Shown here: in pieces, positions 1 through 64,000 of the stretch
Layout of the letters: the number at the start of each line of letters is the position of its first letter
Position numbering within the stretch: the stretch's first letter is position 1
Assembly (NCBI GenBank): GCA_964016885.1
Contig: OZ024742.1
Span: 351,230,001-351,294,000, forward strand
Origin: Eledone cirrhosa
Taxonomy: Eukaryota
Direction of reading: 5' to 3'
DNA: 64,000 nucleotides
The notes under the pieces: model-generated
The model's input: only the letters and a program-made list of their open reading frames with translations
Told to the model about the DNA's origin: nothing
The model's database searches: none
Made by a program: the position numbers and the translations under genes

Positions 1-14
1 ATGGAGGTAGACGA

Positions 15-1270
15 TTAGGTGTAGTGTTGGCGAATCTCAGGAAGCATGGAGGTTTTAAAGGATGCAGTGTCTCGACAGCTAACAACTGATGCAGGTAGTT
101 TGTTCCATGCTTCAGCATCTCTGAGCGTGAAGAAATGTTTCCGAAAGTCATGGGAGCTGTGCTGTTTTCTGACTTTGTTGGCATGCCCATGTGTGTTAGA
201 CACGTGGAAATCAAAAAGGTACTCAGGGTTGTTGTTGGCAAGAAGGTTAATGATTTTGTGAGTGTTTACCAAGTCAGTGGCCCGACGTCGGAGCATCAAA
301 GTATCCATGCCCAGGGAAGCAAGGCGTTCAGAGTATGGTAGATGCCTGATGGAGGGTATTGGTTGCACGTCTCTGAACAGTTTCCGGGCGGTCAATGTTC
401 TGGGCAAGATAGGGGTTCCAGACTGGTGATGCAAATTCTAAGTGGGGCCGCATCATAATTATATACAACTTTAAATAGATAGATGGAGAGCGGCTGACAA
501 AGGTCTTGCTGAGTGATGCTAAGGCACCCTGGGGTTCTTGACAATTTTAGAGACGTGCTTCGTTCAACGCAAATCGCTGCTGGCCGTAATGCCCAGGTCA
601 CCTTCACAAGAAGACTTCTTGGTATTAGTGTTGTAGAGGGAGTATGTGGACGGTGGGTTTTTACTCCCAAAACGCATGGTGGTACACTTCTCCACAGCTA
701 GCTTGAGTTGCCAGTCTGTGATCCATTGTTGCATTGTGTCTAGATCAGATTGCAGGCAAGATCTATAGTGTTCAGGATCTGTTCTTTTTATCTCAAGGTA
801 CAGCTTGAAGTTATCTGCATATTTCAGTACTGTGGCATTCTTTAAGTTGGCATCTGTGTCATTAATATATGCCACAAACAAAACGGGGCGAATAACGCAT
901 TCCTGTCGTACACCTGATAACATCTCATATGGTGAGGAATACTGTCCTCGAACCCTGACTACTTCTGCGACTGAGAATGAAGGACTTCAACCAGTTAAAA
1001 ATATCATTCTTCACACACATTGCGGTGTTTTGCCATAAGTTTTTGTGTGGCACATAATTGAAAGCTTAAGCAAAGTCAAGGTAAACAACATCCACCCATG
1101 GGCCGCCATCAGTGATCCGGGTGATGTCTTCAAGAAAATCAATAAGTTGATCACAGCAGCTGGAGTTAGGGATATATATGAATTGCGAGGGCCGGATAAG
1201 ACTGTGAGAGTTCCAGAAGTTCCAGAAGCGTTTCTCTCACACAGTTTTCCATCAGTTTGGCAATGCAGCT
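15..1270 (-). mobile_element. Decayed, 5'-truncated CR1-type LINE ORF2 (RT and C-terminus)
   Basis: Minus-strand frames give PWVDVVYLDFA*AFNYVPH (~1045-1100), SGVRQECVIRPVLFVAYIND...KYADNFKL...LQSDLD...WITDWQLKLAVEKC (564-923) and LPYSERLASLG...RRRATDL...RKHFFTLR...WNKLP (15-434). These are typical CR1-clade motifs, with stops and frameshifts. Confidence 0.9.
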
Positions 1271-1272
1271 AG

Positions 1273-3417
1273 TAAGACATCTACGGTAACATCTACTGTA
1301 ACATCTACGGTAACACCTACGGTAACATCTCCGGTAACATCTACGTGGTAACATCTACGTGGTAACATCTACGTGGTAACATCTACGTGGTAACATCTAC
1401 TGTAACATTTCCGGTAACATCTACGTGGTAACATCTACGTGGTAACATCTACGTGGTAACATCTACGGTAACATCTACGTGGTAACATCTACGTGGTAAC
1501 ATCTACGTGGTAACATCTACGTGGTAACATCTACGTGGTAACATCTACGTGGTAACATCTACGGTAACATCTACGGTAACATCTACGTGGTAACATCTAC
1601 GGTAACATCTACGGTAACATCTACGGTAACATATACGGTAACATCTACGGTAACATCTACGGTAACATCTACGGTAACATCTACTGTAACATCTACGGTA
1701 ACATCTACTGTAACATCTACGGTAACATCTACGGTAACATCTACGGTATCATCTACTGTAACATCTACGGTATCATCTACGGTATCATCTACGGTAACAT
1801 CTACTGTAACATCTACGGTAACATCTACGGTAACATCTACGGTATCATCTACTGTAACATCTACGGTATCATCTACGGTATCATCTACGGTAACATCTAC
1901 GGTAACATCGACGGTATCATCTACGGTAACATCTACGGTAACATCGACGTTATCATCTACGGTAACATCTACTGTAACATCTACGGTAACATCTACGGTA
2001 TCATCTACTGTAACATCTACGGTAACATCTACGGTAACATCTACGGTATCATCTACGGTAACATCTACGGTATCATCTACGGTAACATCTACGGTATCAT
2101 CTACTGTAACATCTACGGTAACATCTACGTGGTAACATCTACGGTAACATCTACGGTAACATCTACGGTAACATCTACGATAACATCTACTGTAACATCT
2201 ACGGTAACATCTACGTGGTAACATCTACTGTAACATCTACGGTAACATCTACGGTAACATCTACGGTAACATCTACTGTAACATCTACTGTAACATCTAC
2301 GGTAACATCTACGGTAACATCTACGGTAACATCTACGGTAACATCTACGGTATCATCTACGTGGTAACATCTACGGTAACATCTACGGTAACATCTACGA
2401 TAACATCTACTGTAACATCTACGGTAACATCTACGTGGTAACATATACTGTAACATCTACGGTAACATCTACTGTAACATCTACGGTAACATCTACGGTA
2501 ACATCTACGGTAACATCTACGGTATCATCTACGGTAACATCTACGGTAACATCTACGGTAACATCTACGGTAACATCTACGGTAACATCTACGGTAACAT
2601 CTACTGTAACATCTACGGTAACATCTACGGTATCATCTACTGTAACATCTACGGTAACATCTACGGTAACATCTACTGTAACATCTACTGTAACATCTAC
2701 GGTAACATCTACGGTATCATCTACTGTAACATCTACGGTATCATCTACGGTAACATCTACGGTAACATCTACTGTAACATCTACTGTAACATCTACGGTA
2801 ACATCTACGGTATCATCTACTGTAACATCTACGGTATCATCTACTGTAACATCTACGGTAACATCTACGGTATCATCTACTGTAACATCTACTGTAACAT
2901 CTACTGTAACATCTACGGTATCATCTACTGTAACATCTACGGTATCATCTACGGTAACATCTACGGTAACATCTACGGTAACATCTACGTGGTAACATCT
3001 ACGGTAACATCTACGGTAACATCTACCGTAACATCTACGGTAACATCTACGGTAACATCTACGGTAACATCTACTGTAACATCTACGGTAACATCTACGT
3101 GGTAACATCTACTGTAACATCTACGGTATCATCTACGGTATCATCTACTGTAACATCTACGGTAACATCTACGGTAACATCTACGGTAACATCTACGGTA
3201 TCATCTACGGTATCATCTACTGTAACATCTACTGTAACATCTACTGTAACATCTACGGTATCATCTACTGTAACATCTACGGTAACATCTACGGTAACAT
3301 CTACGGTAACATCTACGGTAACATCTACGGTAACATCTACTGTAACATCTACGGTAACATCTATGGTAACATCTACGGTAACATCTACGGTAACATCTAC
3401 GTGGTAACATCTACGTG
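1273..3417. repeat. 12-bp minisatellite (GGTAACATCTAC)n with TGTAAC, GGTATC and 14-bp GTGGTAACATCTAC variants
   Basis: Directly visible tandem array of about 2.1 kb. The VTST/VDVT/RRCY ORFs are translations of the repeat. Confidence 0.98.
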
Positions 3418-3710
3418 GGTGAGTTTATGAAATAAATTTATATCAACACATAATTAGATTCTAAATACACTGTAAAGTCTTCCTAATGGGTAAAAGCTAT
3501 GTTCGGTTACGAATGACAATGGCTCTTGCACCTAGAAACCTCTTTTGCCAGGCACAAAATCGTGTATGATGCTTTTGCTGAGGATATGCAAACACTGATG
3601 TATACAAAACACAGCCCGATCCGTGAGATGACCGCTCAATCTCACGAATGTGAACCTTGGTTTCTAATCATTAAACTTTTGTAATACAAAAACGTCTTAT
3701 TTTACCAGTT

Positions 3711-3890
3711 TGGCAGTATCGATAGAGGGTCTGACACCATGCTTTAATGCAAAGAGTTATGGCCCTTTATGGTCTGAGTTCAATCCCACCGAGGTTAACT
3801 TTGCCTTTCATCCTTACGGGTTTAATAAAATAAAGTACCAGTAATACACTGGAATAATTGCTGGCCTTGTGCCAAATTTGAAACAATTAT
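3711..3890 (+). mobile_element. tRNA-derived SINE, family 1 (Meta-domain-like core)
   Basis: B-box-like GAGTTCAATCCC followed by TTTGCCTTTCATCCTTACGGG..ATAAAATAAAGTACCAG and tail GCTGGCCTTGTGCCAAA..GAAAC. More than 15 copies occur in the window. Confidence 0.85.
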
Positions 3891-4549
3891 TTAAAAAGAA
3901 TTCCAGAAGTTAACATTAGAATTTGAGGTGATGTTCGGTCTGTAGATGTTACGAGACAATAACAAACATCGGTATACAGGTATATATATTAAACATTCCA
4001 CCCAGGGGAAGCTGTTAAGGTTTATTTGCAGTATTTTGTTTTTTATTTCGATTATCTTCTAGTTATTGATACGTTTAAGGATCATGGAATATTTCTTCTA
4101 CTCTTGAGCAATTGAAAACACTGGATAAATATTATTGTTGTACATAAAAAATAGAATTACAATATCATAACAGAATCATTAAACTGTAATTAAAGCCAGT
4201 AATAAACGTATACTGTTGGGTATCTTTCGAGGAGTGTCAATTACACCACCTGCTCAAAGATGTTGCCAAATTTGGTGCAAGATTTTAGCAAATAGCTAAA
4301 CTCGTTTACGACTATGATCTGCTTACCCATATCTTAAAATATGTGTATCAACACTAAGAAGACGATATAGATATTTCGCTCTTAAATAATGGTTAGTGAC
4401 AGAAATAGCGAAACTATCAAAGCTTATCTCTATCACCATATAGGTTTACCTATAATACGGCCTGAGAAGAAACGAAGAACATATAGAAATATATATGTAT
4501 AGAAACAAATATATATGTGTGGTTCATATATACGTCTAAAGTCTGTCTC

Positions 4550-4790
4550 CAATCAGTAGGCTCGCCAGGCTGGTACTTATCCCAGTTTATGGCCTGAATT
4601 GAAAGTTAGTAGGAGACTTCTCCTTGGATAGGGCGGCGGTCCACTGCATGATTAAACCTCCAAATATAAACAGTACTCCTTTTCAGCTGAGTATATTAGG
4701 GCAATGTAAAATTAAATGTTTTCCTACAGAACGCAACACACAACCAGGTCCAGGAATCAAGCTATGTGCTCACAAGCAATATCGTTATTA
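4550..4790 (-). mobile_element. Diverged SINE remnant (family 2-like)
   Basis: Minus strand has GATTCCTGGACC..GTGTTGCGTT, resembling the family 2 head at 30110. Highly diverged. Confidence 0.45.
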
Positions 4791-4989
4791 TTTTCTTCAC
4801 AGCCTTCAATTCAGATACACATAGGTGACAATCTTCTTTATTACATCCTTTGGCTTTTCGTTTTGGACTGTTTTTATCCGGTGCTGAAATCAAAAAAACT
4901 TTAACCTCAACTGAAAATTGTATGCATGCCGATTAACCAATACTCAGTCGATTCTTTGTGTATTATTTGCCTGTATTTTCCTCTGACAT

Positions 4990-5615
4990 GGATCATATAA
5001 GAAAGTGTCTTGCCGTACATATCATGAATTATGAATATTGGGCGTTACGTAACTCTTATAGTCAGATTCAATCAGCGATACCTTCGCTCCATAATGGACA
5101 TCCGTTGACAGGTCTATGTAACAAGCGAGGAAGTTTGCAATATGTCCGATATAACAATCATTGACAGCATGTTGATGCTGCGATAGCTTCGCTAGGCGGG
5201 TGATATCTCGCTCATGGCCGATTCTAGGAGGCATAAATCGGTTTTCTACGACCAAATACGTCAACATAAGCTAAATCAAGGGGCCGCTAGAAAAAGCTTC
5301 AGCAACAAAGTCTAGCACCAGCTGGACCAAATGAATATTGATCAAAGAGAATGGAAACACCTGACAGAAGACAATGGTAAATGAAGAGCCACCATAAAAA
5401 CAGTTATAGCCAGTTTTGAGGAGGGTAGAAAGACGGCAGCTGAAGACAAACATCAAAGAAGATAGCTGTCGGCCACCCAACCAGCAACTGATTAAGTACA
5501 CTCTTTCCCCAGCTGTACCAGACCCTACGGGCCGAGGATCTGCCTTTACATACACCTCACGGTGTGCCACCACACAATTCCTCCCACTGATATTTGCAAG
5601 GGAAACATTTGCCAT
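4990..5615 (+). mobile_element. Decayed RTE (BovB-like) LINE 3' end
   Basis: Plus frame reads ...HQLDQMNIDQREWKHLTEDNGK*RATIK...FEEGRKTAAEDKHQRR...FPSCTRPYGPRICLYIH, resembling the RTE C-terminal W..LA.DR..WR and C2H2 region. Confidence 0.7.
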
Positions 5616-6639
5616 TTATTCTGTCAGCTAGAATCACACTATCCGAAATATAATTGATAGTAAGAGGGATATTTTATGTAAATATACTTTTTACCATTGC
5701 TATTTCTAACTCCGCTGAAAAGGTCGTGTGAAACTATATGAAACTATAAGAGATTTCATGAAGATAATAATTATATTCAAAAGGACTAACTGAAAATATT
5801 GGTAAATACGGTTCATTTGAAACTGGAACACGGGATTAGAGGAATACATTTAGTTTTCTAATCTATATAACAGCCAGAAAAAAAGAAAAACATGTTAAAT
5901 CTATTTTATATATATTCTAAATATATCATATCGGCTAATTGTGGAAACAAACAGGAAATATAAATAGGATGACCCGATGTAAAGCAAATACTAGTTTTGG
6001 ACCAAACGAGTGCTTTTTTTCACATTTTCTGTGAGTTCGTTACAGTGCACTGTGATATCACGTCAATTATTAGAATATCTATCTATTTTAAGGCCAATAC
6101 AACAGAATAACTAGATGAGATCATATATCCCAATGAAACATATCCTGGCTAGATACCCGGCAATAATTTCAATGAATGTGATAGTGATAAATATTTTGAT
6201 GATAACCGCATCTATAATGACGCACGCGTATAATAATGGCGTTGGTAATAATGAAAAATTATACTGAAGTGTTATTATATTCATGGAGGCTACATATACG
6301 TATTCAATATTCATCTAAATATATATTTCAACCGCATTCCTAGCGCAAGTTTCGACATTCTACAATATCAACTTGGTTAAAAGGAAGACGTGGTAGACAT
6401 TATATATCGTTAAATGTGTCACTTTTGGCGTGTACCATGCTGTATGTAAGCAGACATTGCTGCTACTAATGGAGAAATTCGTGGAATTATGCTTTCGTGA
6501 CCGAAAACATTGCTGCCGAACTATTTTACGTCAGTATAAACTATGTTCATCAATATTCCGTCCTTGTCCGAGTAAATTATTGTAATTCTCTTCAGTATAC
6601 GCTTGATTGTCTTAAGTAAGTTTCTAGTTGAATATTCTC

Positions 6640-7010
6640 TGATATTGAAGAGACAGACAATTGGATGGAGGAATAATTTTCAGACGGTGGTGGAAAGGCA
6701 AAGTAGTAGAAAATGAAATAAAAAGCCGACTGTGATAATGGCGTTAAAGATGATGGTGGTGCAAATAATGATGCTAGTAATATAATGATGATAATGTCAA
6801 CAATGATGACGTCCATGGTCGTGTCGATGGTCGTCTCATTTATGATGTTTCGGATGGAGCTGACGAATTCAACCATTATGAAGGTGATGATAACGATGTT
6901 CCCAGTGATGACAATGATGATGCTAATGATAACCACAATCATGTTGGTCATAGTGGTGGAGGCGTCGCTATTAGCGATGATGATTTGGGTGATGTTAGTG
7001 ATAATGTAAT
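6640..7010. repeat. Degenerate (GAT)n-derived low-complexity tract
   Basis: GAT/GAC/GGT triplet-rich; it gives spurious M/I/V-rich ORFs. Confidence 0.8.
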
Positions 7011-7889
7011 TAATGCAATATATCTAATGAACTTCGCGAAGTAAAACAAAAATGAGATTGTTGAAGACGTAGAAGACAATCAATGGATAAAAACAGAGAA
7101 AAATGAATAAGTGAATAACATGTATAGAACAAATAAATACGAATTAAACTCAAACTAGCGCGAAAGACAAAAGCAGCAGACGATGCAAAAATGCAGGAAG
7201 AAAAATAATGAAATACACATAAAAAAATAGAAGTAATAAGGAAAAAAAATTGTATTAAGAATCGAAGAAAAAGTTAACAGCAGAAGAGAAAAATGTTCAA
7301 GGAAAATAGAAATAAATATAAAAGTCTATGAAAGGAATATAAATGTAGACGAATAAAATAAAATATAGTGGAGGAATAAAAGATACAATAAAAAGAAAAC
7401 CAGCAAGACATTGAGAACGAATAAACAGACAAGAATATGGTAGGAAGAAAATATGGATAAGTTCCAGAACAGAAGACTGAGACGATTTAATGTAAAGGAG
7501 GTAAATACAGAGAGAAATTTCAAAGTCCATGACAAAAAAAAGTTAAGTAAAACAAAAGCCAAAATAAAGGCAGTTGGAGGAAAGGAAAAATACATGCATA
7601 AGGTGTTGAATGTGATTGATAAATAAATATATAACCCAGAAAAATAAGGCGAAAAATGGAGATGACAAAGAAAGTGATAGAGTTAATAGGCGAGGATGAG
7701 TGAAGTCCAAAGTAAAAGTGATTAATATAAAGCAACATAATAAAAATAAAACAATATTTCTGAGTAAGATGAGGATAAACTAAATAGGAAATGTTTAAAC
7801 AGTGCACATACATTGCCTAGGGATGACCTGGAAGAGCAAACAATATGTAAATCTGTATCTATAATATTTTTATATTTACAAGTGTAGGT

Positions 7890-8275
7890 CTATCGGTTCA
7901 TAGGCTGTCTTTGAAGGATTGATGCTAGAGTTTGAAATCTTGCATATATTAATTTCACTATTGTTATTAATAGCTGCATTGTTTTTTTTCCAGAGAATAT
8001 ATTAACAAATAAGCCTCATTTGGTTATTCCATGAGAGTATCTTGGTCAGCCTATAAACATTTCAGCTGGCCGTCGTGTGTATGTGTATATATATATATAT
8101 CCTGGGGTGAGCTGAAAATACCATAGGCTGACTATGAAGGAGTGATGCTAGGGCTGTGAAATGTTTCATGAATTAATTTCAACTCTTCTTTCCAGGTTGA
8201 ACAATAAACCTCATATGGTCATTCCATGAGGATATCTTGGTCAACCTATGAACCTTTAAGTCGACCGTCGTATAT
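7890..8275. mobile_element. Two copies of a small mariner-type MITE (~7890-8077 and ~8100-8273)
   Basis: Both copies share CATAGGCTG...GAAGGA.TGATGCTAG...CCTCAT.TGGT.ATTCCATGAG..TATCTTGGTCA.CCTAT. The ends form imperfect TIRs (GCTGAAAA..CATAGGCTGAC / GTCAGCCTAT..TTTCAGC..CGT). Confidence 0.65.
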
Positions 8276-8280
8276 TAATT

Positions 8281-8423
8281 TGTTCTACTTTATTTTATCG
8301 ACCGCGTAAGGATGAAAGGCAAAGTTAACCTCGGCGGATTTGAACTCAGAATGGCAAGGGCCGTAGATCTATGCGTCAAAGCATGGTGTCTGACTCTCTA
8401 CTAATACTGCCAATCCACCACCC
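8281..8423 (-). mobile_element. SINE family 1 copy
   Basis: Reverse complement of the core: TTTATCGACC.CGTAAGGATGAAAGGCAAAGTTAACCTCGGCGGATTTGAACTC. Confidence 0.85.
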
Positions 8424-8716
8424 ACTGTCGTATATTAATATGTTTGCAGATGTTATGGAATGACAACTTGAACAATTACATGACTCTGTTTTTGGAGCAT
8501 ATATTTAAAGTAAACTATGAATAAACTAATGTTACAATTCCTGCTTCGTGCCATATTCTACTGCTATAGGTAATTTGTAAATGGTAATTAGTTGTGTAAC
8601 ATTACAGGTGTGACAGTTACAAATGGGATGATGGATGTATTATAATCGTGTTTATCAATGTTAGCTAAGCGTGATATCTTAATTGCTATGTGATATATAA
8701 CGGCATGTTATCAATA

Positions 8717-9303
8717 GGGCAGTATCGGTAGTGGGTCGGACGCCATGCTTTGCCGCATAGAGTTACGGCCCTTGCCATTCTGAGTTCAGTTCCCGCCGAG
8801 GTTAACTATCCTTTTCATCCTTACGGGGTCGATAAAATAAAGTACCAGTAATGCACTGTAGAAACAATTATTATCATCGATAATGAGGATGGTGGATTGC
8901 CAGTATCTGTGGAGAGACACACATCATGCTTTGCAGGAAGAGTGTTATGGCTCTTTACGTTCTGAGTTCAAATCACACCGATTTTAGCTTTGCCTTTCAT
9001 CCTTGTAGGGTGGATAACATGAAGCACCATTAATATAGTGGGGTCGATTTAATGGAATTTCCTCTCCCCCAAAAGTGATGGCCTTCTGCATATAGTTGAA
9101 ATCATTAGTATTGATGGATTGGCAGTGTCGGTAGAGGGTCGGATGCCAAGTTTTGCAAGAAAGTGTTACATCCCTTTATGGTCTAAGTTCAAATCCCGAC
9201 GAGGTTAACTTTGCCTTTCATCCTTACAGGGTCGATAACATAAAGTACCAGTAATATACTAAGATAATTGCTGGCCTTGTGCCAAAAATAGAAACAATTA
9301 TTA
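8717..9303 (+). mobile_element. Cluster of three SINE family 1 copies (~8717-8872, 8890-9105, 9113-9303)
   Basis: Three successive GGCAGT.TC.GT heads, each followed by GTTCAAATC and the TTTCATCCTT core. Confidence 0.85.
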
Positions 9304-9334
9304 TTGATAATATTACAGAGTATTTGTGGTTATG

Positions 9335-9530
9335 ACATTCGGCTCACAATGATTTCGACTCCCGGTGGAGTGTTGTGTCCTTTAGCAACGCATTTCATTT
9401 CAAGTTGCTCCAATCCACTCAGTTGGAAAATAATGTGGGGTACATCTAATTGTGTGTGTAATAGCCTTGTCACATTTAATGTCATGCTGAATTTCCCTGA
9501 GATCTACCAGAAGGGTATGCGTGTCTGTGG
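9335..9530 (+). mobile_element. SINE family 2 (CORE-like) diverged copy
   Basis: TTCGACTCCCGG..GTGTTGTGTCCTTTAGCAA.GCATTTCATTTCA.GTTGCTCCA matches 30165-30228. Confidence 0.65.
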
Positions 9531-9944
9531 AATGTTAATTCATTTCCACGTTAACTGGACGCGCAAGCCGTTCCATTGATTGTGACAAATGGAACTCCCC
9601 TCTTCGTAACAGACGGAATGCCAGTATTAGTAGTTTGGATTGCACACGCTGCGGGACGTGTTCAATTGAGATGCTGCGTAGAAAAAGTCTATACACAGAG
9701 TATCTAATGTCCTTCTTGTAGATGGTTTTGAATGATTTAAAAGGTTCACCATATTTCCTGGGGAGAAACATAAATCCACTCTTTAAACACTTTTCATTAA
9801 GTTGATATTTATGGTCAATAAACATTTGCAATGTTGCTTGATTTCAAAGCCTCGGTCTTAGCTAAATAGGTTGCTACAGCAGTAATAAAAGACCCACGTG
9901 GAATAGATATATACGCAAGACAAACGTTCTCTGAAAATAAAAAT

Positions 9945-10122
9945 AATTCATTCTACTTTTGTCACAAGGCCAGGAATTATAACAATGCAATACTGGTACA
10001 TTATTTTATCGACCCCGTCAGAATGAAAGGCAAAGTTAACCTCAGCGGGATCTAAACTCACTCCGTAAAGGGACGTAACTCTATGCCGCAAGGCATGACG
10101 TCCGATCCATATATAGATATTA
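9945..10122 (-). mobile_element. SINE family 1 copy
   Basis: Reverse-complement core ATCGACCCCGTCAGAATGAAAGGCAAAGTTAACCTC. Confidence 0.85.
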
Positions 10123-10949
10123 TTTCTAGGAAATAAATAGAAATATTTTAATAATTACTGTTACATTTGGAAACCTGGACACGTAACAGTGGTGAACAAT
10201 TCATTTTGAATGATAAAAGTATAACTAACTGTAACTGAAGTACAACACCCATCACTCGAAACAATCTACATACTGGGCTGGTCATGGAGAGATTGGGTAC
10301 TCATAACATGAGACTTACCTCTTCATTGAAATTTGGCTTTAGAAAAGGCAAAGAAGAAAGTTATGTTTGTATAGACAAATATACTTATATTCTCTCCCAT
10401 CTTCGGTTGAGGAAGGCAATCCTAATTCTGTGAGAGGAAATCTCTTTCTTCATACAAAACACAGTGTATGAGGTAGTGTACATTTTATCAAAATCGGAGC
10501 AAAGTATGTAGTCATTTATTGTGAGATGCAGGCCTGCTAATTATGTGGTTTTTGCTGTTTATGAGCGACGGAAATCTAATGAATAAAACTTTATTCATAC
10601 TGTTATATAATAACGTGAACAATTACGAATAACTATTAAGTGCCTATGTAAGTGACATATATATGTGGTCAAGTGGTGTCTGTATAGAATTTAGAATTAT
10701 AATATCGCTCGAATCTCTGTCTACTTATTCCAGTGAGGTTCACATATCCTCGTCTAAATATGTAGGGAAAATGCCAAACGTACAATGTAGTGACATGTAT
10801 ACCCCTCATCAAATACAAACTGTATAACTAGAGAGTTGCTTTATAATCTGGGATTCCAAATATATCCCTTCCATATACTGTAACGCTTGAGTTATTTCTG
10901 TCTACAATTTACACACACGCACACACACACACACACATACCCCCCCCCC

Positions 10950-10990
<41 letters not shown>

Positions 10991-11119
10991 AAAGTTCTAT
11001 TTAAATTGTTGGGATACAACAAGTAAATATTTTTATAACTGATATAAAGCACTCGACAAGTATTTGGAGTAGATATACGATATTAATAAATGGAAACTAT
11101 ATTTATAAAACCATATTTA

Positions 11120-11178
11120 TTTCATTATACATATTTCAGGGATACCAAATTAAATATGGTATGCTTCATCAGACACAA
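11120..11178 (-). ncRNA. Minimal type I hammerhead motif (family A, inverted arm; slightly degenerate)
   Basis: Reverse complement reads CTGATGA...CCCT-GAAA-TATGTA-TA-ATGAAA. Confidence 0.55.
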
Positions 11179-11301
11179 TACAATATATAACAGTTTTTCA
11201 AATAAGCTTCCTCAACCGAAAAGCCGGATGGCTTCCAAAAATAATGGTTGCATTTTAATAGGGTACGTCAAAGCTTATTTGTTAAACTGTTATATATTGT
11301 A

Positions 11302-11362
11302 TTTTGTCTGATGAAAGCATACCATAATTTAATTTGGTATCCCTGAAATATGTATAATGAAA
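11302..11362 (+). ncRNA. Minimal type I hammerhead motif (family A)
   Basis: TTTTGT-CTGATGA-stem II (ATACCA/TGGTAT)-GAAA-TATGTA-TA-ATGAAA. Stem I uses G.U pairs. Confidence 0.6.
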
Positions 11363-11403
11363 TAAATATGGTTTTATAAATATAGTTTCCATTTATTAAT
11401 ATC

Positions 11404-11483
<80 letters not shown>

Positions 11484-12144
11484 GTATGCATTTTGTCATA
11501 TGTGTGTGTAGTACAGCTGTGCATGTTTATTTGGGTGGGGGTTGACACATCTGATAACAAAGGACATGTTTAAATATCAAATATCATTAGGATTACAAGT
11601 ATGCATGCTAGTTAATAAAGGTTGAAGTTGAAATCATATCTCAGTATGCCTTCATAAATCTAAGAAATACTCTGAACATTGATTGTATCAGTTGGGAAGC
11701 TATGACTACTTGAAAGGTCAGACGAAACGTTAAAATGTTACCCCATACAATCGTTATACCCTAAAAGTGTAATTAATTCCAGTTGACAATACATAATTAA
11801 TCCATTTGTTAAAGACTAAAGTCAATAAATTGGAAGTGAGAATATTTGACCTATTAGATTATTTATAATAGTATTACTGGTTATCAATATTGTCGTAGAA
11901 ATGGTAATATTTGCTCCAAGCATTCTGTCACTTTAACTTCAATATTAACACATTAATAATATATTTATACAAAAACACGCAATAAACAGAGCCCTAAAAG
12001 TGTATTCATTGTACGCCAGTGTTGCTTGGAATACATTTAGGAACGTACAGCGTGAGGATAGTTAATATTAGACTTGGACTATCCTGTATGTAAGAGAGGC
12101 AAATCCCGACTTTTCAAATACTGGAAAGGATTATAACCAAAATG

Positions 12145-12177
<33 letters not shown>

Positions 12178-12327
12178 GTGTGTGTGTGTGTGTGCCTGAT
12201 GTTATCTAAGATGCTTCCATGGGCGGTATGCCGGTTGAGCACTTTATGCTCTTACAGAGCAGAGGATGATAGAATAGAAAACGGAGAATCACTGATATTT
12301 TGTTTTCTATTATATATATATATATAT

Positions 12328-12503
12328 CGAAAAATGTGTGACCCCGACGGCAGAGCTCAAGCCGTTTCAACGGTTAGGCGTCGAAATGGCTTGAGCTCTG
12401 CCGTCGGGGTCATACATTTTCCTATTACCCACTCTACTACACTAAGTATTGAGTACTCTGGTGCGTTATGGTCCATCTGGTTCCTTACCACAACTCATTC
12501 GTT
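12328..12503 (+). mobile_element. (TA)n-embedded fold-back module, family B (3' half of a hammerhead)
   Basis: Hairpin at 12331-12420. GAAA-TGGC-loop-GCCG-TC-GGGGTC gives stem III plus a GUC triplet. Homologue at 55124-55317. Confidence 0.7.
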
Positions 12504-12573
12504 ATATATATATATATATATATATGTTATAGAATACTATTAGCTTCTCGCTAAAACAATCTCTATACCTTTC

Positions 12574-12615
<42 letters not shown>

Positions 12616-12803
12616 CGAGAGAATATTCCACAAAATACTAACAAATCACACTCGAGGACCCGCGCAATCGAATCTGGTTTCCTAATTTGCTGTGGAATTG
12701 GCTCCACACAGGGCTCGTCCTCAGGACTGAGTGCTCTAATTACTACAGACATAACATTCCGCTTCTTTTAACCATTATCTCTCTCTCTCTCTCTCTCTCT
12801 CTA

Positions 12804-12879
<76 letters not shown>

Positions 12880-13282
12880 TAGAGAGAGAATGTGTGTGTT
12901 GTTCACACACACACACATACACATTTGTTATCATTCAATAACACCCGATGGAGTTCTAAGAAAGCCGTAGTAACATACTTCGTTTCCTGGGAATGTTAGG
13001 CTAGAAGAGATAATCTCTCTCGAAATTTGAACATAGCAAATTACCTGCAGAGAAGGTTGTGTAGTGGAAAAGAGATATAGAGGGAACATGTTTTTTTACA
13101 TGATTGAGGAAATGTTTTTTTATGATTGCTATGTAGCTGGAAAGGAAGGACTGTTGAGATCGACGGGATTCGAAATCAGAGGGAAGAAAGCTGGAACGAA
13201 TAGCGGAAAGCATTCTCTCTGACGTTCTAAAGACTTTCTCTATCTCTCTCGCAGTGTGTGCGTGGGGGTGTATATATATATA

Positions 13283-14310
13283 CACCATCTGAGTGAGTTT
13301 CTTGGTCAGTGTCCGAGTCTCAGACCCATACAGCAGCACAGACTCCATCACAGCAATGATGAGGGATGGGATGACAGAGTTCTTTGTGATACTGGCTGGA
13401 GTGCTCCAGGGAGATACATTGGCTCCCTACCTTTTTATCATCGTAGTGGACTCTTGTATGCGCCTTGCACTGGAGAAACACCAGGACTCTGGCTTTACTG
13501 TAGCACCGGCTCAGAGCAGAAGAGTTAAGGCGAAAAAGGTATCGGATGCTGAATTTGCCGACGACATAGTTTTGGTGACAAATACAGTGAAGGAGGCAAA
13601 GGATTTGATGCGGGAGGTTGAGACTGTGTCGATGAATGTGGGGCTGAGAATGAATGAGACTAAAACAAAATATCTGGTAGAGAATGTTGAGAAGCCAGAG
13701 GGGATCACTAATGTAGGCGGGAAGCTGCTAGAATTGGTTGAGGGCTTCCTGTATTTGGGAGCAAAGATTGGGAATACGGAAGATGATGTGGTTGAGAGGA
13801 AGAGCAAAGCCTGGGCGGCGTGCCGCAGCTTGAGATCGGTGTGGAAGTCGGACCTTCGTAAAGACCTGAAGATCCGCCTCTTCATTGCTGTGGTGGTGTT
13901 TGTGCTTCTGTAAGGGTCTGTGACTTGGACACTGACCAAGAAACTCACTCAGATGGTGGATAAGTGCTACACGAGGATGCTGAGGATGGCTCTGAACATT
14001 AATTAGTATACACTGAGGATGAAAAACTCAGAGCTGTATGGGAGCATCCCAAAAGTCAGCTCAAAAGTGACACAGAGGAGACTGAGGTTAGCTGGACATG
14101 CTCACCGACATCCAGAGTTGACATTGCATTCGGTCCTCCTGTGGGAGCCCCTACATGAACACACTAAAAGAGGAAGACCAAGGTTAACGTATGTTGATGC
14201 CCTAAGGACAGACACTGGTCTGTTGGAGACGCAGGACATGGCAGCGATAATGAGGGACAGAGACTGCTGGAGAGAACTCGTCCATGGATCTCGGGAATTT
14301 TACCCGCCTT

Positions 14311-14312
<2 letters not shown>
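13283..14312 (+). mobile_element. 5'-truncated RTE LINE (RT to 3' end) with an inverted 5' segment
   Basis: GVLQGDTLAPYLFIIVVD, EFADDIVL, GLRMNETKTKY, LYLGAKI, RRLRLAGHAHRH, RGRPRLTYVD, DRDCWR. 13283-13358 is the reverse complement of ~13882-13958. The element ends in (TA)n. Confidence 0.93.
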
Positions 14313-14348
<36 letters not shown>

Positions 14349-14399
14349 CGAGAGAGATAGAGTGAGTATATATATATATGTATTAACATATCAGATTAA

Positions 14400-14450
14400 A
14401 GTTTAAGCAAAGAATCGCTGCTTTCACCCTTAACGGGATCTTCTGAAACT
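14400..14450 (-). ncRNA. Hammerhead-like motif with variant core CAGAAGA (family C)
   Basis: Reverse complement reads AGTTT-CAGAAGA-T-CCC GTTAA GGG-T-GAAA-GCA..TGC-TT-AAACT. Stems I, II and III all pair. Confidence 0.6.
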
Positions 14451-14459
14451 AAATATATA

Positions 14460-14787
14460 TATTGTTATATTTGTGGAGGGTCACATTGTCGTAATAATAT
14501 TGCCAGAAATAATAACAGAACACACTCACTGTTTGGTTGGTTTTTGCTTCTGCATCTTTTATATCTTTTATATCTACGCCATTTATTTATTTATTTTTGT
14601 CTTCGTGTCTGCCATGCGTTTGCGTGTGTGTTTAGTGTTTGGTGTGTGTGTTCGCGTTTGCGTGACTGTGTTTTGGTTATTATAAAAATGGCGTAGACAT
14701 TACAATACATACAATACAGTAGGGAGAAACATGGTAATAGTACCACTGATGGTGTTGCAGTTATGCAACGAAAGAACTTTGTTAGAC

Positions 14788-14824
<37 letters not shown>

Positions 14825-15030
14825 GACAGTTGGTCAGTCAGTGATAAACATTGATGGCCAAACGAATTAACTGTGGAGATATAAAAGATACAGAAGCGAA
14901 AACTAACCGAACATTTAGTGCGTCCTGTTATTATTTCTGGCAATATTATTACAACAATATGACCCTCGCTGAGTATAACAATATATGTTTTGACACACGA
15001 TTTCATATCAAAAACCTCGCAAGACAATAT
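14460..15030. mobile_element. Solo, rearranged pLTR of the 56.4-59.7 kb PLE (family D), with an inverted segment
   Basis: 14683-15025 matches 59317-59642. 14460-14680 is inverted. A degenerate hammerhead lies at 14742-14783 (CTGATGG-T-GTTGCA..TGCAAC-GAAA). Confidence 0.8.
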
Positions 15031-15195
15031 ATATATTGCTCTACGGTTCTTATATATTTGATACATATATATATCCGTATCGAGCCCTCTTTGGATTTTA
15101 GTCTTCAAATTTTATTTTTATTAGTATATATATATATATATATATATATATTAATTCAAAATATTGACAAATAGATATTCTTGTGATCAATTATA

Positions 15196-15258
15196 TTTTA
15201 TTATATATATTTCAGATGTACTGAGTTAAGTTTAACAGTACGTCCTCATCAGATAAAA
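15196..15258 (-). ncRNA. Minimal type I hammerhead ribozyme (family E), canonical core
   Basis: Reverse complement reads TTTTAT-CTGATGA-GGACGTACTG..CAGTACATCT-GAAA-TATATA-TA-ATAAAA. It has a perfect 6-bp stem I, long stem II, palindromic stem III and an AUA triplet. Confidence 0.85.
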
Positions 15259-15419
15259 TAGGATGATGCATGACATACCCTGACATATTAGATGGTTAAG
15301 ATTCAATCATAGGTGCGAAACGTGTCCTCCGCTATTCGTTGTTTTGAATATCAGATATTCAAAACACCGAACAGCGGAGGACACGTTTCGCACCTATCCA
15401 ACAGATAAACCACCACCCC

Positions 15420-16510
15420 CCGCCCACAGTTGTTGGATGAGAATCAGAAATATATAGGGACAATTAAATCTCTCCCAATGTAACTCTATCTCGTGTTATT
15501 ATTTTTTATTTTTCACGCTCTTTCCTACGTTCTTCTAAACATTATACATCTCATTCTACATTCACCTACATCTCTCTCTTCACCGGATCTTGTTACCCAG
15601 AGAATTACCCATCTGCATTGTTGAGGCCTTGCGCCGAATATTTTCTTAGCCTTAGTTATTTATTTTTTTGTTTTCGTTACAACTTTTTATTTATGACAAA
15701 CATCATCTCTAACCACTTTCTTATGCCAGCTAAGTGTTCTTCATAATTACTGAAACAACCATTGTTGAAAAAGGAAGATAGAATAAGTCAACAAAGAGAG
15801 GCAGTGAGAGAGCGACAAAGAAGACGACAACAACGGTTACGAGCAGAAGAGAGGCAAGCAATCCATGACTGTAATCGAGAACAAATGTAAGAAAGGAGGA
15901 ATGATATGAGCCAAGAGGAGAGAGAAGCTTATCGACAGCATAGAAGAAGTGGAGATCCTGATAGAAGAAATAACATGAATCCAGAGGAGAGAGAGGTTAT
16001 CTACAGAATAATAGAGGGAGTTCAAGAGCGAAGAAATTAAATGAATCCAGAAGTGAGAGAAACATATCTACAGAATATGAGAAACAGAGATCATGAGAGA
16101 AGAAATGAAATGAATCCAGAAGAGAGAGAATTTTATCTATAGAATATGAGAAACAGAGTTCACCAGCGACGAAATGCCATAATTGAAGAGCAGCCTTTGA
16201 GCAATGGCGATGAACAGTGCGAGAGTTAAAGTGATACCTCAAAACGAATCCATCCATGGCCACAGAAGGAGAATCACCTTTACTAGAAACATTGTATATA
16301 GGGAAGTGCTTTGAGGATGATTTATGTGTACTTTTATGAAATTAATTTTAAATAAACTTACATTACTACACATAAAACAAAGGAAAATATAATTGTTTAT
16401 TCACCAAAATACTGCAAATCAAACAACGTTGATTAACTGATAAAAATATTCATTGGACAATATTTAAATTTCAAAAATTATCCGTTAATTTTTTACGGGT
16501 CCAGCTCGTA
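15420..16510 (+). mobile_element. Probable non-autonomous Helitron relic
   Basis: Ends in ...FTRNIVYREVL* (~16278-16313), typical of the Helitron PIF1-helicase C-terminus. It has ~60-bp internal tandem units (AATGAATCCAGAAGAGAGAG..ATCTACAGAAT) and a 3' end CGGGTCCAGCTCGT resembling the terminal CTAG. Confidence 0.5.
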
Positions 16511-16523
16511 TTTATAATTTTGT

Positions 16524-16612
16524 GAATGGTTAGTGGTTATAGGTTAGATCGTCGGGCTTAAAATCGTGAGGTTGTGAGTTCGATTCTAGGACCCGTCTTT
16601 GCGTTGTGCTCT
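16524..16612 (+). mobile_element. SINE family 2 head fragment
   Basis: TGGTTAGTGGTTA..GAGGTTGTGAGTTCGATTCT..GCGTTGTG: A/B-box-like tRNA head. Confidence 0.65.
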
Positions 16613-16644
16613 TTCCAAACCTTTCTGTCAGCCGTCAAACACAC

Positions 16645-16720
<76 letters not shown>

Positions 16721-18096
16721 GTGTGTCTCTGTGAAACATACGTTTTTGTTGGTATTTTGTGAGAGGACGAACGAGAGAAGGGGAGGAAGAACTACAAAGA
16801 ATTACTGTCATATCAGATTGACCTGCTTGATACCAAGGTTAAATAGCATGACATTTAAAGAGTTGAATTCATTGTTAAAATAAAATATGTTGCATAGATA
16901 AAGAAAACACAAAGGTATAGTTTCCAAAATGGAATTGAACTCTTTGTTATCGGTGAAATAACCTGACATTTTAAAAGTATAATTTATTCTGATTCAACTT
17001 TGGAGAGAGTAATTGATTGTCACTTAGACTGAAACCGAAAGCAATCAATAGCAGTCACGGCTAGCAACCTTCAGTAAACATCCATGGGAAGTTGATAAAA
17101 GCTACTTTGAATCATTTAGAAATGTTACTCCCACTGGGGCCATTTATTTACCGAAAGGATATTTATCTATATATCAATAGCTTCAATACCCACTCTTCTC
17201 TCACTTTCATTGTTGCTTCATTCATTTTTTATGCTTCTCTTTATCACCTTTCATTCTCTATCCCTCTTTCACTCTTTCTCTCTCTCCCTCTCTATATATG
17301 TATATACATATTGTGCGTGTGTATACAGTATCAATGTTTCAAACACGAGTGTATTTTAAGCCCCCACCCCCCTTCTAACAACACACACACACGCGCACAC
17401 ACACACATATGTATAATTATATATATGATCTCCCCATATCTATGTTTGTGTATATGTATGTTATGTATGTGTAGATTTCTCATTACATCGTTACGTTTAT
17501 GTACACACACACATCGTTACGGGCGAACAATCTTCATATATAACGTATTAGCAGTTTACTGTGACTAATACAACCTAGCTTTCATGGTTCATATCCTGTA
17601 TTTTGACGTCCCTTTATACTGGGAACCAACATATTTATCTTTAAAGTGTTCAATTGACCCCTATTTGCTAATGTGTATATTAGGATCAAAACGTTCTAAG
17701 GCAATAATGTGATAAACCTGCACATAATCCACCTTTTATTGTTGCTATTTTGTTCCAAATCAGATTCTGATGAGGAATACCAATAAATTACTTGTTTGGA
17801 ATATGTACATTGTGTACATTTTATTTGCAGACTTCTTTACAATGATACGTGGTAACTTGCGAGACTTCACTAATATTACTATCGGGTAGGGGGATCAGAT
17901 AGGCGTTGTGGAGTGTCCCGAGGAAATGAGATTGATCTATTCTATTATGAGATGCTATGTTAAGTAGTACCTTGAATGCATGAGTATTTCCATACCAATA
18001 TGTTAATGGGGGTACAGAAAGCCTTATAATATATTTTCTAATTTCTTACTGACAATGCTTACACAAAGTATATTTTTATTCTCAAATTGGTTATAC

Positions 18097-18363
18097 TTGT
18101 TTCTAGATTTGGCACAAGGTCAGCGATAACCCAGTGAATTACTAGTACTTTATTTTATCAACCACGTAAGGAATGAAAGGCAAAGTTAAACTCGAAGGGA
18201 TTTGAACTATGCTAGAAAGCATGGTGTCCAACCCTCTACCGATACTGACAATATATATTCAGCCAACATCCAGTAACAGTTTCATAATAATTGATTCTAC
18301 TTTGGGCACAAGGCCAGCAATTACCCCGTGCATTACTGGTACTTTATTTTATCAACCCCGTAA
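18097..18363 (-). mobile_element. SINE family 1 copy plus a partial second copy
   Basis: Reverse-complement core and GGCACAAGG.CAGC tail appear twice. Confidence 0.8.
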
Positions 18364-18664
18364 ACAGATTCATAATAATATTTGGCTAATGCTTGTTCAA
18401 TATAAATAAGTTATAATGTTCCATCTATCACCTTAATAACTCTAAATTCTAAATTTATGACATCATAGAAATTGCAACAAATACGTGCACACTCACAAAT
18501 TGCTCATCTTCAACTTACACACACACACTCTCATGCACATCATACGCATTTACACTTCTCCTTTAAGAACATGCGTATTAAATTCCATATGCGATGTTAA
18601 AAGTAGTTTTAATTAAACTATTAATATGATACACACAAACATACACACACACACATACATACAT

Positions 18665-18739
<75 letters not shown>

Positions 18740-20867
18740 CATTTATATATTCCAAGAATTAATGGAAACGCAATAATTGATCTCTCTTTTTTTTCTCAAG
18801 ATTATTTCACTATATATTTCGTTTACAGAAGATAAATAAAATTAATTACATTTTCTCGCAATTATTTCATGCTTAAACTAACTTTAGTCGGCTTCTGTTT
18901 TTCTTTTCTAAACCAAATAAGATTCTACCGGATTAGCGAACAATAACATCTAAATGCAATTAGAAGATTATATTATACATATAACTACATATCCATTTAA
19001 TTCTTAGTGCAAGTAGAAATACATTGTTCTTAAATTTACAATTGTTTATGTGAATGACAATTTCTAGACATCTATCAAAACAGGCTTGAGATTGAAAGAT
19101 AAATATTATGAATATATATATCAAATAAGCTTTGATACATATTAATCTTTAGATTAAATATTCGAATGTGGCAGATGGTAAAATCTTTAACGTCACTCCA
19201 TCACGAACATAGGCAGTATAGTTATTGAATAATTGACAATTGATCTCATGTATTCGTAGCTGTGAATTACTTCTGAGAAATATTGTAGGTTCTGGTTTGA
19301 GATATATTTCGACTGTATTTGTTTGAGGCTTCTGCGTTAGACTTCTTAAAATAAAAATGAGACAACCATGCATGGGACGTCTTTGGGCCATGTCTAATAG
19401 ATCATGTCCATTTTAAGAATTAGCAATAGCAATGAGGAATTGTAGTAAATGCTTAATTTAAGAGATGACAATCACAGACTCTGTTATAATTTTGGTAAGT
19501 GTTCAATGAAGTTTAGTTAAACATGCAGGTCAGCGATATATGCAAATGACATGAAGGAAAGAGATTTTGGATAATGGCAGACGAAGTAGTTTCAAATGAC
19601 GTCAACAGTGTTTTAAAATATTAATACAATATTTATGAATATAGCATTATATGGAACGTTAACATCGACGAAACAACGACCGAACTGAGATTGTCTGAAA
19701 CAAGTCTGTATATACGATATGGTTTGGAGACTCAGTTTAATTCAGCATTCGTACATAGTTTGATATAAGAAATGTATAAACGCCATGCAGAGGTTTCGGC
19801 AGCATACAAAGGAAACAATTTTAAAATAATGAACAGTCTGGGCATAATTATCTAATCTTGTAGACTATTTCACTAATGTACAGGTTATATATCATTTATT
19901 TACATCTAGCGGAACAGGGTTAATACTATTATTACCTACATTTGTGGCTGTATCACTGCTATGAAATAACCCATCAAACCGATATAATACATTTCACTTT
20001 AGAGCTATATATAAAGACATTCTCTAGAGCATTATACAAATGTCTGTTGTTGTTTTTTGTGAATTTGCAATGAATTTGCAGTGTGTGTACGTATATACAT
20101 CTTACTTCAACTCTTTGTCGCCGATCATATTTTTCAATTATGTTCTATGTTTCAATTTGCATGAGCAGGAAACTAAATTCGGAAGATATTTTTTTTCATT
20201 GATACAAATAATTGAAATAATGAAAGCGACTTTGGAGATTACCGTTAACTTGCTCTCTCAAATTGTCTAGGCTATCATGAGGCAAATTCGCTTAGAAACT
20301 ACCGGATTTTACAGTGAAACTACTTCAGTTAGCATTTCAATTCGTTGAATTAAATTTCCAATAGAAAGTGGAAATTGAATTTGATTATTGTAGTAATGAA
20401 CGGTAAACATTTCAGCCAAACTCAAGTGCTTTATATTTAGTTTCTTTCGAAGTGAATATTTAAACATGATGTTACTTTTAAAGGGAACCAAACAATGTAG
20501 AACTAATAATATATTTCTAGAATTACATTTCCACCTGTTCGGTAGAAAACGTTATTTTTGTTTTATTGTGACCAAATATATTTATTACTTCATGAACTCT
20601 TTTACTTCAGCTGAATACATTTGTAACTCAACATATGTGTTGTTGTTCAACTGATCAAACATAGCAGTGTTCAAGTTATTCCTGCCAATGACAATAATAC
20701 ATTTGTTTTTAATTAGTTTTCACTAAGTGACTAGCAACATACACGCGTATACTCGTATTTGTACACACACAGATATAAATATATATAGAGAGAGAGCTAG
20801 ATAAACTTAGACACACATATATATATATATGATAGTTATATCTGTATAAATAATCATCATGTAGAAG

Positions 20868-20907
<40 letters not shown>

Positions 20908-22215
20908 GTGTGTGCATAAGATAGACGTGAAAGAGATAATGTAATTTAAGCGATATGGGAAGGCTATATATTACACCTACAGTTATTTGTGATATTTTAG
21001 TCGGTTTATTCATGTTTCAATAAACAAGAATAGTCAGCTATTTCGACGGAAATATATCGTGTCGATGCTAGCAATGTTAATATATAGCAAGACTTTAAAG
21101 TGAAGAGTGGGCGTATTATATGACATTCCAGATACATTGAAATTCATCCTAACATTTCAGTTTTATTCAAAGATAATGGCTGCAGAAACTAGGATACGGT
21201 GTCACAAAATTAAGAATTACCGTATATATTCGAATATAAACAGATCAGACTATGAGCCGTTATTTATGTTCGAGAAATAGTCAAATAACTTAACCCCGTT
21301 TGGTAAGCTGAGGCAACTAATCACCAGGTTTAGATGGCGTATATAAGCAGACTCCCACCATTGTACACTCATTTCTTTGGTCACATATTCCTGATTATAT
21401 TTTATTATATACGGTATATACATGTTTAAGAAGAAATATGATCTTCGTTAACGTTAGCAGGAGCTTATATATTTTAGTCTTATTAAATCAGATATTTACA
21501 TCGAATTCACCAGTCTTGTAATCATCGAATTCACCGTCTCGTAAACTAATAATCGGTATTTTCCGATGTTAATCATCGTCAATTATCAGCATAGTACGAA
21601 CAATATACACAAGGTAGAATAGATTTTGTTTATTGAGATTAATATTGTTGATAACATTTCATATCTTACGGATAACACAAATAACACATATATTCTATTT
21701 TCCAATAGAATATTTCATTTGATAAGCACAGTGTTGACTTGTTTGAAACGGTAGCATGCAAAGTTAAAGTCTCCAGGTTGATGGAAGCATAGGCTGGTTC
21801 TATCCTATTTGAAAATAATATAATTAGCCGCTGACCTTGAATTTAATTTTAGCAAGATTTTCTTCAGATATCCCTAGACGTTTACACAATGTCCCCTATT
21901 AGATAATTTATTCCTAGATATAGGACGTCCCAAAATATGTGATATGGTAAAGACGGAAATGTTTCATACACGTCCCCTCGCGTGGCATGGGTATAATATC
22001 ATACATACACCATCAATGTGATATCAAGAGAAACCCTCTTTTCTCGACATATTAATATATTGACCTTTAAAAATATCAGTGATTAAATACGTATATCTGA
22101 CACAAATTTCCTTTCGTAAGCAGTATATCACGAGCAATTCATCACAGTAGCAATAATGGTAAAGAATATATAAATATCATTTAAAAAGTTGTACATTAGC
22201 TCAAGTGAATGCCAT

Positions 22216-22400
22216 TGGATTGGCAGTATCGGTAGAGGGTCGGACGCTATGCTTTGCAGCACAGATACGTCCCTTTACGGACTGAGTTCAAATCCCGCCG
22301 AGGTTAACTTTGCCTTTCATCCTTACGGTGTCGATAAAATAAAGTACCAGTAATACACTAGGATAATTGCTGGTCTTGTGACAAAAGTAGGAATAATTAT
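22216..22400 (+). mobile_element. SINE family 1 copy
   Basis: GGCAGTATCGGTAGAGGGTCGGAC..GAGTTCAAATCCCGCCGAGGTTAACTTTGCCTTTCATCC. Confidence 0.9.
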
Positions 22401-22439
22401 TTTCTTTGGAGGAATATAACAAACCTAAATAACATCTTG

Positions 22440-24720
22440 CCAATGAAAAACTGTATTCTACGAATAATCCAGCGTCTTCAACAAATTTCATTTTGTGAAA
22501 AAATTTAAGTGTATGCAATTCTTTTCAAGGCAATGCTGGGGGGGATTGTGCCACGCAAATACCATACCATCAAAAATATTCATAGGCGATTTAGTGTCAG
22601 GATGGAATTGTGTCTCTTCTTACATTACGGGTAGAGGAGTTCTAACAATATTACCCTATTTCGTACAGGGGCAACTGAAATGTTTTGAGTCTCCACAAAA
22701 CGGTAGCATATACACATATGTTCTTGTTTTACTTTACAACATTGTCTACATTTGAGCCCAAACACTTCTTCCGCCGGTGCTGAACTGATTGTATCCCGCT
22801 GAATTAGGACTCCTTACTTTGGTCTTCCAGGCTGGTGTCCCCATTATTTTCGACGTCATCATTTGTGGCATAGTGTTGCCCATGCCTATGATATTTCATT
22901 TTTGAGATCAGTTAGAAGTTTCAGGGTGGGAAATATGGTGTGTATGTTGGATGAGGGATGAGATGGACCAAACAGTAATGGATTGTTGCCATTGTCACCA
23001 CCGAGGTGTGGTCAGAATATTGTCATGATGGATCAACACACCTTCCGTCAATAATCCTGGCCCCTTCTTCTCGATGTTTCACACAGGAGTTAGTGAGGCC
23101 TTTGTGATGACAATCCACTAACAACAGTCCTTATGCACCCTAAACATGTTAGACATGACTTTCCCTGGTGATGGCCTGATGTTAGTCTTCTACAGGGTGG
23201 GTGAGGATTGGTGTTTCCATTGTTTAGACCGCTGTCTTTTTTTGGTTAGTAGTGATGGACCCAGTTCTCGTCCATTGTTATAGATTGTGCCAGGAAGCCT
23301 TCCGGATTAGCTTCATGATGCAATGTGTGTGTTTTTGTACGTCACTGAAAAGACGTACAACACAACGCTGAGACACCCTTCTCAAACTAGGCTCGTTCGT
23401 CAGAATTCTATTGGCTCCGGGAAAATGCCTAACACGTTTGTTATCTAACAAGATGATAAACGTCGATCCTCCATCATTATCCCACGGGAAAGATTATTGT
23501 TGTCTGGTCTGTTCACTGTTGCTGGTCTGCCAGATCATATTCCACACCTTCCTCGTCACGCTTGAATTTTATGACCCTGCGTTTGACCGTGGTATATGAC
23601 GGGACATCTTCCCGTAATGTTTCATGCCTTTTCTTATGAATCTTAGCTGGAATCAGGCTTTTTCATTGCAGATATTCGATCACTGCTCATATTTTCGTAA
23701 AATACCTGAGTAGATCAAGTTTAAAATCTGCAAAAAGGAATGAAAAATGTGTTTTTTTCTTTAATGGCTAAATCTGTAAGAACATATCGCAGATCTCACA
23801 AATAACATGGTATTCGCACATCTATGTGTTTACTGTGTGAGGTTCAAAACCTTTCAGTTGCCCCAGCATCACTATTTGCTTCACATTCCTTAGTTTTGCA
23901 GATGCATTTCAAAGAATCAACAAATGTTAACTGGATTTGAAAATCCACATTGTGATTTGCATTACACTGCTGTATACCTCTTTCCCTACCAACTATGAAC
24001 AAAAACGTAAAATATTACATTATAGAGCTCCAAAGAAAATACGGCATCGGATGGAAATTGATATAAAATACTATATACATTAAAGGCTTTCCTTTATATA
24101 TTTATAAAACAGGCTTTAGTGTATATAATTCAGTGTTAGGTTATTGGCAATATTTAAGTAGATTCCTTATTTTAACCAAATCAACACCGAATACCTCTTT
24201 GCTGTTTCATGACTTTAAAAATAATTCTGTCTTCTGGATCCTATGTTCTTCCATGAAATCATTCATCAATTGGTGCCAGACTTTATATTAAAGATGGGTT
24301 ATTCAATGTATCTGTAAACATATTATATTTCCTTAAATATGTTTGCTTTGTTCGGTGAATAGAGGAGGATGAGCCTAAAATGATTTTTTCTTTAAGAAGA
24401 TTCTCATAGTTTTCTTTATATTCCTTCTAAATCAATGGTTGGTTGTGAAAGAAATGATAGGCTTTTAATAGTACTGACTGAGTTTACAGTAAGCACTAAA
24501 TAGATTTATTTAATCCAGTGCACACATTGTACTCGATTATGAATAGATTGTCTTGAACATTTGTAGAATTATAGTGTGGATGTATAAACCCATAATTCCT
24601 GATAATTGAGGGTGTGTCATGTCACCAGGATACAAGTTCCTGTGATAGGTGTTTAGAAACCAAATTCTCAATGTCCTTTCTCAGTTGTCTATGTGATACA
24701 TTATATATTTGTGTCATACT
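22440..24720 (-). pseudogene. Possible highly decayed beta-1,3-galactosyltransferase (GT31)-like pseudogene split by the mariner
   Basis: Hand-translated minus-strand pieces fall in GT31 order: FIIEYNVC..CLL, H*FRRNIKKTM, IILGSS, FTDTLNNPSFNIKSG, ELFLKS*NSKEVFGVDL. Beyond the mariner come GNIVRTP..PMNIFDGMVF and KFVEDAGLF. The resemblance is weak and judged by eye. Confidence 0.3.
22664..23868 (-). mobile_element. Decayed Tc1/mariner (mariner-type) DNA transposon, ~1.2 kb
   Basis: Imperfect TIRs CAGGGGCAACTGAAATGTTTTGAGTCTC / GAGGTTCAAAACCTTTCAGTTGCCCCAG. Minus-strand relics TMDENWVH (TGDETWV), VLIHHDNI (LHHDNA) and HTPYFPP (HPPYSPD). Confidence 0.85.
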
Positions 24721-26792
24721 TCAGGACGACTACTCGATGCTTTTTATATGTCGAATATATTACCGTTATACATTTATATATCATTGTTTTCTTTTCATAA
24801 ATACGCTTGCAATAGCATAAAGATTATAAACTCAAATGTTAGGGTAATCGACAGCGTGACATAATTATTTCATCTTCCCCATCAATACCAATATATTTAG
24901 TGGTCTCCTCCCATAAACATTACTGCAAAATTCCCTTTTAACAAAAAATATTATTACATCATCGATTAAATTGTGAAATGTTTTACAGCGATGTTTAAAG
25001 CTAGTGATTCGTGGAAGTAATATTTCCATAGTAACAGCAATTATTAGACGGTAGGATTGCAAATTTATGGTAACAGCGTTAATATTAGTAACAATATTAT
25101 AGTAGTTATAGACATAGTGGTAGAACAACACGTTGAATTATTCTGCATTTGAAATATATGTAATATAGCGAGTTGTAAAAAACATTAGAAATATCATCCA
25201 TGTGGTTAGTAGACAAAAACTCCCAATTTACGTCATTAAAGTAAATTTTAAAAAAGATAACATATTTCCAAATTAATATAGTCGAATTTACCAAATGACA
25301 TAACATTCAACAATTCCTAAATTGTAATCCCGAATGTCTGTCTCTATAGGAATTATAAACTTTCATTCCCTCTGAGCTAAACTATGATCATGTGCAGTCA
25401 TTACATTATTTCATTACATTATTTCAAAAATATTGACCATAGAATTTGGTAAGCAGAAGCAATACAGAGAACAGTGTATATGTATATGGTATGAGTATAT
25501 AAGTGTGTGTGTGTGTGTGTGTGTGGTGAGGTATAATATTGAAGTATGCCACGTTATGTTAGTGTATACATGAATATTACACAAAACTTCTGCAATGTTC
25601 GAAGTAATCTTTAAATGGATAATGGATTAAATGTTGTTACTATCATTCAGGTAGCAGTTCAACCTCCCCTTGCCGTTACTACCATTGGTGCTGGCGGTGT
25701 AGTGGTTGCCAAGACCATTGCTTCTTCTAAATAGACAACCTTACCTTTAAGATAATTTCAGCAGTAATCAGCCCGCCGTATATTAAAATATGATGTATTT
25801 CTGTACCAAGGCAGTGAAATGTGGGTGCCATTGGAAAGTAGGATAGAATGCGTATATATAGCAGGTCCGATTACAAGGAGACCAGATGTATATTGCTTGT
25901 GTTTATTTGTCCAGGTGGTGGGGCGTATATTTATAAAATGCCATATTGTATTTACTACTTTTGATTCAACAACGTCTATCGTGCCAATATATTCTTTCCA
26001 GACTTAATTAAGCTTCATTTCTATAAACCATTCTCTATAACATAACCCCTGAGACAACTCTGTTTTTACTTTGATATTTTCCTATCATTCTTCACATTAT
26101 TTACTAAACATCTATGTACATGGCAACGGAGAGGGAATCGTCATTCAAGAGCCGGTCTCATTTTGCTAGATTATATCAAACGATAAATCTTCTACATATT
26201 CAAATAGATAATTAACGCATTTCCATTCTGATTATTGTAACACAACACCCATTTCTATATTATAATGGAAATATTTTTACCACTCTTTTCTTTCAATCAG
26301 AAATTTCAACAGATAACGGGGAGGTTTAATTGACACTTGACTGTTTTACTATATACATTCAAGGCCCCTAATGTTATGTTCAAATCCCGCTCAGGTTATC
26401 CATCGAGGGTCAACAAAATAACGTACCAATCATGTATTTAAGTCGATATAATCGCATCCATTTTCTACCCGTCTAAATCACTGGGATTGTGTTGAGTGAG
26501 ACATTATGTTCACCGGGTCATCATTTCTGCACGAAACTAAATAAATTTAAAAATTACTTTCTAAGAGTGAGATTGGTCAAGTGTAAGGCCTTCCCCCACT
26601 TTAAAAAAATCAGAGCACATGCCTTGCTTGATTGCCTCACAAAGGATGTCATGGTGTTTATGAAGCCTGTCATGTGGTTTGCATGGGTATGTTCGTGTAG
26701 CTGAACGTAGCCTAAGGTGCAGCAAATTTTATAATCCGACAAGCGATTGCAATACTGTTAGCAGAGTTTGCTATATATATATATATATATAT

Positions 26793-27137
26793 TAGTTTTG
26801 CGATGTTTCTGATATGAAATCGTGTGTCGAAACAAATATTGTTATACTTGGGGAGGCTCATATTTGTGTAATAATATTGCCAGAATTAATAACAGAACAC
26901 ACTCATTGTTTGGTTGGTTTTCAATTCTGTGTCTTTTATATTGGTTAATTTAATTTATTCGGTCCTCAATTGACTGACCAACGGTCAACAATACAGGTAC
27001 AATATAGACACAAACACATATATATAGTCTAACAAAGCGAAAACCAACCAAACAGTGAATGTGTTCTGTTATTAATTCTGTTATTAATTCTGGCAATATT
27101 ATTACTCAAATATGACCCTCGTCAAGTATAACAATAG
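26793..27137. mobile_element. Family D pLTR fold-back copy in (TA)n
   Basis: 26793-27037 is the reverse complement of ~59395-59645. 27035-27137 is a direct-orientation piece, so the two form an inverted repeat. Confidence 0.85.
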
Positions 27138-27292
27138 ATATATATATATATATATATATGTAAAGTTATATTTAAAATTGTTGGGTTACAACTAGTAAAT
27201 ATTTATAACTGATATAAAAGCACTCGACAAATATTTGGAGTATATTTACAATATTAAATAAATGGAAAACTATATTTATAAAACCATATTTA

Positions 27293-27354
27293 TTTCATTA
27301 TATATATTTCGGGGATATCATATTAACAATATGCTATGCCTTCATCAGACAAAA
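27293..27354 (-). ncRNA. Minimal type I hammerhead motif (family A)
   Basis: Reverse complement reads TTTTGT-CTGATGA-AGG.ATA.CATATT GTT AATATG.TAT.CCC-GAAA-TATATA-TA-ATGAAA. Confidence 0.7.
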
Positions 27355-27719
27355 TACAATATAAACAGTTTTATAGATAAATATATTCGACATACCGTAA
27401 TAAACATCAACTTCATTTGAAGAGGTTTACTCTAGCAGTGAAAATACAGAGAGAAAGAAAGAGAGAGAGAGAAAAGAGGTAAATAAGAGAGAAAGAAAGA
27501 CAAAACGAAGAAAAGGAAGAAAAAGAAGAAAAAGAAAAAGAAGAAATGCATGGGACAAAATAGAGAGATGGAAAAATAGATAAAGCGAAGAGCTTCATGT
27601 AAAGAGACAGAAAGATATATATATATATAGAGAGAGAGGAAATAGAGATAGATACATATATAAATATAGAAAAATTAGGTAGTGGGAGGTCATTTTGAGT
27701 AAGTGTATCAATGATGCAT

Positions 27720-27758
<39 letters not shown>

Positions 27759-28444
27759 GCTCAAGTATTAATGTAAGGGAGATATATAGAGATATATAGA
27801 GAGATATAGAGAGAGAAAAAATTTAAAAATAGCCAGACATATTCGAGGCGTAGAAAACCCTATGTTTTAATGTATTAGTATTTATAAAACTTACACTATA
27901 TTGTAAATATCAGTATTCCTGAATGAAACAAGTATTCACAATGCGTGAAAATTCATTATCTTATGTTTAGTTTTTTAAAAATTCATATGTCTATGTGACA
28001 GCTAGAAACATCAATGTGAATCCAACTGATTCACTCCGCAAATTCTAAGTTACCGGAAAACATTCTCAATGTGGTATAAAAATTTGAGCGTATTATTATT
28101 CTTGCGATTACTCTACAAGATTATCTATCAAGCAGAAATAGAGAGCAGATTTCAATATACTAATCGAAAATATATATTATATTATAAGCAAAGATAACAA
28201 TAATAATGATAATAAGTAAAAATATATAAAAATATAGAATAGAAAACCAAAAAAGAATATTACGAAAGAATATTACATAATAAAAATATTGCATATTAAA
28301 AATACTACGTATTAAAAATATTACGTATTAAAACTTTACATATAAAAATATTAAAAAAATAAAAATTTACATATAAAAATATTAAAAATAAAAATAAAAT
28401 AAAATAAAAAATAAAAATATTATAGAATACTACAATACTAAAAG

Positions 28445-28720
28445 AATAAAAATAAAAATAAAAATAAAAATAAAAATAAAAATAAAAATAAAAATAAAAA
28501 TAAAAATAAAAATAAAAATAAAAATAAAAATAAAAATAAAAATAAAAATAAAAATAAAAATAAAAATAAAAATAAAAATAAAAATAAAAATAAAAATAAA
28601 AATAAAAATAAAAATAAAAATAAAAATAAAAATAAAAATAAAAATAAAAATAAAAATAAAAATAAAAATAAAAATAAAAATAAAAATAAAAATAAAAATA
28701 AAAATAAAAATAAAAATAAA
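28445..28720. repeat. (AAAAAT)n microsatellite
   Basis: Perfect hexamer array of about 275 bp. Confidence 0.97.
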
Positions 28721-30040
28721 CCACAAAGAGCAACCCTTCAAAGTTAATTGACAATATATTGCCAAGTTCACTACAAGACAAAGCCAAAAATTATCTATCA
28801 AATCACATCTAGCAAGGAATATCGCAAAAAAGATTATGATGTCCAATAATGTCTACATATGTGTCTATATTTAATATATAAGTTACCTTGTATTTTTTCC
28901 TCAGCTCTTTCAGTATGAGGCCATTATACATGTCAGATGGGTAGCAGATAAGGCCGAACTTGAGAAAATGAATGTTGAAGCATCTTGTATAATGCATGAG
29001 TTGGAAATTGAGAACAGAACACAACCTTTCGTGCCCAGGAAACCGAAGATCAATATGAAGGACCACAAGAGGAATTTTGAGATTGACCTGCCAGTTAGAT
29101 TGATCGCACCTTCAAAATCGGACCTGGGCAAATTAAGCAAAAACATTCTTGACAGGGTGATACTGCAAATTAAGAACTTGGATTGTGTATCTAACCTGAG
29201 CTTGTGGAAGGGAACTGGAGAGGTTGTTGAGTGGTTTAGGCAAATTAAATATGACAATAATAATAGGTTTATTCAACTTGATATAGCTAACTATTATTCT
29301 TCTATTACCCCTAGTCTATTAAATAAGGCACTAAATTACGCATTCAAACATACGGACCTAACTAGCAAAGAAATGCATATTATATTATCGGCTAGGAAAA
29401 CTTTGATAGAATTTGATGACAAATTATGGACCAGAGCAGATAGAGATAGCAATTTTGACATAACTATGGGATCTTCCGACTCAGCTCAGATAACTGACCT
29501 TGTGGGCTTATTTTTAATCAATTCGCTACATAGGAAAATACCTGGTACTACCGGAGGTTTATATAGGGATGACATGCTTTTACTTATTAATAATAATAAC
29601 CCTGAACTAAATAGAAAATGTAAACAAATTACAAAATTTTTTAATTACTTTAACCTTAAAATAGAAATTGAGAACAACCATAGAATAGTCAATTTCCTAG
29701 ATATAACATTAAATCTCAACACATGTCTCCACTATCCTTTTCACAAGTTGAATGAAAACTTAAACTATGTCAACTTTAACTCTAACCACCCCAGATCTGT
29801 CAAAAACACTATAGTAAACTCAGTCCAAAAACGTATCTCTAGGATCTTTGTCACTTTTAAGTGACAAAGGTCTAGAGAATTCTGCAGACAGATTCAAAAT
29901 ACTGAGTGCATATCTTACTATTATCTTCGAACTTCTCTTAAACTAATCAACTATATGCCAAAGATCAACAGACACATTCACAAAAAAAACAAAATATATA
30001 TATATATGTATGTGTGTGTATGTATATATGTATGTGTGTG

Positions 30041-30108
<68 letters not shown>

Positions 30109-30109
30109 T

Positions 30110-30310
30110 GAAGGCGTGTGGCTGAGTGGTTAGAGAATTGGTTTCGCAATCGTAAGGTTGTGAGTTCGATTCCTGGACCAGGCGATGCGTTATGTCCTTG
30201 AGCAAGACATTTTATTTCACGTTGCTCCTTCTACCTGGAGTTGCGACCGATAGATAGTATTAGCAATTGGAAAGACCAACGGAAACATTGTTCCCTCGGT
30301 CCGATTTGAC
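30110..30310 (+). mobile_element. tRNA-derived SINE family 2 (CORE-like)
   Basis: GGCGTGTGGCTGAGTGGTTAG (A box)..GAGTTCGATTCC (B box)..TGTCCTTGAGCAAGACATTTTATTTCACGTTGCTCC. Confidence 0.85.
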
Positions 30311-30398
30311 GAAAGTCGATCGTTCCTTTATATATGTGTATATATATATATTTGTATACGTATGTGTGTGTATATATATGTGTATGTATGTATGTGTG

Positions 30399-30483
<85 letters not shown>

Positions 30484-31003
30484 ATATGTGTTTGTGTGTG
30501 TGTTTATGGTTGCGCGTAAGTGTGTGAGTGAGTATGTTTTTTTGTTTTTTTGTGAATGTGTCTTGATTTTTGGCATATAGTTGATTAGTTTAAGAGAAGT
30601 TCGAAGATAATAGTAAGATATGCACTCAGTATTTTGAATATGTCTGCAGAATTCTCTAGACCTTTGTCACTTAGTAGAACCTTAATGATTTTAGCTTTTA
30701 AAGAATCTCCCTTTTCTTTAATTCTATCGACCATGACTGACCCCCCACTGATTTTATAGACATCTGTTAGCTTAAGAGAAACTTAATGACAAGGAATGGT
30801 ATGCCATCCGGAACCTGTTTATAGAATTCTGTCTGCCTTTGTTAATCTAAAAACATAAATAAATAAAAATAAACTATAGCTTTGTAGAATTAGCTTTTAA
30901 TGAATTCCCTTTTCTATCAACCAATGACCTGCACCCATCCCACTCCCCACCCTCTCCTACCACTTGTAGAGACCTATAAATACAATTTTTATTTTTGATA
31001 CCC

Positions 31004-31054
31004 AGATTCCTGATGATTTCTAATGAATGAAACAGTTCTAGTCCTGTAGAATCT
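31004..31054 (+). ncRNA. Type I hammerhead ribozyme (family G)
   Basis: AGATTC-CTGATGA-T TTC TAAT GAA T-GAAA-CAG..CTG-TA-GAATCT. 6-bp stem I, GUA triplet, U.U at the base of stem II. Confidence 0.75.
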
Positions 31055-31097
31055 CATCTATATTAAAACTATATATATATATATATATATATGTTTC

Positions 31098-31206
<109 letters not shown>

Positions 31207-31256
31207 CTATATGTATATATGTATCTATATGTATATATCTATCTATCAATATATGT

Positions 31257-31302
<46 letters not shown>

Positions 31303-31371
31303 CTATATATACATATATATGTATCTATATGCATATATATATGCATATATATATACCTATCAATATATATA

Positions 31372-31553
31372 TGTAGGATGTGAGTAATAGTGTAGAACAA
31401 TAAAACTATGCATATATCAGATAAGTAGAACTCAATAGTTGGTAGAACTGGAGTATATATAAATAAATTAAAAAATGGTTAAAAAAGATCCATATATTTT
31501 ATGGGCATAATAAAATATATGGAACTTTTTTAACCATGTTTTAATTTCTTTAT

Positions 31554-31556
<3 letters not shown>
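31372..31556. mobile_element. Family F fold-back module in (TA)n
   Basis: Homologous to 46338-46690. Hairpin centred at ~31503. Confidence 0.75.
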
Positions 31557-31605
<49 letters not shown>

Positions 31606-32396
31606 TTGTTCCAGCCACACAAATGAGTATGTATATGGCCACTTTAACTGCTAGATGTTTAACCTAAATTCATCTGAGATTTCATTTGTTGTAAATTGCT
31701 TGGTGAATACAATATTGCACGATACAATGTTATGAAATTGTCGACGTCTATGAATGTAATAAATTTAATCTTGTAATATATATAGCAGCTCCTCTTCAGG
31801 ACAAACAAAACACTGAACACAAAGTAATTACTTTCTGACGAAGCATAAACATTAGAAACATATAACATATAATGGGACGAAATGACATTGTTTTCGTCGT
31901 CATTTTACCAGCTTGTTTTAGATTGTTTCATATGAAGGACATATCGGACTGTAATATGGTCGGAATATAGCTTTTGACACACGGCCATCATAAGTGTATT
32001 GTTCTATTTTTATCATGTCATTATGTTGTCTTAGTACATACAAGTAGTCAGCCGACTCAGAAGGAGTGATCGATATATCTGTGATATCTTATTGTCACAT
32101 ATTTAATATTTATACTTCACATTTTAACAAGCAATGATGGACCACTCCATGTTATTATAGTGGTAGCTTAGCCCCAGAACACCTCTACCTGGGCACACAT
32201 ATGAACTAAAGTATTTCAGCCAGCCCTCTATTGCTGTGTGCAATATAAGAAAGATCAGTGCATGGCCTTTTTTACCAGGTGAAGTACATATTTAGTAGCT
32301 CTATTTCTGTCTGTCATTACTAACGCAATAATGCAGTGTATGCATTATAGGGGTTCAGATATGGCGGCTACCGACTGTAAACCAAATGTATCGACA

Positions 32397-32770
32397 TTTG
32401 GTAGTATCGGTAAAGGGTCGGGCACCATGTTTTGACGCATAGAATTACGGCTCTTGCCATTTTGAGTTCAAATCCCGCCGAGTTAACTTTGCCTTTCATC
32501 CTTACGGGGTCGATAAAATAAAGTAGCAGTAATGCACTGATTAATTGCTGACCATGTGCCAAAAGTAGAAACAATTATTAACCGCAAATTGGCAGAGTCT
32601 TTAGAACGTCGGATAGAATGCTTTACGGTATTCATTCCTAATCTCTGCACTCGGAGTTCAAATACCGCCGAGGTCAACTTTGCCTTTCATCCTTTAGATG
32701 TCGATAAAATAAAGTACCAGTAATGCCTGGGATAATTGCTGGCCTTCTGCCAAAGGTAGAAACAATTATT
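32397..32770 (+). mobile_element. Two tandem SINE family 1 copies
   Basis: Two GAGTTCAAAT.CCGCCGAG..TTTGCCTTTCATCC cores, each with a GTGCC/CTGCC AAA.GTAGAAACAATTATT tail. Confidence 0.88.
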
Positions 32771-34264
32771 ATCCAGAAAGATTTCCACGTGGACTAGGGT
32801 AATAAATGCAGGAAATCGAAGAAGTTTTCTCACATTGAAACAAGATTTGTGGGCGTTAGTTAATAACATAAATCTTACCATTCGGGTCGTAAATTATTTT
32901 AACCGAGATCAGAACAATGAATGTTTATAAATACTGTGTCCTTATGTACTTGTCCTGATGTACTCGGATTTCACCCGACATTCTAACACATTTCTCAATC
33001 AATTACACTTACAAATATATTGAAACACATTTTTATCAGTAATCTACCATTCGTACGATTTCATAGATTCAGAATCTATACTGCCATGATTAACGAGGTC
33101 ACATAACTCTGCAGGGGTCTACTGTCAATTAAATTTTCTCCAATACGAGATTGGTGGAATTATTTTATTAAAAAATGTAAAGCTAGGAAAGTAAAACAAC
33201 TCATACAGGTTTGGAACGCTGGATATGAAAGAACAAAGTTAAATAAAGTACATTTAGTGGGACATTCGTTTTCCATTACTGCTACCCACCCTCCATTTCC
33301 GTGAAGTGATATTTATTTGTGAAAACAGTAATTAGTTATTTTATAGTGGCACAGATAGAAATGTTTCCTAAAATTACAATATGTAAATAAGCAAACTGAA
33401 ACAAAATTAAAGAAATTGAATAAAAAGAAAGTAACCTAAATCATTACAGTATCTTGATTACTTACAATATTTTCGACATTGGTAATTCAGAGATAAAATG
33501 AGATATCTTTCAAAGAATTCATGTTCTTTTTATGTAAAATAATTCAATTGAATTGATTTTGTCTAATATGTTTTTTTTTCAATCAAAACTATTTCCCATA
33601 CTTTCTGCATTGATTAAATTGATTTCAATTTCAATGTAAATGAAATTGTATATTAATGTTTACTATTATGCTTAATGATTTCGTACAAGATTCAAATATA
33701 GTTCACTTGATTCAGATAAATTGTAACAGCGATAGAAAAATATCAAATATACATTTAATTCCTGATAGTTTAAATATTTTATCATACGTCTGATTGTAAT
33801 GCAAAAATTTTGTATATTCCAATACGAAATTAAATCATATTGTGTGTACATTGTTACGTCTGCTTCAGTTGATTAGAGCTGAACGATTATCAAATAAATT
33901 ATACAAACACAAGTTTAAGATTCCGAAAAAGAACAAAACAAAGAAAACGAAATACATTTCCTAAACAGAAAGTTTAGTATTATTTTGAATATAAAGAAAA
34001 ACAAGTTCGTTTAAAAATTCAAATATATGATGAAGACACATTTAGATCCACGAGAACATGAATTTTATAAAACAATAACCGCACAATGAACAGAACAATA
34101 ATAAATTATATCGATAGTTACTAAATTTATAAACATATGAGAGGAAACTTAACATTATATTCTGCATATGTAATATTTAGTTACTTTAATTTCGGTATTA
34201 GATATGTATTAATAATTTGTTAGAGAAAAGGGTTAATATTAGCGTTGTAACTTGAAATATTACA

Positions 34265-34522
34265 GCTCTAATACTATGGACATGTGGTTAGAAGGTCTCG
34301 AGAGAGAATCGCTGGACAAACTTTACGGTCAAAACCATCCGGCCTGAGACCCATGGGTAGATTCCGTGCAATATGGTTGGATAACATTCATGGGCTCGGC
34401 TGGTCCGCTTTGGAATCGAGTCAGATCAGTTGTGGAAACAGTTGCTGGAAGCAGTGTTTGCGGACCTTCCACATCGACCCACCCAGAAATAAGTGGTCGA
34501 CGGAGAAAAAAAACAACAACAG
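34265..34522 (+). mobile_element. Short RTE LINE 3' fragment
   Basis: YYGHVVRRSRERIAGQTLRSKPSGLRPMGRFRAIWLDNI (RTE GHV.R...G.R..GR.R..W motif), ending in an (AAC)n tail. Confidence 0.7.
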
Positions 34523-36324
34523 CTTACCAATGAGGCAGATGTTACTGTTATCAATATTTAAAAGTAGACTTTCCACATTTCTTTTGTACCCACAAAATTA
34601 GAAAATAGTTTTTATCAGAAACAGATGAAAATATGCCCTCGGAAACAGAGATATCCGATATTATACCAGATTGCTCTGTACAATATTTAGATGTTTTGTT
34701 ATGAAATGTAAAAGTTGGTTTACTGAATCGGAATGTCGTATAGAATTTATGGGCTGAAAATCCTGACGATTACATTAATTAACCCTAGAAATGTTTTCGC
34801 CTCTCCTCAATCCCGAGTAAACAAAATAACAAACCCCTCATGTTAAAAAGAACATTTGTCTGCAATATCAGTTTTGAAAACAATAACAGAGAAACAAACT
34901 CTTATATGACTGGATGCCCTATATAGGATGAAATCTAGATATTTGAAAATATTTGGCACCCCTGTGGTACAGCATATATTCTGGTGTTGTGTTTACGGAA
35001 TTTAAATTCGAACCTAATGAATCATTATATATTCAGAATATCTGACACATTTTCACGATGTTATTGAATTTCCCTATCATTTCTTTGACTCTGTGATGTA
35101 ACGTTGTCCGTTTCACAGAGTTTAGAATGTGTTGAATAATTATACAGTATGGTGAAAAACGTGGAGATAATCACGGAGGGAAGATGGAGAAATATACCAG
35201 TAGGTTGGCATATGAGATCAGGTGAAAAGGGAATATGAGTCAGTGGTAAATCTATTAGTGTTATATAGTTGTATGCATAAAAAATAAAGTACCAGTAATG
35301 CACTGGAATAATTGCTGGCTTTGTGCCAAAACTAGAAACTAATATGGTTGTATGCATGATTTCAGTTATTCCGTCTTCCTACCTGTTAATTCTTCATACC
35401 TATTCCTATATATAATTCAGGGAACACAGTTGGTAGCAGACTCTGCCGGTTCTATCTACTTTGAATATTACATATATGGAAAACTGTAGAAAGCAACTGC
35501 CTCTCTCACAGAATCTCGCGTCTTAAGCTGAATGTCCGTCACGAGGTTATCATCATGGTCTCTATTGAATGATCCACCTTACTAATGTGAAGAACCACAA
35601 TTTTATAACAGTCATATGCACGGCCATTCTAGTTTTCCTCAGAAATATTTAGGACATGTTACAAACGACATCTGGTCAGTAAGAATTCCAACCATACAGA
35701 TCAGAGGATATGTTTTCGTGTTGAATATTCAATAAATGTTACAAATCACATTTCAAGGTAAGAGGGTAATTTGTACGAACAGATTATCAGAAAATACCGA
35801 TGTATGTGCTCTAAGGAGAACCTGTATATGAATGGGCCATCGCTTACAAAAATAATGTTTTTAGGAATTTGGAAAGGAATATAACTAAATACTTTAAACA
35901 TTTTCTAGAAAATACATAATACAAATTTTGAAATGGGAATAGTATTTCGATTTATGAAAAATAATGTTATATTTGTCATCGCGTTAATAAAATATTCTGT
36001 AAAAAATAATTTCGATAAAAAGTTGGTTTCATTAAATGTGTTTACAAAATTATTCTAAAACTTTTTCAATGAAATGTCTTGCGGGCGTTCAATTAAATGT
36101 TGTGCTATGAAAAAAAAATATTATGATTAAACGTCGGTCTTGATTAAAAGTCGTATTTGATCAAATATCTTGGATTAAATGCTGTTGCTGTAAAATATCG
36201 ATTCGGCAATTCGTCGGTCAGACGACCGTTGGACGGATGTATATTTTAATCAACATACTATTAAAAACATATCGGTTACAACTCATGCACGATTCCATTA
36301 ATTTATTAATATGATAGCATAGTT

Positions 36325-36446
36325 TCGTCCCTTTACGGTCTGAGTTCAAATCCCGCCAAGGTTAACTTTACCTTTCATCCTTACGGGGTTGATAAAATAA
36401 AGTACCAGTAATGTACTGGCCTTGTGCCTAAAGTAGAAACAATTAA
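36325..36446 (+). mobile_element. SINE family 1 partial copy
   Basis: GAGTTCAAATCCCGCC..CCTTTCATCCTTACGGGGTTGATAAAATAAAGTACCAG. Confidence 0.85.
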
Positions 36447-36954
36447 TTTATTAATATGATCAACTGAGTACAATAATTATCTGCTAAGTCATTCACACTT
36501 CACTGGTCATGATGTTATCAGTATTATTATTGTTACTTGAACCTAATACACGATTTACAGTAAGGAAATAAAACTGATAAATATTTGTCTATCTTATGGG
36601 GTGCGGACCAACTTCGTTTTCTGAAACATATTTTTACTTTAATGCGACATTCCCATTTCAGAAAATCGAGTCTATATTCATGTCATTAAAATTGTCATGA
36701 ACAGAATTATGCAATGTAATCGAACTCTAATGTAAACATGTTGAGAACTAATTGTCTATTCCAAGATTTGTATAGCTATGACCTATACCATCGTTAATAT
36801 AAATGGGGCATTTGATGGTTCAATGGGTAGCAGATATAATTGTCTATTTTTAATAGAATACTACATACTTAACTGCTCCTATGTTCAATGTTACATTTCA
36901 TGTATACGTGGAAAAAGCTTTAATCGTTACTAATAACACTTACAATAGCTTATT

Positions 36955-38140
36955 CTTCTTGTTATTATTCTACAACGTCGCGGCCATCCTAAACAGGCTA
37001 TTCCAGAAGCCTCATCGTGCGTAGATTCGACCACGTCCGCCAGCACCCCCATTGCTGTTGGTCCCGTGCAAGCACCTCTTCACCCGCTAGAGGATGTCAA
37101 GCCTCTGGAGATCTTCTCTGGTGACATTTGCCATCTGGTTCGGGACCTGCCGCCTGGCCACATCCAGCCAGTAGCCGGTGCGTTGAATGATAATAAGGCC
37201 CTGATAAGATGATCTGGTGGAATATGGCGGACATGTACATGCCAGCGCATACGACGGGTAGCTATGAGTTGGGAAGTCATAAGCTGATGCATGCGTGCGC
37301 AACTCTTCTTTGGAAACGTGGTGCTGCCACCTAATGTTTGTCCTGGTACTTAGGGTTCTGCTATCGAAGTTGTATATCCTCCTTACCATGGCATTTGGGA
37401 GGGGCTACGTTGCTGCTCCATAGTGGAGAACGGAGAAGACCGATGCGTTGTAAATACGGAGCTTCGACTTCTGGGAGATTGTGCTATGGCAGCAAAGCTG
37501 CTTCAATAGGGAGTGTATGAGACTGGCAACCAAGCGACGTAGGTGGTTGATCTCTGACGCCAGGTTTCCATTGTTTGTAATAGTCGAGCCCAGGTAAATG
37601 AAAGAGCTTATAAACTTTACAGCATTGGGGCAAATATGAAACGGACGAGGATCCGGGCCATTGCAGAAATGCATCAGCTTTGTCTTCGCCCAGCCTACCT
37701 GAAGGCCAAACATTACTCAATCACCCCGCTATATGGTCAGTGAGACTCTGAGGTAATTGATCGTGTTGCTGAATAGGGTGTGGTGTCTTTTGTATACGCC
37801 AGGTCGGTTAGCTGGTATTTCCCGAAGGGAACGCCAGAAACTCGGTAACACACATTGGTCATAACATAGACCAAGATGGACACAATAGGAGAGGTCCGGG
37901 CATCCACGCATCCCCGTCTGACCGCTCTCTTGATGGGGAACATTCGGAGTCCTTAACGTTTACCCGGATGCTGCTCATCACACTGCTATAAATACATTGG
38001 AACAAAATTTCGGGCTTGGGAGGCGCGTCGACAAGCTGTAGAATTTTCCAGAGGGATCTAAGGTCCACCGCGTCGAAAACCACCTTGAGGTCGACGAAGG
38101 CGACGTAGAGGCAGAGATCTCTACCGAACTCCCGACATCT
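36955..38140 (-). mobile_element. Decayed RTE LINE (second family)
   Basis: Minus strand: LYVAFVDLKVVFDAVD, VRRGC, LAYTKD, FGLQVGWAKTK, FIYLGSTI, KLRIYNASVFSVLHYG, RRMRWHVHV, PGGRSRTRW. Multiple frameshifts. Confidence 0.88.
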
Positions 38141-38151
38141 TTAAGTAATAT

Positions 38152-38345
38152 GCGCATGGCTTAGTGATTGGAGCATAGGGCTTGCAATCGAAAGGTTGTG
38201 ATTTCTATTCTCAGACCGGGTAAGGTGTTGTTTCCTTGAGCAAGACACTTTATTTCACGTTTCTCCAGTTCACTTAGCTGTAGAAATGAGTTGTGATGTC
38301 ACTGGTGCCAAGCTGTATTAGATATTGTCTTTCTCTTGGACATCA
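38152..38345 (+). mobile_element. SINE family 2 copy
   Basis: GCGCATGGCTTAGTG..GTGTTGTTTCCTTGAGCAAGACACTTTATTTCACG. Confidence 0.8.
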
Positions 38346-38421
38346 TATATAGTTTATAATACATAGTGTACATAGTGTATATATAATATATACTGTAGAT
38401 CGGATATATAGACTTTACATA

Positions 38422-38656
<235 letters not shown>

Positions 38657-38726
38657 CGGTTACACAACAGATAGTTCACCATACCGAGAACAATTGTTTC
38701 ACCTTAGCGGATCCTCGGCTCGTAAT

Positions 38727-38766
38727 CCGAGCAGATGATCGGCTAAGGTGAAACAATTGTTCTTGG
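38727..38766 (+). ncRNA. Minimal hammerhead-like motif with variant core CAGATGA (family I)
   Basis: CCGAG-CAGATGA-T C(C/G)GCTAAGG T-GAAA-CAATTG-TT-CTTGG. It sits within a (TA)n-flanked fold-back module at 38655-38860. Confidence 0.6.
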
Positions 38767-38867
38767 TATGGTGAACTAACAGTTGTGTAACCACTCTTTC
38801 ACCTGACTCGTCACATGGAATGAGTTCTCTACCGCTACGGATATTACCTTCTAGTGTTCCATATATA

Positions 38868-38943
<76 letters not shown>

Positions 38944-39029
38944 TCAATATATATCTAGCCCTCTTTGGATTTTAGTCTTCAAATTTATTATCATTACTAT
39001 ATATATATATATAAATATAAATATATATA

Positions 39030-39720
39030 TGAATACAATTAGTCCTTCATCAGTGATCTTCCAACCTTCATTGGTATTTTTTCGCTTTAAAGATCATATA
39101 CCTCTGCTTGGTGCGAGCAATAACCAAAGAAAGTTATTGGGACACGTAAAATAGGTTGTAACCCATTTGCAACCACGCAGCAGGCCATTTTTCATATATT
39201 TATATTTTTTCCTCCGCTGTGACCTGTCTGTTTCTTTCTTACTGCTTCCCCTTTCTCTGTATCTTCTCTGTATCTCTCACCTTCCTTCTTACCCCCTCTG
39301 CCAGTACACTCTCTCTCAGCTGGCCTCTTCCTCACACGGTCACTACCTCACTCTCAGCTACTCTCCCTCTCTCACTTTCTGCCATTTGACCTGCGTGAAA
39401 TCTTTTTCTCGTTCACATCTCACCCAGGTCGGATGGTCTTTATCTCTCGTCTATGATTTCACAGAACTTAAGTTCATAGATATCACGGACTGGTTTCTTC
39501 TCTTCCTCTCTTTCCTTTGCTATGTTTGTTTACATGTCCCGCCCGCTTCACCCTATTTTACGTGTCCCAATAACTTTCTTTGGTTATTGCTCGTACCAAT
39601 CAGAGGTATATGATCTTTTAAGCGGAGAAATACCAATGAAGGTTGGAAGATCACTGATGAAGGACTCATTTTATTCATATGTAACACATTGCAACCACGC
39701 AGCACGCCATTTTTCATATA
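39030..39720 (+). mobile_element. Family H non-coding module (partial tandem plus inverted 5' copy)
   Basis: 39041-39155 is an inverted copy of 39552-39667. The direct repeat TTGCAACCACGCAGCA.GCCATTTTTCATAT at ~39167 and ~39689 gives a unit of ~520 bp. Homologous to 47470-48300. Confidence 0.8.
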
Positions 39721-39781
39721 TATATATATATGTATGGTGACGAAACATAAGTCAATTGCATGAACTCATAATCCTTTATTT

Positions 39782-39837
39782 ACTGCTATATATATTTCGT
39801 TGATACCCATTGAATGGCTATGACGTCATCAGGCAGT
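39782..39837 (-). ncRNA. Minimal type I hammerhead motif
   Basis: Reverse complement reads ACTGC-CTGATGA-C GTCATAGCCAT TCA ATGGGTATCAAC-GAAA-TATATA-TA-GCAGT. Perfect stem I. Confidence 0.75.
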
Positions 39838-39992
39838 TAGTCAGTTCTTAGATATGCCAGCTCTGTGTTTATAGTGTTGATGGTATTATAGCCTTGGGAT
39901 ATACGAGCTTGCTAGGAATAATTTTATGTTGTCAGCAGGAATAGTCTTAATTCTCATTGGTCAGTTTGTAGATGCTAGTTGGGTTGGTATTT

Positions 39993-40078
<86 letters not shown>

Positions 40079-40084
40079 ATATAC

Positions 40085-42955
40085 AGCAAAACCTACGTCT
40101 GAAATGGAAAAACATCATTGTGGTATGTCCTTCAAAAACATACACATTCAGGGTAAAAAAGAATACATTCTTGGTATGATACAAAGGACCAACGAATGTA
40201 TTCGGCGGATTAGATGGAGGGCCTTCCACTTCGATAGGAAAAGGATTACACAAACTTCCGACACCAACAACAATAAGTTTGGTTTCAAATCCTACAAAAA
40301 CCCACCCTCTAACCCTCTTTTGGATTCTTTCAAGCAGGACTTAATGAAAATGATAACCGGAATCAAATTTACAAACGGAAGGAAAAACGACTGCAACGAG
40401 ATATTAAAACTCTACTCGACAACCTAAGGAATACCAAAGGAATTATCATAAAGGCAGACAAAACATCGAATCTATACACCCTGGATGTAGAAACATATAA
40501 TAATGTTATACGTAAGGAATTACATAGGAAGTACATATAAACAAACGCAACTACACTAACCAACATTAATGACGCAGCATGTGATATTGTTAAGAAACTG
40601 AAAATCTAAGACAGAACGGTAAACCTATCTCCAGCTACACCGACTTTTAATCTGAAGGACCATAAGGATAACTTCGATACTAACCCTAACATTAGATTAA
40701 TATGTCCTTCAAAGTCCGATATAGGTAGAATCAGTAAGTACATATTAGATCGTATTATCCCCCAAGTTAAGGCTAAGGTAGATATTAAATTATGGGGTAA
40801 TACTCAACAGGCAATAAGATGGTTCAATAACATTAGTGACAAAAACAAATCTTCTTTTATTCAATTCGATATAGATGAATACTATTCCTCTATTTCACGC
40901 GAAACCCTGCATAAGGCCCTCTCATTCGCTAAGACTAACTCTGACCTCACAAACGAGGAAATTAATATTATACTTGAAGCTAGACGCACAGTAGTTCATT
41001 TTGAAAATAGTTATTGGGTCCGCAGAGATAAGCCCTCGGAATTTGACATTACGGTGGGTTCTAATGATTCGGGGGAGGTCACGGATCTGGTTGGGATCTA
41101 TATAGCCCACAGACTCCAGAGCGAATTTACGGACCTCCACGGCGGAATATACCGCGACGATACACTTCTATTAGTCAAGAATATGAACAAACAAAACCTA
41201 GAAAAGCGACGTAAAAACGTTAGGAAACTTTTCTTAGAACTAGGGCTTAATATTACCTTCGAACACAATCTTAAGGTGGTCAACTTATTGGATGTCACCT
41301 TCAACCATAATAACGGTAATATAGAGCCATTTCACAAACTTAATGAAAATCTCAAGTACGTTAATGTAAAATCGAACCATCCCCATTCCATTATTAAATA
41401 TATCCATAAAAATATATCCATAAGGATCTCCCGACTGTCGTCTAATTTGCAGACCTTCAACGAGCTTGCTGAATATTGTAATGACGCACTTAGAAAAGCT
41501 GGTTACTGCGAGAAAATAGAATATCTAGACGATAACCACATAAGTACTATGAATAAAACACATCTAAGTCGAACTAGTATTGCACCACACACACACATCA
41601 ATAGGCATACTGATAGGTGCAAACCAGCAAATAGAGTCAGACGTAGAGAGTACATATGGTATAACCCCGTGTACAATATTTCTATTAGCACTAAGATTAT
41701 CTCACAATTCTATACACTAATCAATAAACACTTTACAACTTCACATAAATACTATAACATCTTTAACTCGCGCACCACTAGGCTCTCGTACTCCACTGTA
41801 CCTAACATATAACAACTAATTAAAAAACTCAACTCAGCAATACTAAATAAGTACATCCCTAATGACTCAGCGCACCAGCATAGCAACATACAACGCACTA
41901 ACACGCAACTACAACCCCACCAAACTATCCAGGATACTACCGCAAAACATAAAAATAATTGTAACTGCACGAAACCAGGTACGTGCCCACTGAATAACCA
42001 GTGCCTAGCACGCAATATTGTCTACCGATGTACAATAAATTCCGGAACCAACAAATGGTATTACGTCGGATGTACCGCAACTTCTTTCAAAGCTCGCCTA
42101 TACCAACATCGATCTTCGATCAGGCACGAGAAAATGCGCTCCGTAACAACCCTCGCCGATAAAGCCTGGCAGCTCCGGAGGAACAATCAAGCATTCTACC
42201 TTGATTGACAAATGATTGCGATGCGCCTGCATATAAGCAAAATCAACGATTCTGTCAATTATGCAAATTGAGATATACTGCATTTTAACGTCGGTAAACA
42301 AACTTTTGAACAACAAAATTGAACGTTCACTGTACTGTAACCATCGTTTGAAAACGACTTTTTCTTTTTTTTAAATGCATGTAATGTTACCTTTTTACAC
42401 CACCGTTTGCAAATTTCTGTTGTATATGTTTATACACAGGATATGGCCTTCTATAATAATAGTACTAAACACTGTTTTCTGGACCCCTTTAGAAATAACC
42501 TGCTACTATAATAGCCCCAATAACTTGTCTGTAACTCTGTACCACTTTGACCCCTTTAACTAAATTTTGTCCAAACAAAACCACTAGAATAATTTACTTC
42601 CCCCTGCCAACCCTAACACGCCTCAATAAGTTAACTGCTGCCAAAACATTCTCTCCTTACAATCTCTACTAGTCTGACAGTCTTAAATCCTAGGACTCCC
42701 TCCCCCTTACTCACTTTCCTCTTCCCCTTCTCTTCCTACATTCTTCTTTCTCTTTTATCTAGTGTATAAAATATTTTCATATCTTCCAATACAAAGGTCT
42801 GACGACATGGTGTGTTTGCTTGCTGTGTACCTTCGGTTTATGATAATATTTTTATATTATTCAAATAGCGAGGTATAGGTAACCCATACACTATAGAAAC
42901 AATTGTTACCTAATAAATTCTTTATACCCGCATTTCCGTTTCATAAACTTCTTCT

Positions 42956-42960
<5 letters not shown>
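40085..42960 (+). mobile_element. Near full-length, mutated Penelope-like element (RT + GIY-YIG + pLTR)
   Basis: SFKNIHIQ..RRIRWRAFHF, KADKTSNLY, LKDHK..RLICPSKSDIG, FIQFDIDEYYSSI, GGIYRDDTLL, YVNVKSNHP, IWYNP, CNCTKPGTCPLNNQCL..VYRCTI..YYVGCTATSFKARLYQH. Several stops and frameshifts; flanked by (TA)n. Confidence 0.93.
42795..42911 (+). ncRNA. Type I hammerhead with ~90-nt extended stem II in the PLE pLTR
   Basis: AGGT-CTGACGA-(C)ATGGTGT...ACACTAT(A)-GAAA-CAATTG-TT-ACCT, with an inner helix TACCT/AGGTA. Confidence 0.7.
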
Positions 42961-43030
<70 letters not shown>

Positions 43031-43043
43031 CATACATACATAT

Positions 43044-43345
<302 letters not shown>

Positions 43346-44689
43346 CTCAGCTGTAGAAATGAGATGATAGGACTGGGGTCCCTATCATTAAATAGCCCAA
43401 GACACCTCAAACGAGATATACCTTGATGGAGGCCAGCTAATCATGCATAAGTGTGAGCTGTCACACACAATATGGCGGAAGGAGGTAATATGGTCGACTG
43501 TAGCTAGGTATCCAAAATATATTTTAATCGTTAGTATCATTTAAGATGATATTGGGTGGTTTACTGGCCTGATAGTCAAGAAATATTCCTCGTATTACAA
43601 TAGTTGATTTATTTTGAACCTAATCTACAAAATCTTTGTAAAGTTATTGATTTCCTATTGATGCTAGTTAAATACACACCCTTCTTACGATTGGGTCGCA
43701 TTTCTTGCAATTACTATGTATTTCCTCGTAAATGAAATATGTGATTGTATTTCACGTGAAAATGATTAATCCCTGCATGAATATGCACATATGATATGCA
43801 CATCAAGATCATTTTGATTTAAACTTCAAATTTCTAATTAAAGAACGGTGATTGATAATATTTATAAGGAAACACGCACGCTAAACATTAAGAAGCATGT
43901 GGATTCATAAAAATAATACATACACATATTAATAATAGTCATTACTTAATAATGAAACGGTATAAATAAAACTGTTCCACGTTCAATCATTAAGGGACCC
44001 TTTTAAATCAATATTAAGAAACAAAATTATTTTCAAGAAATAAAAATAAAATAACCTTTCAAAATATAAATGTAGTAGAAATCATTTTGATGAGAAAATG
44101 AATCATTTGATTATCGGTAAATATTTAAATTTATTTAAATTCAGTCAGTGATTTCTAATCTTCAGAGGGCAAAAATTCCTATTCATATCATTTTATTCAG
44201 TATCTTTTATCTCCCATCATTTTATTCAAGTGAAAAAGCAAGAGTTTAATTAATATTTCACAATGTCCGTATATACTTTTCATTCTGTATCGATCTGCAT
44301 TGATTATTCGAAATGCAATGCAACTGATTAATAAATTCCTTAGAAAGCACTATTTTTCAGCGCGGATGGATGTTTTATATAATGCCCATATTTTAGTTTT
44401 CAAGGGCAGTGGATGCTATATGTAAGTGGATGGACGAAATTCGGATTTGCCTTTGGAGTCAAATTGCCGCCGGAATCCAATTGTTAAGCCACTGGTACCC
44501 GATGCCACTTGTACCCGATTCAGGAGCAAAATTAACTCTACAATATGTTCTCTTTAGAGATACTACTTTGTATCAATATACATAGACATATTTTAGTATT
44601 TTAAAAGCTACTTCTCTGAATTAAGAGATCACAGATCCGATACTGTTGGCTATGTAATTAGAAAGTTTCATGAAAGATTCGCTGCAAAG

Positions 44690-44880
44690 ATTTTACGGGT
44701 TACACCAACCGGCATAAGACCAGGGAGTAAACTCCAAGCAATATATAAATGGGCATCGAGCTGTATCAATTGAAGACGGTTACTCATGGCATGAACCGCT
44801 GGAAGGAATGTTTGAGGGCCCTGCCCTCACCACCATATCAGGGATAATTGGGCCTCGGAGAAGAGAAAATATGTTGGTTA
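44690..44880 (+). mobile_element. Possible RTE 3'-end remnant
   Basis: RVTPTGIRPGSK..RWKECLRALP resembles the fragment at 34265. Confidence 0.4.
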
Positions 44881-45578
44881 TCCAGGAAAACGAATAGGAT
44901 TTACCTAATCCACCAGAGAGCAATTAGTGAAGGTTAGGAAATATCAAGCTTGTCCTTTTCAATACATTTAGATACATATTTAGGTGATAGTTATAACATT
45001 GCATTGCGAATGTTTACCACCCATAACTTAACATCTAATCATATTTAAACAATGATCAATTTCTCATATTATATATGTATATTCGATTCATGATTATTAA
45101 CATTTCTAATTTTATTTATTCATTTCATCTCAATTGTTAAGTTAACTCAACACGTCATGACTTAGAGTTTTCGTTCTCTCACCTTCTCTCTGTCTCCTCT
45201 CTCTATATATATCTTTCTCTCTCTGTTGTTTTGGTCTCTCTCCTTCATTTTCTTTCTGTGTAACAAACGGCTTATTTTAAAAATAAAAATATCCAATACT
45301 AATAATAATATAAATAAACAACTCCACTATCCCGGAGCTTCCAACAGTAATAGTTGCATTTTTGAGGGTATGTCAATATTTATTTATAAAACTGATCCAT
45401 ATTATATTTTGTATGATGAAAGCACACCATAATTTAAATTGCTGTCCTTGAAATATGTATAATGAAATAAATATGGTTTTATAAATATAGGTTCCATTTG
45501 TTAATATCGTATATATATATAAAGTATATACATATATATCTTTATATATACATATTTATATATACATATATATATATT

Positions 45579-45628
<50 letters not shown>

Positions 45629-45721
45629 GTGAATATGTATATATATATATATATAATATATATATGTTGATTTAAAACTTCACTACTCACAAGTGTTTTT
45701 TAAGCTTCATATCATATCTTA

Positions 45722-45780
45722 TTTTATCTGATGAAAACGCAGATATGAGGATATTTGTTTTTGAAATGAGCATAATAAAA
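45722..45780 (+). ncRNA. Minimal type I hammerhead ribozyme (family F)
   Basis: TTTTAT-CTGATGA-AAAcGCAGATAT GAGG ATATTTGTtTTT-GAAA-TGAGCA-TA-ATAAAA. The copy at 46584-46650 has palindromic TGCGCA but a damaged core. Confidence 0.75.
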
Positions 45781-45817
45781 TATTTGGAACTCTTTTAACC
45801 ATCTTTTGATCTTATAT

Positions 45818-46300
<483 letters not shown>

Positions 46301-46337
46301 CTTATATAATATATAATATATAATATATAATATATAT

Positions 46338-46690
46338 GTAGGAGGTGAGTTTTATTGTAGTACAATAAATCAATGCATATATCGGATAAGTAGCACTCTA
46401 CAGTTTGTAGGACTGGAGTATAAATAATATATAAGATCAAAAGATGGTTAAAAGAGTTCCATGTATTTTATTATGCGCATTTCAAAAACAAATATCATCA
46501 TGCAATAACATTTGCTTTTGATATGTTAATTTAAAACTGCACTATTCACAAGTGTGTTTTAACCTTCATATCATGTCTCCCTATTTTATCTGACCAAACG
46601 CAAATGTTATTGCATGATGATATTTGTTTTTGAAATGCGCATAATAAAATACATGGAACTCTTTTAACCATCTTTTGGTCTTATATATTA
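46338..46690. mobile_element. Family F module with inverted arm
   Basis: 46425-46516 is an inverted repeat of 46600-46692. Confidence 0.8.
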
Positions 46691-46711
46691 TATATATATA
46701 TATATTTATAT

Positions 46712-46777
<66 letters not shown>

Positions 46778-46872
46778 TTGAATATATATATATATAATAT
46801 TTTGAATAATATATATATATATATTATTCAAAATATTAATAAATGAAGATGTTCACATAATCAAAATATATG

Positions 46873-46927
46873 TTTTATTATATATATTTCGGAGGTACTG
46901 TGCTGTGTACGTCCTCGTCAGGACGTT
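46873..46927 (-). ncRNA. Hammerhead motif (family E copy, stem I 5' strand lost)
   Basis: Reverse complement reads CTGACGA-GGAcGTAC..GTACcTCC-GAAA-TATATA-TA-ATAAAA. Confidence 0.65.
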
Positions 46928-46935
46928 GTCGTCAG

Positions 46936-46996
<61 letters not shown>

Positions 46997-46997
<1 letters not shown>

Positions 46998-47445
46998 AAA
47001 GTTATATTTAAATTGTTGGGTTACAACTAGTAAATATTTATAACTGATATAAAAGCACTCGACAAATATTTGGAGTATATTTACAATATCAAATAAATGG
47101 AAACTATATTTATAAAACCATATTTATTTCATTATATATATTTCAGGGATATCATATTAACAATATGCTATGCCTTCTTCAGACAAAATACAATATAAAC
47201 AGTTTTATAGATAAATAGATTCGACATACCGTAACAACATCGACTTGTATTTGAAAAGGTTGATCAACCTTTTCAAATACAAGTCGATGTTGTTACGGTA
47301 TGTCGAATCTATTTATCTATAAAACTGTTTATATTGTATTTTGTCTGAGGAAGGCATAGCATATTGTTAATATGATATCCCTGAAATATATATAATGAAA
47401 TAAATATGGTTTTATAAATATAGTTTCCATTTATTTGATATTGTA
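46997..47445. mobile_element. Family A fold-back module with near-perfect ~360-bp palindrome
   Basis: Symmetry centre AAGGTTGATCAACCTT (~47256-47271). Hammerheads at 47127-47188 (-, CTGAAGA) and 47339-47400 (+, CTGAGGA). Confidence 0.88.
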
Positions 47446-47469
47446 TATATATATATATATATGTAAATA

Positions 47470-48300
47470 TGATAATAATGGAGCTGCGGCGTTGGAAATA
47501 GGTTACATATGAAAAAGTTTGTCCTTCATCAGTGGTCTTCCAACCGTCCTAGGCATTTCATCGCTTTAAATACCATATACCTCAGGTTGGTGCGAGCAAC
47601 GGTTAAAAAATGTCGTTGGGACACGTAAATAAAGGGGACGCTAGGGTAAACAAACAAAATGGTTTAAGCAACAGAAAGTGATGAAGAAAGAGACAAGTCC
47701 CAGATTTCTATGAATATAAATTCGGTGAAATCGTGAACGAGAGAATAAAGACCATCAAACCTGGTTGAAATGTGAGCAAGGAAGGAATTTCGCACAGGTC
47801 TAACGGGAGGAAGAAGGGGTCTGGTCTGCGAATTCGGTAAACATAAGTTCTGTGAAGTCGCAGACGAGAGAGAGAGAGAAAACAAATTCATACCGGCTTG
47901 GCCAAGAGAGCGCGAGAAAAGAATTATGGACAGGTCAAACGGGACGAAAGAGGAGGAGGAGAGGTAGTGACAGAGAATGAGTGAGTGAAGGGTGAGGAAG
48001 AGGCTAACAGAGAGAGAGAGACTGCTAGAAAGGGTAAAGATACAAAGAACGAAACAGACGGGTGGCAGCAGAGGAAAAAATATATGTGTAAATATGATAA
48101 TAGTGGAGCTCCGGCGTTGCAAATGGGTTACATATGAAAAAGTTTCTCCTTCATCAGTGGTCTTCCAACCGTCCTAGGCATTTCATCGCTTTAAAGACCA
48201 TATACCTCAGGTTGGTGCGAGCAACGGCTAAAAAAAGTCGTTGGGACACGTAAACAAAGGGGACGCTTGGGTAAACAAACAAAATGGTTTAAGCAACAGA
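47470..48300 (-). mobile_element. Family H module, ~625-bp unit with ~200-bp terminal direct repeat
   Basis: 47471-47675 repeats at 48096-48300. No credible ORF; flanked by (TA)n. Confidence 0.85.
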
Positions 48301-48717
48301 TATATATAATATATAATACGAATCCTCTGACTTTTTCGAATGCTGCCATTAAGTTCAATCAAGCACACTAAATGTATGCAGGTGCTTTAGAATATCAAAG
48401 TCACGCACGCACGCGTTTTATCACAGTTATTCCCAGTCCTAATCAACAAAACACAATATTTAGCGAGCCAGGACCTAGTATTTATTGCAACATCTAACCT
48501 GATACTCTATCCAGCCAATTTCAGTCAGAATACTTCAAACGACCTGGGACCTTGCATCTGGTTTTAACTCGAGATCTTGTTATTGCGACACATATCACTT
48601 AAACACTGCCAGTTTATATTAAAAGCCCATGTCCATGTGTGTGTGTATGAGTCGTAAGAAGTTTCATTGACATATAGCCATGATCAAATCAATATTTTCC
48701 TTCATTTTTTTTTGTCT

Positions 48718-48903
48718 GTGGATTGGCAGTATTGGGAGAGGGTCGGACGCCATTCTTTGAAGCATAGTATTACGACCCTTGCCAATTTGAGGTCAAAACC
48801 CGCCGAGGTTAAATTTTATTTTCATCCTCACGGGGTCTATAAAATAAAGTAGCAGTAATGTACTGAGTAATTGCTGGCCTTGTGCCAAAAGTAGAAACAA
48901 TTA
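48718..48903 (+). mobile_element. SINE family 1 copy
   Basis: GGATTGGCAGTATTGG..CCCGCCGAGGTT..TTTCATCCTCACGGGGTC..GGCCTTGTGCCAAAAGTAGAAAC. Confidence 0.85.
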
Positions 48904-49777
48904 TGTTTGTTTTCTGTAACATAATGTCATTCCTGCAATGTAGCAAATCACATATTTCATTTGTGTAGTACGATATTTAGTGAGAAACTCCATGTCTTCT
49001 ATTATTGAACAGATTTTCTAAGCACAATTTTAGTTGAAACTTGTCTTTCCATAAATGAATATGAACAAAACAAATACAAGTGTTTCATAAAACAATTCTA
49101 TTTCTATCAGGCGAAACTAAGAATTGTACCTTCTGAATTTAATTAGAGGCAGAAACGAAAGTAAGCTAAAATATTGCAGCCAATTAGTGCGTACATGGCA
49201 TATGTGAACAGATGTGGAAATGCAACTATCAATAGTTTCGATTCAGGCAACATTATATTGAACCAAATATAGGCAGTGAAATAGAAAGTGAGACATGCAA
49301 ATTAAAATTATAAACTAGATCACGAATAACGAATAAAAAAGAGGTTTTATTATGTTATGTGTTTGGTTAGTTCATCAACGTTAAAGTGACGATAAAAATA
49401 CATAACAAGTCTCATACTCACTGTTTATTCGTTAACTAATTGAACGTTGTTATTATATTTTAGATTCTATGACGTTGACGTTGGAGTTCACCGCTGAGAA
49501 TGTACGTTTATACTTGCTATCAAATCAAATCAGTCGACAAACTATCGATTATAGTTTTAAACCATTAACATAGATGAGAGGTTCACTTCCATTTCACTGA
49601 AGCATTTGCCAGTTGTGGTAAATACATACAAATATATCAGATTGATATCGAAGCATATGCATACAAACATGCATATGTTCTCATGAAACTAAATATTTGC
49701 ATATCGGAGATTCGATGATTTGCAGGAATTTGAATGAAACTCGTTCACTCTTTGGTGTAAATCGCACCAAGCCTCGT

Positions 49778-49840
<63 letters not shown>

Positions 49841-49843
<3 letters not shown>

Positions 49844-50533
49844 CGTTCCTTTGTCAATGTTGAACAAACGAGCAACGATGGTTGCTAGACACTATGGCTT
49901 AATACGGGTTGTCTGTTTACAAACACACCGAGCATTATAATAAATGTTCGGTGAATCCATACGTACATATATATATATATATGTGTGCATGTATGTATAT
50001 ATATATATACATACTACTGTACGTATGTATACATATATGTATGCACGTGTACATACTAATATTTAAGTAACAGCCGTACTAAGAGTGGGAAATGGAATTT
50101 CGTTTCATTTTTTCCGTTTATCGTTTTCGGTGCACTCGGCCGATTAACCCACTCGATATGCAAATTGGGCTACTCAGCCTTTAATATGCATAAGGTAAGT
50201 ATATACGTTCAACAATCTGGCAGGAAGGTATACGTTGCTGACGATAGCTAATAAGCTTGAAACTAGTACAGCGTTCCTTTGTCAGTGTTAAACAAACCAG
50301 CAACGATGGTTGCTAGACACTACGGTTTAATACGGGATGTTTGTTTACAAACACAGCGAGCATTATAATAAATGTTCGGTGAATCCATACGTACATATAT
50401 ATATTTGTGCATGTATGTATATATATACATACTACTGTACGTGTGCATACATATATGTATGCACTTGTACATACTTATATTTAAGTAACAGCCGTACTAA
50501 GATTGGGAAATGGAATTTCGTTTCATATTTTCC

Positions 50534-50538
<5 letters not shown>
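49841..50538 (+). mobile_element. Retrozyme-like partial tandem (family J), ~428-nt unit
   Basis: 49842-50119 repeats at 50270-50538. A hammerhead sits at the junction, with (TA)n on both sides. Confidence 0.85.
50233..50273 (+). ncRNA. Minimal type I hammerhead ribozyme (family J)
   Basis: CGTTG-CTGACGA-T AGCT AATA AGCT T-GAAA-CTAG-TA-CAGCG. Palindromic stem III, GUA triplet. Confidence 0.8.
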
Positions 50539-50574
<36 letters not shown>

Positions 50575-50577
<3 letters not shown>

Positions 50578-51054
50578 AAAATGTCAAGAACAAAGCGGTC
50601 GGTTGTACAATAGGGTTTATTTAAAGTATTAACAATTGTTTCATTGGTCCGGTGTGTCTAAAATCGCTGATCGTTAGAAGCCACGTCACTCGATTTTAAT
50701 TACAATCGACACCTGACTAAATCATTATAATACTTATATCTGTACATGATACCGTGCGTGTATATATATATATATATATCCTAATTTTGGCTGGACTGGC
50801 AATCACTCTGTATAATCAGCTTCTGATTATTACTAGAATTCTTTAAGAATCCAACTTCTATAATTTTCAGCAGAAGCAGGGGAATGTGTTGTCCTGATGA
50901 ATACCAACCAGCGTGAAACAGACTGTTAGCCTCTCTCCTTCTTTGACCGAAAATAAGTAATTGACATAGTCACTACTTTAAAACTGATAGCGTATGCTCT
51001 TCTAAATGTTTTTAATAAAACATACAGTTTATTGCCAAATATACTATACATACA

Positions 51055-51094
<40 letters not shown>

Positions 51095-51400
51095 AATTAG
51101 CCAGGTATCCTTTAAAGCCATCCAAGTACAGGTTATGAGTACACTATATCGAGGGTAGTTCTAACGTTGGGCTTTGTTTGACTCAATAAGACGTTTACTT
51201 GTGGTGTTCGTGTGGCCGATTCCAGACTGTTCCTACGTAAGCTGTTCCTGGTGTGAAGAATAACATTGAACGGCTATATAGTAGGGTTTATTCCAGCTAT
51301 TAACAAATGTTTCATTGGTTCGTTGTGTCTAAAAACCACTATCCGCAGTGTGCCGCAACACTCGATTTTAATTACAGTTACACCAACCAAATTCTCAAAA
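50575..51400 (-). mobile_element. Two diverged copies of a family L module (~50575-50735 and ~51280-51400) with decayed hammerheads
   Basis: Both share TAGGGTTTATT..TATTAACAA.TGTTTCATTGGT.CG.TGTGTCTAAAA..CACTCGATTTTAATTACA. The minus strand has long stem II-GAAA-CA(A/T)TTG-TT-AATA, but the CTGANGA core is mutated. Confidence 0.6.
50890..50931 (+). ncRNA. Degenerate hammerhead motif
   Basis: CTGATGA-14 nt-GAAA-CAGACTG-TT. Stems I and II pair poorly. Confidence 0.4.
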
Positions 51401-51516
51401 TACTAATTCCGTTTAGATGCAACAGCGGTGATATATTTATAGTTACATGAAAAATAACATGAATAATAAAAAGAAGGAAAGAGTAGTGATGAGGGGGATA
51501 ATGGCATGACATAATA

Positions 51517-51785
51517 ATAATTGTTTCTACTTTTGGCACAAGGCCAGCAATTACCCAGTACATTACTGGTACTTTATTTTATCGACCCCGTAAGGATGAA
51601 AGGCAAAGTTAACCTCGGCGGGATTTGAACTCACATCATAAAGTGCCGTAACTCTTTGCTGCAAAACATGGCGTCCGGCCCTCTACCGAAACTGCCAAAA
51701 TAATAATTGTTTCTACTTTTGGAACAAGGCTAGCAATTAAACAGTACATTACTGGTACTTTATTTTATCGACCCGGTAATGATGA
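51517..51785 (-). mobile_element. SINE family 1 copy plus a partial copy
   Basis: Reverse-complement core ATCGACCCCGTAAGGATGAAAGGCAAAGTTAACCTCGGCGGGATTTGAACTC. Confidence 0.9.
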
Positions 51786-53199
51786 AGAAAGTGGTATGAA
51801 AAGACAATAAGATAGATATAAAAATAGAAATAAGAAAAAAGAATAACAATACCGGTAGAGTTGCAATTCAAAATATTTTGAGAAATAGATGTTTAATAGG
51901 TGGAGGTGTAGTTTGAGAGTGACAGTGGCTATAATTGATGATTGATATTATATGTGATGGAAGGGAATTGAAGGGCTGTCTGTGTCTTTAAAGGAGGAAA
52001 CCTGAATCACTGACAGAGTGTCAGCTACACTTGCGTCATTGGTCAGGAGTTTATTAATTTGCATTATATTGGTTGATGGTGTAACCTTTCAAGTGTTGTA
52101 GAAAGTTCGCAATCGTAGGGTGAATAATCGTTAAAGGTGATAAGGAGATGTTATAGTGGTTAGGTGGCACCAAAGTTGCAGACGCTATAAGTTGTGTTAT
52201 ATGGATAGTCTGGTAGGGTCATCATATTAACATACAACGTTTCTAGGGTATTTTTGAAATCTGGTGTAGACCATCTACTATCCAGAACTAAATACAGTAG
52301 ATTTCCTCCAGAGAAGGATAGAGAGAGTGAGGGAATGGAAGTGAGAAACTGATATAGAGGAAGAATCGACGCCGATATTTGACTGGTACTTTTTTATCGA
52401 CCTTAAATAGATGAAAGGCAAATTTGACCTTGCCGGAAATTGAATAGGCATTATTTGCTTCAATCTTTTTCATTCCATTTCACTTGTGTAGTCTTCAATT
52501 CATATACACACACGCAAAACATGTATGTGTGTAGATTAACTACTAAATAATATATATGTGTATGTTAATTTGTCTACGTTAAAATGTATAAAATATAATA
52601 CTTTTTCCTCAATACATAACAGTCAAAGAAAATATTCTTGCTCCACATTCTTTCTTAGTTAAATACATAATAATGGGAATTACCACAGATCATAATTTTC
52701 ATTTTCTAGAATGTGTGAAAGGAATTACTACGGTCTTATAAGTTTACACGCCTGAATACAAAGTTAACTTCTCTCAAATTATTAAACGGAAACAGACTAA
52801 CGACATTTTCCTCTGCAAATTAGTTAACCCCCCCCCCACACACACACACACACACACGCACAAACACACGCGTACACACACATGCGTTAATACGTGAATA
52901 ACTTCTAATTACTAGCGACGACACCGGTCTAATCACTCGAGCCTCTTACTGTGTCCGTCACTCGTTAAGTTGTTCTCCAGTTTTAAGACGGCTGTATTTT
53001 GAAGAGTGTATATGAATTGACAATAAGAATTGCAGCTTTTGTAAACTTTATCGACCACCTATATAAACCTTGCTATCTGGATAATTGTCAATTAAGACCA
53101 TATGATCAAACCCGAGCTGATTGATACGGAAACACACATTTTTATATGTACTAAAGTTTAAAACAATCTGCAATTTTTATTCTCACTATATATCTATAT

Positions 53200-54800
53200 A
53201 TATAAGGGGGATCTTGCATATGCAAACTATGCCTGAACGAGACCCTCGAGATACTAAGAGGTGGGAGCGGCCTGATAAGCCTCAGAACCCACTTCTTCGG
53301 TACATGCAGACACCTTAGAGCCGGGACCTTCCTCAATATATATGGACAGTAGCAACACAAGAAGATGTGAACACCCTATCAAGCTATAGGGACTTCTCCA
53401 GAACATGTAGACACCTCTCGGCCAGGCCTCCCTCAAGCTATATGGGCAGTCACAACACCCTAGGTTGAGAACTCCCCTCAAGCCATAGGGAACAACCCAG
53501 GCTGAGCAGACACCATGATAGCCTAGAGGTTGAATCGGACACAGCCATTATAATTTGGCCAACACCTATATAACACAAACACATTTTAATTTACTTGATT
53601 TCTGATTCTCAATTTCCAATTCTAAATCTTAATTTCTCTTTATTAATTTGTTATTTGTTTTCTGTTCTGTTCTCTTCACTGTATCACCTTATATTTATTT
53701 TTAAGTCGAGATTGATTATAACACAAACACATTTTGTTTGATTATCTTATTCTTTTATTATTTTAACGTCTTCTCCTCATACCAATCTATCCAACATATT
53801 TCTGACCTTGAGATTGGTTATAACACACACACACTTTATCCTACTTTATTTGAATCTTCATTTTATTTTTCACATCTCCATATTCATTTTCATTACTTTT
53901 TCACCAATCTTTCATTTATTCTTTATTCTTTATTCTCTATTTATTATTTCATTCTGTTTTCTTCATTTATTGCCTTATACTTCTTCATATACATGGAATA
54001 CCCCCCCCCCCCCCAACACCACCACGGGAGATGGTGGCAGGTGGGATGAAGAAAAAACACACACAGATACTTCTAAATTGTCAGCAGCAGCAAGACATAA
54101 GCTGACCACTACACCAACAACACTACCGAAATAATAGTAGAGGTCAAATGTACTTAACAATAGCAAACACAAACACTACAGGGAGCCTCACACCAGAAAC
54201 ACATTTTATAGACTTTTGACTGAGGAATGTTCTCAAAACTGACCAATGGGAAGTTTGACATTTTTTTGTTATTTTGTTCTTTTACCACCTTGTTCCTTCT
54301 ACCACTTTATCAATTGTTTAAGCTAACTCCAACAATAACAACACTACCCACACAAGAATTGAGGTCAGATGTACCTAACAATAACAAGAACAACAACTAC
54401 AGATTGGCTTACCTCAGAATGAACGTCTATAGACTTTTGAATGAGGAATGTTCTAACAAGGCTCTTTGACACTGAAATTCGTTTGTTTGAATTCATATGA
54501 TTCCAGTTCCGCAGAGAAATAACAACCCGACCAGGAACTGGGCATACCAGAGTATTGACAAAATTATACACCTCAACAACATATGTACTTGTCTATACCA
54601 CACTAATTCGGACTGCCTGAAGAGGTCACAGCCAAAGATGACTGTCACCGAAATATATATAGCAAATTTTAAACATTTGACTTTTTATTTTACTTTATTT
54701 TACATTACTCCGGAGTAACCAAACCAACCTGCGCACTTCGTCGAGTGCTTCGGCCTGCATACTGTGATGTTGGTATACAACCAACATATACTCAAAATAT
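53200..54800 (+). mobile_element. Non-coding ~1.6-kb element with internal repeats, ending in a hammerhead/pLTR-like tail
   Basis: TA-flanked. Internal duplications include CTCAAGCTATAGG units, TATAACACAAACACATTTT (x2 plus a variant), and TAGACTTTTGA.TGAGGAATGTTCT (x2). Hammerhead at 54614. Confidence 0.55.
54614..54664 (+). ncRNA. Minimal type I hammerhead ribozyme, canonical core
   Basis: TGC-CTGAAGA-GGTcACAG..CTGTcACC-GAAA-TATATA-TA-GCA, with a G10.1-C11.1 pair. Confidence 0.8.
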
Positions 54801-54996
54801 ATATATATATATATGAAAAAAATGAAAAAAATGACTTCAAGTATATTTCTAAATAATTTTATATAAATTTATACTATCATATGAGTTGGTATAATATTAT
54901 AAAATTAAATCAAATTATTTAGAACTACGATTGAAGTTATTCGTTTCCTTTTTTTCAAATAAACTTACTTGTACCAAGGATATCACACATTTTCCA

Positions 54997-55317
<321 letters not shown>

Positions 55318-55333
55318 TATATATATATATGTT

Positions 55334-55449
<116 letters not shown>

Positions 55450-55450
55450 T

Positions 55451-55527
<77 letters not shown>

Positions 55528-55528
<1 letters not shown>

Positions 55529-56386
55529 GTATGAGATCCTTGGTATTGATTTATTGATATTTTATTTGAGTGACCCAAATCTTCCTGGTCGTTCTTTTTC
55601 GGCTGCACGGGTGATTTTAGGCATAATCTCTATGTGCTGGTAATTTAACGATAGTTATAGCTCTGATTTATCCAAATTATTGAGCCCTCTGCCACTCATA
55701 TCGGATATTGTTTATCGTTAATTCGTGATCTGATTTTCCGATACTCGATTATTCTATTATATTTAGCTCTAGACCTAGCTATTGACCAGTTAATTTTATT
55801 GATCATTTTTTTGTCGATTCTATTGACTGATGAATAGCTCCTGTTTATTTTAACATGTCTATTGAGCACTCTGATTCGATATGTGAAATTTTGTATTCCT
55901 ACATGATTTCCACATTACCGAAAATCTTTTCGCTGATATAGAGGTTATCTCCCTTGCTGGGCACCATGTGCGTGTCTGGCTAAAGGTCACTTCTTTATTA
56001 TCGGACGGAACCCGTTGATAAAGCTCTTCCGGTCCTGGCCTTCCCTAGAAGTCTTATATATTTGTATGTGGGCTGATAGTAAACGGATTAAGGAATTGCA
56101 GAAACCCAAGAAGCTAGATTTAACACCCTTCTAGCGTATCCGGGTAAGTTTTTTACATTCATTTAAATTATTGATTTATTGATATTTTATTTGAGTGACC
56201 CGAATCTTCCTGGTCGTTCTTTTTCGGCTGCACGGGTGATTTTAGGCATAATCTCTATGTGCTGGTAATTTAACGATAGTTATAGCTCTGATTTATCCAA
56301 ATTATTGAGCCCTCTGCCACCCATATCGGATATTGTTTATCGTTAATTCGTGATCTGATTTTCCGATACTCGATTATTCTATTATA
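55528..56386 (+). mobile_element. Family K non-coding module, ~625-bp unit with ~215-bp terminal direct repeat
   Basis: 55543-55760 is nearly identical to 56168-56385. It lies between (GA)n and (TA)n. Confidence 0.8.
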
Positions 56387-56401
56387 TATATATATATATA
56401 T

Positions 56402-59400
56402 AGTTATACTTGGGGAGGGTCATATTTGTGTAATATTGCCAGAATTAATAACAGAACACACTCACTGTTTGGTTGGTTTTCGCTTGTCGCTGTCTTTTAT
56501 ATCGGTAATCTAACTTACTCAGTCCTCAATGTTGCCATTGACTGACCGATGGTAGAAATAACAGTAACACCAACAACAATAACAGTGAAGTAAACAACAA
56601 TACACATAGCAATCATAACAATAATAATAATGCTAATTATAGAAACAACAACAACCACCCTGATAACAATAATAGCAACACACACAACTATGACGATAGA
56701 TATCATGACAACCCCTTAGAGAAACTATTTTTCAACCCAGCTGACAAAACATATAAAATGGGTAATATCTATCCTACGAGGTTACCCTCTAATAAAAGAG
56801 TTTGCATACCACAACAAATAGATGAGACAGAGGCACAGTTCACCATAGCTAGAAATAAGATTAGACAAATAGTAGACAGCTATACTAAGAGACAGAGAAG
56901 ACCAGAGGCCCAACAACTTGGGAGGAAACCTGTAGAAGGCTTGGTTAGCCTCAAGCAGAATACAAGGGATGGTGAGGTAGTGTGTCTACCCGCGGATAAG
57001 TCTGGTAGGATGTCAATAGATAGCATGCCGAACTACATGGAGGCTATGCAACCCCACATCACCAACACGAGCGAAGTTGCACAACAAACACACGATGGGA
57101 GAGAAAAAATCCTCAACGCTCACATGATGATGTGGACTGACATCCTAAAGCCAAGCAGACGCACTGCCAACAACATCCAGGCGTCTAACAATGGCATACC
57201 ACCCTTGTATGAGCTCCGCAAAGACCACAAGAGAGTCGACGACCCGACAACGGGACCACCAATAAGACCCGTATGCGGAGCTAATATAGCTAGCAACTAC
57301 AGGACCTCCTACTTCCTCTCAATGGTTATACGCCCCATAATCAAAATGTCCCCAGATGTATGTGACAGTACAGAGGACCTCCTCAGCAGAATCAGTGAGT
57401 GCAACAAAAACAGGAGCCTATTCAACTGCATAATAGGCAACATGGATGTGGTGTCACTGTACCCATCCATTAACATTGATTTTGCTGTGAAAAGATGTGT
57501 GGAGATGATCATTGAGAGTGAGGTGGAGTTCTGCGACGTCGACACAGACGAACTGGGCCTCCTACTTAGACTTACCTACGACACTGAATACCTAGACAGC
57601 CATGACCTTAGATGTTTCTGCCCTAGTAGACCTATAAGAGGTAGACCCCCCACCATAACCTCAATGGCAAAAAAAACTCCCCTGGGAAGGTGGATTGGGT
57701 GGACCAAAGCTATACGGACCCCCCAAAACAATGATCAGGTAAGAAAAATGGTCGCACATGCAATAGGGGCTAGTATGAAAACTACCCTAAGGGCCACATA
57801 TTTAAGTTCAACGAGAAAATCTACCCCCAAAATGAGGGAGCAGCCATCAGCGTCAGCATAGCTGGTGATGTTGCCAACCTTTTCATGGTATGGTGGGAAA
57901 GGAGACTTAAAGATCTCCTTAATGAAAGCTCCATAGACCTCATCATGTACTCTCGTTATGTAGACGATATCAATATAGTTATAAGAACACCCCCACTAGA
58001 GAGCACTAACAGTTTGATTTATAACGTAGCACGATGGAAAGCATCCAGCAGATAGCTAATTCCATACACCAGAGTATAACTGTAACTATCGACTTCCCTT
58101 CCAAACACCCTAACAATAGACTACCTGTATTAGACACAGAACTCTGCATTAACACTATAGACGAGAGAGCACAAAATCTCCACTCACACTATGCTAAACC
58201 CATGGCCTCCAAATACTTGATACTCAAAAACTCAGCAATGTCCAGTAGTGCCAAGTTTAATATTTTGATCGCAGATTTGGTACGAGTGATGAAGAATGTG
58301 TCCCGCATGTGCGACCCAAGAGAAATGGAAAGACACATCCAACACTTCATCAACCGCATGCAGTTCTCTGGCTACAACCAAAGAGACAGAGTCAGAGTAT
58401 ACGAAGGACCCATGGAAAAGTATAAGACCCTCATAGAACTGGTCATGAAAGGAATTTGCCCATTATACAGGAGCAAATCATGGAATAGCTGAGATAGAGC
58501 TAGACATAAGATAGGGAAAACCACCTCATGGTACGACAACCAGAGATACCAGAGTCAGAGTTTCATTTTTGTAGACGCCACCCCTGGACGGAAATTTGCT
58601 AACCAGTGTAGAAAGGTCCTGAGAAAGACCCACTTAAAAATAAAGGTGGTAGAAAAGCCAGGAACCACCATAAAATCCCTGATCAGCAAAACCTACCCTT
58701 TTAAGAAAACCGTCTGTAACAATAGGAAATGTATCATATGTAAGGTGAACCCCCGGATAAACTGTAAAACTAGAAACGTAGTCTATAGCATTAGATGTAC
58801 AGAGGGTACTTGCAGAAACATGACAACAACATACATAGGTGAGACAGCTCGTAGCATAGGTGAAAGGATAGACCAACACTGGGGGGAACTAAAAGGACGA
58901 ATAAATGTGTCAGTACTATACGAACATGCTAGACAACAAGATGACGGTAACATAGACAACATAGAAATTAGAATAATATCTAAACATAGAAATGACCCAG
59001 CAGATAGGCAAATCAGAGAGGCCAGTGAAATAGAAATTAGAAGACCAAAGCTAAACAGAAAGAATGAATGGAATAACAACAACACCCAAACAAACAACAC
59101 TGACCTAAGAGAAGTATAAATAAGTAAATAAAATGAGATAAATAAATAAATAAATACATACACAAGCACAATAACAACAAGCACATAAACACACACTAGT
59201 CACCCATCACACAGCAAACATAACAATATACACACACGCAAACGCATGCGCAAAGAAGACGAAATAAAATAAACAAACAAGCAAATAAATAAATAAATAT
59301 ATAGACAGACTGAATAAAAATGGCGTAGACTTACAACACAACAGGAGGAAAATATAACACCACTGACGATGTTGCAGATGTGCAACGAAAGATTTATGAT

Positions 59401-59655
59401 AAACTATATATATGTGTTTGTGTCTATATTGCATCTGTATTATTTTTGACCGTCGGTCAGTCAATGGCAACATTGAGGACCGAGTAAGTTAGATTACCGA
59501 TATAAAAGACAGCGAGAAGCGAAAACCACCCAAACAGTGAGTGTGTTCTGTTATATCTGGCAATATTACACAAATATGACCCTCCCCAAGTATAACAGTA
59601 TTTGTTTCGACACACGATTTCATATAAAAAACCTCGCAAAACTAATTCATCGCCG
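56402..59655 (+). mobile_element. Near full-length Penelope-like element (RT + GIY-YIG) with inverted 5' pLTR and 3' pLTR (family D)
   Basis: PADKSGR, LYELRKDHK, RPVCGA, NMDVVSLYPSI, RYVDDI (~57954), LPVLDTEL, HYAKPMAS, CNNRKCIIC..NCKTRNVVYSIRC..YIGETARSIGERIDQH..RQIREA..LNRKNEW. 56402-56553 is an inverted copy of 59450-59597. Frameshifts near 57790 and 58030, stop at 58490. Confidence 0.95.
59357..59400 (+). ncRNA. Hammerhead motif in the PLE pLTR (family D; stems I and III degenerate)
   Basis: CTGACGA-T-GTTGCA GATG TGCAAC-GAAA, with an extra U after A9. Confidence 0.55.
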
Positions 59656-59780
<125 letters not shown>

Positions 59781-59807
59781 CAAATATTAATTAAAATGAC
59801 AGATTAA

Positions 59808-59858
59808 AGTTTAAGCAAGGAATAGCTGCTTTCACCCTTAACGGGATCTTCTGAAAAT
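59808..59858 (-). ncRNA. Hammerhead-like motif with CAGAAGA core (family C)
   Basis: Reverse complement reads TTT-CAGAAGA-TCCCGTTAAGGGT-GAAA-GCA..TGC-TT-AAA. Confidence 0.55.
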
Positions 59859-60008
59859 AACAAAGTCAATCTCTGAACGCAGAAGTGAATATTTCAAAAA
59901 AACGTTGCAATCTGTTATTTTAATAAATATTTGCTCTACGGTACTGATATATATGATATATATTTATCCTTATCGAGTCCTCTTTCGATTTTAGTCTTCA
60001 AATTCATT

Positions 60009-60039
<31 letters not shown>

Positions 60040-60067
60040 TATATATATATATATAGTTTTAATATAA

Positions 60068-60124
60068 AAGAGCTTCTACAGAACTGGAACTCTTTCATTC
60101 GTGAGAAATCATCAGGAAGCTCTT
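60068..60124 (-). ncRNA. Type I hammerhead motif (family G relative)
   Basis: Reverse complement reads AAGAGCTTC-CTGATGA-T TTC TCAC GAA T-GAAA-GAG..CTG-TA-GAAGCTCTT. The 9-bp stem I differs in sequence from 31004 but still pairs. Confidence 0.7.
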
Positions 60125-60184
60125 ACTTAGGATTCTATATTCATGATGATTCTTCCTGAATTTCGTTTCATTTCTTCCGTATGT

Positions 60185-60725
60185 ATCTATCTATCTATCT
60201 AAGGCGGGTAACATTCCCGAGATCCATGGACGAGTTCTCTCCAGCGGTCTCTGTCCCTCATTATCGCTGCCATATCCTGCATCTCCAACAGACCAGTGTC
60301 TGTCCTTTGGGCATCAACATATGTTAACCTTGGTCTTCCTCTTCTAGTGTGTCAAAGATTGGGAATACGGAAGAGGATGTGGTTGAGAGGAAGAGCAAGG
60401 CCTGGGCGGCGTGTCACAGCTTGAGATCGGTGTGGAAGTCGGACCTTCGTAGAGACCTGAAAATCCGCCTCTTCATTGCTGTAGTGGAGTCTGTGCTGCT
60501 GTATGGGTCTGAGACTTGGACACTGACCAAGAGACTCACTCAGATGGTGGATGGGTGCTACACGAGAATGCTGAGGATGGCTCTGAACATTAATCAGTAT
60601 ACACTGAGGATGAAACACTCAGAGCTGTATGGGAGCATCCCAAAAGTCAGCTCAAAAGTGACACAGAGGAGACTGAGGTTGGCTGGACATGCTCTCCGAC
60701 ATCCAGAGTTGACATTGCACTCCGT
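60185..60725 (-). mobile_element. RTE LINE (same family as 13283-14312) with 5' inversion
   Basis: 60198-60351 is the reverse complement of the 3' end (14160-14313), with a (TAGA)n tail. 60353-60725 is the upstream part (13762-14133) in the opposite orientation. Confidence 0.92.
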
Positions 60726-60735
60726 ATATATATAT

Positions 60736-62445
<1,710 letters not shown>

Positions 62446-62825
62446 TAAGTTCCAAGCCTCGTGGATAGATCCAAGATCGGGTATATCCAGAGAAAAGGAA
62501 CGATACTACCGGTAGTCGAGACTAGAGGAATGTTGGTAAAGTTTATATGCATTTTTTCTTCAAACTTCTATTTCCTGCCTAACTCCACGTAGTTGATTAT
62601 TTGTGTTCTAAATTTCTACGGGCTAAAAGGAATGACTAGTTAAATTTGATATGGCTATACCTCGCGGAAGACAGTTTGTATCATTTGTCTATTATTTCTT
62701 CATAGTTACACTTTATACTTATAGCCTAGTTTAAATGACTATGTATGTGGTTGATCTATACGGACTAGGGAGAGGAAACACTGTATATATTTCACCTACT
62801 AGTTCTTTAAACTTGCAATTATATA

Positions 62826-62890
<65 letters not shown>

Positions 62891-64000
62891 GATACATGAC
62901 TGTCGCCGATATTAAATTTCCCTCATCTCAACTAATGAAACGACATATAGAAATCCGATTATATAACTTGCTTAATTCTCACAGTAGAAATATTTGTAGA
63001 GAACATCTGAATTTCAACGTATATTGTTATATTGCACCATGTATATACTACAAGCTTGAATGAGTTTAATGATATAACCTGTGTATTACAGCATAAGTAT
63101 TACCGAAAGTATTAGGCAAATGCTATTCAGCTACATATATAATATACTCATACCACCTCGGCCTAGGCGTTGGAGCAATCATGAATATATACTGTCATTG
63201 GCGATATATCGAGATCTATCCTATATGAAATCGTCCTCAACATTTCTAATGATATAATCTCAAACACAGCAAGGAAAACACTATCAGATGAAGAAACAGC
63301 TCAGAACGTTTGCTGCAGCCATAACACATTTAAATGAATGCGTGTTAAGTATTAGTTTTTCCAGAATTACCTATCTTTTTATGCGACAGATTGATTCAAA
63401 CAAGCTATCTCATAATGACCCAATTTTTAATTCCTGATAGAAATATTTTCTTAAATCAAAATTTAAAACATATCTGGTGTCCAATAAATAAGTTCCAATG
63501 CTCAATACATCAAACATTGCTATCATGTAGAGTTTCGGACAGAATATTACATTTCATATCGTATTTTCTATATAAAACTATTGCCTATTTCGGTATGCCC
63601 ACCGCAGTTATGCTTTTCTAATCAAAGTAATAATGATGAGCATAAGAAACCAAATATATTTGGTTGACAAATCCTCTGTTCAGTTAATTCAATGAGCCCC
63701 ATCTCCTGCCATACTCATAACATCCTTTGTCTATATCCTCTAATGGACAGATATAGATATATAATTAAATGAAATAAAAACTGCAATGAATATGGCAATA
63801 AGGAAACGAAAAAGAAAGAGAAGGAAAGGAGATAAAGAAAAGAAAAATGAAATTAAGCAACGAAAGAAAGGGAAAGGGGAAAGGAGCGACGGACTCACAC
63901 TCAAGTCTGAGGAGTATGTTTCAACATACCTTCATCTCTATTTGAATTTCCAACATCCTGAGCTTCTCTATCCTCCATACCCACCTGGTTTATATGTTTC

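Follow-up and report, generated by a model that had tools for sequence, protein, structure and literature searches.

The hammerhead of family C in the genome of Eledone cirrhosa carries A at core position 4 (A4) as its family state, and U4 is no commoner in this family than other point changes. With three letters of stem I required in the search pattern, A4 was found in 20,729 of 20,960 matches (98.9%); in the same context T4 occurred 99 times, and C4 and G4 together 132 times. From comparative sequence analysis we hold, with moderate confidence, that the A4 hammerhead of family C is a tolerated, slow and possibly protein-assisted ribozyme, for which cutting is predicted.

Position 4 in families C and I

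The genome (3.0 Gb) was searched with the pattern of the family C core and stem II, position 4 being left free. This search recovered 24,327 exact matches, against 0 for the reversed control, and the family is therefore not due to chance. T4 was present in 6 of 100 among the matches listed; five of these six are fold-back junctions, where the near-palindrome TTCAGAA turns the CAG of one arm into CTG on the other strand or arm. Fifteen U4 copies with stem I do not group into a lineage, since they come from different subfamilies or from junctions. No U4 sister family was found among the 183 matches (control 85) obtained with any stem II between the family C flanks, and the ones listed were mostly scattered single mutants of C. 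All common family C haplotypes, in every subfamily, are A4, and the public run X1 (16,021 contigs), possibly derived from the source sample, contains no family C variant at 2% or more at position 4. In runs of other organisms family C is represented by 1 to 39 contigs at low depth (in one raw run, by 1 read in 12.8 million); these traces are likely carry-over, and no spread across species is claimed. The core displays C3, G5, A6, G8, A9, G12, A13, A14, the pair A15.1-U16.1 and H17, and lacks U4; family C is filed as a type I hammerhead variant and not as a canonical member.

The window, i.e. the whole stretch of 64,000 nucleotides analysed, contains the following copies of families C and I:

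14400..14450, minus strand: family C type I hammerhead with the A4 core (A4 at 14444; predicted cut between 14405 and 14404), in a short 5'-truncated insertion between (TA)n runs, without outer stem I
59799..59874, minus strand: second family C hammerhead copy, CAGAAGA (C3 at 59853, A4 at 59852), an aged copy with outer stem I and the U-rich bulge
59909..60012, plus strand (ends approximate): inverted partner of the 59799..59874 insertion, pLTR sequence 3' of the cleavage site
38727..38766, plus strand: family I hammerhead, decayed copy with a sporadic A4; the family state is U4
38685..38722, minus strand: the other arm of that fold-back insertion (family I), where a sporadic C4 occurs

The family C copies of the window are truncated or aged insertions and not source elements. 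On the minus strand, from 14450 to 14400, the first copy displays AGTTT (stem I), CAGAAGA, T-CCC-GTTAA-GGG-T, GAAA, stem III, CTT and AAACT. The initial annotation had read CAGAAGA in both copies (14400-14450 and 59808-59858), and these letters are confirmed on the minus strand. Its statement that stem I was kept is correct for the first copy and loose for the second, in which one inner pair is broken (ATTTT against AAACT); in the 38727 copy stem I is altered. Rfam gave no hammerhead among its 103 matches in the window at E≤1, a result of little weight, since Rfam also missed the window's hammerheads with a canonical core.

The same annotation had proposed families C and I as two unrelated families sharing a tolerated A4 core, with U.U at the base of stem II and an NUU triplet as possible compensation. 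The plus strand at 38727-38766 reads CCGAG CAGATGA TCGGCTAAGGT GAAA CAATTG TT CTTGG; the announced CAGATGA is thus present, but in a copy that is unrepresentative of its family. When CAGANGA and CTGANGA are counted by family, the consensus of C is A4, whereas family I displays CTGA in 100 of 100 among the matches listed (total 4,039). Family I was ruled out on this count as a second A4 family, the 38727 copy being an outlier. This copy differs from its family by A4, by U7 for R7, by a broken stem II pair (TCGG for TCCG) and by a change in stem I; these four differences, together with C4 on the opposite arm, indicate ordinary decay. Tolerance rather than decay is supported for family C and fails for the family I copy. 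Likewise, the recurrence of one change in independent families does not apply to the pair C/I, and it reappears at position 4 through families X (A4) and Z (C4). The word "unrelated" was also too loose, as both families have Hydra-type hammerheads of one build and their RTs share one supported clade in a quick tree restricted to proteins of this genome. Finally, U.U and NUU are ordinary features of the Hydra clade and occur with U4 in family I, which rules them out as compensation for A4; no other specific compensating change was found.

The family C element and its known relatives

Its motifs and organization identify family C as an autonomous Penelope-like element (PLE) of the Hydra clade, with the hammerhead located in its pLTR. 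At the reference locus L081, two hammerheads 3,259 bp apart flank an RT/GIY-YIG (RT-endonuclease) ORF. This single ORF encodes the RT followed by the C-terminal endonuclease, and the protein (P0001) contains the motifs RWR, SDKT and CNCRNRVDC (CxCX5C); no family was returned for it by Pfam. The loci display the tandem pLTR arrangement, 5' inverted insertions, a tail and (TA)n targets or flanks. Long copies are 88-97% identical to L081, and a wholly open ORF was found in none of 14 stretches inspected.

In the full motif, stems I, II and III are placed around a three-way junction in the type I order. Stem I is composed of a 5-bp inner part and a 9-bp outer part split by a 7-nt U-rich bulge, stem II of 3 bp over U.U with the loop GUUAA, and stem III of 5 bp. 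The motif would need no dimer, and dimerisation is of little relevance to family C because stem III has 5 bp and a non-palindromic loop; with its full stem III, the motif differs from the minimal dimer type described by Cervera and De la Pena (2014, PMC4209133). A G...A loop II and the U-rich bulge of stem I, which varies between subfamilies, are both present and suggest a tertiary contact between loop II and stem I. With ViennaRNA, the hammerhead is not the lowest fold (-13.5 against -15.6 kcal/mol; z -0.75).

Subfamily-diagnostic changes, defined as changes shared by at least 10% of the copies, were counted in 56 copies that had not been chosen for U4. They affect seven of 45 upstream positions and two of seven bulge positions (9/52 together), and none of the 69 motif positions in stems, loops and core (Fisher p 0.0003), a comparison biased at positions 927-950 since many loci were picked by the core pattern. 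In run X1, where no pattern selection operates, the variable sites are the same as among the 56 copies. At their 3' ends the copies keep the complete motif and extend beyond the cut site by 29 nt (57 at 996) or by about 114 nt (46 at 1081-1082). The 5' ends cluster in the 5' strand of inner stem I, with 41 alignment starts at 920-926 (L081 coordinates) against 11 at 880-919, counts that are affected by locus selection. Fold-backs centre on TTCAGAA, and family I copies present a similar picture. The clustering of 5' ends could reflect stalling of the RT, or self-priming, at the hammerhead.

The Hydra-clade PLE hammerheads described by Craig et al. (2021, PMC8557442) resemble that of family C: they are of type I, on the sense strand at the 3' end of the element, with a short stem II with basal U.U (14 of the 26 rows of File S2), an NUU triplet and (TA)n targets, and the proteins display RWK-like, DKT and CxCX5C motifs. 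However, all 26 rows of File S2 contain CTGA, which is demanded by the descriptor, whereas family C has A4 and family Z has C4. As described for PLEs, the hammerhead is carried by the pLTR; its presumed role is to cut tandem transcripts, and its activity in vitro is low (PMC4209133). The U3-A8 hammerheads of the same study are similar to C in having a family-level core change in the pLTR and an expected low in vitro activity. U3-A8 is nevertheless a compensated pair swap, whereas A4 is an unpaired change for which no partner was found.

In the canonical core, U4 contacts the A6-N7 phosphate (PMC3088659). Position 4 also varies in nature in viroids, where U4C is slow in vitro and sufficient in vivo (Perreault et al. 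2011, PMC3088659). That study concerns U4C only, in rare viroid variants, and its main text contains "U4A" 0 times, whereas A4 is here the majority state of more than 20,000 copies. Among 50 MS2 escape plaques, no inactivating mutant was located at U4 (PMC4075628). Natural U4C and U3-A8 are thus already in print. A natural A4 at the family level is apparently new; no natural U4A hammerhead was found in the literature, an absence that is not secure since figures and most supplements were outside the scope and variant tables could hold A4.

Recurrence of changes at position 4

A scan with position 4 left free was applied to the window and 94 random 10-kb stretches (1.0 Mb together) and to targeted loci. 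It detected 30 multi-locus clusters, of which three (F7, F20 and F22) were judged false and three, namely C, X and Z, have a fixed non-U at position 4.

Family X, which is unrelated to C, is a permuted non-coding unit of about 500 bp with long stems II and III and the triplet GUC (L150-L179). A4 is present in 97 of 100 among the matches listed (total 523); U4 is the state in more distant relatives (about 66-73% identity). In the 28 copies scored out of 30, pair 2 of stem I is C-G in 13, U-A in 10, U.G in three and another combination in two; in the same 28 copies, the stem III pair is G-C in eight, A-U in 16 and another combination in four. The U-A form of stem I sits inside the A4 tree. The stems of X covary and, as the sequence tree indicates, the double-sided changes came after A4 was fixed. 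No ORF linked to the unit was found. Non-LTR retrozymes are short non-coding tandem units that have a type I hammerhead and occur as circular RNA; at the DNA level, family X is retrozyme-like. A relative of this family lies within a long inverted repeat at 60733-62109 of the window, with a U3-A8 core (TTGATAA) and very long stems II and III.

Family Z is a young Hydra-type PLE with a unit of about 4.19 kb and open ORFs of 832 codons in three of six loci; loci L220-L222 are located on C1 near 62.78, 73.18 and 56.98 Mb. Its hammerhead has an 8-bp stem II and a palindromic stem III that varies between subfamilies. C4 is present in 99 of 100 among the matches listed (total 4,339), although C4-G5 is a CpG.

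A second scan, in which a single one of 11 core positions could be mismatched, was performed on 320 sequences (1.79 Mb) and detects only abundant families with good stems. Position 4 is the only core position singly changed across a whole family (three of three changes), for which the chance is near 1 in 120 if equal positions are assumed. The other core changes were scattered single copies or artefacts. Three clusters were dropped: the one at position 16.1 was a mis-registered canonical family, the one at position 8 came from the family C ORF, and the one at position 6 was a canonical family read in antisense. Candidate family Y (CAGATGA, 1,126 matches) proved to be flanking sequence, on the antisense strand, of a canonical hammerhead that belongs to a repeat of about 430 bp, and candidate F26 is canonical, with U4 in 96 of 100 among the matches listed.

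In the quick tree, which is weakly resolved and contains only proteins of this genome, C and Z belong to separate clades. The nearest relatives of C (L293 and L142) are upstream of U3-A8 hammerheads with U4, a linkage made by position only. Three separate origins of the non-U position 4 are likely on these sequence comparisons. The U3-A8 pair is also found in this genome, in five hammerhead families at least (clusters F12, F16, F18, F24 and F30).

Because CUGANGA is built into the usual descriptors, they miss families like C, which accounts for 15 of the 136 matches obtained in the random sample (1.0 Mb). Versions with A4, C4 and U4 exist naturally in comparable contexts, and family C itself has U4 copies; such pairs lend themselves to asking whether cutting is indispensable for PLE hammerheads and to what extent a weak core is rescued by the element's protein.

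Predicted activity of the A4 hammerheads

If the A4 ribozyme is tolerated, position 4 would be the least costly core position to change, being neither general acid nor base. The loss due to A4 would be offset by the stable monomer fold (5-bp stem III, 5+9-bp stem I), to which the U-rich bulge facing loop II would contribute. It would also be offset by a low demand on cutting, because the PLE needs uncut RNA as template, and its tandem transcript would need only occasional cutting. The family C hammerhead would then cut slowly, and might do so only when bound by the element's own protein. A known parallel is the hammerhead of the Anolis Poseidon element PAc, which cuts only with its protein (PMC11167929). 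As in C, this hammerhead is in the pLTR upstream of the ORF, with two 3' end points (tail), and the insertion template is uncut RNA. PAc differs by its canonical core, tested at positions C3 and G8, and belongs to another PLE clade. In family C the catalytic positions are kept and only the most tolerant one is changed, as continued selection on catalysis would predict.

A less probable explanation is that the A4 hammerheads have no or negligible catalytic activity, their fold being kept for protein binding or for the start or stop of reverse transcription. It is consistent with the counts of 5' junctions, 412 for the predicted cut site and 680 for a matched TTAA site in loop II, which show no excess at the former; the comparison had no positive control, and the active Anolis hammerhead likewise has no reads ending at its site (PMC11167929). 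The copies ending past the cut site with the motif whole also point to uncut templates, and when a type III hammerhead was scanned in full by mutation, every single or double mutant of its CUGA turn had low activity, except for the C-G swap (PMC9901934). The amplification of family C is no proof of cutting, because hammerhead-dead Anolis PLE mutants insert normally in vitro (PMC11167929), and protein binding alone could explain the conservation, because the conserved region also holds the 3' tail recognised by the RT. Nevertheless, a dead core should drift at any of the 11 positions, whereas all three family-level changes are at position 4, and G5, A6, G8, A9, G12 to A15.1 and U16.1 stay while the stems of X covary. 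A further explanation is neutral hitch-hiking of a broken hammerhead that is under no selection and is carried by a prolific source element: sporadic changes at position 4 are indeed common in old copies (the family I copy of the window; four of 100 among the F26 matches listed), but the absence of diagnostic changes from the motif and the double-sided changes in X after the fixation of A4 largely refute this explanation, which we consider very improbable.

It is unlikely that A4 is specifically compensated or selected, either by a partner change (A7 or a tertiary contact) restoring near-normal speed, or as a brake in which an off-fold, pairing stem I-C3-A4 with U-G12-A-A-A, persists until the protein remodels it. 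A7 is present in C, Z and most X copies; however, it is also common with U4 (family I), A4 occurs with U7 in six of 100 X copies among the matches listed, and the mutational scan reports no rescue within the turn (PMC9901934). The brake agrees with the predicted probability of the C3-G12 off-pair in family C copies, to which this prediction is limited, of 0.40 with A4 against 0.02 in the U4 copy L044 with the same flanks. In other C subfamilies, however, the off-fold is weaker (0.08-0.53), and in one U4 copy it reaches 0.31.

An extension of the tolerated slow ribozyme, which we regard as rather doubtful, is that Penelope hammerheads are tuned through position 4. Both A4 and C4 cores would be active in the element's RNP, would have had at least three independent origins in one genome and would be favoured since a throttled, protein-gated ribozyme spares uncut RNA. 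The "invariant" U-turn would then be a search artefact hiding abundant natural ribozymes.

The window contains other related elements. Canonical CTGANGA type I hammerheads of other families are located at 11300, 15194, 27291, 31004, 39782, 45720, 47125 and 47337. Broken PLE ORFs were observed at 28875-29864, 40370-42208 and 56542-59119, two of which are Hydra-type (37-46% to P0001), while the third belongs to a different type of PLE. RT gene fragments at 423-986, 13001-14300 and 60180-60744 were judged by eye to belong to non-LTR retrotransposons, and a tandem array with a 12-14-bp unit occupies about 1270-3400.

What the first reader, a model, noticed from the sequence alone, without database searches (positions are those of the whole stretch)
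49841..50538. 428-nt partial tandem whose first copy starts at the predicted hammerhead cleavage site
Seen: the hammerhead at 50233-50273 would cut after GUA (50268/50269). The upstream copy begins right after (TA)n at the base equivalent to 50269-50270. The insert is therefore one cleavage-to-cleavage monomer plus about 270 nt, with no ORF. Inference: this is what reverse transcription of a self-cleaved linear multimer or a circular RNA would leave, as in a non-LTR retrozyme.
Basis: partly seen in the sequence, partly recalled or inferred. Interest (0 to 1): 0.8.

Follow-up and report, generated by a model that had tools for sequence, protein, structure and literature searches.

The report
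Ribozyme-bearing parasite of Penelope retroelements
This is one copy of a young, very abundant non-coding repeat that carries a predicted self-cutting RNA and was likely pasted into TA microsatellites by a Penelope-like jumping gene; it is a known kind of element, and its start at the predicted cut site is likely chance.

Summary
A 428-nt unit plus a 271-nt partial copy lies between two (TA)n runs, with no ORF and a type I hammerhead predicted to cut after 50268. Copy 1 starts one base past the equivalent site.

The unit belongs to a young family (8,704 exact hits of one 24-mer), so it is a non-LTR retrozyme. The proposed link between its start and the cut fails. Breaks at the cut are no more frequent than at two control positions (0.74% against 1.07% and 1.11%), and 140 of 142 sampled unit heads run straight through the ribozyme.

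What is fixed is the other end. 185 of 237 arms stop at one of two sites about 60 nt apart, mostly running into (TA)n. In 47 of 50 head-to-head insertions, one arm uses each site. This is the Penelope 'tail' signature, also seen in two protein-coding Penelope-like families of this genome.

Likely mechanism: a Penelope-type reverse transcriptase starts inside an RNA whose ribozyme junction is intact, either a circle or an uncut multimer. Cleavage, circles and the partner are untested. The scan noted similar elements in other genomes, not this sequence.

The parts
49781..49841 (.). 5' (TA)n run, part of the microsatellite target
49842..50268 (+). Unit copy 1 (family unit about 420-424 nt, here 428 through AT expansion); 5'-truncated 1 nt past the predicted cut
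49951..50070 (+). Long AU-rich imperfect hairpin (predicted); the family's 'short' 3' end lies in its 3' strand (about 50061 in copy 1, about 50479 in copy 2)
   Evidence: prediction; ends
50158..50165 (+). ATGCAAAT octamer-like motif, kept in 6 of 8 aligned relatives including the 65%-identical family B; role untested, motif name recalled
50226..50278 (+). Type I hammerhead: stem I 50232-50237 with 50269-50274 (extension 50226-50228 with 50276-50278), core CUGACGA 50238-50244, stem II 50245-50258 with U.U at its base, GAAA 50259-50262, minimal palindromic stem III ACUAGU 50262-50267; predicted cut 50268/50269
50269..50539 (+). Partial copy 2, from the cut site to the family's 'long' fixed 3' end
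50480..50539 (+). About 60-nt 'tail' between the two fixed 3' ends (the two inferred reverse-transcription start sites)
50537..50574 (.). 3' (TA)n run; a target-site duplication cannot be read because both flanks are (TA)n

Best explanation
This is a 5'-truncated copy of a high-copy, non-coding tandem repeat with a predicted hammerhead ribozyme (a non-LTR retrozyme), likely copied into a TA microsatellite by the reverse transcriptase of a Penelope-like element (PLE). Inferred steps: (1) tandem copies elsewhere are transcribed; (2) the weak-stem-III hammerheads cut mainly as pairs, and the monomer is ligated to a circle, or the transcript stays uncut; (3) a PLE endonuclease nicks (TA)n and its RT starts at one of two internal sites about 60 nt apart, one per target strand in inverted insertions; (4) the RT reads through the intact ribozyme junction, often more than once, and stops at a random place. 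Here it stopped one base from the cut by chance. With a single ribozyme, this locus cannot itself release a monomer. Shown: family size, fixed 3' ends, scattered 5' ends, read-through of the junction, paired short and long ends, covarying ribozyme stems. Not shown: cleavage, circles, expression, partner.
For: Family: 8,704 exact hits of the 24-mer after the cut; top 40 scored copies 97-98% identical; median 2.0% from each column's commonest letter in 443 pieces, a sample biased to young copies. 3' ends: 185 of 237 arm ends in 137 loci fall at two sites (89 short, 96 long, 52 other). Of 76 head-to-head pairs, 50 have both ends classed and 47 are one short plus one long (p about 2e-11; two of the 47 are duplicates within L103). 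5' ends are scattered with no excess at the cut. [quoted passage not shown] PMC11167929 shows in vitro that a PLE RT starts at two internal sites that bound the tail and does not need ribozyme cleavage. PMC8557442 lists 5' truncation, partial tandems, inverted 5' copies, one-sided tails and (TA)n targets as PLE features. Ribozyme: 5 pairs with changes on both sides in 12 family rows, 0-1 of 500 shuffles as high, slid controls far lower. Young insertions have several substitution-identical units on both inverted arms (L158 6+5, L159 4+3).
Against: No RNA holder was listed, so expression, cutting and circles are untested. No sequence similarity between the unit and the non-coding parts of the two PLE families examined. 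Some long arrays grew after insertion by block duplication (L138, L156, L163), so array length alone does not prove rolling-circle copying. Inverted arms share only 31 of 439 rare variants (control 0.5%). In Xenopus only 1 of 9 predicted retrozyme dimers cut in vitro. The covariation rests on few related rows, several changes coming from one divergent sequence.
Confidence: 0.85

Rival explanations
1. One reading: the template is a self-cleaved linear RNA, and this insertion's 5' end is the RNA's cut end (run-off of the RT).
For: Copy 1 starts 1 nt past the cut. True breaks within a few bases of the cut exist elsewhere: 19 of 30 fetched pattern hits.
Against: The break rate at the cut is lower than at two controls; still 73 of 8,124 at control 1 after dropping 14 hits of one duplicated indel variant seen. 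None of 142 unit heads in the position-ordered sample starts at the cut; the 2 without a ribozyme upstream start about 3 nt further in, at one duplicated inversion junction. The base that a run-off should keep (C) is missing here.
Confidence: 0.07
2. The unit is only the terminal repeat (pLTR) of an undetected autonomous PLE, and the copies are its truncated ends rather than an independent element.
For: The architecture equals that of PLE ends. In Xenopus 24 of 57 retrozyme families match known elements, 21 of the 22 matched being PLEs.
Against: Arrays of up to about 10 head-to-tail units have no ORF between them. No recurrent non-unit 5' flank pointing to an ORF among 81 solo arms. Related older subfamilies (about 80-86% identity) and family B (about 65%, 470 nt) are also pure tandem units.
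Confidence: 0.06
3. A minisatellite spread by DNA-level duplication or recombination, with the hammerhead as a passenger.
For: Block duplications do occur: ABAB arrays and ABC-ABC in L163, and duplicated loci on C18.
Against: Thousands of dispersed hits with unrelated flanks in the loci read, two fixed 3' ends, polar 5' truncation and short/long pairing at inversions are marks of retrotransposition.
Confidence: 0.02

Closest known systems
Animal non-LTR retrozymes (Cervera and de la Pena 2020, PMC7229834; Li, Clavereau and Pollet 2026, bioRxiv 10.64898/2026.07.22.740005)
   Same: Non-coding tandem units of a few hundred bases, GC under 50%, one type I hammerhead per unit, strongly self-paired predicted fold, thousands of copies, co-occurring PLEs. 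The U.U at the base of helix II resembles axolotl HHR_Amex2, and the palindromic minimal helix III resembles the amphibian motifs that cut as dimers.
   Different: Unit (420-428 nt) slightly longer than the 170-400 nt reported for invertebrates. Circles and cleavage are shown there and untested here. In the parts read, those papers do not map insertion ends; here two fixed 3' ends and short/long pairing tie the element to PLE machinery. This locus has one ribozyme, so it fails the 2026 preprint's 'active' criterion of two complete units.
Penelope-like elements with C-terminal GIY-YIG endonuclease (Neptune, Hydra, Penelope/Poseidon; PMC8557442, PMC11167929)
   Same: 5' truncation, partial tandems, inverted 5' copies, one-sided tail, (TA)n targets, hammerhead in the terminal repeat.
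   Different: No ORF; tail about 60 nt rather than 30-40; no sequence similarity to the two PLE families examined here.
Non-autonomous Chlamys elements such as MRC1 (PMC8557442)
   Same: Non-autonomous PLE passengers forming multicopy head-to-tail insertions.
   Different: Those resemble their partners at the 3' end and belong to a clade mostly without hammerheads.
Newt satellite 2 (seen only as cited in PMC2220036 and PMC7229834)
   Same: Tandem hammerhead repeat; a reported internal snRNA-type promoter would fit the conserved octamer-like motif here.
   Different: No convincing match to this genome's U2 promoter; the original paper was not held.

Membership tests
Non-LTR retrozyme | Tandem non-coding repeats of about 150-450 bp, GC under 50%, no LTR/PBS/PPT layout | tested here: met
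   Units of 419-430 nt in arrays of up to about 10; no ORF; surrounding 2-kb bins 34-35% GC
Non-LTR retrozyme | Type I hammerhead in each unit | tested here: met
   Core nearly invariant over about 270-280 copies; stems covary; no Rfam hit at gathering score
Non-LTR retrozyme | Dispersed high copy number | tested here: met
   8,704, 8,124 and 7,679 exact hits of three 24-mers
Non-LTR retrozyme | Self-cleavage in vitro | not testable with these tools
   Needs a transcription and cleavage assay
Non-LTR retrozyme | Expressed as linear and circular RNA | tested here: inconclusive
   No RNA holder listed; laid runs are contigs of unknown kind
Non-LTR retrozyme | Two consecutive complete ribozymes at the locus ('active' criterion of the 2026 preprint) | tested here: not met
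   This locus has one ribozyme; many other loci of the family have two or more
PLE-mobilised insertion | Fixed 3' ends with a one-sided tail, random 5' truncation, inverted 5' copies | tested here: met
   185 of 237 ends at two sites; 47 of 50 classed inverted pairs discordant; 5' ends scattered
PLE-mobilised insertion | Sequence kinship with the terminal repeat of an autonomous PLE | tested here: inconclusive
   None with the 2 families examined; other PLE families of the genome were not examined
Autonomous PLE | RT plus GIY-YIG ORF | tested here: not met
   No ORF in the insert or between units

The most novel reading that the evidence does not exclude
The retrozyme's RNA circle is the template of a PLE reverse transcriptase that primes both strands of one (TA)n target at two different internal sites. 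The tail length then works as a fingerprint of the partner: 59-61 nt here, 59 nt in the genome's Neptune-type family (open frames up to about 1,300 aa), about 110 nt in its Hydra-like family. That would name a candidate enzyme for retrozyme mobilisation without any shared sequence, and make rolling-circle retrotransposition testable in vitro.
Probability: 0.3. Interest if true: 0.6.

Novelty: new member of a known kind. Interest (0 to 1): 0.36.

Why it matters
The locus itself is one dead copy among thousands. The family matters modestly. Which enzyme moves animal retrozymes, and from which RNA, has been proposed from co-occurrence and terminal-repeat phylogeny. Here the insertion ends give direct genomic support for PLE machinery: two internal start sites, one per arm in 47 of 50 inversions. 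They also show that the template's ribozyme junction is intact. A young family beside intact PLE ORFs offers a ready RNA and enzyme pair to test circle against uncut multimer.

Tried and rejected
1. Start at the cut as a family trait: rejected. The five arms with 5' position 1-2 still have ribozyme remnants upstream and are not true starts.

2. Alternating A/B arrays as proof of a circular dimer template: not upheld. In L138 a variant shared by nearly all units of the long arm is absent from the inverted arm, and the outer units differ; the terminal unit of L156 is neither A nor B; L163 shows an ABC-ABC duplication. Later block duplication fits better; L100 stays ambiguous.

3. Paired hits 5.5 kb apart on C18 as terminal repeats of an autonomous partner: they are duplicated loci with no long ORF.

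4. Partner by sequence: nothing beyond chance-level matches to the Hydra-like family (30 loci) or the Neptune-type family (25+3 loci), apart from separate retrozyme insertions in L243 and L244. A 22-nt match at window 60159-60180 is unexplained and may be chance.

5. snRNA-type promoter: the best matches to U2 upstream DNA lie in AT-rich sequence and are absent in family B.

6. Expression: no RNA holder listed; this is no evidence either way. Laying four runs added nothing decisive.

7. A first motif-based pairing of ends was noisy, because the short motif matched plain AT-rich DNA. It was replaced by alignment-based pairing.

8. Rfam: no hit at gathering score; the E-value mode was not run.

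9. Target-site duplication: unreadable in (TA)n.

Full report
OBSERVATION. The window is G000:C3:351230001-351294000 in a 3.0-Gb genome. Its repeats look like an octopus genome to me; that is recalled, not tested. Between (TA)n 49781-49841 and (TA)n 50537-50574 lie a unit 49842-50268 and a partial copy 50269-50539, 428 nt apart and 91% alike. There is no ORF of 120 aa or more. The junction holds a type I hammerhead with a predicted cut after GUA at 50268. Copy 1 begins at the base equal to 50270, one past the cut. The unit folds much better than shuffles (z -6.2). The ribozyme stretch alone does not, and Rfam gives no hit at gathering score.

FAMILY. A 259-nt query gave 1,610 candidates, the 40 scored at 97-100%. 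Three 24-mers from different parts of the unit have 8,704, 8,124 and 7,679 exact hits. In 443 pieces from 137 loci the median distance from each column's commonest letter is 2.0% (the sampling favours young copies). Older subfamilies at about 80-86% and a family B at about 65% (470-nt unit) keep the layout. Across 12 rows the ribozyme core is almost invariant and 5 pairs change on both sides. 0-1 of 500 shuffles reach this, and slid controls pair 28-47% against 93%. The rows are related and several changes come from family B alone, so this supports the fold and not activity. Helix III is the palindrome ACUAGU and helix II opens with U.U. Amphibian motifs with such features cut weakly alone and well as dimers (PMC7229834; PMC7761336), so pairing is inferred here.

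TEST OF THE START-AT-CUT IDEA. I counted copies of each 24-mer whose upstream bases differ at three G/C positions, which catches breaks within a 4-nt window plus small indels. Cut site: 64 of 8,704 (0.74%). Control 58 nt downstream: 87 of 8,124 (1.07%), or 73 after dropping 14 hits of one duplicated variant. Control about 48 nt upstream: 85 of 7,679 (1.11%). The odds ratio of cut against controls is 0.67, p 0.006. Of 30 fetched cut-site hits, 11 were small indels inside an intact ribozyme and 19 true breaks; control hits were not fetched. Detection rates can differ a little by position, so I claim no excess rather than real depletion. In a position-ordered sample from contig C1, 5' ends spread from 1 to 396 (78 loci, 140 arms). 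140 of 142 unit heads had the ribozyme directly upstream (75 loci after removing overlaps). A start within 2 nt of the cut has about 1.2% chance per arm. The window's copy is one of the dozens expected.

WHAT IS FIXED. In 137 loci (164 fetched, 27 overlapping or duplicate dropped), 185 of 237 arm ends fall at two sites, 89 short and 96 long, mostly running into (TA)n; 52 end elsewhere. Of 76 head-to-head pairs, 50 have both ends classed: 47 short plus long, 3 long plus long, none short plus short (p about 2e-11; two of the 47 are duplicates in L103). The sites are 59-61 nt apart (overlapping loci not removed there). The window's copy uses the long end. PMC8557442 (passages) lists 5' truncation, partial tandems, inverted 5' copies, a tail on one end and (TA)n targets as PLE features. 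PMC11167929 (parts 1-2 of 4) shows that a purified PLE protein nicks AT-rich DNA, extends both strands, and starts at two internal RNA sites that bound the tail. It works without ribozyme cleavage, unprocessed RNA being the main substrate.

POSSIBLE PARTNERS. The window holds remnants of two PLE families. One has intact 778-784-aa frames elsewhere; I call it Hydra-like from recalled motifs, Pfam giving only a weak GIY-YIG hit on the window piece and none on L208. The other has frames up to about 1,300 aa with a weak RT hit and a Cys linker before GIY-YIG, which I read as Neptune-type (motif as described in PMC8557442). Both end at two main sites into (TA)n, about 110 nt and 59 nt apart, and pair short with long in inversions (L228; L261). 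Neither shares sequence with the unit. The 59-nt match is a lead only: 2 families were examined out of an unknown number.

CIRCLE OR UNCUT MULTIMER. Read-through of the junction shows the template was not a cut monomer. Young insertions have many substitution-identical units on both inverted arms (L158 6+5; L159 4+3, sharing two variants not seen in the other arrays), which favours multimers made at insertion. As a circle the unit is predicted to be highly paired. Against over-reading: ABAB and ABC-ABC arrays show later duplication, arms share only 31 of 439 rare variants (control 0.5%), uncut read-through transcripts would leave the same ends, and no RNA data were available. I put circle against uncut multimer at about even odds.

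KNOWN OR NEW. The element fits animal non-LTR retrozymes (PMC7229834, parts 2-4 of 6). These are proposed to be non-autonomous PLE derivatives (bioRxiv 10.64898/2026.07.22.740005, parts 1-3 of 5, where 1 of 9 tested dimers cut). Searches listed no paper on a cephalopod retrozyme or on tail pairing in retrozymes. The library is incomplete, and I did not open supplements, which may list such families. The scan's notes hold no look-alike of this sequence and nothing for this genome. They do hold similar PLE-type non-coding tandems in other genomes, which I did not check.

VERDICT. Observation right; class right; the striking detail is chance. New member of a known kind, interest 0.36. The useful by-product is the clean short/long end pairing and a candidate partner.

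Noticed in passing
window 11128-11172(-), 11308-11356(+), 31010-31043(+), 39781-39832(-), 43169-43202(-), 45728-45777(+), 46876-46921(-), 50894-50928(+), 54617-54661(+), 59363-59401(+), 60081-60115(-): Further hammerhead-core motifs of other families, several followed within about 30-90 nt by (TA)n; the core pattern hits 27 times against 5.6 expected, some hits overlapping. Likely PLE terminal repeats.
   Followed up: partly
window 40610-42208 and 28875-29864; L206, L208: Young Hydra-like PLE family with intact 778-784-aa frames, tandem 3.0-kb units and two 3' ends about 110 nt apart. Its ribozyme region starts CUGAUGA but did not fit my core pattern.
   Followed up: partly
window 56542-59657; L260, L261: Young Neptune-type PLE family, open frames up to about 1,300 aa with an Asn-rich N-terminal stretch, two main 3' ends 59 nt apart and a minor one between.
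   Followed up: partly
L175/L176 (G000:C1:163574409-163577874), also L244: Family B: a 470-nt relative at about 65% identity with a G-C-closed stem II and the same layout of ends.
   Followed up: partly
window 50158-50165 and about 50186-50193: Octamer-like motif conserved across subfamilies, and a second variant on the other strand about 25 nt downstream; possible internal promoter element.
   Followed up: partly
L138, L156, L100, L163: Arrays with two- or three-unit periodicity (A/B, A/B/C), best explained by block duplication after insertion.
   Followed up: yes
window 47076-47451: Near-perfect 188-nt palindrome with no spacer (99%), probably an inverted PLE end.
   Followed up: no
window 1277-3415: 12-bp tandem array of 175 copies giving long open low-complexity frames on both strands.
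   Followed up: no
G000:C3:307.35-307.45 Mb: Tandem array of U2 snRNA genes with a 2.2-kb period.
   Followed up: no
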